Source of the DNA: Octopus vulgaris
Lineage: Eukaryota
Direction: 5' to 3'
Assembly: GCA_951406725.2 (NCBI GenBank)
Contig: OX597817.1
Location: forward strand, 145,886,001-145,950,000
Length of the DNA: 64,000 nt
Shown here: positions 1 through 64,000 of the stretch, piece after piece
Layout of the letters: each line of letters starts with the position of its first letter
Position numbering within the stretch: position 1 is the stretch's first letter
Position numbers and translations under genes: made by a program
The notes under the pieces: generated by a model
What the model was told of the DNA's origin: nothing
The model's input: only the letters and a program-made list of their open reading frames with translations
Databases searched by the model: none

Positions 1-754
1 CCTGTTGTCTGTTCTGGCATGGTTTCTTATTTCTTTATTGCCCACAAGGGGATAAACATAGAGGGGACAAACAAGGACAGATGAAGGGATTAAGTCGATT
101 ACATTGGCCCCAGTGTGTAACTGGTACTTATTTAATCGACCCTGAAAGGATGAAAGGCTAAGTCGACCTAGGCAGAATTTGAACTCAGAACATACCGCTA
201 AGCATTTCGCCCGGTGTGCTAACGTTTCTGCCAGCTCACTGCTTGGTTTCTATAGTTTCTGGCTTGGTTTCTATGGCTAGATGCCCTTCCTAATGCCAAT
301 CACTTTACAGAATGTACAGGGTGCTTTTTATGTGACACCAACACACTCGTTTCAGTCATTGCACTGTGGCCATACTGGGGTACCACTTTGAATGGTTTAG
401 TCAAAGGCATTGACCCCAGAACTTATTTTTTAAGGTTGGTACTTATTCTGCCAATCTCTTTTACTGAAACATTAAGGGGTCATAAAGAAACTTACACCAA
501 TTGTCCAGTGGTGTGGGGACGAACACAGACAGGCACACATGCATACGTATGCACACACACACACACATATACAATCCTTTCTACTATAGGCACAAGGCCT
601 GAAAGTGGAAGAGCGGGATAGTTGATTACATCGACCCCAGTACTCAACTGGTACTTTTTCCATCGACCCCGAAAGGATGAAGGGTAAAGTTGACCTCAGC
701 AGAATTTGAACTCAGAATGGAGCAAACGATTCTGCCAGCTCACCACCTTGCACA

Positions 755-816
755 TGCACACACACACGCACACGCACACACACACACGCATGCACACATA
801 CACACACATGTACACA

Positions 817-850
<34 letters not shown>

Positions 851-851
851 A
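755..851. repeat. Imperfect (CA)n microsatellite
   Basis: Visible directly. Confidence 0.9.
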
Positions 852-3510
852 TAACGGGCTTGAATGTAGTTTCAATCAACCAAATCCACTTGCAAGACAT
901 TGATTGGCCAGAGGTTGTTGTGAGGAAACACTTACCCAAGGTGCCGTACAGTGAAACTGGACCCAAATCCCATGTGGTCACAAAATGAACTTCTTAACCA
1001 CATAACCATATTTGCAATTTATATTATTTTTATGTGAAATATTCTTTTCTACTTGAGGCATAAGGCCTGAAATTTTTGGGGCTGGAGGCAATCGATTAGA
1101 TTGTTATTGACCCCGAAAGGATGAAAGGCAAAGTCAGCCTCGGCAGAATTTGAACTTAGAACATAAAGACAAATGAAATACTACTAAGCATTTCGCCCGA
1201 TGTGCTAATGTTTCTGCCAGCTTGCTGCCTTATTACTTCTGTAATTATAACACAGCTGAAGAAAAGAAGACGAAAAGAAGAGAAAGATTCGAGCCCCCCA
1301 CCCCCCATTTTTTTTTGTGGACTGAAAGGCTGGTTTATTAGAGACACCCTCCACATTTTTTTTTTGGACCAGGAGGAGGTAGTGAGGTCATAGATCCTTG
1401 CTTCAGCTGAGATTAAATACTATAAATTTGTCCTATTGTAAAAAAGAAGAATAACAGAGACGAAAAAAATGTATTTAAAGATTTACCCAGAAGCTTCTTA
1501 AGGGTACCAGAGTTGGAACTTCCCATCAACTATAAGAATAATATGATTTTTAAGAAAAATACTATTTTCAAGAGGTTCATATTTTATCCTTCTCTTCACA
1601 TTGTTTCACAATCGGTTTGTTGTTGTTTAGCCTCAGTAATGACTTAAAAAACGTCTGAACAGAGATATTTCAGCTGTAACTGTTAAGTTTTTTTAATGGT
1701 TTCTACTAGTAGTGTCTCTTCCCTTTTCAAGATGATAAGACATGATTTGAGAGAGATTTGGCTGCTATTTGTAGCAGGGTGAATGACCTCATAGTGGCTC
1801 ACATTTTTTACCACTAGGTCGTTCATGATATCGGAAATCCATGACCAAAGGTGTTCTAACTGTGACCATCCAACCACAGGCCATATTAGTGTGACATTCC
1901 AACATGCAATTAAGCGGAATCATCTGCATTACATTGTTAGATGAGTTTACGCTGTCTTTTCCTCACCGCATAAGTATTTCTGATTAGACTTGTGTGATAT
2001 TCAGTGCATTAAGTATGTGCACACTAACTTTATTGTTTTTATACAGTATCAGATGTCAACAAGGATTCTTTCATTGAAAGAGGTTGAAAAAACAGTTTTC
2101 TGATGCAGATATTTAGTTTGGTGTCTTACTGTTTACAGTTCCAATCCTACTGAAGCTGATTTTTACCCTCCAGCTATTCATTACATTAACGTACCATAAA
2201 TAGCAAAGGCATTCCATTAAAAAGACAACTCATGCAAAGATGTTGTTGTATAGCCCTGGGAAGATCTGATCAGGCCAACAGAAGACCATCTTTAACATTC
2301 AGATTACTCTATCTAATGTAATGCTTCGTTATTCACATTGTTTTGAATTAATCATGCTTTGAATTAATCTCATTATTTCTATATTTCAATAATATCATCA
2401 TCATCATCATCATCGTTTAACGTCCGCTTTCCATGCTAGCATGGGTTGGATGGTTCGACTGGGGTCTGGGAAGCCAGGAGGCTGCACCAGGCCCAGTCTG
2501 ATCTGGCAGTGTTTCTACTGTTGGATGCTCTTCCTAACGCCAACCACTACATGAGTGTAGTGGGTGCTTTTAACGTGCCAGGCGAGGCTGGCAACAGCCA
2601 CGATCGGTTGGTGCTTTTTATGTGCCACTGGCTCGAAGGCCAGTCAAGGCGGCTCTGGCAATGGCCACGTTTGGATGGTTCTTTTACGTGCCACTGGCAC
2701 TGGTATCACAACTGCAATTTCCATTGATTTTTTATCAATTTTGATTGTTTATTTTTAGAATAACATTGCAGGGTAAGTGTAAGAGGCCAGTCTGGCTGAT
2801 CTGGAGGTTGAATATTGGGGCCAGATATGGTCAGTTTATATAAATGCTAAAGGGTTAGAAAGATAAAACAGTGAAAATCAAAAAGATAATGTTATTGCTT
2901 AATCCCATGTCAACCTCATTTTTACAAACTTACAATCAAAACCATTCCATCGACGACCATCACATCTTTTTAAGACTAACCAAAACTGCATCATCTGCAC
3001 AGTTGAGTTGTGAGTTTCCTTCACAACCATGAGGCACCACATTTGATTGACTCAAGCCTTGGATGGAAACTGTATGGAATCTCATCAGACAAATTGCATT
3101 TGTAATTCAAAGGTCCAGACTTATCAGGTAGTATGATGCTGATTTACCCTGATTATGTTAACAGTGCATGTGTACATGGAATACTCAACCGCTTTAACAT
3201 AAATTTAACGAGTAGGTGGTTGAGTTGATTGAACAGCTGAGTGTTCATTGCGGAAACTGAGTGAGGATTCATTACCATCATCTAACACTTCAACATCTAA
3301 TGTGATTTTCTTTAAAATGGTAGGGTGTGATCTGATGAAGATTTCATTGCTATTTCTAGCTGGTCGAACGACGACGTAAAGATTTTCTTATATGGCGCTT
3401 GTTCCTGTTGCACTTTTATGTCAGTGATTAGAATCAGAATCACTAGAACAAGGGTAACCGATTATCATTGTTTGCCATTGAAACTGGGGGTGGTAGATTA
3501 GAAGTATCAT

Positions 3511-4475
3511 GCTGAAATATGCAGATGACATCAAGCTGTACTTTGAAATAAAGAGGACAGATCCTGTACACTATAGATCATTATTGCAATCAGACCTGGA
3601 TACAATGCAACAGTGGATCATGGACTGGCAACTCTAGCTGGCTGTGGACAAATATACCACCATGCATTTTGGGAGGAAAACCCCAGCGTCTACTTATTCC
3701 CTCCACATCACTAATCTCAAAAAGTCTTCTTGTGAACATGACCTGGGCATTATTGTCAACAGCGATTTGCGTTGGACAAAACACATCGCTAAAATTGCCA
3801 AGAAGGCTGAGGGTGTCTTGGCATCACTTATCAAGTCCTTTGTGAGCTGCTCTCCAGCTATCTATCTGAGGCTTTATATAACTATGGTGCGGCCTCACCT
3901 GGAATTTGTATCACCAGTCTGGAACCCCTATCTTGCCCAGGATATTAATCGTCTGGAAACCGTTCAGCGATGTGCAACCAAGAGAATACACTCCATCAGG
4001 CGTTTGCCATATTCTGAATGCCTTACTTCCCTGGGCATGGATACATTGAAACTCTGGCAGCTGACTTGGCAGACACCCATAAAATTATTAACCATCTTAC
4101 CAACAATAACTCTGAGCACCTTTCGAAACTCCACCTGTCTAACACCTGTGGACATGTTTACAAGATCAAAAAACAGCACAGCTCCCATGACTTTTGGAAA
4201 CATTTTTTCACGCTAAGAGTTGCTGAAGCATGGAACAGACTGCCGGCATCAGTTGTTAGTTGTTGGAGCACTGCATCCTTCAAAACTTCCATGCTTCCTG
4301 AGATTCGCCAACACTACACCTGATTTTATCCCCTCCATACACACGCAAGCATGTATCTGACTCATACACTGTTCACTTTCCAGACATTTATACATTACTG
4401 CATATGCTTTATACACATTTTTGACAAGTTGTGGTGCACCTGAGCACTGTATACAATAATTTCATTATTATTATT
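3511..4475 (+). mobile_element. 5'-truncated CR1/L2-clade LINE (RT C-terminus and 3'UTR with (TTA)n tail), decayed
   Basis: YADD at 3518-3529, DLGI, LYITMVRPHLEF.SPVWNPY, HFFTLRVAEAWNRLP. Contains an in-frame stop and a frameshift. Confidence 0.9.
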
Positions 4476-6526
4476 TATTTTATGAGCATTTTAGGGCAGA
4501 ACACCTGTATCTCCTGGTGTGATATATATGTAAGGAAGGGCTGTGCAGGCCTCTGTTTCTATCATTCATTTACTGGTTCCTTTTCTTCTCCCTCTTTTTA
4601 ACTTCTTAATTCTCTTTCTTTTTTTCATTGAATTGTAAATATTGGTAGGGCTCTGATAGTGTTGTTAGAGAGACAGATGCTTAGGTGATAGATGGAACCT
4701 GTCACCTGTTTAACACCAGCACTGGGTCCTTGGGTGTCTTTTGTCACTATAGTTGGAAAACAATTCTTTTATTTGCCTCAGGCACATAATTGAGGAGGAC
4801 ACCACAAGGAGAGAAAACAAGGTGTAAGGATTTATGCAAAGGATGGGGGAAAAGAAATGGAAAAGACAGTGAAAGTATACTTAGTATATAAAGTCTGTGA
4901 TAACATGAATGATGCAATCCTCCTGATACAGGAAAAACTCCAATTAGAGCCAAACTCCAACTAGGGCCCCACAGATCCAGGATTACCCTGACCACAATAG
5001 GTATGAGCCCTCTCCCTGCTTTTCAATCTACAGGTGCATGTTTAGAGTAGAGCCATTCACTCTAACGATTTTTGTCAGTCACCCAGCTTTTCACAAATTC
5101 ACTTGAAGGTGAAAATAATAATAAACTCCAGTTAAGTATTGGAGTTAATTTCATCAATTGTCCCTTCCTTCGAAATTTTTGTTTTTTTAGCTATATTAGA
5201 AATCCTTATTATTGCTGAAATACATGGGAAAACCCATGGGGAGGTTGCACATGGCGGTTAGGTAGTGCTGTGGAATGGGACAAATTGACATGTTTAATAA
5301 GATGAAGAGAGTTTCCAAATTTTTAAAATTTGCCAAACATCTTGTTGATGAAAAAAAATCACATAAACCATTTATCTTTTACTTGTTTCAATCATTTGAC
5401 AGCGGCCATGCTGGGGCATCATCTTGAGGGTTTTTAGTCTAATAGATCAATCCCAGTGTTTATTTTCCAGCCTGGTACTTAAGCTGTCGATGTCTTTTGC
5501 CAAACCATTAAGCTACAAGGACATAAACAAACCAACACCAGTCATCAAGTGGTGGTGTCAGACAAGCACAGATACAAATACACACACATACACACCTGAC
5601 ACGCTTCCACACAGTTCATTTCCATCTACCAAATTCACTCACAAGACATTGTGTCTCGTGTTACAGTAGAGGACACCCAAAGTGTTGTGGAGTAGGACTG
5701 AACCTGAAACAGCCAGGTTGCAAAGCAATGCCTGTGCCTAGGGTAACATTTTATCTTCTCATTAATAAAGAAAAGGAGATGTGCCAAACACTTCCACAAA
5801 TATTTGGCCAGGCTCTGTTTTATATCAGCTTTGAGAACTGCTGTAGGTGATGAGTAAAGTGGATTTGCGGGATTAAAAAGTGGAATCTGAGAAAAGCAGA
5901 AATTTTTTTTTAGGAGTGAAGGTTTTTATTCATGATTAATTACATAAGTTATATTATTAATCAACAATTTGCCAAAGTCAACAGTTAAAATGGTAAAAAA
6001 GAAATTAACCAACAAAAGTAAATAAAATAAAAAGGTACATAACACTTCCTTACTTATATATTGTACCAGGTTATATATATGTGCCTCCACTAGAAATTGT
6101 TCAGGCAACCCAAAACATGGTTAAACTGTGGGTAGTCATGAGAAGTGAGGTACTGGAAACATCCGAGCACCATCAAAGTCATGGCATTGACCTCTTACAC
6201 AGCAACCAAGCTCCCACAATCTTCTCAAATGTCACAAGTTGAAAAAATGTAATTCACTGACAAATTACAGCATTTCAGTATTTTATTCCGTTCAATAGTT
6301 ATCTATGATAGCGGAAAATTATTTGATAAAGTTTGTCAAATTGTGATAAATTAGATTTAAATGGTGAATTTTTATGTTTTGTGCAGGAAATTATGTATGT
6401 ATTATATCATTTGCTTGTTCTGTTTTACACCATGCATAATAGTTTGGAGTGTAAAATAAAATTATAAAAATTTGTTAAATTTCTGTTATATGAAACAGGA
6501 ATACAGAGGCAGGAGATGAAAGTAAG

Positions 6527-6938
6527 GCGTTGGAGTGGCTGTGTGGTAAGTAGCTTGCTTACAAATCACTTGGTTCTGGGTTCAGTACCACTGCGTGGCA
6601 CCTTGGGCAAGTAAGTGTCTTCTGCTATAGCCTCAGGTTGACCAAAGCCTCGTAAGTGGATTTGGTAGATGGAAACTGAAAGAAGCCCATCGTATATATG
6701 TATATATATATGTGTGTATGTTTGTGTGTATATGTTTGTGTGTCTGTGTTTGTCCCCCCAACATCTCTTGACAACCGATGCTGGTGTGTTTACGTCCCCA
6801 TAACTTAGCGGTTCAGCAAAAGATACCAATAGAATAAGTACTAGGCTTACAAAGAATAAGTCCTGGGGTCGATTTGCTCGACTAAAGGCAGTGCTGCAGC
6901 ATGGCCACAGTCAAATGACTGAAACAAGTAAAAGAGTA
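6527..6938 (+). mobile_element. tRNA-derived SINE family B (CORE-like, internal TA/TG microsatellite)
   Basis: GGAGTGGCTGTGTGGTAAG, GGTTCAGTxCC and CCTTGGGCAAGT motifs, (GTAAAAGA)n tail. Other copies at about 5375-5740(-), 8365-8750(-), 15095-15470(-), 25505-25882, 26068-26422 and 28105-28472. Confidence 0.85.
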
Positions 6939-7284
6939 TATATATATATATATATACATACACACACACATATATAAATATATATATATATATATAGATA
7001 TAGATATATATATGTATGTCCTGTTTTTTGACTCCATAGACTGAGCAACAGACTTTGGTAGAATGTAGATTAATGGCTGTCCTTCGAAGTCCCATTCCTG
7101 ATGAGAAATGAAAAGGGTACTTGTTTAACTTTCATCTCCCGCCTCTGTATTCCTGTTTCATACAACGGAAATTTAACATAAATTTTTATAATTTTATTTT
7201 ACACTCCAAACTATTATGCATGGTGTAAAACAGAACAAGCAAATATAATATGGGAAATCCCAAATGATATAAAAGTAACTTTGT

Positions 7285-7890
7285 TGTGCCACCTGACTGG
7301 CTCCTGTGCTGGTGGCACATAAAAAGCACCATTCAAGCGTGGTCAATGCCAGTACCGCCTGACTGGCTCCTGTGCTGGTGGCATGTAAAAAGCACCATTC
7401 AGACATGGTCAATGCCAGTACCACCTGACTGGCTCCCATGGTGGTGGCACATAAAAAGTACCATTCAAGTGTGGTTGATGCTAGTGCGCCTGACTGCTCC
7501 ATGCTGGTGGCACATAAAAAGCACCATTCAAGCATGATCATTGCAAGTGCTGCCTGACTGGCTCCTGTGCTGGTGGCACGTAAAAAGTGCCATTCAAGCA
7601 TGGTCGATGCCAGTACTGCCTGACTGGCTCTCTTGCCAGTGGCATGTAAAAAGCACCCTTCAAGCATGGTTGATACCAGTGCCACCTGACTGGCTCTCAT
7701 GCTAGTGGCATTAAAACACACCCACTACATTCTCAGAGTGGTTGGCATTAGGAAGGGTATCCAGCTGTAGAAATTTTGCCAGATTAGATTGGAGCCTGGT
7801 GCAGCCTTCTGACTTGCCAGTGCTCAGTCAAACCGTCTAACCCATGCCTGCATGGAAAGCAGACGTTAAACGAAGATGATGATGATAATG
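7285..7890 (+). mobile_element. SINE-like family C with an internal tandem array of about 66-bp units and a (GAT)n tail
   Basis: About 6.5 units of CTGACTGGCTCCTGTGCTGGTGGCACGTAAAAAGCACCATTCAAGC..., then GGTTGGCATTAGGAAGGGxATCCAGCTG...GTTAAACGATGATG. More than 20 copies in the window, e.g. 2395-2745(-), 14770-15070(-), 16370-16830(+), 20900-21187(+), 24325-24635(-), 27270-27578(-), 29565-29905(-), 36185-36590(-), 42270-42715(-), 45155-45565(-) and 49425-49910(-). Confidence 0.85.
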
Positions 7891-8764
7891 ATGAATCATA
7901 TGTAACATATACATAATGTTGGTGGATTCATATCCGTTTATCCAATATCCAAAAATAAAACAAAGAAAAAGAAAAACAAGGAAAGAAAATTTCGATTCTG
8001 ATTTTTTTTTTATACCCTCAATTTTCAATGTTTTATATTTTTGCCCTTCCCCTCAGTCCCATTCCTATTTCTATCCCATAAGGTATGGGACTTCGAAAAA
8101 CAACTTTCCCAAAATCTACCGGAGCCATTATGTGGTTGCCTGACCTGTTAAAACTGGCAGCCAAATTAGCCTCAAATCACATCCAACTGTTTGTAGTCCT
8201 AGGTATACTGCACATGGAAAAAATAAATTTGGATAAAATAAATTGGTCACAGCAATAATGCCATCGATCGTGGATCGTGAGCAGTTCTGATATGAGGCTA
8301 GACATTAATTGAACCAGCCACTAATTTCCCATGTATATTTCCTCAGTGTAATCTTTTTTTATTTTTTCAGTCATTAGACTGCGGCTATGCTGGGGCACCG
8401 CCATGAAGAATTTTTAGGCGAACGTATCGACACTGGCGCTTAATTTTTTTAAAGCCCGGTACTTATTCTATCGGTTTCTTTGCCGAACAGCTTAGTTACG
8501 GGGACGTAAACACACCAGCACCGGTTTCAAACATGGTAGTGGTTGGGGCACAAACACACACACATAGATATATTTATATACATATATACGGGCTTCTTTC
8601 AGTTTCCGTCTATCAAATCTACTCACAAGGCTTTAGTCGGTCAGAGGCTATACTAGAAAACACTTGCCAAAGGTGCCACGCAGTGGGACTGAACCCCGAA
8701 CCACATAGTTAGGAAGCAAGCTTTTCACCACACAGCTACGCCTGTGCCTATATTTTTGTTAGAT

Positions 8765-9162
8765 GGTGAGCTGGCAGAATCGTTAGCACGTCGGGCGAAA
8801 TGCTTAGCGGTATTTCGTCTGTCGCTACGTTGTGAGTTCAAATTCCGCCGAGGTCGACTTTGCCTTTCATCCTTTCGGGGTCGATAAATAAAGTACCAGT
8901 TACGCACTGGGGTCGATGTAATCGACTTAATACCTATGTCTGTCCTTGTTTGTCCCCTCTGTGTTTTAGCCCCTTGTGGGTAATAAAGAAATAGGTACTA
9001 CTTGAGTTCAAATTCCGCCGAGGTCGACTTTGCCTTTCATCCTTTCGGGGTCGATAAATTAAGTACCAGTTAAGCACTGGGGTCGATATAATCGACTTAA
9101 TACCTATGTCTGTCCATGTTTGTCCCCTCTATATTTAGCCCCTTGTGGGTAATAAAGAAATA
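8765..9162 (+). mobile_element. tRNA-derived SINE family A (dimeric copy)
   Basis: A-box-like GAGCTGGCAGAA, B-box GAGTTCAAATTCC, central GCCTTTCATCCTTTCGGGGTCGATAAA..GTACCAG (Deu/Nin-domain-like), A-rich end. Other copies at about 27-243(-), 575-748(-), 1043-1230(-), 20091-20505, 30135-30580(-), 32370-32670, 34378-34562(-), 37372-38232, 54050-54463(-), 58178-58625(-) and 63010-63220. Confidence 0.85.
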
Positions 9163-9401
9163 GGTACTACTTGAGAACAGTGGTCCCGGTGCGCGCACTC
9201 GCGCTAGCTAGTCATGACTAGTCGATCCTTACTTTGTGTTTTTGTGTTATTTACTTTGTTTAAAAAATTATTTACTTTGTGTTTTTGTGTTTTATTTACT
9301 TTGCTAGGTAGTCGTTGTAGGATCGACTAGTCACGACTAGCTAGCGCGGATGCGCGACTACGCGAGTGCGCGCACCGGGACCACTGTTGTCAGGTAGTAC
9401 C
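9163..9401. mobile_element. CpG-rich MITE with GGTAC...GTACC termini (Merlin-like)
   Basis: About 40-bp TIRs plus subterminal inverted repeats. TTGTTAGAT occurs at 8756-8764 and 9402-9410 as a candidate TSD. Confidence 0.75.
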
Positions 9402-9733
9402 TTGTTAGATACAGTACATTGTAGAAGGAAAAAAAACCACAGCTGTAATGCCATTGATTACAAGTCTGTAAGGTGGGAGTAAACATTTAACTAAACCTTC
9501 GGATTTCTCCCAAACACCTAGTTACAACTAACTATAACCATCGATATAGATAAATATATTTTCAGCAAAACAATCTTATTTCTTTATTGCCCACAAGGGG
9601 GTAAACATAGAGTGACCTGCCAACATAATGTAAACGGTTTAATAACCGGAAGTAGATCTTTCGAATTAAAGTTAAACAACGTATATATTTACACTTTGCT
9701 GACAAGAGTTTGGTTTGGCGACAGAGAGACAGA

Positions 9734-9861
9734 ATGAAGGTCAGGGTCCGGTATGGGTCGACAACCAAAGTAATTCCCATCGACGATGAAGTCGCAAATT
9801 TTGTTCAGTTGTCAGAACTTCGAAGACTTATCCACGAAGCATTTGGTGATTCCTTGACCGG
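9734..9861 (+). CDS. FBXO7: F-box only protein 7-like, coding exon 1 (Ubl domain start)
   Basis: ATG at 9734 gives MKVRVRYGSTTKVIPIDDEVANFVQLSELRRLIHEAFGDSLT(G), similar to the FBXO7 N-terminus MRLRVR...LxxLR. Donor GG|GTGTGT, phase 2. Confidence 0.85.
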
Positions 9862-10547
9862 GTGTGTGTGACTCGTTATTTTGGGTTTTTTTTTTACTTC
9901 TTTTCCTCAGTTGATATTGATTTCTCGAAACTGCATTCAGACCCGGTTTCACATTTACTTTTATTATAATTCTCTTCGCATTTAGGTTGCTTTATAGGAA
10001 TATTCTAGATTTAACTGTGCACCTGTCCGCTACTCGGGTTTAATTCTAGTTTGCCAACCGTAAATGATATATAGAAAGAAAGTTTTGTTACATGCTACCG
10101 TCTATATCACAATGTTATATGAATGAAGCCTTAGTTACTTTTGAACGGAAAGGCAAACGAATTTGTAACGTTTTCAATTTTATTTTTCTCGAGAATAAAT
10201 TACGTGATGGCCATAATCACTACCCTTTTTCCTCAGAGGGTCGCAGATTCGATTTAGCGACGCTTCATGTTTGCTCTATGCGAAAAAATTGTTTTTTCCT
10301 ATTACAGCTGTCTTGTAAAAGGTAATTGTTGTACTGAAAACGAACATAAAATTGGGGACAAGAATATTAAAAATTAAATTTTTTTGAACAAAAAGTTCTT
10401 TCACGGAGGGAATCAACCTCTTAATAACAAAGAAAACATTTAAATTTAAATAAACAAATGACTATGTTCGGATAAACAACAAATGTATTTGTAAACGACA
10501 AAATGTTTTTATTTCTATGGTTTAGAAGAGGAAGAGCAACTCTTATC

Positions 10548-10674
10548 GGCACCACTTAAATACAGAGGTCCCGAAGCATCTACGTAACGATATGTTTTTA
10601 CAGTGCCCATTCGTAAGGGGGTTAGTTTTTAGGGTTACGTAGAGGCGTCGGGACCTCTGTATTTAAGTAGTGCC
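10548..10674. mobile_element. 127-bp MITE with GGCAC...GTGCC termini (Merlin-like)
   Basis: About 41-bp TIRs; flanks AACTCTTATC and AACTTATC. Confidence 0.75.
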
Positions 10675-11429
10675 AACTTATCACCATTTTTCGGTACCTC
10701 GGAGACTGGTGGGAACGAAGTTATCTACTGGCTGAAATGCTTGCAGCAATGTAGACTCCCTGCACTAAGCGTACTCAAAGGAACCGTAAGGTAGTGTTAA
10801 ACCAGTTGACGGATTAAATATCCACCCATAGCAAAGTAATAACTTATAAACATTATGGCACTTTGCACAACAAAACAGTATTTTCTACTTCCTCATTTGA
10901 ATCAACGAAGGGAAGCTCTCTGAAGTCGTTCGACCTGCTAAAAGTAGCAGCCTTTTAGAGAGGGCTGAGTTGGGGATAAACAAGAGCAACCTTAAAATTC
11001 AACAAGAATCTCAACGAGTGGGATTTGGGGATTGAGTACAAATTTATTAGTCAAAGGATTTACAAGGGTCCCCAATAGACTAAACAAGACTGAAGTGATT
11101 TGAAGCAGCCTCAAAATTGTGTAAAATTAGAGCGAAATATTTTTGTAACCGAAATATATATTTTAGAGTAAAATGTGTTCTATAAATCATTTGTGGAAAT
11201 CTTAAATTATAATAATTTGTGTGTATTTCCGGTGATAGACTTGATTTTATTGTGTTAGTGATATATGTACACCATCATTTAACGTCTGTTATAGATGCTG
11301 GCATGGGTTGGACGGCTTGACCAGTCTGGTATGCTGAAAGGCTGCACCAGACTCCAGTCTGATTTCACATGGTTTTCTATGGCTGGATGCCCTTCCTAAT
11401 GTTAACCATTCTGAGAGTGTTTATAAGTA

Positions 11430-12520
11430 CCGTTCTTACAAAGATACTCTAAAATTGCTTTCTAAATTTGTAGAGGGATCAATAATATTCCGCAATCTTT
11501 TAAAAAAGGAATATCCATAATGCTGAATCATTTGCAAACAACAACTGTTTACTTGATGGGGCTACAGTGCCCAGAGAATGGCTGTAATATGAAACATCAT
11601 TCGATATCTTTTCTATGTGGTGCTGGTAGAAACTTATCTAAGTATAACATGATTAGAAATGTTTGCATAGAGGTAAAATACTTGAGATATGGATAGATTT
11701 CAAAAGTCACCCTCAAACCACTAAAATTCGCCTGATTCAGTTACATATGGCAAAAGCCATTTGCAGAATATAACGACCAAAATTATTTAGAAAGCTTAAA
11801 TTTTTAGAAATTGAAGGTAAACTTCTGAAGTGGTCTGAAAACTATTTGGAAAATAGAAAACTGTTCTGAAGATTGTTTCTCATTAAATTTGGATTTCATT
11901 TGGAGTTCTGCAAGGCAGCCTTATTGGGCTGGTACTTTTCCGAATTTCTATAAATGACTTGCAAACTGTAACTCATTTTTCTTGTTTAACCCTTTTGTTA
12001 ACAACCCAGCCAAAACCGGCTCTGGCTCTGTAGTACAAATATCTTGTTTTCATAAGTTCTGAATTAAAATCTTCCATCAAACCTTAGTCATAATTTATGT
12101 TCCTAATACTAGCTTAATGATAACCAAGTTATTTTACTAAATTCTTTGTTATATCTAAAGTAATTGAAAGAAATACAGAGCATCTCAAAATAAATACTGT
12201 AACAAAAGGGTTAAAATCATATGTGGAAGATGTAAAATAATAGAACTTTGCTAATCTGTCTCCATGTTGGTTTTTCTTATGGCTCAAGGGATGCAGTTGT
12301 CTATCACAAAATATTTTATCTTACTCTTAGTTTGGAAAATTTTGATACTGAGTGTTTAAATTCCAAAAGTTTCTAATATATCTGATCTCGGGAATCTTTT
12401 GGCGTTTCGAATGCGTTCTGCTGAAATTGCCTCCAAAGATTTTCAAAAGATGCATTTAACCTTTTATGACTTTGCAGTTATGATAGAATCTTTTTGTTGG
12501 TCATGTTTCAAACTTACATA
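11430..12520 (+). mobile_element. Old CR1/L2-like RT remnant interrupted by a piggyBac-type MITE
   Basis: GVLQGSLIGLVLFRISINDL near 11902-11961 (RT GVPQGS..GP.LF.IYINDL), and a YADD-like YVEDVK just after the MITE. Limits are approximate. Confidence 0.6.
11986..12214. mobile_element. piggyBac-type MITE, family 1 (TTAA TSD)
   Basis: TTAA-CCCTTTTGTTA...TAACAAAAGGG-TTAA; recurs at 38735-38963 and 47084-47305. Confidence 0.85.
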
Positions 12521-12529
12521 ATAGATATG

Positions 12530-13200
12530 TATGCCTTGCTTCCCTAGGCATAGATACATTGAAGTTCCGATGTCTAGTAACTGACTTGGTAAATACCCAC
12601 AAAATTATTAACCATTGTGCCAACAACCACCTTGAGCTCCATGTGTCTAACACATGTGGGCATGCCTACAAAGTCAGAAAACTGCACAGCTCCCATGACT
12701 TTTGGAAACATTTTTCCACACTGAGAGTTGTTGAAGCATGGAACAAATTACCTGCATCCTTTAAAACCTCCATACTTCCTGAAATTCACCAACACTGCAC
12801 CTGATATTCCCTCCCTCCATACGCATGCACACATGTATTGGGTTGGTGCATAATTATTGCGGCTTTTTTTCAAATTTTATTCAACAAAAACAATAACAAC
12901 GTGTAAGAAAAGCATCTTTAAATGATTATTCCGGAGCATATTCACCATCTACTTCAGTTACTGCTTTCCATTTGCTTGGCAGATGGACAGACCGTTATTT
13001 AAAGCTGTTTTTGTTAAATATTGTTTTTGTTGAATAACATTTGTTGAAAGAAGCTGCAACAATTATGCACCGACCCAATATATCAGGACTCATACACTGT
13101 TCACTTTCCTGGCTTTTGTACATAATTTTATGCACTGTACATGCACCTTTAATGGATTGTTGTGCACCTGAGCACTATAAACAATAGTTTCGTTATTATA
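12530..13200 (+). mobile_element. Second copy of the CR1/L2 3' end, carrying a nested mariner element
   Basis: Colinear with 4017-4470 (HSSHDFWKHF..LRV.EAWN and the 3'UTR). Confidence 0.85.
12838..13078 (-). mobile_element. Non-autonomous mariner (Tc1/mariner) deletion derivative
   Basis: TIRs TTGGGTTGGTGCATAATT/AATTATGCACCGACCCAA with TA flanks. The minus strand encodes LPSKWKAVTEVDGEY, a mariner transposase C-terminus. Confidence 0.85.
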
Positions 13201-13363
13201 TATGTAAGTTGCTCTTTCAGATCCTGATAATTGATGTGTAAATACAAGGTTAAATAATTCAGTTCTAAGTTGCCTTGTGAAACTTAGATATTTAATACAT
13301 CTAATGCACAGTTATCTCTTTTAATATTTATGTATTTTCTTCTTTCTTTTATGTTATTTTCAG

Positions 13364-13520
13364 CTCCTTCTCACTGAGCTTAAATAAAACAGATATTTTC
13401 AAAGATGAGACACAAACTCTAAAAGATTATGAAATTGTCTCTGGAGATTTACTGCACATAATCTCTGACAGTTCCTTCGCAGAACCCAATCAAAAGAAAA
13501 CCAAACCTCTGGATCCACAG
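13364..13520 (+). CDS. FBXO7: FBXO7-like exon 2 (Ubl domain)
   Basis: ttttcag| acceptor. SFSLSLNKTDIFKDETQTLKDYEIVSGDLLHII matches FBXO7 FTITLN..ETLASYGIVSGDLI. Donor CAG|GTAAGG. Confidence 0.92.
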
Positions 13521-16008
13521 GTAAGGGAGAGTTATCTTCACAGAAATATTTATTACTTCAGAATTCCATTTTAGCTGATAACCATAACATTATTGTCATC
13601 ATCATTTAATATCCATTTTCCAGGCTGGCATGGGTTGGGCAGTTTGACAGAAACCAGCAAGTCAGAAGACTGCACTACTAAGCTCTGCTCTCTGCTTTGG
13701 TATGGTTTCTATGACTGGATGCCCTTCCTAACAGCACCATTTATCCTTTTTTTTTTAGTAATATATCTGGAGAGGAGAAACCATATTCTTTTTCTTTTTT
13801 AAGATATTGATGAATAAATGCACCAAACTTATATTCCTTGTAAATTTAGGGAAGCAACATGTTTATAAATTCTCAGTCTTTGATGTTATGGGCAACATTA
13901 TATGCATTTTAGGAAAGATATTTTTAAAATGTATATCAAATGTTAAAGGACTCTTGCATAAATTTAGTAAAATTCCTCTTTAGAATAGCTTCAGTTTTTG
14001 GTTTTTTTTTTCTAACTTAACTATATGTAGATTTCAAAAATGCAAAATTATGTTTAACAAGAAGTATTTGATATTTGAAATTACTATTAATCTCTATGGT
14101 AAAGACAAGCTTCGGTCATGAATGACCATGGGATTGCACCTAGAAAGTTACCCTCCGAGGCACAAGTCTAGGCAAGGTTCATTATGGAAAACCAGCACTC
14201 ACCTATGCATGTCAGCTTCCCCTCTTCACATCACTGATGTTATCCAAGGGAAAGGAAAAGGCTGATACAGCTTGGCACCAGTGATGTCACAACTCATTTC
14301 TACAACTGAGTGAACTGGAGTAACGTGAAATAAAGTGTCTTGCTCAAGAACACAAAACACAGTCTGGTCCAGGAATCAAACTCACTACCTCATGATTGTG
14401 AGCCTGATGCTCAAACCACTGAGCCATGTGGTTAAGAAGTCTGCTTTCTAACCTGGTTTTTGGTTTCAGCCCCACTGCACGGCACCTTGGGCAAATGTCT
14501 TCTACTATAGCCCTGGACAGAAACTGAAAGAAGCTTGTTGTGTTTGTGTGTGTTGTAGCATGGAAAGCGGATGTTAAACAATGATGATTATCCAACAAAT
14601 GTGGTGTTGAGCATTTACTGTCGTTGTTCAATGCTAGTGTGGGAATGTATGTATGCCTCTTCTATTTTTTAATTATAAATCTTCCACTGAGGAGGGAGCT
14701 GGTTTCCAACAAAGATACAAGGCTCCATCTTTGTGTATATATGAAAGTGTGTGTGTGTGTATATATATATCATCATCATCGTTTAACATCCGTTTTCCAT
14801 GCTAGCACGGGTTGGACGGTTTGACCGGGGTCTGGGAAGCCAGGAGGCTGCACCAGGCTCCAGTCTGATCAGGCAGTGTTTCTACAGCTGGATGCCCTTC
14901 CTAACGACAACCACTCCGTGATTGTAGTGGGTGCTTTTTACGTGTCACTGGCACGGAAGCTAGTCAAGGCGGTGCTGGCATCGACCATGTACAGATGGTG
15001 CTTTTTACGTGCCATCGGCACAACTGCCAGGGTAGGCTGGAAACGGCCATGATTGGATGGTGCTTTTTATATATATAAATATATATATATGTTCTTTTAT
15101 TTGCTTCAGTCATTTAACTGCAACCATGCTGGAGTTACTGCCTTGAAGGGTTTTGGTTGAACAAATTGACCTTGGGACTTATTTTTTAAGCCTAATGCTT
15201 ATTCTATTGGTCTCTTTTGCCAAACAGTTAAGTTACAGGAACATAAGCACATCAAGACTAGTTGTCAAGCAGTGACTGGGGGGGGGGGGGGGCAGACACA
15301 AATACACACATACACATACAACAGGCTTCCTTCAGCTTCTGTCTACCAAATCCATTCACAAGGTTTTGGTTGGCCCAAGGCTATAATAGAAAACACTTGC
15401 TTAAGTTGTCACGCAGTGGGATTGAACCCAGAACCATGTGGTTGGGAAGCAGGATTCTTACCACACAGCCAAAATTATATGTTCCAAATTTTGGCAGAAA
15501 GCCAGCATTTGGCGTGAAGGGACTAGTTGATTACATTATTTTATTGCCCCCACTCTCCGTCCCCAAAAGGATGAAAGGCAAAGTTGACCGTGGCAGAATT
15601 TGAATTCAGAATGTAAAAACAGACGAAATGCTACCAAGCATTTTACCTGGTGTGCTAAAGATTCAGCCATCACACTGTTCTGTGTGTGTGTGAGAGAGAG
15701 AGTGTGCCTTCTTGTCTTAACATTGCATAATTGTTGTAAATAATAAATGTCATTTATTTCTAGTATTCTACAATAACATGTCTGGCCTTGGGAATTATTG
15801 CCTTGCTTGGAAAAAGATACAATTTGGTGACAGGAAGGGCATCTGGCTGTAGAAACTGTACCTCAAAAAATTCTATCCAGTTTATGTAAATATGGATAAG
15901 TGGATATTAAAACGATGATGATGATCTCTTATCAAGTGTATTACAATTTATTGATGTTTTGTTTGATTATGGAAATAAGAAATATATTTTAAAAAATTTT
16001 ATTTGAAG

Positions 16009-16272
16009 ATGAATGCAAGTAACACCATAAAGGACAGTACATCCTCAAAAGATCCTGAAAATACCAGTATTTCAACAGTGGAGATTGAACCAGAAGCTGC
16101 TACATCTCAGTCAACATGTGGTTTTGATACTTCCTATTCACCGCAATACATTAGTGGAGACAAAATATCACTTCAGATGCTCCTGTCAGAAACCCCTCCT
16201 AAAAATCTACATCAGTCTCTAATTGTTGCTCTCCACTATTTAATGCTTGACTCTGGATTTTATTTATGTGAT
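16009..16272 (+). CDS. FBXO7: FBXO7-like exon 3 (linker and start of FP domain)
   Basis: Open frame ending LIVALHYLMLDSGF, the FP/PI31-domain motif. Phase 0-0, donor GAT|GTAAGT. The acceptor (ttgaag) is weak. Confidence 0.85.
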
Positions 16273-17810
16273 GTAAGTTTACAAGGAAACGCTTTCTTTT
16301 GCTTGTTTTTTATTCCTTAATTCTAATAAGCTATTATGGCACCACGTATACCATATATTTCTGTGCCGTTGACTGAGCGGCTAACCGGCTTCCGTGCCAG
16401 TGGCACTTAAAAGGCACCATTCAAGCGTGATTGTTACCAGCATCACCTTACTGGCACTTGAGCCCCATGCTAGTAGGGTGCTAATCCACCATCCGAGTGT
16501 GATCGTTGCCAGAGCGTCTAACTGGCCTCCGTGCCAGTGACACGTAAAAGGCACCATTCGAACATGATTGTTACCAGTGTCGCCTTACTGGCACCTATGC
16601 CGGTGGCATGTGTAAAAAGATTTGAGCGAGGTCGTTGCCAGTACTGCCTGACTGGCTCCGTGCCAGTGGCACGTAAAAGCACCCACTACACTCTCGGAGT
16701 GGTTGGCGTTAGGAAGGGCATCCAACTGTAGAAACTCTGCCAGATCAGATTGTAGTCTGGTGCAGCCATCTGGTTCGCCAGACCTCAGTCAAATCGTCCA
16801 ACCCATACTAGCATGGAAAGCGGACATCAACTGAAAATACAATAACATAGCCCCTATCAGAATAGCAATTGTTCATTATCTGTTTCAGCTAATCTATTTC
16901 TGTTTTTTGTTGTCCATCCATCCATCTATCACCACTGACTTCATAATTTGTGTTAGTTTGTAAATTATCCTTATTGCTTTATTTTCAAAGTATTAAAATT
17001 TTAAGTATGTTTGTCTGTTGTGTGTTGCACAGTTTTTAGCAAAGTTAGTACATTGTGCCATTAAAATTTTCTGACTAATGTACTTAGGTAACATGCCCTT
17101 TGCCTAAAATAACTTCCCCTTAATTTCTGACCCTTGGAACCAAAGAATGTGGATTATTGTATTGACATGTTTGTTCCTTCTTGAGCTGTGCCTGGCTCAT
17201 AAGGACCGGTTTCCTTGGCGTATAGGTTCCCCACCTGGATGGGATGCTGGTCCGTCGCAGGTGAGCTGCAAGATGCAGGAGGAAAGAGTGAGAGAAAGTT
17301 GTGGTGAAAGAGTCAGCAGAAGTTCGCCATTACCTTCTGCTGGAGCTGCATGGAACACACACATCGCCGGGTCTGAGATTCGAACTTGCAATCCCTCGAC
17401 CGCAAGTCTGCTGCTCTAACCACTGGGCCATGTGCCTCCACTTTGTATTGACATAGAAAAGTAATTTTCAGTCATTTTGATTGAAATAATAAATTCATGT
17501 GAAATTGCAAAGATTCTTACTTTACAAATTGGCCCTCAGCTGCTTTGCTTATTTCCTGGGTGATACTGAGTTTACCATATAATTGCAAACTTGCCATCAA
17601 AATACAACAGTGATTTTTTATTATATTCTTTCATAAATTCCTCTTTTAGTGATACACTTTTGACTCCCCTTCCTTATCTTCTTCTTGTAATTAAACATTT
17701 GATCTCCAATTCTATTTTTCTTCCATTTTTGAAGGAGAAACATCAATGTTAAAATGAATACATAAAATGAAACTAATTCTGTTTAAAGTGCTGTTTAAAA
17801 ATATATAATA

Positions 17811-18204
17811 CTAGCAGTAACGCCCGGCGTTGCTCGGGTTTGTTTCGACCCTTTAGAATTGGAATTTTTGAAAAGTAAAAATTTTGCTTTATGTAGCTTG
17901 TTATTGAACATTAAATGAACATTTTTCTGGTTGAAATACACCGAAAAATGTTGACACAGCAGTCAAAAAATCGTAAAAAATAGGGATTTTCATACAAAAA
18001 AAGCACCTTTTTGATGTAAATAATTTTTGGTGTTAACATGGTCTGATTTGAATTTTTTCTTCTACGGAAGGAAGAGCAAGCCTTCTTCTATCATACTCTC
18101 AATTTTGGTCAACTTGTGCCGCAGGGTCTCGGAAGAGATAGTGTTAGTTGAAGGCTCCAAACCTGCCATACACAGACAGCTTCAGCTTTATATATATTGA
18201 GAGA
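17811..18204 (-). mobile_element. Non-autonomous Helitron
   Basis: The minus strand starts A|TC, ends with hairpin CCCGAGCAACGCCGGG then CTAG|T, and has no TSD. Confidence 0.8.
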
Positions 18205-18308
18205 TTTGCTTCAATTTTGCTGTTAAAAATTTACCTCCAGACACAAAGAGAACTCCTTTGACATTTTGTATAATTAAAATTATTTTCTCATTTTATTCTC
18301 TTTTTCAG

Positions 18309-18492
18309 GGTTCTGAAGTCCCAGATGTTAATACATATGCAGCATGTTGTGATGTCAAAAACCAGTTGAGCAAGTTTGCCGATATTCTGAAAGCTACTGA
18401 ATTTTACAAATTGTATTACTTCCACCCTTTCTGTAAAGGAGCGATGTGTTTAATGATCTGTGTTCCAATGGGGTCTAAGCTTGTTATCAATG
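18309..18492 (+). CDS. FBXO7: FBXO7-like exon 4 (FP domain)
   Basis: ttttcag|GSEVPD...FYKLYYFHPFCKGAMCLMICVPMGSKLVIN matches FBXO7 YKLQYMHPLC...CVPLGNLIVVN. Donor G|GTAATC. Confidence 0.92.
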
Positions 18493-18856
18493 GTAATCTT
18501 TTATATTTTGTATAAGCTTACTTGTAGCATTATTACCTGTTTCATTTTCGTGTTTGGTTTACAAGATTCTTGATGTGAACTTGTGTGTTAAAACATTTTG
18601 TTGAATCTTGGGAAGACCATTACACCAATAATAAATGCATGCACAGGTTGTATTTCACTTCTTTATTTTCCATTTATCATTATCCATTACTTCCTCCAGC
18701 TCGGCAGAATGAGTTAAACTCCACACTTTAAGCTAATGAAATATTTGTCACTGATGTTGTTTAGCCCCAGGTCTACCTTGACCAAACAGTCTTTTGATCA
18801 GAAGCAATCCAGCAATGATTACCATGGCCTGCCCTTGTGTATTGTGTATCTGTTGA

Positions 18857-19190
18857 GACCTCCTTCGGTCATGACTGATCATGGGATTGTACCTAGAAAG
18901 TTACCCTCCGAGGCACAAATCCGGACAAGGTTGTTTATGGAAGACCAGCAGTCACCCATGCATACCAGCTTCCCCTCTCCACGCCACCAGTGTTATCCAA
19001 GGGAAAGGCAAAGGGGTCGATACAGCTTGGCACCAGTGATGTCGCAACTCATTTCTGCAGCTGAGTGAACTGGAGCAACATGAAATAAAGTGTCTTGCTC
19101 AAGAACATAACACGCATCCTGGTCCGGGATTCGAACTCACAACCTCGCAATCGTAAGCTCGATGCTCTAACCACTGAGCCATGTGCCTTC
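18857..19190 (-). mobile_element. tRNA-derived SINE family D (second copy at about 14110-14430)
   Basis: Minus-strand head GGCACATGGCTCAGTGGTTAGAGC...GAGTTCGAATCCC; two colinear copies. Confidence 0.8.
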
Positions 19191-20555
19191 ATTGTGTATC
19201 TAGGACTACATTATTAAATGTCTCCTCCTTTTCAAGGTAGCAGGTTGAAATTTAAGGGAAATTTGGTTGCTATTTCTAGCAGTCAAACAACCACTAAATG
19301 ATCTCTCGTTGGTCTCATTGGTACCACACTGCTGCTGTTGTCTACTAAGTAAATCATGCCACCAACCAGTGGTGCCTTTTGTAGAACTCTGTGAAGTTAG
19401 CTATTGAGAGCTGATTTTAGAATATTGTCCACAAACATACAAATCTAGTAACAGTGTACAGATTTCTAACTCGTTACTTCTCCACTACACAACCAACTCA
19501 ATAATCTCTATTCTCCAATATAACATAGATAAGAATAAATATTATATCATCATCATTTAACATCTGCTTTCCATGCTAGCATGGGTTAGAGGACCTGCAA
19601 ACCAGGAGGTTGCACCAGGCTCCAGTCTGATCTGGCAAGGTTTCTACAGCTGGATGCCCTTCCTAGCACCAACCACTCCGTGAGTGTAATGGGTGCTTTT
19701 TAGTGTCACTGGTACAGGAGCTAGTCAGGCAACCCTGGCATCAATCACACACATGTATATATATATATATATATACATACAATGGGCTTCTTTCAGTTTC
19801 TATCTGCTAAATTCACTCACAAGCTTTGGTTGGTCTGAACTAGAATAGAGGACACTTGCTCATGGTGCCATGTGGTTGGGAAGCAGGCTTCTTACTACAC
19901 AGCCACACCTGCACCTGATAATGTTTGAAAATTAAGGTATTTGTATGAATTTCATCAAAGCCATTATTTTTCCAATTAGTTGACTGAAATGACATAAATA
20001 TGTACTTCAAATAAGTACCACCATCTTAGTTCCATCACCCATTCACAGTTTAATGTGTATAATGTGAAACATGAATAATATTGATTTTTAAGGCGGCCAG
20101 CTGGCAGAAACGTTAGCACGCCGGGTGAAATGCTTAGCAGTATTTCGTCTGCCATTATGTTCTGAGTTCAAATTCTGCTGAGGTCGACTTTGCCTTTCAT
20201 CCTTTCGGGTCGATTAAATAAGTACCAGTTACGCACTGGGGTCAATGTAATCGACTTAATCCGTTTGTCTGTCCTTGTTTGTCCCTCTGTGAGTAGCCCC
20301 TTGTGGGTAGTAAAGAAATAGGTATTTTGTCTGCCCCTACATTCTGAGTTCAAATTCCGCTGCTGTTGACATTGCCTTTGATCCTTTTGGGGTCAATTAA
20401 ATAAGTACCAGTTACGCACTAGTGTCGATGTAATCGACTTTCTCTCTTTGTCTGTCCTTGTTTGTCCCCTCTATGTTTAATCCCCTGTGGGCAATAAAGA
20501 AATAAATATTGATTTCTGATTTGGGCACAAGATCAATAATTGAGAAAAAGGGATT

Positions 20556-20733
20556 TACCATATTTGGTGGCATGAAAGATGCACAGATTTATTAGATGCA
20601 CTGAAATTTGTCAGCAGTGCATATTGAAGAAAAATGCTTTTAGTGCCCTAAAGCATGTAATATAGGGCCCAGGGTGATCCTTCAGAAACATCTTTTTGAG
20701 AAAAAAAGTACATTTATACCATCAAATATGGTA
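20556..20733. mobile_element. Tc1/pogo-type MITE
   Basis: TA-CCATATTTGGTGG ... CCATCAAATATGG-TA. Confidence 0.65.
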
Positions 20734-21362
20734 GTTGATTATTTGAACTTCAGTACTTGAGTCGTACTTTAATTAATTGACTCCATAATAGTGAAAGATG
20801 AAATTTACCTGAGCAAGATTCTAACCCAGATTCTAAATAGATATAATTAAACACCATCTGCTTTTTTGTCTCATTCTACCTGTTTCACAAATCCAAAATA
20901 CATTCGAGCGAGGTCATTGCCAGTGCCACTGGACTGGCTCCTGTGCTGCTGGCACATAAAAAAACACCATTTGAGTGTGGCCGTTGCCAGTAATGCCTGA
21001 CTGGCCCTCGTGCCGGTGGCATGTAAAAGCACCTACTACACTCTCGGAGTGGTTGGCGTTAGGAAGGGCATCCAGCTGTAGAAATTCTGCCAGATCAGAT
21101 CGGAGCCTGGTGTAGCCCTCTGGTTCGCCAGTCCTCAGTCAAATTGTCCAACCCATGCTAGCATGGAAAGTGGACGTTAAACGATGAACCAATTGAAACT
21201 TCCTGAAGTTGGTTCACCTACTTAAGTAATTACAATCATATCAGATTCACTTTAAGTTTGCATAAAACTATCATTTTTCTCTTTAGTCAGGGAAGTTTTG
21301 CATAACTTTTTAAGACCAGAACAAATTAATACTGATTTAATATGATTTTCTTCTGCTGTTAG

Positions 21363-21452
21363 GTAAAGTTGTGACACCTAAAGTGGAAAACAGCAGTTTA
21401 CCAAAAGCTATTTTGTGCCCTAAGGAATATGTCAATGAAGAGAACAACTCAG
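21363..21452 (+). CDS. FBXO7: FBXO7-like exon 5
   Basis: tag|GT...KVVTPKVENSSLPKAILCPKEYVNEENNS G|GTTTGT. Phase 1-1 fits both neighbours. Confidence 0.8.
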
Positions 21453-22029
21453 GTTTGTGTTTTTTAATGCTTTTGATGCCAACCCATCTGAGACCACCCT
21501 CGTTCAGATACAAACTTCCTGTTTTAAAGTGATCTAAATTAAAACTTTTCATTAAAATTTAATGTTAATTTATATTTTAAATACTTGGTTAATAACGACA
21601 GAATTATTTTACTAAATTACTCATTTTCAAAAGGTGGTTTTATAATGAAATCGGTATTCAAAATTATACACCCTGGTATTTCTAATCCCTGTGTTTTTAA
21701 AGTGTCTTAATATATGCAGAGGTTGGCATAAAACAAAGCTGTTTGTTAGGTTTCTGTTGGTTAAAACCTATTTGTAACCAAGGCAAAAAAAATCATCATC
21801 ATCATACGTCTGTTCTCCGTGTTGGACAGTTTGACAGGATCTGGCAAGCACAGAGCTGAATCAAGCTCCTATGTCAGCTTTGATTGCTTTCTATGGCTGA
21901 ATGCCCTTCCTAATGCCAAACACTTGACTGAATGTATTGAATGCTTTTTCTGAACCACTAGCACTAGTGTGGCTGCTAGGAAGAGAACAAGAAAAGGAAA
22001 AAAAGCCCCTTTGCCTAAGTATTTGTGTG

Positions 22030-22430
22030 TCATCATCATCATACAGTGTTTTAAATTTGGCTTTTGTCCCTGTTAACAGGGGTGGCCAGATCTACCTCAG
22101 TGCCATAGCAACCACTCTCACACCCTCTCGCCATCTTGCCCAGTTTTGGGCGTCCTCCTTTTTCAAGCCAAACCTCCCAATCTCTTCCTCCACCTGTCTC
22201 CTCCACATTTTCCTCAGTCTATTTTCCTTTCGCTTTCCATTTACCTCAAATACAATTACCCTCCTCAGAACATGCTCTTCATCCCACCTCATTCCATTCA
22301 CCCACCAACCGTTCCACCGGTTCCTCTAACCCCAGTATCCCCATCAAATCGTCAATCCTCCTCTTATCAAACAGCTTCACTCCACACATTTCTCTCGCCA
22401 TTGCTCTCTCAGTCCTCAAAATTGCCATCA
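22030..22430 (-). mobile_element. RTE-clade LINE 3' fragment
   Basis: HVLRRVIVFEVNGKRK..R.RKMW...GLKKEDAQNWARWR followed by a (GAT)n tail. Confidence 0.75.
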
Positions 22431-22820
22431 GTGTGTGTGTGTGGGGGGGTTAGTATTTGGGGGGAGTAGCTTTAGGCTAGGTGTTGAATGGCTAAAGTAT
22501 GATAGAGGAACAAGTGTAGATATCTTGCTATAAAGGAGATAGATGGCTGCCCCACATTATATAAAGGGGAGTGGGAGCAGTTGGGAAGAAAATAAGATGT
22601 TTAAAAGACAAAACAAAAGTCTTCTCTCTTCCTCTCAAAACTTTTGGTTTAAGTACTATCAGTTTTTAAAATGGTGTTATTTTGACTTTCAGTTTTATCA
22701 TGTTTATGATGTAAATTTCTAATGATATCTTAACCATCCAAATTAAGCAATTTTAACCATGAAATATAAAAGTTTTAGCATGAAGTATTCTCAAAAAAAT
22801 CATTTGTTTTTGTCTTTCAG

Positions 22821-22913
22821 AGTCTTTTACAACTTCCTACCAAAAGCTGCCTAAGCTGACTCGCATTTTCAAAGATACTTTTGTCTTATGTATGTTGGGA
22901 GAACTAAAACATG
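22821..22913 (+). CDS. FBXO7: FBXO7-like exon 6
   Basis: YQKLPKLTRIFKDTFV matches FBXO7 YKDLQKLSRLFKDQLV. AG/GT boundaries, phase 1-1. Confidence 0.92.
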
Positions 22914-23107
22914 GTTAGTACTTTGACGCTTTTTATAAATTTGTTTGAAAAATACGATTTAAAGACAGTTTCTTTAAAATTGTGTTTGATCAGCTGTGCT
23001 CAGACACACAATATAGTGGTTGATTATCAAATACAACCTTTAGATTGAAACCCCAGACACAGGAACACAGCAGAAACAGAATCAATGTGGTAGTTTGTTA
23101 ATGCTTA

Positions 23108-23757
23108 AGGGCGGCAAGCTGGCAGAAACATTAATACGCTGGGCGAAATGCTTAGCGTTATTTCGTCTGCCATTACGTTCTGAGTTCAAATTCCACCGAG
23201 GTCGACTTTGCCTTTCATCCTTTTGGGGGGTCGATTAAATAAGTACCAGTTACGCACTGGGGTTGATATAATCGACTTAATCCCTTTGTCTGACCTTGTT
23301 TGTCCCCTCTATGCTTAGCCCCTTGTGGGTAATAAAGAAATAGGTATTTCATGAAGGAGAGCTGGCAGAAACGTTAGCATGTTGGGTGAAATGCTTACCG
23401 GTATTTCGTCTGCCGCTACATTCTGAGTTCAAATTCCGCTGAAGTCGATTTTGCCTTTCATTCTTTCAGGGTCGATTAAATAAGTACCAGTTACGCACTG
23501 GGGTCGATATGATTGACTTAATCCGTTTGTCTGTCCCCTTTGTGTGTAGCCCCTTGTGGGCAGTAAAGAAATAGGTATGCCGACTGTCGTTACGTTCTGA
23601 GTTCAAATTCCGCCGAGGTCGACTTTGCCTTTCATCCTTTCGGGGTCGATAAATTAAGTACCAGTTACTCACTGGGGTCGATGTAATTGACTTAATCCCC
23701 TTGTCTGTCCTTGTTTGTCCCATCTACGTTTAGCCCCTTGTGGGCAATAAAGAAATG
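23108..23757 (+). mobile_element. Tandem multimer of SINE family A
   Basis: Three consecutive units, each containing TGAGTTCAAATTCC and ending AAAGAAAT. Confidence 0.85.
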
Positions 23758-26618
23758 CCTTCATTATCATCAGCAGCAACATTTTATGCACGTTTTCCGA
23801 TGCTTGCAAGTTGATCAGATCTTCTAGCACAGCATCTCACCAATTGTTTGCAGTCTATTGTTAGCTTCCTGAGATCAGTCTTCACCACTTCTACCCATGC
23901 CTTCCCCTACTGTAGTTTCCCTTTATTTGGACCTTTTGGCACTTTTTACCCAGCTATCATCTTTCATATACATTCAATAATATATCTGTATCAATACAGT
24001 TTCCTCTCTGCTACACTACTTAGCAGTGATTATTCCGGTTCTTTACATTCTAAGTTCAAATATCGCGGAGTTCAGCTTTACATTCTATTGTTTTGGGATT
24101 TATAAAATACGATAGTATCAAGTACTAGTGTTAATATGTGTTTCTAGCTCCACACCCCCAAATTTCACATCTTGTTTAACTCAACATTGGGAGTGGTGTT
24201 GCTTTCGTCATAAGAATTTAAAAACTTCTAGAACATGTGAAATGATACTCTTTTGCATACTTCGTGATGCGATGCACTTAAAATTGAAATTATTTCATGC
24301 TTACTTGACATTTACGCATGAAGTATTGTTTAACGTCCGCTTTCCATGCTGGCAGGGGTTGGATGGTTTGACTGAGGGCTGGCAAACTAGAAGACTGCAC
24401 CAGGCTCCAATCTGATCTGGCAAAGTTTCTACAGCTGGATGCCCTTCCTAACGCCAACAACTCCAAGAGTGTAGTGGGTGCTTTTTATGTGCCACCAGCA
24501 TGAGGTCCAGTCAGGCGGTACTGGCATCGACCACGCTTGAATGGTGCTTTTTACATGCCACTAGTACTGGAGCTAGTCAGGCAGTACTGGCAACGACCAC
24601 ACTTCAGTGGTACTTCTTATGTGCCACCAGCACATGAATCCAATAGTCGGTACAAGAATTTGGCAACCTTATTCACTGTCCATGGAAGAGGAAATTCTTC
24701 TAAATCTGGCCCCTAATAGAGCATGCTCACCTCATTTCTTTCCATGCGATGTTGAACTTTGTCCTTCATTCTGAAGGAGAATTTCTTTGTTGCCAATTCA
24801 TGTAGTAGATCCCTGATCTTTTCTCACCCTGGCTGTTTTACTTTTACAAAACATATCCACAGATAATTAGACGGATGCTAAATCACCTGTAAAGGATTTT
24901 GTTAACAAAAATAAGGTGCAACAGTTAAAAATGGATTGAAATCAAATTCTGAATGTTTGTCTTGCAGAAATTGCTCCCCTTCGACTAATCCCTTCTGATT
25001 ACGTTATATTCCCTGGCAAAGCTATTTCCGAGAAAACATTTGGAAATTAAAACAAGTTTTTTTTCTCAGTATATAGCTAGAATACACTGCTGCTTACTAG
25101 GCCAACATCTCACCTTTCATATCTTTATCTTGTCTTTGCCACCTGAATAAAGGCTAACAAATCCTCTGGAGCTCTTACATTCATTAGCATAATAGTGTCA
25201 ACCTATGGCTTTTGAACTTATTTCTGTAAATATGTACCTTGAGTCATGGAATCATTCTATCTTGCACTTCCAATGTCAAGAACATCACTGTATCCAGAAA
25301 TCTTGTCTTTTTTTTTTACACTTGACCCGTTTAATACTAACCTGCTCGAGATTATCCCTAAGATACAAATTCCTTTTTAAAAGTGATCTAAAATAAAACT
25401 TTCTGTTTGAATGTTAATTTAGATTTCCAACACCAGCTTTTAATGACAAAGTTAATTTAATGAATTCTTCAGTACTTTCAAAATTAATTGAAACAAATGT
25501 AGATAGAAGTTTGCTTCCCAGCCACATGGTTCCGGGTTCAGTCCCACTGTGTGGCACCTTCAGCAAGTGTCTTCTACTATAGCCTCAGGCCGACCAAAGC
25601 CTTGTGAGTAGATTTGGTAGACGTAAACTAAAAAAAGCCTAAATACATACATGCATACATATATATATGTATTTGTGTGTCTGTGTTTGTCCCCCCAACA
25701 TCGCTTGACCACCGATGCTGGTGTGTTTACATCCCTGTAACTTAGCAGTCCAGCAAAATCAAGCAATAGAATAAGGTACTAGACTTACAAAGAATAAGTC
25801 CTGGGGTCGATTTCTTCGATTAAAAGTGGTGCTCCAGCATGGCCTCAGTCAAATGACTGAAACAAGTAAAAGAATAAAAGAATATATTATTACAGAAAGG
25901 TTAAAATCTAGAGATGCTAGGGCTTAGCTATCTTCCTAGGCTTTATCATGGTTCAGAGACAAAATTTAAATATTTTTATTAACATTAAGATGCAGACATA
26001 AACATGTCATTGACCAATCCACTTTGTAACCATGTGGTTCTTCATTTTTTTATTGTTTTATTTTTGTGATAAGTAGCTTGCTTACCAACCACATGGTTCC
26101 AGGTTCAGTCCTACTGCGTGACACCTTGGGCAAGTGTTTTCTACTATAGCCTCAGGCCAACCAAAGCCTTACGAGTGAATTTGGTAGATGAAAACTGAAA
26201 GAAGTCCGTCGTATATATATGTGTGTTTGTGTCTGTGTTTGTCCCCACAACATCGCTTAACAACCGATGTTGGTATATTTACGTCCCCGTAACTTAGCAG
26301 TTCAGCAAAAGAAATATCGATAGAATAAGTACTAGGCTTACAAAGAATGTCTTAGGATCGACTAAAGGCGGTGCTCCAGCATGGCTGCAGTCAAATGACT
26401 GAAATAAGTAAAAGAATAAAAGAATATGGTGCAGTCATGAGGAAATATTACCTTGCTCAGATACAGTTGAGGGTTGGTGACAGGAAGGTCATCCTGGTCA
26501 TAGAAAATCCATCTTAAATTCTGTCCGACCCAAGCAAGCAAGGAAAAGTGGACGTTAAAAAAAAAAAGTGTAAACAACAACAACAATTATAAAATCTGTC
26601 TCTCTTAATTTTTTGCAG

Positions 26619-26671
26619 CCCTCGGGTTTCCAGACTACACAGGATTACTTGCTTTACATTCTGAAATCATG
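26619..26671 (+). CDS. FBXO7: FBXO7-like exon 7 (F-box start)
   Basis: ALGFPDYTGLLALHSEIM matches ALNLPDVFGLVVLPLELK. ttgcag| acceptor and |GTTAGT donor. Confidence 0.9.
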
Positions 26672-27896
26672 GTTAGTACATTTTTGCTAATTTCTTTTCA
26701 ACATTAATGTCCTGTTATCATTTCATAAAATTCCAGCAACAAAGAATATTAATCCTTATTGTCCATGTAATGCCAGTGCCCCACCTTAGCTACAGTTTGC
26801 TAGTAAAAGAGTATTTATATATGTATGGAGACCACTCTGTTGCAAGCATTTGAGCCAGGACTCCAATTTGAAACTATCTTCCTTCCTCTCTTCCACCAAC
26901 CTCAAAGGCCTTGTAAAATGCTATGGGCACTACCCATCCCTCCTGATTAAAGGGATATGAAAAAGCTAGACATAATATTTGGTCAGCAAGTAGTGATTGC
27001 AAGATTATGATTCTGTTGTTTTAAAGAGGAATCTTGTTTCTGTTGGATGTTTTACTTCCTAGTCACTTCATTAAGTTTCTGTTTATACAATCCAAAATAT
27101 ATTAAAATAGCTGTTCTCATTACTGTTGATCGAGTTCTGATTACATTGCAGCTTTGAGAAGCTTTACAAATAATAAAACTAGAAGCTTTTATAATAAGGT
27201 TTGAGGCTTTCACACTGAATGTTTACAATACTTAAGGCTTTTTCTCCATGCATATAAACAACAACTTTCATCATCATCATATATCCATTTTCTGTGCTAG
27301 CACAGGTTGGACGGTTCGACCAGGGTCTGGGAAGCCAGGAGGCTGCACCAGGCTCCAGTTTGATCTGGCAGTGTTTCTACAGCTGGATGCTCTTCCTAAC
27401 GCCAACCACTCCATGAGTGTAGTGGGTGCTTTTTACGTGCCACCGGCAGAGGTACCAGGGGAGGCTGGCAGTGGCCACAATCGGTCGGTGCTTTTTACGT
27501 GCCACCGGCACAGAAGCCAGTCAAGGCGTCGCTGGCATCAGTCACATTCGGATGGTGCTTTTTACGTGTCACTGGCAGAAAACTAGGGGCTTGTTCATAC
27601 ATTTATTTTTCACACTCCAAGTGGAAGAAAAGGATGAAAAGTTATGAAAGATCAGAAGAGATGTGTAAGCATTCTTAAAACAAAAATTCTCAACTTCTAG
27701 CCTTATATCTTAAGTAGAATTGATATATCTCTTATAGGAAATGTGCCAACCACCCAATCACCTGCCAATCAGGTAAACACAAAACCTGATAGATTTTATT
27801 CTCAACAGGAAATAAGATTTTGAAATCCAAATCTGTTGCAACAATAAGAGAGGAATCCCTGTTGAGTTATGTCTTTTCTTTTCTTTTGTGAAACAG

Positions 27897-28020
27897 CTAA
27901 ACATCATGAGTCACCTTGATGTGAAAAGCCTCTCAAAATTTAGTCAAGTCTGTCGACATTTATGGATTTTAAGTCAAGATAACCTTTTATGGAGGACATT
28001 GTGCCAAAGAGACTTCAAAG
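27897..28020 (+). CDS. FBXO7: FBXO7-like exon 8 (F-box)
   Basis: LNIMSHLDVKSLSKFSQVCRHLWILSQDNLLWRTLCQRDFK follows the F-box consensus. Donor G|GTAAGT. Confidence 0.95.
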
Positions 28021-30077
28021 GTAAGTTGAATGAAAGTTAAAAAGACCATCGTCATCACTGGTTCTCAACTAGGGTCCATTTAAGATTTCATTAAAATATA
28101 TTTTGCTTACGAACCTCATGGTTCTGGGTTCAGTCCCACTGCATGGCATCTTGGGCAGGTGTCTTCTATAGCCTCGGGCTGACCAAAGCCTTGTAAGTGG
28201 ATTTGGTAGACGGAAACTGAAAGAAGCCCGTTGTATGTATGTGTATATATATATATATATATGTACTTGTGTGTATATGTTTGTCCCCCAACATTGCTTG
28301 ACAACCGATGCTGGTGTGTTTACGTTCCCGTAACTTAGCAGTTCGGCAAAAAGAAACTGATAGAATAAGTACTAGGCTTGCAAAGAATAAGTCCTGGGGT
28401 CGATTTGCTCGACTAAAGGTGGTGCTCCAGCATGGCCACAGTCACATGACTGAAGCAAGTAAAAGCATAAAGACTAATTAATCGATTATAGTTTTACGAT
28501 ACACAAAATACATGAACAATGTTTTTAACACAATTCCTAATTGATTTTAATATCCACTTTTCCATGCTTACGTGGATTGGATGGAGCTAATTGAAAAAGA
28601 TTCTCGATAGCCAGATGCCTTTCCTGTCACTAACACTTACATGTTTCAAGCAAGGTAGTATTTTACCATGTCCAGACCAGACATGTTATTGCAACATATT
28701 GGAAATGAATGACATTGTTTCTATGACAGAACATTCATTTACATCTATCATATGAGATGTCGATATAAGGAGACACACACACATATATATCTAATAGGAT
28801 TCTTTCAGTTTCCATCTGCTGAATCTACTTACAAACTTTAGTTGGCCTGGAGCTATAATATATGACATTTGCCTGAGGTGACATGTTGGGGAACTGAACC
28901 CGAAACTGCGTGTTTGTCAAGTGATGGTGGGGGACAAAAACAAACATACATAAGTACGTACACACACACACACATATATATATACATACATACATACATA
29001 CACACGCGATGAGCTTCTTTCAGTTTCTGTCTACCAAATTCACTCACAAGGCTTTGGTTCACCCATGGCTATAGTAGGAAACACCCAAGGTGCTACACAG
29101 TGGGACTCAACCTGGAATCATGTGGTTGGGAAACCAGCTTCTTACCACACAGCTACTCCTTGTTGATTGTGTTTCAATTATATAGAATTACCCACATTTT
29201 AACATAAAAGTTTGGACAGAACTGCAATTCCACCAGCTTAATCTCTTTCTGATCACACTCTGCCCTCTGTGAAAAACAATATATTAGATAATATAGTCCT
29301 AGATAGACTGTGGCTGAAAATATTACTGGAAGGTCATGGCTAGAACACTCAGGGCTGCTCAGTCTGGGTTGAGCTTTGAGTAAACAAGCATACAATATTC
29401 ACTTTATACTGCAACACAACAGGTGTCCCATCCAGAATATATCTACTCCCTGGACAGGAGTAAATATATTCATCATGGAAACCAAGAAACCAACCGTGTG
29501 AGTCTATATGATTCAGAAAGGATCTCCTCTATTATCATTCACTGTATGGTTATCTCATCATAATCATCATCATCGTTTAAAATCCACTTTCCATGCTAGC
29601 ATGGGTTGGACAATTTGTTTGAGGACTGGTGAACTAGATGGCTGCACCAGGCTCCAATCTGATCTGGCAGAGTTTCTACAGCTGGATGCCCTTCCTAACG
29701 CCAACCACTCCGAGAGTGTAGTGGGTGCTTTTACGTGCCGTCGGGCGGTACTGGCAATGGCCACACTCAAATGGTGTTTTTTACATGCTACCTGCACAGG
29801 AGCCAGTCCAGTGGCACTGGCAACGACCTCGCTCGAATGTTTTTTCACATGCCACCAGCACAAGTGCCAGTAAGGCGACGCTGGTAACAATCACGCTCAA
29901 ATGGTGCCCGTGTGTCAATAAGTGCAAATTACTTTGCTCTTTGCCAAATTCTCACAAGAAATATCCCCAATTCAGTTTTATGGGGACAGGGTTCTTGGCA
30001 TTTTTTGTTTACTACAATGTCCTTTTTTGAAATTACTATTATTGTCTTTATCTAAATGGACTTCAAATCTTTTTCAG

Positions 30078-30115
30078 GATGTGACACAACAGATGTTGCT
30101 AATGACTGGAGAAAA
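30078..30115 (+). CDS. FBXO7: FBXO7-like exon 9 (38 nt)
   Basis: ttttcag|..CDTTDVANDWRK|GTAAGT contains the DWK-like motif that follows the F-box. Phases 1-0 fit. Confidence 0.88.
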
Positions 30116-30348
30116 GTAAGTCTCTAATAATAATAATTCTTTCTACTAAAGGCACAAGGCCTGAAATTCAAGGGAGGGAGATTATCGATTAGATTGACCC
30201 CAGTGCATAACTGGTACTTCATTTATTGACCCTGAAAGAATGACAGGCAAAGTTGACCTCAGCAGAATTTGAACTCAGAACATAGCGACAGATGAAATAC
30301 TGCTAAGCATTTTGCCTGGCATGCTAACGATTCTGCCAGCTCGCTGCC

Positions 30349-30380
<32 letters not shown>

Positions 30381-31436
30381 CCTTTCTATTAAAGGCACAA
30401 GGCCTGAAAACTAGTCAGTTGTGTACTGACTCCAGTACACAACTGGTACTTAATTTATCAACTCTGAAAAAATGAAAAGCAAAGTCTACGTCAGTGGAAT
30501 TTGAACTCAGAATGTAAAGCCATAAGAAATGCTGCCAAGCATTTTGTTTGATATACTCACAATTCTGCCATCTTGTCACTTTATTTCATCCTCATCATCA
30601 TCATTTAACATTCGTTTTCCATGCTGATATGGGTTGGACGGTTTGACTGGAGACTGGCAGTCCAGGAGGCCACACCAGGCTCCAATCTGATCTGGCAATG
30701 TTTCTACAGCTGGATGCCCTTCCTAATGCCAACCACTCCAAGAGTGTAGTGGGTGCTTTTTATGTGCCACCGGCACGGGAGCCAGTCAGGCGGCACTGGC
30801 ATTGGCCTTGTTAGGATGGTGCTTTTTACATGCTACCAGCACAGGAGCCAGTTCAGGCTAGCATCAACCACATTCAGATGGTGCTTTTTACGTGCCACTG
30901 CACAGGGAGCCAGTCAGGCAGCACTGGCAACGACCCACGCATTTCATAATAATAATCCTAATTTTCGACTGTAGGGCACCTTTGGCAATGATTCTGCCAG
31001 CTCAGTCTTACCCCAGCTTTATAATTGACAACAATTTTACTAAATTCTGAAGTTGATTTTTGCATTCCATCCTTTTGGGGGTCAATAAAATAAATACAAG
31101 TTGAGCAGTGGGGTCAAAGTAACCAACTCGTCCCCACCCCTGTAATTGCTGGCCTTGTGCCCAAATTCAAAACCAATGTTGATATTTCTTCTAATCAATA
31201 TAATAGCTTGCCAGCATCACCAGGTAAGTAGATAAACTCCAGGATCTACCAATTAGTTTAAATAATTACATTTTGTTATCATTCCTTATTTAACTCAAAT
31301 TATATTCCACTCACAAATTAAAAAATAAGCTGGAGGAAGTTGTTTAAGTTTCCAATATTCTATGCAAGTTGATTTTTTCTTTTTCTTTTTTTTTTTTTTT
31401 TTGTTATGCTTAACAATGAAAATATTTTCTCCACAG

Positions 31437-31608
31437 AAATATAAGGGACTGTATCAGTCTCAGAAACGAACTGAAGTGTTGCGAGGTCCACTAAATCCTT
31501 TGTGCTTCCAGATGCCTCATCCTTTTTGCTTCCCCCCTCCCGCACCACAGCCATCACCTTTCTCAACTATTGGCGGAGACTATGACCTACAACCAGCGTA
31601 CTTTAGCA
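31437..31608 (+). CDS. FBXO7: FBXO7-like exon 10 (Pro-rich region)
   Basis: KYKGLY...PPPAPQPSPFSTIGGDYDLQP contains the FBXO7/PI31 IGGxYD motif. Donor A|GTAAGT. Confidence 0.9.
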
Positions 31609-32799
31609 GTAAGTATGTTTCTGGATAATTTTATCTGTGTATTAGAAGATGCAGGAAATTATTTAGGGAGGGGAATAAACTGAAATATGGCTCACTTGCT
31701 CAGTTAACTGTCGGTCTTCATCATTGTTTAACATCTGTTTTCCATGCTGGCATGGGTTGGACGGTTTGACTGAGGTCTGGAGAGCTGGTGGCTGCACCAG
31801 GCTCCAATCTGATCTGGCAATGTTTCTACAGCTGGATGACCATCCTAATGCTAACCACTCTGAGAGTGTAGTGGGTGCTTGTTATGTGCCACCAGCACAG
31901 GAGCCAGTCAAGCAAGCCTGGCATCAACTATGGTGCTTTTTGCATGCTACCGGCATGGGAGCCTGTCAGGGGGAACTGGACACAGCTACGATATTGGTTT
32001 TACTTCTCAAGCATATCATATCACCCAACGCATCAGGAGTATTCTCAACAGGGCCAGACATGCGTGGCTGCGATCTCACTTTAGTTACCGGGCCTTCTCA
32101 ATCTATCTGCTGAAGAAAGGACTGAGTGCACCAGAGATGCTTGAAAATGCAGACATAACTGTGTGATTTTAAGAAGTTTACTTTGCACTTAGGTGTTGAG
32201 AGTTCAGTCCCACTGTGCAACACTTTAGGCAATGTCTCCTACTATCCAAAACCTTGTAAATGGCATTTGGTAGATGGAAACTGTGTAAAAGCCCATCACA
32301 GAGTTAGCAGAAGTTCGCCATTACCTTCTGCTGGTAGACTTAATCCATCATTCAGTTTACCACTACCTCCTGGTCCTTTCAGGGTCGATAAATTAAGTAC
32401 CAGTTACTCACTGGGGTCAATATAATCGACTTAATCCATTTGTTTGTCCTCTCTGTGTTTAGCCCCTTGTGGGTAGTAAAGAAATAGGTATTTCATCTGT
32501 CTTTACGTTCTGAGTTCAAATTCCACCGAGGTTGACTTTGCCTTTCATCCTTTCAGGGTCAATAAATTAAGTACCGGTTACGCACTGGGGTCGATGTAAT
32601 CGACTTAATCCATTTGTCTGTCCTTGTTTGTCCCCTCTATGTTTAGCCCCATATGGGTAAGAAAGAAATAAGAAACCACAGGCTTTTACCAAATTTACCC
32701 CCCTCTGGGGAAACAAAAAATGGCTTAATTTTTTTAGCAAAATGAGAGTACGTTGGATATAATCAGCTTTTAAAATTCAGTTTTAACTATCTTTTGCAG

Positions 32800-32834
32800 C
32801 CAGGTCAAGACTCTTCCGAGATCCATTCATGTAG
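32800..32834 (+). CDS. FBXO7: FBXO7-like last coding exon
   Basis: ttttgcag|CC AGG...TRSRLFRDPFM*. Phase 1 fits, and the FM-stop ending resembles vertebrate FBXO7. An AT-rich 3'UTR with AATAAA follows. Confidence 0.75.
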
Positions 32835-33120
32835 GCAATATCAGAAAAGTAAGTCTACTTCAATTACTACTCACTGAGATCAAAGAAGATGAAGAAACTT
32901 TCTTTTTTTCCATCAGTTTTCAAACCCAGATAATCCTTGCAATAAAATATTAATTTTATTATTGATTTATGTAATTTATGATTTTTTTTGTTTTGTACAC
33001 AGTTTACCAGGTTTGGTATTGTTTGTAATCTCAGAATGTAAATAACCTCAGTTGCTTTTCATGTAAAATATATTGTTAACTCATGATGACTACTGTAAAT
33101 ATATAAATGCAACATTGTGT

Positions 33121-33126
33121 AATAAA
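33121..33126 (+). terminator. Candidate FBXO7 polyadenylation signal (an alternative AATAAA lies at 32941)
   Basis: AATAAA followed by a U-rich downstream tract, about 290 nt after the stop codon. Confidence 0.5.
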
Positions 33127-33534
33127 GTTTATTTATCTTAGTTTTTATCTTATTTTATTTTAATACAGGTTTCCAATGGGTCAGTCATTGATTCATTACA
33201 TTTCGGACAGTGAGAATTATAAAGGGAGTGCCTGTAACTAAGTGCAGAACAAATATTGTAATGGGTTTTGTTCAAAGAGCACTGACTTTTTTCTTCACCA
33301 AAATTTACATGGAGACACACACAAGTCTTCTTTCAGTTTCCATCAAATGAATTCACTCATAAGGCTTTGGTTAGCCTGGGGCTGTAGAAGACACTTGCCC
33401 AAGGTGCCATACACCTGAAACTCTTTATCAACCAGTTGACTGCTCTTCCTACTGTTTTTTAAATGAACAGTGAAAGAATAGTGTCTATTGTAAGCCAAAG
33501 CTATGGACCTTGTTTCCCAATACAATAACTGCAC

Positions 33535-33815
33535 GGAGGCACATGGCCTAGTGGTTAGAGCAGCAGTCGAGGGGTCGTGGGTTCAAATCTCAGACTGGGT
33601 GATGTGTGTGTTTATGAGCGAAACACCTAAGCTCCATGTGGCTCCAGCAGAAGGTAATGGCGAACTTCTGCTAACTCTTTTGCCACAACTTTCACTTACT
33701 CTTTCCCCCTGCATCTTGCAGCTCACCTGTGACGGACTGGCATCCCATCCAGGTGGGGAACCTATACGCCAAGGAAACCGGCCCTTATGAGCCAGGCATA
33801 GCTCAAGAAGGAACA
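33535..33815 (+). mobile_element. tRNA-derived SINE family E (inverted copy at about 17165-17441)
   Basis: Head GGAGGCACATGGCCTAGTGGTTAGAGC...GGTTCAAATC; the reverse-complement copy is in FBXO7 intron 3. Confidence 0.8.
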
Positions 33816-34691
33816 CAATAACTGTGACAAGGTTTGATTTCCTGATTATTTTATCTGGTTTATTTTCAGTTCTATTCTACAAAAATTTTATCTGGGCAAG
33901 ACAGCGTTAGCTTGTTCTATAAATTCAAATATTTCCTGGATTTTTTGGATCAGATTTTAGAATTTATCTTGTAAACACCTTTCTTCTAGAGTCATGTGAT
34001 TAGCAATTGAATCGATACCTCACTAAAGAAATTTTACTTTTCATCTTTTAATCAGGAGGGGAAACCGGCACCCATGACCTTTTAAAGGGCCTCTGAGGCT
34101 GGTGGAATGGAAGGAGAGAGTGGGAGTGGATTCTGAAACCTGGCTCAAATGTTTGTAAGAGAATGGACTCTGCTAAAGGCACTCAAGACACCAGATTATG
34201 TCTACAATCCCAGTAAGCTATGGCAGGATTTCAAACGCAACACAAAGAACCACAACAACCAGCACAAGGAATCGACCATAGCACTTTTTCTGTTGACCCC
34301 TAAAAAGATGAAAGCAAAATTTACCTTGGTGCGATCTGAATTCAGTGTCAGGTGTCAGAAGAAATATTACAAAGTACCTATTTCTTTACTACCCACAAGG
34401 GGCTAAACACAGAGGGAACTAACAAGGATAGACAAACGGATTAAGTCGATTATATCGACACCAGTGTGTAACTGGTACTTATTTAATCGACCTCAGAACG
34501 CAGTGGCGGACGAAATACCGCTAAGCATTTCGCCCTGCGGCCCAACATTTCTGCCATCTCGCAAAGTACCTTATCAGTATGCTAATGACTCCTCCAACTC
34601 GCTGCTGACATAAATCACTATCACAATACTTTATCTCTAAAATGGTCTATATTCCAAATGAAACATGCCTAATTAAATAACATTAATTGTT

Positions 34692-34697
34692 TTTATT
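34692..34697 (-). terminator. Candidate UBA3 polyadenylation signal
   Basis: AATAAA on the minus strand about 150 nt after the stop codon. Confidence 0.45.
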
Positions 34698-34847
34698 AAT
34701 TTATCTAATCCACAGTGAAAAAAAAAAAAAAAAAAAAAAAGGCTTGCATATAAAAATTAGGCAGAAGCAAGTGAAGAAATGTAGAAAAGGATCAACAGAT
34801 CCTAAGAATGTCTTTCGTTTTGGTTTTGGATAATAATGGCAGGCTTC

Positions 34848-34948
34848 TTATTTTTCCATGTGACTCGTCAAGTTTAATTTAAAGGTGATTGATGTGGGTG
34901 TTGTCTGGTCAGCAACATATATTTCTTGACCATTTGTTAAACCAAGCT
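34848..34948 (-). CDS. UBA3: UBA3 last coding exon
   Basis: ELGLTNGQEIYVADQTTPTSITFKLNLTSHMEK*. Confidence 0.95.
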
Positions 34949-35279
34949 CTGAAAAACAAAAGAAAAAATGGTAAAAGTAAGAATTGTTTACATTTAGTTC
35001 TATCAATATTTCTTTTATGTCTGTGAGATGTGGAAGAGCACCATGAAAACTGACAGCTAGATGTGTTCCACCAAAGATACTTGTACTTGTGGCGACATTC
35101 ACCCTGGGCGGGTTGAGTCGGCTTCTTCTACTCATGGAAGAAGTTTCGTGAGAATATGTGGATTTCACAAGCGGTCCCCAACAATCCTGCATGTGGAGAC
35201 ATCCTGTTTGCCGAAGTTCCCAATGGCATAGCTCTGACACTACCCGTTGCCAGTGTCCCCACCACCGTGAGGAGGGGAT

Positions 35280-35600
35280 GGACTTTGGGGCATGTTTGAA
35301 AAGGATTCTTAGAAAGGACTAGTGAGACCACATGACCAATGAAGACATTCTCAAGAGAACCATCACAAGATCACTTACCAAATCATCACGGAATGAAGAT
35401 TAAAAACAAGCAGGTCACATATTCCAGCAACCAGAACAACACCATTCTAAAACAGCTTTCAAATGGACACCACTGGAGGGTAAAAGAAAAGGGGGAAGAC
35501 CGAAAACAGAACATTCATAGCCAACACGAGAGAGGCCAATATCACCATGGCTGGCTGCAGAGAAATAAACCAGTGGCATCAACTTACTGCTCAATGTGCT
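35280..35600 (+). mobile_element. RTE-clade LINE 3' remnant in the last UBA3 intron
   Basis: GHI...KTAFKWTPLEGKRKGGRPKT, the RTE C-terminal GKRxxGRP motif. Confidence 0.6.
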
Positions 35601-37203
35601 CAAGAGAATAGGAGATACTGACATACAGATGTACAGGTTTAAGATTTATAGGAGTGAGGTGAGGATGGGATTAAGCGATGTTCATCCTGTTTTTTTATTT
35701 TTATCTTTTTTTTGTGAATGGTACAAGTGGAGTAGAACAAAATCACTGAGACTCCATAGATATGGATTGCTAGATAGCATACATGGCACTTCCTATAATC
35801 ATAATTTTAATATCCACTTTTCCATGCTTGCATGGATCAGATAGAATTTCATTGAGGCAAACATTTCTTTTGTTTTTTTATGACAAGATGTACATCTTGT
35901 TGCCAGCCCTCATATTTCCCCATGGCCAAATAAATTTGCAGAAGAGATTAGGGAGGGCATCCAGCCATAGAAACCATGCCAAAACAGACAATTGGAGCCC
36001 TGGTGCAGCTCTCCAGCTCCTGTCAAACCATCCAACTCATGCCAGCATAGAAAAAGGACATTAAATGTTGATAATGATGATTTGAAACATGATACTACTT
36101 GAAAAACTGATACTCGTTTATAACAAGGAACCACAAACACACACAACAAGCTTCTTTCAGTTTCTGTCTATCAAAAACACCATTCATCATCATCGTTTAA
36201 CGTCCATGCTGGCATGGGTTGGACGATTTTGACTGAGGGCTGGTGAACCAGATGGCTGCACCAGGCTCCAATCTTGATTTTCTACAGCTGGATGCCCTTC
36301 CTAATGCCAACCACTCCGAGAGTGCAGTGGCTGCTTTTTACGTGCCACCGGCACGGGGGCCAGTTAGGTGGTACTGGCAACGACCTCGCTCGAATCCTTT
36401 TACACATACCACCAGCACAGGTGCCAGTAAGGCAACATTGGTAACGATCATGCTCGAATGTTGCCCTTTTACGTGCCACTGGTACGGAAGCCAGTTGGCT
36501 GCTCTGGCAACGATCACGCTCAGATGGTGTTCTTGGCATCCTACTAGTATGGACACCAGTCATCGAATTGATTTTGCTTGATTTGATTGATTTCATTCCT
36601 GAATTGAAAAAGCCTATTTCTAATCTCCACAAATGATAATCTCACAATCATTACTACCTTCAAAGTATATAACATGGCAATGTTAACATTATTAGTAAAG
36701 TTTAGAAAACGATCTTCATCATTTAATGGCTGTATTTTACGTTGGCATGGGTTGCATGGTTTGTATGGTTTAATAGGATCTGATGGGCCCAAGGGCCACA
36801 TCATGTTCCAGTGTCTGTTTGGCATGGTTTCCGCTGCTGGATGCCCTTCCTAAATAGCAAACACTTTACAGCATGTACAGGGTATGTTTTCATGCCACCA
36901 AGCACCACTGAGGTCACCATGCAACTTGCAAGACTACAAACCTTGAATGAGAAAGAGGAACTTTATGCTGGAAGAGTAAGGAATAGATAGGGGTAAAGTA
37001 GAAGAAATGAAGAGCCAGAGCAGAACGGGTTTCTTGCTGAAGAGGGGCTACATAACCACTCAGATTTTAGAAAAGAGGGAGCTGACAGCTGGAAAGTGAT
37101 ATAAGTAGTAACAAGATGTCAAAGCAGGTGGCAACTGGGATAATCCAATCAGTCAACAATATGTGGAACTAATGAATAAAATTTACATAATTTAGGACCA
37201 TAC

Positions 37204-37322
37204 CTTTTAGTGTTTTCTTCAAGTTGTCTCGCGTCTTTACTTCAATTGATTTTACAGATTTCATGTACAGAGTTTTAGATTTTCCATCAATCACTGTAGT
37301 AATGCCAGGAGATTTCATTTGA
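37204..37322 (-). CDS. UBA3: UBA3 exon (E2-binding UFD)
   Basis: QMKSPGITTVIDGKSKTLYMKSVKSIEVKTRDNLKKTLK. Confidence 0.95.
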
Positions 37323-38502
37323 CTGCAGGCAGAAAGAAAACATTTTTGAATTAATATTTAAAAAAATATTAAGGCAGCAAGCTGGCAGAAACGTTAGCAT
37401 GCCAGGCGAAATGCTTAGCGGTATTTCGTCTGCTGTTATGTTCTGAGTTCAAATTCTGCCGAGGTTATCTTTGCCTTTCATCCTTTCGGGATCAATTAAA
37501 TAAGTACCAGTTATGTACTGGGGTCAATGTAATCGACTTAATCCCTTTGTTTCCCCTTGTTTGTCCCCTCTATGTTTAGCTTCCTGTGGGCAATAAATAA
37601 ATATTTCAAAAATATTAAGGCAGCGAGCTGGCAGAAATGTTAGCATCTCAGGCCAAAATGCTTAGTGTATTTCATGTTTTTATGTTCTGAGTTCAAATTC
37701 TGCTGCGGTCGACTTTGCCTTTCATCCTTTCGGGGTCGATAAATTAAGTACCAGTTGCATACTGGGATTGCTCTAATCAACTGGCCACCTCCCCTCCTTA
37801 AAAATTTTGGGCCATGTGTCTAGAGTAGAAAATAATATTTAAAAAAATACAAAGAATATAGCAATGTGAACCATCTTCAGGGAAAGAGAATTGATACATC
37901 ATCAAATTATTTTTACTCTCTCTCTCACACATATATAACATTACAGTGTTTGCCAAAGAGAAAACTCAGCTGCTTTCAAGACTTGGTCCTTCAGTTTCAA
38001 GCCTCTATTAATATTCCAGCGGCGAGCTGGCTGAAATGTTAGCATGCAAGGCAAAATGCTTAGCAGTGTTTCATCTGTCTTTACGTTCTGAGTTCAAATT
38101 CCGCTAAGGTCGATTTTGCCTTTCATCCTTTCGGGGTCGATAAATTAAGTACCAGTTGCATACAAGGGTCGATCTAATCGACTGGGGCCCTCCCTCAAAA
38201 CTTCTGGCCTTGTGCGTAGAGTAGAAAAGATTATTCCTTTTTAGTGCATCTCCTTTGTTCATTTGAGGAGTTGACAATAATAGTACAACACCTGTCACTG
38301 ATTATAACACAAGGGCCAGTCAGGCAGCACTGGCAACTACCACGCTCAAATGATGCTTTTTATGTGCCACCAGCACGAGGGCCAGTCAGGTGGCACTGGC
38401 AACGACCATGCTCGAATGGTGCTTTTTATGTGCCACCAGCACAAGACCAGTCATGTATTTTATTAAAGGGGATTGCATTATATTGAAATAAAACAAACTT
38501 AC

Positions 38503-38603
38503 TATGCTGCACTTTCTATAAGGTAATCATAAATATCCCGTAGTTTACTGTCTTCAGAAAAAGTCAGGGTCTGTGGGATGAGGCTGCAAGCCAGACAGTC
38601 TTC
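38503..38603 (-). CDS. UBA3: UBA3 exon (second CxxC Zn ligand)
   Basis: EDCLACSLIPQTLTFSEDSKLRDIYDYLIESAA(Y). Confidence 0.95.
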
Positions 38604-38734
38604 CTGGAAATAGAAACAGAGGCAAATATATGACTAATTTAATATAAAAAACAAAAAAAAAAACAGACAGAACCATCCAAGAGCAGAATAAATAACCATA
38701 AAAAACAGATTCCTTAAAACTATTGGGGCATCAT

Positions 38735-38963
38735 TTAACTCTTTTGATACCAACTTGGCCGAAACCACCTCTGGCTCTGTAGTATAAACCTCTTTGTTTT
38801 CATAAGTTTTGAATTAAAATCTTTTCCCAAACCTTAGTCGCAATTTATGTTGCTAACACCAGCTTTAATGATAATTAAGTTATTTAACTAAATTCTTTTA
38901 TATTTAAAATAATTGAAAGAAACACAAAGGATCTGAAAATAAATATGGTAATGAAAAGGTTAA
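38735..38963. mobile_element. piggyBac-type MITE, family 1
   Basis: Colinear with 11986-12214, with TTAA at both ends. Confidence 0.8.
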
Positions 38964-39819
38964 AGTTATATAAATTTTAATACTTCAGCATTTGGAAAAA
39001 GAACTAAAAAGACAAGGAGAAAATTTTTAGGATATAGTTTCTTGATTGTAAGAGATTTAAGACAAGTTAATATGTGTCAGTCAATGGTTTAAGGATATTT
39101 CATTTTTGTATTTGGTTTGCAAGAGTTTTTATGTGAAGCAGCGTGTTGAAACAGATTTTGTTGTATCTTGAGTGGGTCATTATGCCAATAATAAACACAT
39201 ACACTGATTATATTTCACATCTTTTGTTATTAGTTTATTCATTAGCTATTTAACCAATTAACTAATTGATTATTTGATTAATTGTTCAGGCAATCAATCA
39301 ATCATCTAGATCTGTCAAAGTCCTTTTGACACTATTCGTAACCTCATCAGCGATATGGCCTTTCTATACTGAAGCAGATCTGGAGTAAACTGAGAGAGAA
39401 AGAGCATGTCACTGATGTGGTTGTGAAGAATAGCAAAGATAGGACTTGCTGATGATAGATTCACTGACCCATTCATTATTATCATTATCATTATGCCACG
39501 TAATAAAGCATCTGTGCTGGTGCCACATAAAAAGCACCCAGTACACTCTGTAGAGTTGCTGGCATTAGGAAGGGCTTCAAGCTGGAGAAACCAAACTAAA
39601 ACTGACTATGGAATCTGGTGTGACTCCTGGTCTTGCCAGTTCCAGTGAAACCACTGAACCCATGCCAACATAGAAAAAGGGACATTAAATGATGATGACG
39701 AGGTTCCATGCTGGCATGGGTTGGATGGTTTGACAGGAACTGATGTGTCCAAGATTGGTTAATTGGTTTAATAGTTAACCACAAGAAGTGAAATAGAACC
39801 AGAGTAATATTTTTACTAT

Positions 39820-40537
39820 TAGTATAACAAACCTACTGAGATACAACAAAGTTTAAAGTCATTAATTTGGGGTTAGGTAAATGCTTTGTATTTTGGTTTA
39901 TTAACTTTAAAAAAAATTTTAATACTTTTCTTCTTACAGCATGCATAAAAGGAAAAGGGTCATTGAAGGTAATGTACTGTTAACAGCAATCATGGAAATG
40001 AAGCAAAATGTCAATGAAATGCTTGTAGGAAGTCTGATTGCTAATGGCTACAGTTTGGCATAGACGTGAAGATTGCAGTAGAGGTGTAACTAGTGTAGGG
40101 CTGCTTTGCAGGCAACATTTTTGGTATTTCCTTCAGGAGCATAGATGAATAAGTTATCTGGATGGCCAACTCTGGAACAACTGATGGAGAACTGTTCATG
40201 TGAAAAGCATGATGTTCGAAGGTCCAATCTGACAACTTTCAACAACTGACCTTGTGCTTTGTTAATTGTTATGGTGAAGCTGAGTTTGAGAGGTAACTGA
40301 AATCTCCACCTAGAGTAAGGGCAGTCTGTTGAGATTAGCAGCTTTTTAGGAATAAAAACGGTATCATTTTTGTCGTGTTCCATTATTTGCTTGACCACAA
40401 GGCAAGTTCCACTGCATAGTGTGGGTGTATTTAGATTGCGTAGGAGGAACTTTTAAGTGAAGTTCACGCATTGTAACAACTGTAAAATTGTCACAACTTT
40501 GTATGAGTAAAAGCAGAGAATATATATATAATATAGA
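39820..40537 (-). mobile_element. Helitron deletion derivative with a PIF1-helicase C-terminal remnant
   Basis: LLRNL..LC.GT.LVV and FQLPLKLSFTITINKAQGQ..LDLRTSCFSHEQ..SCSRVG motifs. The 5' end reads A|TCTATATT at 40537; the 3' limit is uncertain. Confidence 0.8.
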
Positions 40538-41201
40538 TTAATTGCTGAAAGTTTTTTAAAAAATAATTAAAAGTTGATTTAAACTGCATGGCTACTTCAA
40601 GGAAATGCTAATGTGCAAATATAAGCAGTTTGCAGTGAATGAGCATTGTAAAAACTGTAGTAGAAGACGAAGTGAAAGTAGCAAAACTGTGTCATCAAGA
40701 GTAATGTCCCTTGAAGCAATGATCATTGGTATTTGTTATTTACCTATGAGAAGGTGTTTTTGTCCACTAGGGGCAGCATTACTCATTATGTGGAAAGTTT
40801 GAAGAGTCTATGACCATCTCTGGAACATAAGTGATGTATGTTCCCAGTGTGAACAAAATCGGATGAAAAATATTGATTTTAAGGGTGATCAAGAAAAAGG
40901 CCTATACACACACACGCATATCTTCCATTTTATTATAAGATATATATACATAAATATATGTGTGCATGGTGAACATGACACTCTCTTCACCACTTCCTCT
41001 CTCTCATTGCTATTACTTTCTCTCAGTCCCTGTCAGTTATGGCTATTTCTCTCACTACTTCTCCTTCACTGAATTACTATTTTCTCTCACTACTTCTCCT
41101 TCACTGAGTTACTATTTTCTCTCCTTTCCCTTCACTTATACTACTCTTTCTCTCACTCCCTCCTACTGAATGATTTTGAACATTTTAGATATATATATGT
41201 A

Positions 41202-41256
<55 letters not shown>

Positions 41257-42129
41257 ATTACACTCATTAATATATTAGAAGATTGCAAATATGTTAAAAT
41301 ATTTAAACACTGAATTATGTGCGTCCTATTACAAAGAGCAGGCATGACTATGAGCTTGAGAAGTTAGCTTTTCCAACCACATAGTCTCAGGTTCAGGCCT
41401 ACCTTGGGCAAGTGTCTCCCATTATAGACTTGAGCTGACCAAAACCTTGTGAGTGAATTCAGCAGATGGAAAATGAAAGAAGACATTTTGTGTGTGTGTG
41501 TGAATGGGTATTTGCATCTGTGACTGTTTATATTAAAAAGTGGTCGGTGGTGGTGTCGTCAATTTCTATTGCTAACAGATCATCCAGTCACTTTGTGTCT
41601 TGGAAACCATGTGAAATAAAGGATCCCTTACTTGGAAATATGGGAAAATGGGCATAAAATGAATGAATGAAGATTGATCAATAACATGGACATTTTTTCG
41701 TTAGCTTCAAGAAGTTTCCTCTCTAACTTCTGAGTTCATATACCTATGTCAGTGCATGTTAAGGTACATAGCTTATGGTTAGGGTAGTATTGGGTTCACA
41801 ATCATAACATTGTAGATTTGACTTCCAGACTGAGCAGTGTATTATGAGTCCTTGAGCAAGACACTTCATTTCACATTGCTCCTGTTTACTCAGCTGTAAT
41901 AGATAGTTGTTGAATGCTGGGGTAGTCCTCTTGCCTCTCTACCTGTCACACCCTGGATGTTCTGCTGGGTCATGGGTGGTTGATTGTGCAGGAATATATC
42001 TGCATCTCATACAATGAAAATTAGTTTAAATTTGGGGTTATTTTAACTTAAGTTATTAACAAATGATTATTATTAATTGATAATTAGTTCCTGACACATG
42101 ATTTAGCAAGAAAATAAATTACAACAAAC

Positions 42130-42211
42130 CTTTTTCTCAGCTTCAAATGGATAAGTATACACTCCATCAGTATCTGTGAAGTTGACATAGTTATTTAAGG
42201 GCATACAACAA
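42130..42211 (-). CDS. UBA3: UBA3 exon
   Basis: CCMPLNNYVNFTDTDGVYTYPFEAEKK. Confidence 0.95.
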
Positions 42212-43034
42212 CTGGAAAAGAAAAAAAAAGTAATTGCTACATACATCAGACATGAAAAGATACTAGTGATCATCATCATCATTGTTTAACATCCGCTTTC
42301 CATGCTAGCATGGGTTGGACAATTTGATTGAGGACTGTCGAACCAGATGGGTGCACCAGGCTCCAGTCTTGATCTGGCAGAGTTTCTACAGCTGGATGCC
42401 CTTCCTAACGCCAACCACCCCGAGAGTGTAGTGGGTGCTTTTACGTGCCACTGGCACGAGGGCGACTCAGGCGGTACTGGCAATGGCCACACTCAAATGG
42501 TGTTTTTTACGTGCCACCTGCACAGGAGCCAGTCCAGTGGCACTGGCAACAACCTCGCTTGAATGTTCTTTCATGTGCCACCCGTACAAGTACCAGTAAG
42601 GCGACGCTGGTAACAATCACGCTCGAATGGTGCTTTTTACATGCCACCGGTATGGAAGCCAGTTAGCTGCCCTGGCAATGATCATGCGCAGATGGTGCTC
42701 TTAGCGCTCCACTAGCTTGGATAGCTAAACAAACACTACAATCACAAAGTTCTAGGATAAAATAAAAGTATAAAACAGATACATTATCGAAGCTGTTTGA
42801 TAAGAGGACTGTGGTGTGAAGCTGTTTGACGAGGAGGATGCTGGGGTTGGAGGAATCGGTGAAATGGCTAGCAAGGGCGAATGGAGCATGGTGGTATGGA
42901 CATGTGTTGAGGAGGAATGAGGAGCATGTTCTGTAGCAAATAGACCATGAAAGTAAGGTAGACTGAGGAAAATGTAGAGGAGATTGGAAACAATAACTAT
43001 CACCTGATCACTTTATTTTGAGTTGTTTCATTTA

Positions 43035-43137
43035 TCACTTCCCAGACATTTGTACATTACTGCATATACTTTATACACACTTTTGACAAGTTGTGCACCT
43101 GAGCACTGTATACAATAATTTCATTATTATTATTATT
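43035..43137 (+). mobile_element. CR1/L2 3'UTR fragment with (TTA)n tail
   Basis: Near-identical to 4373-4473. Confidence 0.8.
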
Positions 43138-44350
43138 TTATATGAATGATACTTGAAATAGTGACTGTGTAAGGCTTCTTTCAATCGTCAACATTATCAT
43201 CATCATTTAACATCCGTCTTCCTTGCTGGCATAGGTTTGATGGTTTGACAGGGGCTGGCGAGGACTGCACCAAGCTTCAGTCTCTGTTTTGGCACAGTTT
43301 TTACAGCTGGATGCTCTTCTTAATGCCAACTTTACAGAGTGGAATGGATGCTTTTTACATGGCACCAGTACCAGCGAGGTTTATTTTGGCATGGTTTTCA
43401 TGGTTAGATGCCCTTTCTAACGCCAACCACTTTTTCTTACATATCTCCTGTGCTTTCCTTAGCCATCATGAAACATTTAAAAATCCCATCGCAGTACCTC
43501 CCTTCAGTGAGGACTAGCTAGTAGTCTATGTCTTGGCAGTGAAGCATAACAGCAACAAACTTAGGTCCTTCATGCAAAGCTTTCCAATATCGCTTGGAAC
43601 ACAGGAGAAACTTCATGATTTGTTTAGTAGTTTGTGGAGAACAGATCAATGTGGGAAAGGAGTTTTCTTCTGCCGAAACATTTAATTCCTTTTGTGAGTG
43701 GGGAATTAAACCTCAGGAGTGCAAGCCAGTGTAATTTCATATCATCATCGTTTAACGTCCGTTTTCCGTGCTAGCATGGGTTGGTCGGTTCAACTGGGGT
43801 CTGAGAAGCCAAAAGGTTGCATCAGGCTCCAGCCTGATCTGGCAGTGTTTCTACAGCTGGATACCCTTCCTAATGCCAACCACTCCGTGAGTGTAGTGCG
43901 TGCTTTTTACGTGCCACTGGCACAGGTGCCAGGGGAGGCTGGCAGCAGCCACGATCGGTTGGTGCTTTTTACATGCCAGTGACATGGAAGCCAGTCAAGG
44001 CGGCGCTGGCATCAGCCACGTTCAGATGGTGGTTTTTACATGCCACTGCCAATACTACCTACTGTACTAAATTATATCAACTGTAGTATCTATATAGAAC
44101 TAGCTGGACAGCACCAATGACAATATATAAACTACAAAGCCCTCATCTGGCTGTCTCAGGTCTTATCAATTGGGTCATTTATGGCTTAACTTTAAACGCC
44201 ACAGAATTCCCTAATAGAGCTTTCCATTGAAAGAAAATTGGCAGAACCAAAACACATAGAAATATATTATATCTTAGACTTATTCAAAATATCTATAAAT
44301 CCAATGAAGATGGTGGTGGTGGTGGTGGTGATGAAAATAACTTAACTCAC

Positions 44351-44387
44351 CTTGTTGTAATTTTCAATACTTCTGTAGCACAAGCAG
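44351..44387 (-). CDS. UBA3: UBA3 exon (37 nt)
   Basis: AACATEVLKITT(S); tttcag| acceptor and |GTGAGT donor. Confidence 0.93.
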
Positions 44388-44772
44388 CTGAAAATATCCA
44401 AAAATATTGATACAGTGAACATCCAAAAAATAGAAGAGACTTTATATTTTTTTTAAATGTTCATTTTGAAAAAAAAAGATATTCATATAACGTCTCTTTT
44501 TACTGGTTTAAAAATTCAATATTTTAGCAGAAAGGAAAAAGGAGAATTCAAGAAACTATTTGAGAGTAAAATATTGTGGCTGTAGGACAAGGAATGTAAT
44601 ATAAATGTGGAAAAAGTGTACAAAAAGACATGTTGAGAGAAAAAAAAAAGAGAGGAAATGAAATAGAGAAGAATTTGAAAGAGAAAGAATAAAAAGGTAT
44701 ACAACTAAGAAAGAGTAAAATAACAGAGAAACTGAAATGAAATGAGAGAACATCCAAGAGAAGAAAATTTAC

Positions 44773-44826
44773 CTGCAATTACAGCATTTGTTGAGGCCAC
44801 AGCTGGGATAATCCTTTTTACTACAC
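44773..44826 (-). CDS. UBA3: UBA3 exon
   Basis: GVVKRIIPAVASTNAVIA, the crossover-loop motif. Confidence 0.97.
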
Positions 44827-45976
44827 CTGTACAATAAAAGAGAAAAAAATGATTTTCTTTATACAGTGCTCTGCAACAATTTCCCTTCAGGTAAGTCAGG
44901 AACATTCCAAACACAAACTTATCAGCAATTAAACCATTGCAGGACTAATTCAGCTGTAAGAAACTGATTAGTCAGAGACATCAGGGAAAAAGTTTTCAAT
45001 ATCAAAGGGCAGAAATGTATTTAAAAGGCTAGGACAGCTGAACTATGACTGTTGTGTTCTACGTTGAAGGGAAGCAATATGAGAAAGTGATGTAACACAA
45101 GCAAATTCACTGATAAGACATTTTCGACAAACAAATCCAAAACGAGATCATGAATCATCATCATCATCGTTGTTGTCATTTAATGTCCGTTTTCCATGCT
45201 AGCATGGGTTGGACGGTTCGACCGGGGTCAGGGAAGCCAGGAGACTGCACCAGGCTCTAGTCTGATCTGGCAGTGTTTCTACAGCTGGATGCCCTTCTTA
45301 ACGCCAACCACTCTGTGAGTGTAGTGGGTGCCTTTTACGTGCCACCGGCATGGAAGCCAGTCAAGGCGGCGCTGGCATCGGCCACATACGGATGATGCTT
45401 TTAACGTGCCACTGGCACAGGTATCACAACTACAATTTCCATTTGATTTTTTGATGTTGATGTACTTGACTGAATAGGTCTCCTCAAGCACAGCAGGCCA
45501 TCCTGTGATCCAAGGCACTTGGATGGGCTGGGGCTTCTATGTGAAGCTGGTGCAGGAAACAGCCATGATAAATTAAATGTCTACTAAAGCTCTGTTTTCA
45601 TGTCATTTCTTATATTGTGGGTTAACTCTTACAGAAATGGCAAAGAATATCAAAGAAGAAGTACATCTTGTGATTTACTTGACTGATATTGTGTGGTCAA
45701 GATGATGCTTTCAGCAGAGTACTATCAAACAGATGGAAGTGGACATAACATAACTTTCCCAAGAGTGTTATCAACAGAAACTGGATGGCACCAATAAAAT
45801 CACTAAGGCTAAGTTTACCAAGTATCATTATGTGACAGTAAGTCACATGATGACTCTCAGATGGGTCATGTAACAAGAAGATTATACAATTTTACAATCA
45901 GAAAGACCATTAGTGCATAGGAAAGAAGATAATCTACTGATTAATTACAAAAGAAAACTATAAAATTTGCTGGTAC

Positions 45977-46090
45977 CTTGAGTTAATCGATATGTGACAC
46001 CAAGGATATTGAATTCATTTGCCCTGTCTAAAGACTTTTCATAAATCCATTTAATATGCTGTGGGTCGTCTCCATCAATTACAACATTCG
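45977..46090 (-). CDS. UBA3: UBA3 exon
   Basis: [38 protein letters not shown]; donor G|GTACCA. Confidence 0.96.
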
Positions 46091-47083
46091 CTGAAATATA
46101 TAAATAACATGATTATTATTTCTTAAATAAATATAAAGTTCAAGTTTAGGTAATGTTTAAGTATTCTGTACTGTATTTGTGGAAAAATTCATATTTTCCC
46201 CTCCCATCGTCTGCATTAATCTTCAATGTAGAGCAACGTCTAGAGTATCATCAACATCAACATTTAACGGCCGCTTTCCATGCTAGCATGGGTTGGACGA
46301 TTTGACTGAGGGCTGGCGAACCAGACTCAAATCTGATCTGGCAGAGTTTCTACAGCTGGATGCCCTTCCTAACGCCAACCACTCCGAGAGTGTAGTGGGT
46401 GCTTTTACGTGCCACCGGTACGAGGGCCAGTGTGGTGGTACTGGCAACAGCCAAGCCCAAATGGTGCTTTTTATGTGCCACCTGCACAGGAGCCAGTCCA
46501 GCAGCACTGGCGATGACCTCGCTTGAATGTTTCACATGCCACCAGCACAAGTATATCTTCTAAAAACAATCATGTCTATTTTCCACAGAATTACCAAAAA
46601 GCCAACATCAAATTGATGATACATACTGATTCAATAATCCTTTAGAAACCAATATACCTGAGACTGTCTCTAATTCATCATCATCGTTTAGCATCTGCTT
46701 CCCATGCTGAGATGGGTTAGGCGGTTTGACTGGAACTGGTAAGATGGAGAACAGCACCAGATTTCAGTTTGATTTGGCATGGTTTGAACGGCTGAATGCC
46801 CTTCCTAATGCCAACCACTCTGAGAGTGTAATGGGTGCGTTTTATGTGCCACCAGCATGGCTGCCAGTTACGCGACACCAGCATTGGCCACAACAACAAT
46901 TTCACTTGGCTTGATGAGTCTTCTCAAGTATGGCATATCACCCAAGATCTTGGTCACTTATCATTGCCTCCATGAGGCCCAACATTCAAAGGGTGCCTTT
47001 TATGTGCCACCAGTACAGGGCTTGTAATGTGACACCAGCATCATATTTAGATCTAAATTAAAACTTTCCATAAAAATTTCACA

Positions 47084-47305
47084 TTAACCCTTTCGTTACC
47101 AACCCAGCTGAAACTGGCTCTGGCTACAAATGTCTTGTTTTCAAAAGTTTTGAACTAAAATTTTCCACCAAACCTTAGTCACAATTTATGTTTCTAACAC
47201 TAGCTTAATGATAACCAAGTTATTTTGCTAAATTCTTTGTTATATTTAAAGTAACTGAAAGAAGCACAGAGCATCTCAAAATAAATACAGTAACAAAAAG
47301 GTTAA
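47084..47305. mobile_element. piggyBac-type MITE, family 1, nested in an older related copy
   Basis: TTAA-CCCTTTCGTTAC...GTAACAAAAAGG-TTAA. Confidence 0.8.
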
Positions 47306-47466
47306 TTTGTCCCAAGTATCAGCTTAACATTAACAAAGCTATTTTATCAAATTCTTCATTATCTTCAAAACTAATTGAAACAAAGCCAGTGTTTTTTAGC
47401 AGAAATACAATAACAAAACGCCCCAAATGCCTGCTCCAAGAGTTTTAAGCATGCAAAAAAGTTTAC

Positions 47467-47569
47467 CTCCAAATGGTTCCTGTTTAGGCCACAGTAGTAG
47501 CCGGACATATTCTATACAATGTTCTGGAAGTCTTGGTGTGTGAGCAATTGTACACAGTGGGAAATTGAT
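47467..47569 (-). CDS. UBA3: UBA3 exon carrying the catalytic Cys
   Basis: [34 protein letters not shown], with the E1 active-site motif PxCT. Confidence 0.97.
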
Positions 47570-48076
47570 CTAAAACAAAAGAAAAAATATTTTGGATTTT
47601 TATTGGAATCTTTGTAAAAATATAACATTTAGAATATATAAAAAAAAGTTCTATTTGAGAATTTCTCAGATGAATTTTAATAGAAATGGGAAAATATTCA
47701 ACTTTAAAAGTTTCAATAATAAAAAGATTATATTAATATCAGCCAAATCAAATGAAAATTAAATAACAAAAATTTTTAACGGTTTGGGTTTCAACCAGCC
47801 AAAGACAATCCTTAGTTCTAAGATACAAAACCTCTTCTATTAAAGTGTTTGTATTTAACCCTGTTGTTACCATACCTCAGTTGAAATACACTGCCTAAGT
47901 TTCAATTAATTATGAAAATAAAAAATTTACTAAAATAATTACGATGTACTTGCATAGCAAGTGACCTGATCTGATATCGTGTACTGGAATGAAAACAATT
48001 GCAGCGTGGAAGGTGTTTATAAGCCATTTAAGAAACACATGAAAACCGTTAGATTCACTTCAACATTTAAATTTAA

Positions 48077-48126
48077 TTTTCCAAAATATTTTCATCACTT
48101 TCAGACCGTGACCTGTTCACTGACAA
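48077..48126 (-). ncRNA. Second putative hammerhead copy on the inverted arm
   Basis: TTGTCA-GTGAACA-G-GTCAC[GGTCTGAAA]GTGAT-GAAA-ATATTT-TGGAAA. Confidence 0.5.
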
Positions 48127-48169
48127 TGGGATTGCAAGGGCAGAAAGAATTGCAAGGGCTGCACGGAAT

Positions 48170-48220
48170 TTTGTCAGTGAACAGGTTGCGGTCTCAAAGT
48201 GACGAAAATATTTTGGCAAA
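48170..48220 (+). ncRNA. Putative minimal type I hammerhead ribozyme (G3:C8 variant)
   Basis: TTTGTCA-GTGAACA-G-GTTGC[GGTCTCAAA]GTGAC-GAAA-ATATTT-TGGCAAA. Stems I and II pair, and stem III is palindromic. Confidence 0.6.
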
Positions 48221-49956
48221 TTAAATTTAAATGTTGAAGTGAATCTTACGGTTTTTGTGTGTTTCTTAAATGGCTTATAAACACCTTCCATGCTGCAATT
48301 GTTTACTAAAATAACTTTTGTCATTATTAAGTTGGTGTTTGGAAAATAAATTAAAAGGAATTTTTAAAGGAAGGTTTTAATTTAAATCACTTTAAAATTG
48401 GAAGTTTGTATCATAAAACAAAGGGCAATCTCAGGTGGATTGATAAAAGGGTTCAATTAAAACATTTCATAATTTCAATAAGATTATTGTTTTTAAAAGA
48501 CAAAAGCAATGTCTGAATACAACAGTCATGTCACCATATAACATAATCACCATCTGCTCACTGAACTAGCTAGAAATAACAACTAAATCTCCCTCAAATC
48601 TGACCCTACCATTGTAAAAGAGGATACTATAGACAGCATAATCATGGTTGCACAGTGAAAACATGATATGGTTGTGGCTAGAATGACTTTGGTCAGTTCA
48701 ATCAGGGTTGATATGGGCCTAACAACAACACAGCAGCAATGCAGACAAGGCTGTGGAGTAGACTTCATCTGTTATCAGGTAACAGATGAAGTCTATGACA
48801 GAGGGAGTGGGTAAGTTTGCAAGCATGCGAAAGGAGAGTAGCAGATGGACAGAGATTGGAATAGCGGGGCTCAGGTGTTAGAAATTATCTATATAATAAT
48901 CTACTTGTTTATTCACCCATTACACTTTAGTTAATTAAAGAGGTGGAAGTGGAGTAAGAGTGAGAGAGAGAGAGAGGAGTGGAGTAAGAGTGAGAGAGAG
49001 AGAGAGGAGTGGAGAAAGAGAGGAGGAAGTAGAGAAAGGTGAATAATTTTAATACACTTAGGCCAAATGTGTCATGTGGTCAGCTGAAGGGAGACACGAA
49101 GAATGAGAGAAAAAGATGGCGAGAGAGAAGTGTTGAGATGCATCATCAAACAGCCGAACTGAAATGAGCTTTGTTTCTGAAAATTATAGTGATGATGATG
49201 ATAGTGGTGGTAGTGGTGTGTTGATAGTGGAAAGTTACAGGGAGAAGATATAATAAAAAGAGAAAAAAAGACAACACCAACTGAGACATGAGGAAATGAA
49301 TGTGGACAAACGCCAAGTATATTTAAAGAAGGCTAAACTATGAACACTATAAAAATGCAAATCATTCTTTCTTTCTTAAATGGGTCCTCTTAATTTTTTT
49401 CTTTCCATGAAATATACATGGGTCCCATCATAGTTTAACGTCCACTTTCCATGCTAGCATGGGTTGGACGATTTGACTGAGGGCTGGCGAACCAGATAGC
49501 TGCACAAGGCTCCAATCTTGATCTGGCAGAGTTTCTACAGCTGGATGCCCTTCCTAATGCCAACCACTCCGAGAGTGTAGTGGGTGCTTTTATGTGCCAC
49601 CTGCACAGGGGCCAGTCAGGCAATACTGGCATCAACCTCGCTCGAATGTTTTTTCACGTGCCAGTAAGGCGACACTGGTAACAATCACATTTGAATGGTG
49701 CCTTTTATGTGCCACCAGCACGGAAGCCAGTTAGCCGCTCTGGCAACGATCACGCTCAGATGGTGCTCTTAGCACCCCACTAGCACAGATGTCAGTCATC
49801 GAATTCGATTTCACTTGCCTCAACAGGTCTTCGCAAGCAGAGTTTAGCGTCCAATGAAGGAATGGTACCCATAAGTAGGCTGGTTATAAGCATAAGTGGG
49901 CTGGTTACAACTAGTAAATAAATAAAAGGAACAAGTTAGAAAATGTTAAATCATAC

Positions 49957-50112
49957 CTGAGGTGGATAAAAATCCAAAGTACATTCAATACAGGCAGACA
50001 TTCCTGGAAATATAACCCTGGCATTACCCTTGAAGCCTTCCGTTCCACCATCAACCATTGGAATCACAGATGCTTGATCAAGAATACCATCTTCATAGTT
50101 TAATAAACTTAT
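49957..50112 (-). CDS. UBA3: UBA3 exon
   Basis: [52 protein letters not shown], with the DGGTEGFKG and CxxC motifs. Confidence 0.97.
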
Positions 50113-50489
50113 CTGAAATACAACAACAAAAAAACAGATTAAACAGTAACTTAGATGGGGAAATGTTAATTGGTTGAGGCAATTGACACCTTTTATTTGC
50201 TTCCTCATCATCATTATTTTAGGTCACTTTTCCATCCTGGATTGAAAGGATCTGAGTCATTTTTTACTGGGAGCTATTGCTCCAGAAGACTGGTGTTCGT
50301 AAATGTCACTTGGCATGGTTTCTATAGATGGATGCCCTTCCTATGGCCAACCACTTTAAAGAGGGTACTAAGTGCATTTTCTTGTGACAGCGACACTAGA
50401 GCACTCAGTAATGTAAAGAAGGGGAATTAGTACTAGTTTGTTTGTCATTGTTGATGATGACCAAGAATATCTCATGAGAGAAAAGGGTG

Positions 50490-50680
50490 GCGTATAGTGT
50501 GTCCAGCTGTGGCCGATCAGTCTGATGCATGCTTGGAAGGTTCTGTCGCAGGTTGGGTACTGGTGGTCTGTTGAGAATAAAGTGGCGTTGGCTCTGAACT
50601 TGCACAGTTCAGATTTTCGTTCTGCCCTTGCAATCCCATTCTGTTTACAGGAGGTGGCATCTTCATCAAACAGGGCAGCT
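50490..50680 (-). mobile_element. RTE LINE ORF C-terminal (C2H2-like) remnant
   Basis: ...RAERKSELCK...PTCDRTFQACIRLIGHSWT resembles RTE CxxCxRxFxARIGLxSHxRTH. Confidence 0.6.
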
Positions 50681-51007
50681 GGATCTTTACCTTTTGAACT
50701 ACAGATTTAAAAAATAAATTTTTGCAACAAAACACTTTCAAACTTCGGACACTGGTTGAATGTGTCATCTAAAACATCTTTTACCCTTAGCATTTTTGAG
50801 AAAAACTTATATTTACGAAGTAATTTCACGTTAAAGTAGTCCTATTTCGGTAATTTAACGTGAAATTACTTCGTAAATATAAGTATTTCTCAAAAATGCT
50901 AAGAGTAAAAGATGTTTTATATGACACATTTTACCAGTGTCCGAAGTTTGAAAGTGTTTAGTTACAAAAAATTATTTTTTAAATCTGTCAGTCAAAAGTA
51001 AAGATCC
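50681..51007. mobile_element. Foldback MITE with about 155-bp TIRs
   Basis: GGATCTTTAC...GTAAAGATCC, near-perfect palindrome. Flanks GGGCAGCT and GGACAGCC are a degenerate 8-bp TSD. Confidence 0.8.
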
Positions 51008-54000
51008 GGACAGCCTTTTGCCTGTATTTTACAGGTGGGGGTTAATCTGAAAGTTCTTCAGCTCTTCATGCTTTGGCAGCTTTAAGTAGGTGGGGGTAGG
51101 AGAGGAAGCAACGACAGCAGAAAGGCCAGACGTGAGTGCTTAAGAGAGGGTGACAGGAGTGTATGTGTAGAGAAAACGCAATAGTTTAAGGCATGTACAT
51201 TAGCTCAGGTGACCAAGGAGGGGGGATAAGTTTTGCAGAAAAAGAAATTCTCCATTTTTACTTATGCAAGCTTCAGTTGGAATTAGAAAAATTCTTGAGA
51301 GAAATGAATAAGTCTTTTGTCAATGTAATTAACTTATGAGTAAAGATTTCTGCCTTTGGCTTAATTCCATATATTTTGGGCGAAAAGAAGCAGTGATTTA
51401 ATTAACCTGAGTACTTTTTACTAACACTAGAGAGATTTAAAGGCAAATTCAATTCCACAGGGATTTGAATTCATTATATGAAAGTATGTAGCACAATGCA
51501 TTTAGCCAAGTATTCAACCAATTCTGATTTCCACTATCCTCATTACAGACAAATGACTTTAGGGGACGGGGTTAGTTGATGCAACTGACCCCAAGCATTT
51601 GACTGTTACTTCATTTTCTTATTTGAACCTGAAAATATGGAAGGCCAGGTTGACCTTGGTAGAATTTGAACTCAGAATGTAAAGATTAAATGCCTTGCAG
51701 CATTTGTTCAGACATGTTAATAATTCTGTCCATCTGCCACTCTCCTCCTACTACTACAAGTAGTAGTCATATCAGCAGCAGCAGTAGCCGTCCAAGAATT
51801 TGGACCTGGAGATCTCCATTTCCAGCGACTTCGAGGGCCACCTCCCAGTGGTGTTGGGCATCATCGACAAGTCCTCGACTACAACAAGATGACCAAAGTT
51901 TTAAAAATTTTTTTCCAAGGTCTGGGGTCTCCCGCCCCTAAGCCCTAGACCATCACCTAATCACCCTTACCCGTCTTGTTGCTTAACATCAACAACAGCA
52001 GCAGCAGCAGTAACAGTAGTAGCAGTTTCTAGTATGAGCACAAGTTTTGAGGGGAAGAAGTTAGTCAATACCACTGATCCCCGGTTCTAACTGGTACCTG
52101 ATCTGGTCAATCTCATCAGGACTGACCTCAACAGAATTTGAAATCAGAATGTAAAGAGATAAAAGAAACACTGTAAAGCACTTTCTCTGACGCTCTGAGG
52201 ATTCTGCCAGCTTGATCTTGCCTTTATTAGCCACAAGGGCTCAAAAAAGATACAATTAAATGCAAAGAACATTAAACAGGGAGCTTAGAAAGATATGTGA
52301 GGGTAAAACATGTTTTAAAAAGATGAGGGGAAGGGAGAAAGATATTGTGTAGGGCATCCAGCTGTAGAAACTCTGCCAGATCAAGATTGGAGCCTGGTGC
52401 GGCCATCTGGTTTGCCAGACCTCAGTCAAAATCGTCCAACCTATGCTAGCATGGAAAGTGGATGTTAAACGATGATGATGATGATAATGGGAATAGTTAA
52501 AAATTTGTAAGGAAAACACATAATAAATATTTAAAAAGTATAATAAAACACACAATAATTAAAAGATTAAGTGGTTAAGTATTTTGCTTCCCATCCATAT
52601 GGTCAGAGGTTCAGTCCCAGAGAGTGGCACCTTGAGCAAATCATCATCCTCATCATCATCATTTAATGTCTGTTGTCCATGCAGGCATGGGTTGGATGGT
52701 TTGACCAGGCTGGCATGCTAGAAGGCTGCACCAGACGCCAGTCTGGTTTGGCATAGTTTTCTATGGCTGAATGCCCTTCCTAATGCCAACCACTCTGAGT
52801 GTAATGGATGCTTTTACGTACCACCAACATGGGTGCCATTTGCATGACACTGGGGTGCTTTTATGTGCCACCAGTACGAGTGCCAATTTGCATGACACTG
52901 GCATCTGCTACAACTGCAATTTTGCTCAGCTTGATGGGTTTTCTTCTCAAGCACAACCCTGGTCATTGTCTCCGTGAGGCCCAACACTCGAAAGGAACTC
53001 GGCCACTTTGCCTCCATGAAGCCCAACACTCAAACATATTCTACTAAAGCAAATGTGTTCTACTAAAGCCATGGGCTGACCAACACCTTATGAGTGGATT
53101 TGGTAGATAGCAACTGAAGAGAACCATTGTATATGTGTGTGTGAGCATGTGTGTGTAATGATATATGTGTGTATGTGTAAGAGTGAGGGTGTGTATGTGT
53201 AAGAGTGAGGATGTGTATGTGTATTTGTATCTCTTTTTTGTGGCATCACATGATAGTCGTACATGATTGTTACTGTCAGTGACAGTCATATAACTATCAC
53301 ATGATGTGAAGAGAAAGACACAAATACACATGCAACACATACATACACGCAATGGGCTTCTTTCAGTTTCTGTCCACTAAATCCATACGCAAAGCCACTA
53401 GGCTTTGATTAGGTCAGCCTGGGGCTATAAGAGACTATATTTGCCCGAGTTGTCATACAGTGGGACTGAACCTGAAGCCTTGGGGTTGGGAAGGAAGCTT
53501 CTTAACCACACAGCCACTTCCGCACCTATATATATATATATATATACACACACACAAACACACAGAAGGATAAAATGATATAGATTTAGATGACTGGTTC
53601 TCAACCATTCTTTTACCTATGGACCCCTTTGTTCATATTTTACTTGGGTGGACCTTCATAGACATTTAATGTTTTTAAAAATATCCCATTACATTTTTGT
53701 AATTAAAACTAAAACGTTAATAATAATATTTATAAAACTGCAATACAGATTGATTTGTTAATAATAACAGAACTTGATAACTCTAAATCCTTAAGATAAT
53801 CTCAAGGGAGAAATCAAAGTTATATACACACATATTTGCGATATATTATGAGTTAATGAGCTCTTCAGAATGAACTGGTAATAAATTCAAAACTATATAT
53901 ATCATTTCATCCTGCCATATATAGTAATTGTCAATGACAAAATAGCATAGGCAATTACAAATTGGAAAATTAAGCTTCTTAATTAGTTCAGAGCCTTGCT

Positions 54001-57000
54001 ATTCTTTCAAGCTGTACTTTATTATGTCAAATCACAATATGGTTGCTTCTTATTTCTTTATTGTCCACAAGGGGCTAAACATAGAGGAGACAAACAAGGA
54101 CAGACAAAGGGTTTAAGTCGATTACATCAACCCCAGTGCATAACTGGCGCTTAATTTATCGACCCGGAAAAGATGAAAGACAAAGTCGGCCTCAGCGGAA
54201 TTTGAACTCAGAACGTAACGGCAGACGAAATACCTATTTCTTTACTACCCACAAGGGGCTATACACAGAGGGGACAAACAAGGACAGACAAACAGATTAA
54301 GTCGATTACATCAACCCCAGTGTGTAACTGGTACTTAATTTATCGAAACCGAAAGGATGAAAGGCAAAGTCGACCTCGGCAGAATTTGAAATCAGAATGT
54401 AACGCAGACAAAATACTGCCAAGCATTTTGCCCGGGTACTAACGCTTCTGCCAGCTCGCCACCTTCGAAGCAATATGATTGCTTCTATAACCATTTACCC
54501 TCAGTGGAGTGATCTTCTGAAGGTTGCTAACAGTAAATGATAAAAAGTGACTTTAGGCATATTTCAGGTGATATAATAGACACAGGTATGACTGTGTGGT
54601 GAAGAAGTCTGCTTCCCAACCACATGGCTTTGGGTTCAGTTCCACTGCACAAGTATCTTCTATTATAGACCTCGGCTGACCAAAGATTTGTGAATGGATC
54701 TGGTATATAGAAACTGTAAGAAGTGTGTGTGTGTGTGTGTGTGTTTTTGTCTTGACAAATGCAATGGTTGTAAATGATTATTATTAATTTCCAATATTCC
54801 GCAAAAATTTGTCTGGCCAGGGGGAGATGTCACCTTGCTTGGAAACAGTTGAGTGTTGGCAGCAGGGGGGGGGGGGCAACCGGCAGTACAAAATCTGCCT
54901 CAATAAACTCTTACAGACCCATGCAAGTAAGGAAAAGTAGACGTTTGAATGATGATGATGATACAGAGACTTCATTTTGAAATGTTTATGGTTTTCTTAA
55001 GTTTTATGAATCATTTGGATTAAATATGAGTCTTGTAAAGTAGCAACAGCATTGTGTCACATTTCAATTAGCACTCTGTAACCTACGTTTGCAACAGACA
55101 AACTTTATATATTTCGTTTCATCCTACTTTAAGCTATCAAATGTTAAATACAAATATAATCAAACTAAAGTGAGTAAAGAGGAGGTAGGCCTAAAAATTT
55201 AGCTCTAATAAATTATTTCTAGACATAACAGACTAGCTCCCATTTCATCTGAAGTCAAGACAGAGCTGGGTTGCTGGATAATTACTTCTGCTAAAGAGTG
55301 AAAAAGAGTGGATCATTTAATCTGAAGGAAACAAGAAAAACTAGCAGAAGCAAAGTAACTATTATCAGAGTGATACTTTCTTCTTTGGAATCGGGAAGCC
55401 ATTAGTGGTTGTTGAAGATTTTTCTCAACTATGTAAGTTGTTTATATCATATGAAGATACTGTTTATATTATATTAATATCTTTACTTCCTAGGTCTCTT
55501 GACCTTACTGTTTTGGCCATGCTGGAGTATCTTTAACAAGCATTCTTTCTTTGGTGAGCAAAAAATTGATTCAAAAGAAATTTTATAATCTAAATGTTTT
55601 CTTCAGTAATTTGTGAGTTTTTAAACTTCACTTTCATTTTTCTGTAAAATGTATGATCAAATTTAGTCTCAGGGTCTTAGTTTACAATTAATAGCCACAT
55701 AATGCATTTTTTTTAATTTCTATTTTCACACCTAAATTTATGATTTTACCTTATACTTTGACTTGTTATTTATAGTGAAAACTAAGATGAAGAAAATGTA
55801 CTAAATGTTACTATCTGAATATGTAAGCAATAAAGACTTAATTCTTGTATCTAGCTTCTGGAAAAATTATGGTGGAAAACTTCTTGTAATAAAACATACA
55901 CAAATCCCACATCGTTATTTAACATCCACTTTTCTGAGCTTCAATGGGTCAGATATAATTTGTTAAGGCAGATTTTCTATGGCCAGATGCCCTTCCTGTC
56001 ATTGACCTTCACCTACTCCCAACAAAAGTGAAATTTACTGTAGCCAGACGTATTTTCAAAGAAAAGTAGAAGTGAACAGCATCACCTGTCTGATGGTGAT
56101 GCTTGTTTACAACAATTATGGCATCAAGACAAGGTTACACATAAACATACATTACGGTGGCATGTAAAAGCACCCACTACACTCTCGGAGTGGTTGGTGT
56201 TAGGAAGGGCATCCAGCTGTAGAAACTCTGCTAGATCAGATTGGAGCATGGTGCAGCCATCTGGTTCACCAATCCTCAGTCAAATCGTCCAACCCATGCC
56301 AGCATGGAAAGCAGACATTAAACAATAATGATGATGACATTTATTTAAACTAAAACTCAAAGTTTGCTTTCTTGCCATTTGATTAAGATGATAAAGATTA
56401 CAAATAAAATAGTTATTTTCCCCTTTAAGAAAATAAATATCAAGTTGAAAATGTCAACACTTCAAGGAATCGATGAAGCTACTGCCATCCATCCTTTTTT
56501 CTTACCTTTAATTTTCTTCCCTTTAATCATTTATACAACTTTTGGAGTACCGTGGACTTGAAAGATAGAAATTCTCCCTATATTTTTATGAGATATTTTT
56601 GAATCACAGGTACTTGAATATTTTCTTTTTCTAACATCTATTCTACAGCCCTTGCCCTTCCTTCTACCAATGCTCACCTATTTCCAAGCAAGATAATTCC
56701 ATCCTCCACCCCCCACCCCCACAGATGGACATATCCATGAAAGATTAGAAACAAACAGCACCACTTGTATGACAGTGATGCTCATTTACAACCATCACAC
56801 AGAAAAACACACACACACACACACACACACACAATAGGCTCCTTTCAGTTTCTGTCTACCAAATCCATTCACAAGATCTAGGTTAGTACAGGGTTATAGT
56901 GGTAGACATGTGCCAAGGTGCCATATAGTAGGACTAAACTTAAACCCATTTGATTGCAAAGCAAACTCCTCAACCATACACCCATGCCTGTGTCTACATA

Positions 57001-57154
57001 TATAATAATTAATCTGAGCGAAGGCTTAAATGCTGTGTAGAGGGAATGATCTTCTCAAGAGTGACACAATATATAGTCTCTTCTCTTCTCAGACACTGGT
57101 CCACACACTCCCATCAGTCAAGTTCAGGAAAAGACTTAAATGTCTAATTTAGTA

Positions 57155-57574
57155 TTAACCCTTTAGCATTCAGAATTACTTGTCAGATGTATCACGTATT
57201 TATTCACATTGTTTTGAATTAATCACACATTATCCTGTAGCTCCAAGATTTCAATGGTGTCTCTCTCTCTCTCTCTAGTTTCAGCTCAGAGCTGCGGCCA
57301 TGCTGATGCACCGCCGTCAAAAATAAGTTTATTAAATACTTGATTAAAAAAATAAAATACATGAAAGGTAAAGGCAACCTTGGTGGAATTTGAATTCAGA
57401 ACGAAAAGACAGCGTTTCGCCCGGCGCTTTAATGTTTCTGCCAACTCGCTGTGTTTGCATATTTTTAGAATGACATTGTAGGGTAGGTGTGAGAAGTTGG
57501 ATCTGGTTAATTTTAACTTAAAACAGGAAGAATATTTGGGCCGGATATGGCCGGATTAAATGCTAAACGGTTAA
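57155..57574. mobile_element. piggyBac-type MITE, family 2 (related copy at about 2290-2836), with nested SINE pieces
   Basis: TTAA-CCCTTTAGCATT...AATGCTAAACGG-TTAA. Confidence 0.7.
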
Positions 57575-59000
57575 GACTGTTCCAGCTGAAACCTTCATGA
57601 GGAGAACTTGTAGAACCAGAGGGGGGCATAACTTGAAAAAGTAGACAAACTCCCCCAACTGCAAAACAAGTGGATGAAGACTTCTGATCTCAACAGCTAA
57701 ACTTATGGAAGAGAACAATGCCAGATAAATGGGCTAAGAAGATGCTGGTCAAGCAATACCTGGACTGACAGCAGTCTGGTGCAGTTTTGTCACTTGATCC
57801 TGCATGTCACATTTTACATGTGCTGTAGAGGACATCTTTGAGATCATGGAGCATGGGTCACTTCCTGGCCAGTCAGGGTCCACCCTACATGTTACTAGCT
57901 TTTTGTCATTGATCTTTTCTCATTGAACCACACTGAAGAAAGAAAAGCTTGGAAGCAAGGACTAGCCAATGATGATCTGAGACATAAAAAAAGTTAGTAA
58001 TAAAGAAAGAGGTGAAACTGAAGAATAACTGCTGACCTTGTTGGGAGTGATGGCCATTTAATGACATTAAATGAATATCTCGTGCTTTGAAGATGGGACA
58101 TCTTAAGAAATCTACAGCTCAGAAAACATCCAAATATGTCAAACATCATTAATAGTTTGTTACAACAAAGTTGATATTCTTTTCTCCCCTAGGCACAAGG
58201 CCCAAAATTTTGGGGGAGGGGGCCTGTCAATTAGATCGACCCCAGTACGCAACTGGTACTTAATTTATTGACCCCGAAAGGATGAAAGGCAAAGTCGACC
58301 TTGGCGAAATTTGAACTCAGAACGATGCATTTTGCCCAGCGTGCGAAATTTGAACTCAGAACAATGCATTTTGCCCAGTGTGCTAACGTTTCTGCCAGCT
58401 TGCTGCCTTTACTTTTCTATTCCTAGCACAAGGCCTGAAATTTTTGGGGAGGGAGTCAGTTGATTAGATTGACCCCAGTACGCAATTGGTACTTAATTTA
58501 TCAACCCCGAAAGGATGAAAGGCAAAGCTGACCTCAGCGGAATTCGAACTCAGAACATAGCGACGGGCGAAATACCGCTAAGCATTTTGTCCAGCATGCT
58601 AACGACCCTGCCAGCTCGCTGCCTTACAACAAAGTTGATATTGTCAAACCAATGAGAGAACCATTACAGAGTTCCTTAACATGCTACAAATAGCAGCCAA
58701 ATTTCCAACAAATCATAACCTCTTGTCTTAAATAAAGGAAGCACACAGAGGATAATGTAGTCTTCCATGCATAAAAAGGATGGATGGTCATAATTGGAAT
58801 ATCTTTGATCATATGTCTGCTTGATCCTATCTGGAGGCTAAATAAACTAGTGTTGGTATTCTTGAACTTTATTCTTTGTATTATACATGACTATCTCGAA
58901 AATTCTAAGGAGGAAGCAAAACAGTCATATGCTGGTTGGTTATTCAAAATACGGAGAAAAATAATAATAATGATGATTGCACAAAGGTTCAGCAACTCAC

Positions 59001-59065
59001 CAACATTCTGTTCATCCATCGCCGAGCAACAATTGAATCCAGGCCACAGACCACAACATGAAATT
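59001..59065 (-). CDS. UBA3: UBA3 exon
   Basis: [22 protein letters not shown]; cag| acceptor and |GTGAGT donor. Confidence 0.95.
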
Positions 59066-59094
59066 CTGTAAAGAATATGTGTAATAAATAAAGA

Positions 59095-59344
59095 TCATAT
59101 ATATATATATATATATATACATATAACAACAGAATAATAAATAAAACATATGCATATATACATACATATATGTACATACCTACATCTATATGTATATATA
59201 CATGCATATATGGGTACAGGACACCAAAAAAATGTATGATACAATGAGAAATGAAAACATAAAAACAAAAACATGGAAACAGACTTTTTTCAAAGAACAA
59301 AAAAACAGAGTACAAGACATACAACACAAAGAATATTCCCCTTC

Positions 59345-59398
<54 letters not shown>

Positions 59399-59446
59399 GG
59401 AAGAATATACCTGCTATATATATATATATGGTATATTATACATACT

Positions 59447-59499
<53 letters not shown>

Positions 59500-59973
59500 A
59501 GAGAGAGAGAGAGAGAGATACATACATATTAGGTTGGAAGAATATACCTGCTACAAATCATATTGGTTTTATACATACTCACACATACACACAGGCATAC
59601 ACATATGAGAGAATGTATTGAAAAAACTTGTGGAAGGAGGGAAACATACAGAGAAAGGCTAAGGTTGCTTACTTAAGAAGAAACAAGTAGACAAAAAAAA
59701 GGAAATATAGAAGAGTGTGAGTGTGTTATCTGCTGAGAAAGGAAGAGAACGAGAACAGCCGTACACAAAATTAGTTCTGGACCAATGCACAACTAATAAC
59801 GAAGAAGTTAGTAAAGGGATGATATTTACTGGCAATGAGAGAAGGAGAAGGCAGTGGGGAGGGATGTGTTAGAAGAAATATTTAGGAATGAGCTGAGAGC
59901 TACTAAGAAAAATAGGGTGAAGGAAGAAAAGGAAAGAGAAAGACAAAAAGATAGAGGGGGAGAGAGAGGGGTT

Positions 59974-60015
<42 letters not shown>

Positions 60016-60088
60016 TTGTGTATATGTATGTGTGTGTGTATATATATATATATATATACATATGTATATATATATATATGTATATGTA

Positions 60089-60143
<55 letters not shown>

Positions 60144-60146
60144 GTA

Positions 60147-60200
<54 letters not shown>

Positions 60201-60350
60201 TAGATAGATAGATATAGATAGACAGATATAATAGATAGACAAATGTAGATAGAAAGATAGATATAGATAGATAGACAGATATAGATAGATAGATATAGAT
60301 AGATAGATAGAAACAGAGATAGATAGATACAGACAGACAGACAGATAGAA
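59095..60350. repeat. Compound microsatellite block (TA)n/(TG)n/(GA)n/(GATA)n
   Basis: Visible directly; it produces the YIYI-type ORFs in the track. Confidence 0.95.
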
Positions 60351-61466
60351 AAAATATAGTTGGGGTAATTCTAGCAATTTTGTAAATTTTAAAATTTATT
60401 GTTTGGAGTCTAAAAATATAAGAAAAAAATGAAATTTTTTTTCTCTAAATGAAATCAAAGAAAATATATTCATGCATAGAGATATGATAAAGAAAATTCT
60501 AATTTCTTTGAGCTTCCAAGTTGGAGAAAGAAATCAATTTCTACAGCTACTAAGATAATAATCTTAACGAAAAACAAATTAATTACACAATTTAATTATC
60601 TAATAATTAAGCTAGGTATTTCTTGCGAGCTACTTTCTTGCTGTTATACAATGAGCCTGCTAACAGAAAATGATCACAAAAATGTAAAGATTTCATCTCT
60701 ACATAGAAATGAAACAATCCCAGCAAATGAGGAAGCCTCAATGCTCAATCTGTTAGAAATAACAGCTAAATCTCTCCTAAATCACACCTTGTTGAAAAAA
60801 TGTAAAGACATACTGCAAAATGTAATCCTAGATATCCTAAGGAAAAAGTTGGGATGGTCACAGCTGGAATGCTTTTGATTATACACACACACACTCACAC
60901 GTGTATGTGTGTGTGTGTGCTTAAAGAAGCTGAGTTTCTATAATTATCTCTTCATCTCTATTTTTAGTTTTCTTGTTTTGCTTTTTTATATTTCAAACTT
61001 TAATATTTTCATTCTTAAAAATATTTTTAAAAAAACAATTAAGAAAGAAAATGTTTTTTTTAAAGTTTTAATAAAGCTAAATAATAAATAAAAAAAATAG
61101 TTAAACCATATAGGTAGCAGAGCAGCTGTGTGATAAGAAATTTGCTTCTCAACCACATGGTTCTGGTTTCAGTCCTACTGTGTGGCACCTTGGGCTGACC
61201 AAAGCCTTTTGACTGGATTTTACCATCATCATCATTTAATGTCCGTTGTCCATGCTGGCATGGGTTGGAGAGTTTGACCAGTGCTGGTAAGCTGGAAGGC
61301 TGCACCAGACTCCAGTCTGATTTGGCATGGTTTCTATGGCTGGATGCCCTTCCTAACACTAACCACTCTGAGAGTGTAATGGGTGATTTTACATGCCATC
61401 GGCACCAGTGCCATTTGCATGACACCAGTATCTGGTAGACAGAAACTGAAAGAAGCCCATCGTATA

Positions 61467-61502
<36 letters not shown>

Positions 61503-62674
61503 TGTCGCTTGTCCCCTGTCACCGCTTGACAACCGATGTTGGTGTGTTTATGTCCTTGTAACTTAGCAAAAGAGACCAATAGAACAAGTACCAGGTTTTA
61601 AGAATATAACTGCAGGGGCTTGACTGAAATTCTTCCAAATGGTGCCCCAGCATCGCTACAGCCTAATGACTGAAACAAGTAAAAGGTGAAAGATATAACA
61701 GAAATTAACCCAGGTAATAATAATTTTCCTTGAGTATGCAATAAAGAAATGCCAAGACAACGCATATTATTTTTTTAAAAAAGTCTTTGATGAACTTTGC
61801 TATATTCAGGTTGGCAAGAATAAGTAATGAAAGTTGGCAAGAATTACTAATGAAAGTTTAGAAATACATGGTGTGGCTATAAAGAACCAACCCTCTTTTT
61901 TTTTTTTTTTTTTTTTTTGAGTAAAGAGAAAATGCTGCCCATGAAATTACCATTAAGAAGAGAGGGTTAGCTAATTATCTGCTATGTGTTTCCTCAGTTT
62001 TATTAGTTGCATCTTCCCAAAATGTGACTGACTGACACACACACAAACATTCCCTGACCAACAGAGAGACTTCTCACCACTCCCTAACACATGCCAGCAG
62101 TCTAGCAAGCTGAAGAACTTACAGACAGCTACAAAGAAAGAGGAACTAATAGAGGAGAGAGAGATCAGGGTAAGGATGGTGAAAAAGATATAGTGTGTTT
62201 ATATTCTTTGCTTTCTCTTGCTTAGTTATTTACAAAGGAACTATAACAAACACACATATACATATGCACAAATACATACACGTGCATACATAAACATACA
62301 CGCACAAACAAATATACATACATTCATACATATGCATGCATATATTATATACATGCAAACACACAGATTGCTTTTTAATAACATGAAATAGGTACAGACT
62401 TCAAGGGTTAAGTGAAAAGTTGATTGAAAACTATCTAGCATTTCAGAGAACATTCTGCTGCTTTCAGTGAATGCATTCCAACTAATTACACAACAGACTG
62501 GAGTAAAAAGAAAAAAGATGAGAAAAGAAAAGAAAAAAAAAATGAAAAAAAGGTAAGAAGCTTCAAAGAAACAAGGCAAAAATCTTTAAATAGTACAACA
62601 TATTAGATGTATTCTCAGTAAAAGAAGGGGAGGTGGGGGTGGGGATTAGCAATTTTCAATAAGCTTGTACTTAC

Positions 62675-62718
62675 GTTGATAGAATGAATCTGGGAAGTCT
62701 TGGATCTTTGTAAAATGA
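62675..62718 (-). CDS. UBA3: NEDD8-activating enzyme E1 catalytic subunit, 44-nt internal exon (5'-most exon in window)
   Basis: HFTKIQDFPDSFYQ matches UBA3 HFNKIQDFNDTFYR. Donor C|GTAAGT. The acceptor is AC (U12-type). Confidence 0.92.
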
Positions 62719-62738
62719 GTAGCAATCATTAAGGAAAA
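62719..62738 (-). other. U12-type branch site and AC 3' splice site
   Basis: The minus strand reads TTTTCCTTAATGATTGCTAC|TCAT. There is no AG at the homology-defined exon start. Confidence 0.88.
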
Positions 62739-63420
62739 TATATGCTACCAATGGATTATAATAAACGTTATCAACACATCAGATTATGAAGATAACGTTA
62801 TAAAGAAAAAGATATCTGTTTCTCACTATTACAACTGTGTATGTGATACATTATTACATTAAGGCTATCACACAAGGAAAAAGAATTGTTACCAGTTCTA
62901 ATAGAGCAGATATATATGCTGATTCTATTGAAATTGGATAAAGTTGCCCCAGGGATGAATTTAATGTAATGCTTTGCATATATTTCTTTGAAATATATTA
63001 ACTATTTTGAGAAACGTTAGTACGCCAGGCGAAATGCGTAGCCGTATTTCGTCTGTCGTTACGTTCCAAGTTCAAATTCCGCCGAGGTCGACTTTGCCTT
63101 TCGTCCTTTCGGGATCAATAAATTAAGTACTGGGATCGATGTAATCGACTTAATCCATTTGTCTGTCCTTGTTTGTCCCCCCCACTGTGTTTAGCCCCTT
63201 GTGGGTAGTAAAGAAATATATTTTGATACCAGCCCACCCAAAACTACTTCTGGTTCTATGATAAAAAAAAATCTGAATTAAAACCTTTCATCAAAGTTTC
63301 ATGTTAACTGTTCCAAACACCAGCTTAATAATGACAAAGAAATTTTTGATAAACTCTTCAGTCTTTTCAAATTTCATTTAAATAAAAGCAGTGTATTTCA
63401 GAAGATAATAAAAGAGTAAA

Positions 63421-63586
63421 GGCATAGGAGTGGCTGTGTGGTAAGTAGCTTGCTTACGGACCACATGGTTCCAGGTTCAATCCCACTGCATGGCACCTTG
63501 GGCAAGTGCCTTCTACTGTAGCCTCAGGCCAACCATAGCCTTGTGAGTGGATTTGGTAGATGGAAACTGAAAGAAGCCCGTCGTGT

Positions 63587-63675
<89 letters not shown>

Positions 63676-63885
63676 GTGTGTGTATATGTTTGTCTCTTCA
63701 ACATCACTTGACAACCGATGCTGGTGTGTTTACGTCCCCATAACTTAGCAGTTCGGCAAAAGAGACCGATAGAATAAGTACTAGGCTTACAAAGAATAAG
63801 TCCTAGGGTCGATTTGCTCGATAAAGGCAGTGCTCCAGCATGGCCACAGTCAAATGACTGAAACAAGTAAAAGAGTAAAGAGTAA
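63421..63885 (+). mobile_element. SINE family B, full-length copy
   Basis: Colinear with 6527-6938; internal (CAT)n(TA)n expansion. Confidence 0.85.
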
Positions 63886-64000
63886 TATAAATAAAAAGAA
63901 ATGACCATCAAAATTTTATCTTAATTTATGTTCCTAACCACCAACTCAATAACAAAGTAATTTTACCAAATTCTTCATTATTTTCAAATTTAATTAAAAC

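What the first reader, a model, noticed from the sequence alone, without database searches (positions are those of the whole stretch)
47926..48314. Penelope-like foldback carrying two hammerhead ribozymes with a compensatory G3:C8 core
Seen: two 134-bp inverted arms in a UBA3 intron, flanked by TTTACTAAAATAA. Each arm folds as a minimal type I hammerhead. On the right arm, stem I is TTTGTCA/TGGCAAA, the core is GUGAACA instead of CUGANGA, stem II is GTTGC/GTGAC (GTCAC/GTGAT on the left arm), followed by GAAA and a tiny palindromic stem III (AATATT). The predicted cut is after UUU at 48213. Established: C3 and G8 form a tertiary Watson-Crick pair, and minimal hammerheads with palindromic stem III occur in Penelope-like elements, which often insert as inverted repeats. 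Inference: both core changes are that pair swapped, so this family may use a rare variant that CUGANGA searches would miss. The left copy is on the UBA3 sense strand and could cut the pre-mRNA unless the foldback masks it.
Basis: partly seen in the sequence, partly recalled or inferred. Interest (0 to 1): 0.8.

Follow-up and report, generated by a model that had tools for sequence, protein, structure and literature searches.

The report
Swapped-core hammerhead in Penelope retroelement remnant
This fold-back is a decayed end-piece of a very common octopus jumping gene whose predicted self-cutting RNA has two paired core letters swapped across the whole family, a likely natural version of a lab mutant, while this particular copy is unlikely to cut the host gene it sits in.

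Summary
The two 134-bp arms, the 13-bp flanking duplication, the UBA3 intron and the GUGAACA core are all there. The stretch is a short, inverted insertion of a Penelope-like retroelement of Neptune type. Longer copies carry an RT plus GIY-YIG ORF, and the motif sits where Penelope hammerheads sit: after the pLTR intron end and before the ORF start. G3:C8 is the family state (8,350 exact matches against 854 with another base at 3 or 8). The sister octopus families and four of five metagenome relatives keep C3:G8, and one has U3:A8. Position 3:8 is a Watson-Crick pair in 11 of 11 aligned representatives. So the swap looks like a real compensatory change on one branch. I found no natural G3:C8 hammerhead in the papers searched, but the largest survey was not readable. 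Cleavage is untested, and 8 of 70 ORF-linked copies have an unpaired G3:G8. The UBA3 idea is not supported. The sense-strand arm is damaged and does not fold as a hammerhead alone. It has no same-strand partner for a dimer and is buried in a -208 kcal/mol hairpin. Verdict: new variant of a known kind.

The parts
47926..47938 (.). Left target-site duplication (13 bp)
   Evidence: D12. 12-14-bp duplications in unique sequence flank 6 of 27 other insertions; most others sit in TA runs. No empty site was seen.
47939..47992 (-). Element 'tail': start of the ORF between the two inferred reverse-transcription start points
   Evidence: Shared 3' end of many copies; continues into the ORF in full-length copies
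47993..48126 (-). Left arm: pLTR fragment, on the UBA3 sense strand
   Evidence: 86-88% identical to pLTRs flanking RT-EN ORFs
48077..48126 (-). Left hammerhead motif, damaged (G3 at 48120, C8 at 48115, U17 at 48084; G10.1-U11.1 wobble, G-A mismatch in stem I)
   Evidence: 19 bits with a model built without this family
48025..48027 (-). ORF start codon of the left copy (only about 30 codons present)
   Evidence: Same ATG opens the family ORF, MAYKHLPR..., in full-length copies
48127..48160 (.). Filler between the arms with an 11-bp direct repeat; origin unknown
   Evidence: No match in any fetched locus except the window's own
48161..48304 (+). Right copy: pLTR fragment ending at the first inferred reverse-transcription start; antisense to UBA3
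   Evidence: one arm ends here and the other at the tail end in 16 of 17 inverted insertions
48170..48220 (+). Right hammerhead motif: G3 48177, C8 48182, extra G 48184, palindromic stem III 48207-48212, predicted cut after 48213
   Evidence: best hit in the window (25.2 bits, E about 2e-4) with a model built without this family
48302..48314 (.). Right target-site duplication (overlaps the element end by 3 bases)
47570..49956 (-). UBA3 intron that holds the insertion

Best explanation
The stretch is a 5'-truncated, inverted insertion of a Penelope-like retroelement whose terminal repeat carries a minimal hammerhead motif with the 3:8 core pair swapped family-wide, likely a compensatory change that keeps weak dimer- or protein-assisted self-cleavage in source elements, while this copy is probably an inert passenger in a UBA3 intron. 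Shown: the order intron end, hammerhead, ORF start, two shared 3' end points; the RT and GIY-YIG ORF; G3:C8 in about nine of ten copies; C3:G8 or U3:A8 at the same place in relatives. Inferred, by analogy with Anolis Poseidon: the element's protein nicked AT-rich DNA, started reverse transcription at the two internal sites, and the two short cDNAs were joined back to back, giving one arm with and one without the tail. Inferred: in source transcripts two copies pair through the palindrome AAUAUU, G3 pairs with C8 to place the 2'-OH of residue 8, and the RNA is cut after UUU. Inferred: U17 rather than C17 helps, because G3-C17 would trap an inactive fold. Part confidences: Penelope origin 0.98, hammerhead homology 0.95, cleavage by intact copies about 0.6, cleavage of UBA3 RNA by this copy under 0.05.
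For: [quoted passage not shown] Arrangement: 17 of 27 insertions have an inverted partner, as described for PLEs (PMC8557442). Swap: 8,350 G3:C8 matches, 0 in the reversed control, against 527 with another base at 8 and 327 with another base at 3. Sister families have C3:G8 in the same frame of stems. Of 10 metagenome relatives, 5 reach the motif: 4 are C3:G8 and 1 is U3:A8. The tree joins this family with a C3:G8 sister (99/100), so G3:C8 is derived. 3:8 is paired in 11 of 11 rows, and 88% of cells pair against 67% shuffled. Stem III is a palindrome of six different sequences. The young subfamily changed loop II but kept both stems and the core. No variant at 2% or more is listed in the core in four runs labelled as four organisms. 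The C3G/G8C double mutant partly restores cleavage in a PLE hammerhead (PMC11167929). A G3-C8 variant is less active with C17 than with G17 (PMC3884650; 'data not shown').
Against: No cleavage data exist here. 8 of 70 motif copies found through the ORF carry unpaired G3:G8, on several sequence backgrounds, far above the roughly 1.5% genome-wide. The young sister family has C instead of A at core position 9 in many near-identical copies, so these lineages tolerate odd cores. Hammerhead cleavage was dispensable for PLE insertion in vitro, and no RNA ends were found at the cut site in Anolis. The swap is a single evolutionary event, and the two G:C rows are not independent. The computed dimer is about 2 kcal/mol less stable than two monomers and less stable than misfolded dimers. 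The inserted base is G, while the published consensus has H.
Confidence: 0.68

Rival explanations
1. The motif is a hammerhead by descent but no longer cuts. G3 and C8 were fixed one after the other in a source lineage under relaxed selection, and the stems are kept for another job, such as protein binding or translation control just upstream of the ORF.
For: G3:G8 in 8 of 70 ORF-linked copies. C9 in the young sister family. Cleavage not needed for insertion in vitro. The double swap gives only partial rescue.
Against: All other core letters, the extra base, G10.1-C11.1 and the palindrome are intact while loop II turned over. Both departures from C3:G8 seen among families restore a Watson-Crick pair. 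G8 is not enriched genome-wide over A8 (7 against 6 of the first 30 hits).
Confidence: 0.25
2. The host uses the left hammerhead to cut or regulate UBA3 pre-mRNA, with the foldback as a switch.
For: The left arm is on the UBA3 sense strand inside an intron. Active intronic hammerheads are known in amniotes (PMC3088659).
Against: The left motif is the more damaged one. Its hammerhead fold computes at -2.2 against -6.1 kcal/mol for another fold, and its dimer at -3.8 against -12.2. It has no same-strand partner. The whole region folds into a -207.8 kcal/mol hairpin whose other arm is transcribed first. The foldback is the family's usual insertion product.
Confidence: 0.03
3. A foldback DNA transposon or MITE with terminal inverted repeats, in which the hammerhead look is chance.
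For: Long inverted arms and a flanking duplication. Rfam gives no hammerhead match.
Against: Arms differ in length from copy to copy and continue into an RT-EN ORF. Rfam also misses the canonical-core relatives. A model built without this family ranks the arms first and third in the window.
Confidence: 0.02

Closest known systems
Minimal type I hammerheads (min-HHR) in pLTRs of metazoan Penelope-like elements (Cervera and De la Pena 2014, PMC4209133; main text parts 1-2 of 4 and supplement file 2 parts 1-2 of 3 read)
   Same: Type I topology, extra base between 9 and 10.1, G10.1-C11.1, tiny palindromic stem III, frequent U17 (a UUU triplet occurs in the oyster example), place in the pLTR next to an intron end, pairs of copies on opposite strands.
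   Different: Core GUGAACA (G3:C8). None of the 56 listed representatives has G3; two have U3:A8 and one U3:G8. The inserted base is G rather than H.
Natural U3:A8 hammerhead variants (Perreault et al. 2011, PMC3088659, passages read; Schistosoma Cercyon elements, PMC4209133)
   Same: Compensatory change of the same tertiary 3:8 pair.
   Different: U:A keeps pyrimidine at 3 and purine at 8 (two transitions). G:C reverses them (two transversions).
Engineered C3G/G8C mutant of the Anolis Poseidon hammerhead (Frangieh et al. 2024, PMC11167929; parts 1-2 of 4 read)
   Same: Same swap in a PLE hammerhead; two internal reverse-transcription starts defining a tail inside the ORF start.
   Different: Laboratory mutant with partial rescue, Poseidon clade, ORF starting inside the hammerhead. 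Here it is the natural family state, and the ORF starts 56 nt after the cut site.
Neptune/Nematis EN+ Penelope-like elements (Craig et al. 2021, PMC8557442; introduction and passages read)
   Same: C-terminal GIY-YIG with CCHH, cysteine linker between RT and EN, inverted 5'-truncated copy plus tail, insertion into TA runs.
   Different: Not placed against named reference elements, so Neptune versus Nematis is not settled. The window copy keeps only pLTR fragments.

Membership tests
EN+ Penelope-like element (Neptune type) | Single ORF with RT | tested here: met
   YVDD and flanking RT motifs in a 1,025-codon frame; 48% identical to a protein its source calls RT-domain-containing. Pfam gave no RT hit on three fragments.
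EN+ Penelope-like element (Neptune type) | C-terminal GIY-YIG endonuclease with CCHH | tested here: met
   PF01541 at E 0.0023, 18.6 bits, below the 22.6 cut-off, in 1 of 3 fragments; two Cys before YIG and two His after, conserved in most of the 8 aligned rows
EN+ Penelope-like element (Neptune type) | CX2-5CxxC linker between RT and EN | tested here: met
   Three invariant Cys in 8 of 8 rows; definition from PMC8557442
EN+ Penelope-like element (Neptune type) | pLTR, inverted 5'-truncated copy and one-sided tail | tested here: met
   17 of 27 insertions inverted, 16 of those with one tailed and one tailless arm; full-length examples
EN+ Penelope-like element (Neptune type) | Retained intron in the pLTR | tested here: inconclusive
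   Branch point, pyrimidine run and AG upstream of the motif; splicing not shown
EN+ Penelope-like element (Neptune type) | RT phylogeny within Neptune rather than Nematis | not tested
   The tree has no named reference elements
Minimal type I hammerhead of PLEs | Literal core consensus CUGANGA | tested here: not met
   GUGAACA in both arms and 8,350 copies; hence filed as a variant, not a plain member
Minimal type I hammerhead of PLEs | Watson-Crick pair between positions 3 and 8 | tested here: met
   G:C here; paired in 11 of 11 family representatives (CG 8, GC 2, UA 1)
Minimal type I hammerhead of PLEs | U4, G5, A6, A9, GAAA and NUH cleavage triplet | tested here: met
Minimal type I hammerhead of PLEs | Stems I and II with G10.1-C11.1 and an extra base after A9 | tested here: met
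   Perfect in intact family copies; wobbles in the right arm; G-U and a mismatch in the left arm, which fails
Minimal type I hammerhead of PLEs | Short palindromic stem III for dimer formation | tested here: met
   AATATT; six different palindromes among relatives. Dimer stability by folding is marginal.
Minimal type I hammerhead of PLEs | Site-specific self-cleavage | not testable with these tools
   Only assembled contigs were available, which cannot show RNA ends
Rfam hammerhead families | Match to a curated covariance model | tested here: inconclusive
   No match in the window, but none for five canonical-core relatives either

The most novel reading that the evidence does not exclude
This family carries a working natural G3:C8 hammerhead, the reversed form of the catalytic 3:8 pair known so far as a lab mutant, fixed in about 9,000 copies and made viable by a U17 cut site. 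Together with the C9 core of its young sister family, it would show that Penelope hammerheads, helped by the element's own protein, can use cores that standard searches exclude, so whole ribozyme families are being missed.
Probability: 0.35. Interest if true: 0.65.

Novelty: new variant of a known kind. Interest (0 to 1): 0.45.

Why it matters
The 3:8 pair is one of the few tertiary contacts in the hammerhead active site. Nature was known to swap it to U:A; the reversed G:C form appears in the papers I could read only as a partly active mutant. A young, abundant element family that fixed G3:C8, next to sister families with the usual pair, gives a natural test of whether Penelope hammerheads must cut at all. 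That question is still open. It also shows that CUGANGA-based searches miss thousands of motifs in one genome. The specific copy in UBA3 matters little.

Tried and rejected
Rfam scans of the locus and of seven family or relative loci gave no hammerhead match even for canonical cores, so they say nothing here. A tandem of three copies 2.6 kb apart is a local duplication without a PLE ORF. I tested whether G3:G8 copies are a large fossil intermediate. They are not enriched genome-wide (T8 17, G8 7, A8 6 of the first 30 hits; about 53, 25 and 22 of the first 100 rows by hand count) and are no more diverged than G3:C8 copies (89.5 against 89.4% to one reference). Their excess among ORF-linked copies stays unexplained. 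Three family copies with C3:G8 may be relics or double mutations; not decidable. I checked whether the motif is constrained by coding: the ORF starts downstream of it, though an upstream exon was not looked for. No RNA holder was listed for the stretch. Laying RNA-type contigs showed UBA3 exons but cannot show cut ends, and no empty insertion site was found. Rows dropped: L283 was left out of alignment A4 because its shorter stem III misaligned. L329 (damaged stem I) was in neither A3 nor A4. The structure counted was derived from these same sequences, so its slid control is biased. Model R1 includes octopus families that share ancestry with this one, so one search is not a pure structure test. 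Literature: searches found no natural G3:C8 hammerhead. Lunse et al. 2017 (about 150,000 PLE variants, figure recalled) and Przybilski and Hammann 2007 are not held. Supplement file 1 of PMC4209133 could not be searched. Any of these may report the variant. Passages of PMC6155905 and PMC11014351 and part 1 of 5 of bioRxiv 10.64898/2026.07.22.740005 added nothing on it.

Full report
Observation. The region holds inverted arms at 47993-48126 and 48171-48304 (134 nt, 93% complementary) and an identical 13-mer at both outer ends. The core pattern occurs twice in the window against 0.05 by chance. RNA-type contigs join exons 47467-47569 and 49957-50113. These translate on the minus strand to UBA3, so the insertion is intronic and the left arm is on the sense strand.

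What the element is. The arm is a high-copy repeat (2,121 first-look candidates, 40 scored). Walking upstream in other copies led through a branch point and 3' splice-site motif and a microsatellite-rich spacer to a GIY-YIG-like domain and an RT with YVDD. One young copy has a 1,025-codon open frame flanked by the motif in direct and inverted orientation. Full 5' ends show the order intron end, hammerhead, ATG, then the ORF; the ATG lies 56 nt after the predicted cut. Pfam support is thin (GIY-YIG at E 0.0023 in 1 of 3 fragments, no RT hit), but the cysteine linker and CCHH pattern fit the Neptune/Nematis definition. The nearest named homolog, labelled Octopus vulgaris by its source, matches this genome at 100%.

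How the foldback arose. Among the first 30 G3:C8 hits on one chromosome (27 insertions), 17 have an inverted partner. In 16 of these, one arm stops about 30 nt into the ORF and the other about 90 nt in. The window copy is the same: the right arm stops at the first point and the left carries the tail (47939-47992). In Anolis Poseidon, reverse transcription starts at two internal sites that define such a tail (PMC11167929). I infer the same mechanism here. Six of the 27 insertions have 12-14-bp duplications in unique sequence, so the 13-mer is very likely a target-site duplication. The foldback is thus the family's ordinary insertion product.

The core swap. G3:C8 is the family state: 8,350 exact matches with 0 in the reversed control, against 527 with another base at 8 and 327 with another base at 3, a few of them unrelated. 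The exceptions follow a neutral spectrum, so variation among copies says little. Four runs labelled as four organisms list no core variant at 2% or more. The comparison that matters is between families. A sister family (48% protein identity, intact 1,312-codon frames) has, at the same place, the same extra G and nearly the same stem II around C3:G8. A canonical-core pattern finds 915 matches in related octopus families; 5 of 30 examined loci show the ORF upstream. Of 10 metagenome relatives, 5 reach the motif (3 found by script, 2 by eye): four have C3:G8 and one U3:A8. The protein tree makes this family sister to the C3:G8 family (99/100), so G3:C8 is one derived change. Over 11 representatives the 3:8 pair is Watson-Crick in all, 12 of 13 counted pairs show two-sided changes, and 88% of cells pair against 67% shuffled (see caveats under tried and rejected). 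Stem III is a palindrome of six different sequences. A model built without this family ranks the right arm first and the left arm third in the 64-kb window.

Does it cut? Not shown. In favour: intact copies fold as hammerheads (z -2.9 and -3.3), the young subfamily replaced loop II but kept stems and core, and the engineered C3G/G8C mutant partly restores cleavage in a PLE hammerhead (also the review PMC8495972, one passage). Pairing of position 3 with 17 traps hammerheads, and a G3-C8 variant did worse with C17 than with G17 (PMC3884650, passages). The family's U17 may therefore be what makes the swap tolerable; this is my inference. Against: 8 of 70 copies found through the ORF have unpaired G3:G8, the young sister family has C9, computed dimers are marginal, and cleavage was dispensable for insertion in vitro. 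PLE hammerheads are slow even as dimers (PMC4209133; PMC6765202, section 11 part 2). I put activity in intact copies at about 0.6.

UBA3. The sense-strand motif has G10.1-U11.1 and a G-A mismatch in stem I. It prefers another fold. Its only neighbour is on the other strand, so a single transcript cannot make the dimer. The antisense arm is transcribed first, and the pair forms a -207.8 kcal/mol hairpin. Cleavage of UBA3 pre-mRNA by this copy is very unlikely.

Novelty. Minimal hammerheads in PLE pLTRs are known, and so is natural U3:A8. None of 56 published representatives has G3, and nine paper searches found no natural G3:C8. The largest survey of these variants could not be read, so novelty is provisional. 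Other notes of this scan on the same genome reach the same reading; they are not independent evidence. Verdict: a new variant of a known kind, interest 0.45.

Noticed in passing
L167:4655-4690 and L212:1500-1540; 23 of the first 100 rows (hand count): The young sister family has core CUGAUGC, with C instead of the nearly invariant A9, in many near-identical copies with intact ORFs; its older subfamily has A9. Metagenome relative L285 also has C9, together with U3:A8.
   Followed up: partly
window 39310-39358 (-), possible partner 39404-39472 (+): A second, decayed canonical-core hammerhead of the sister-family type, between UBA3 exons on the sense strand; its GAAA box is mutated (24.3 bits).
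   Followed up: partly
window 48150-48304, run X21: The one RNA-type run shows 8 A>G and 8 T>C places, including in the stem III palindrome; the three other runs list no A>G and 1-3 T>C. This would fit A-to-I editing of family foldbacks, but it is another organism with only 86 contigs laid.
   Followed up: no
L067, L069, L070, L139, L145, L147: G3:G8 makes up 8 of 70 motif copies next to ORF sequence but only about 1.5% genome-wide, on several loop II backgrounds; unexplained.
   Followed up: partly
window 48127-48160: Filler between the arms with an 11-bp direct repeat, not found in any other fetched locus.
   Followed up: partly
L125, minus strand, oriented 7510-7700: The young subfamily carries about 190 bp of extra non-repetitive sequence inside the putative pLTR intron, not seen in the older copies read; a promoter candidate.
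   Followed up: no
L284:1-2500: A metagenome Neptune-type element whose ORF region has a long tandem-repeat stretch with a unique segment inside it, upstream of the RT; its hammerhead has GAAU in place of GAAA.
   Followed up: no
window 48759-48795: Perfect 16-bp inverted repeat with a 5-nt loop in the same UBA3 intron.
   Followed up: no
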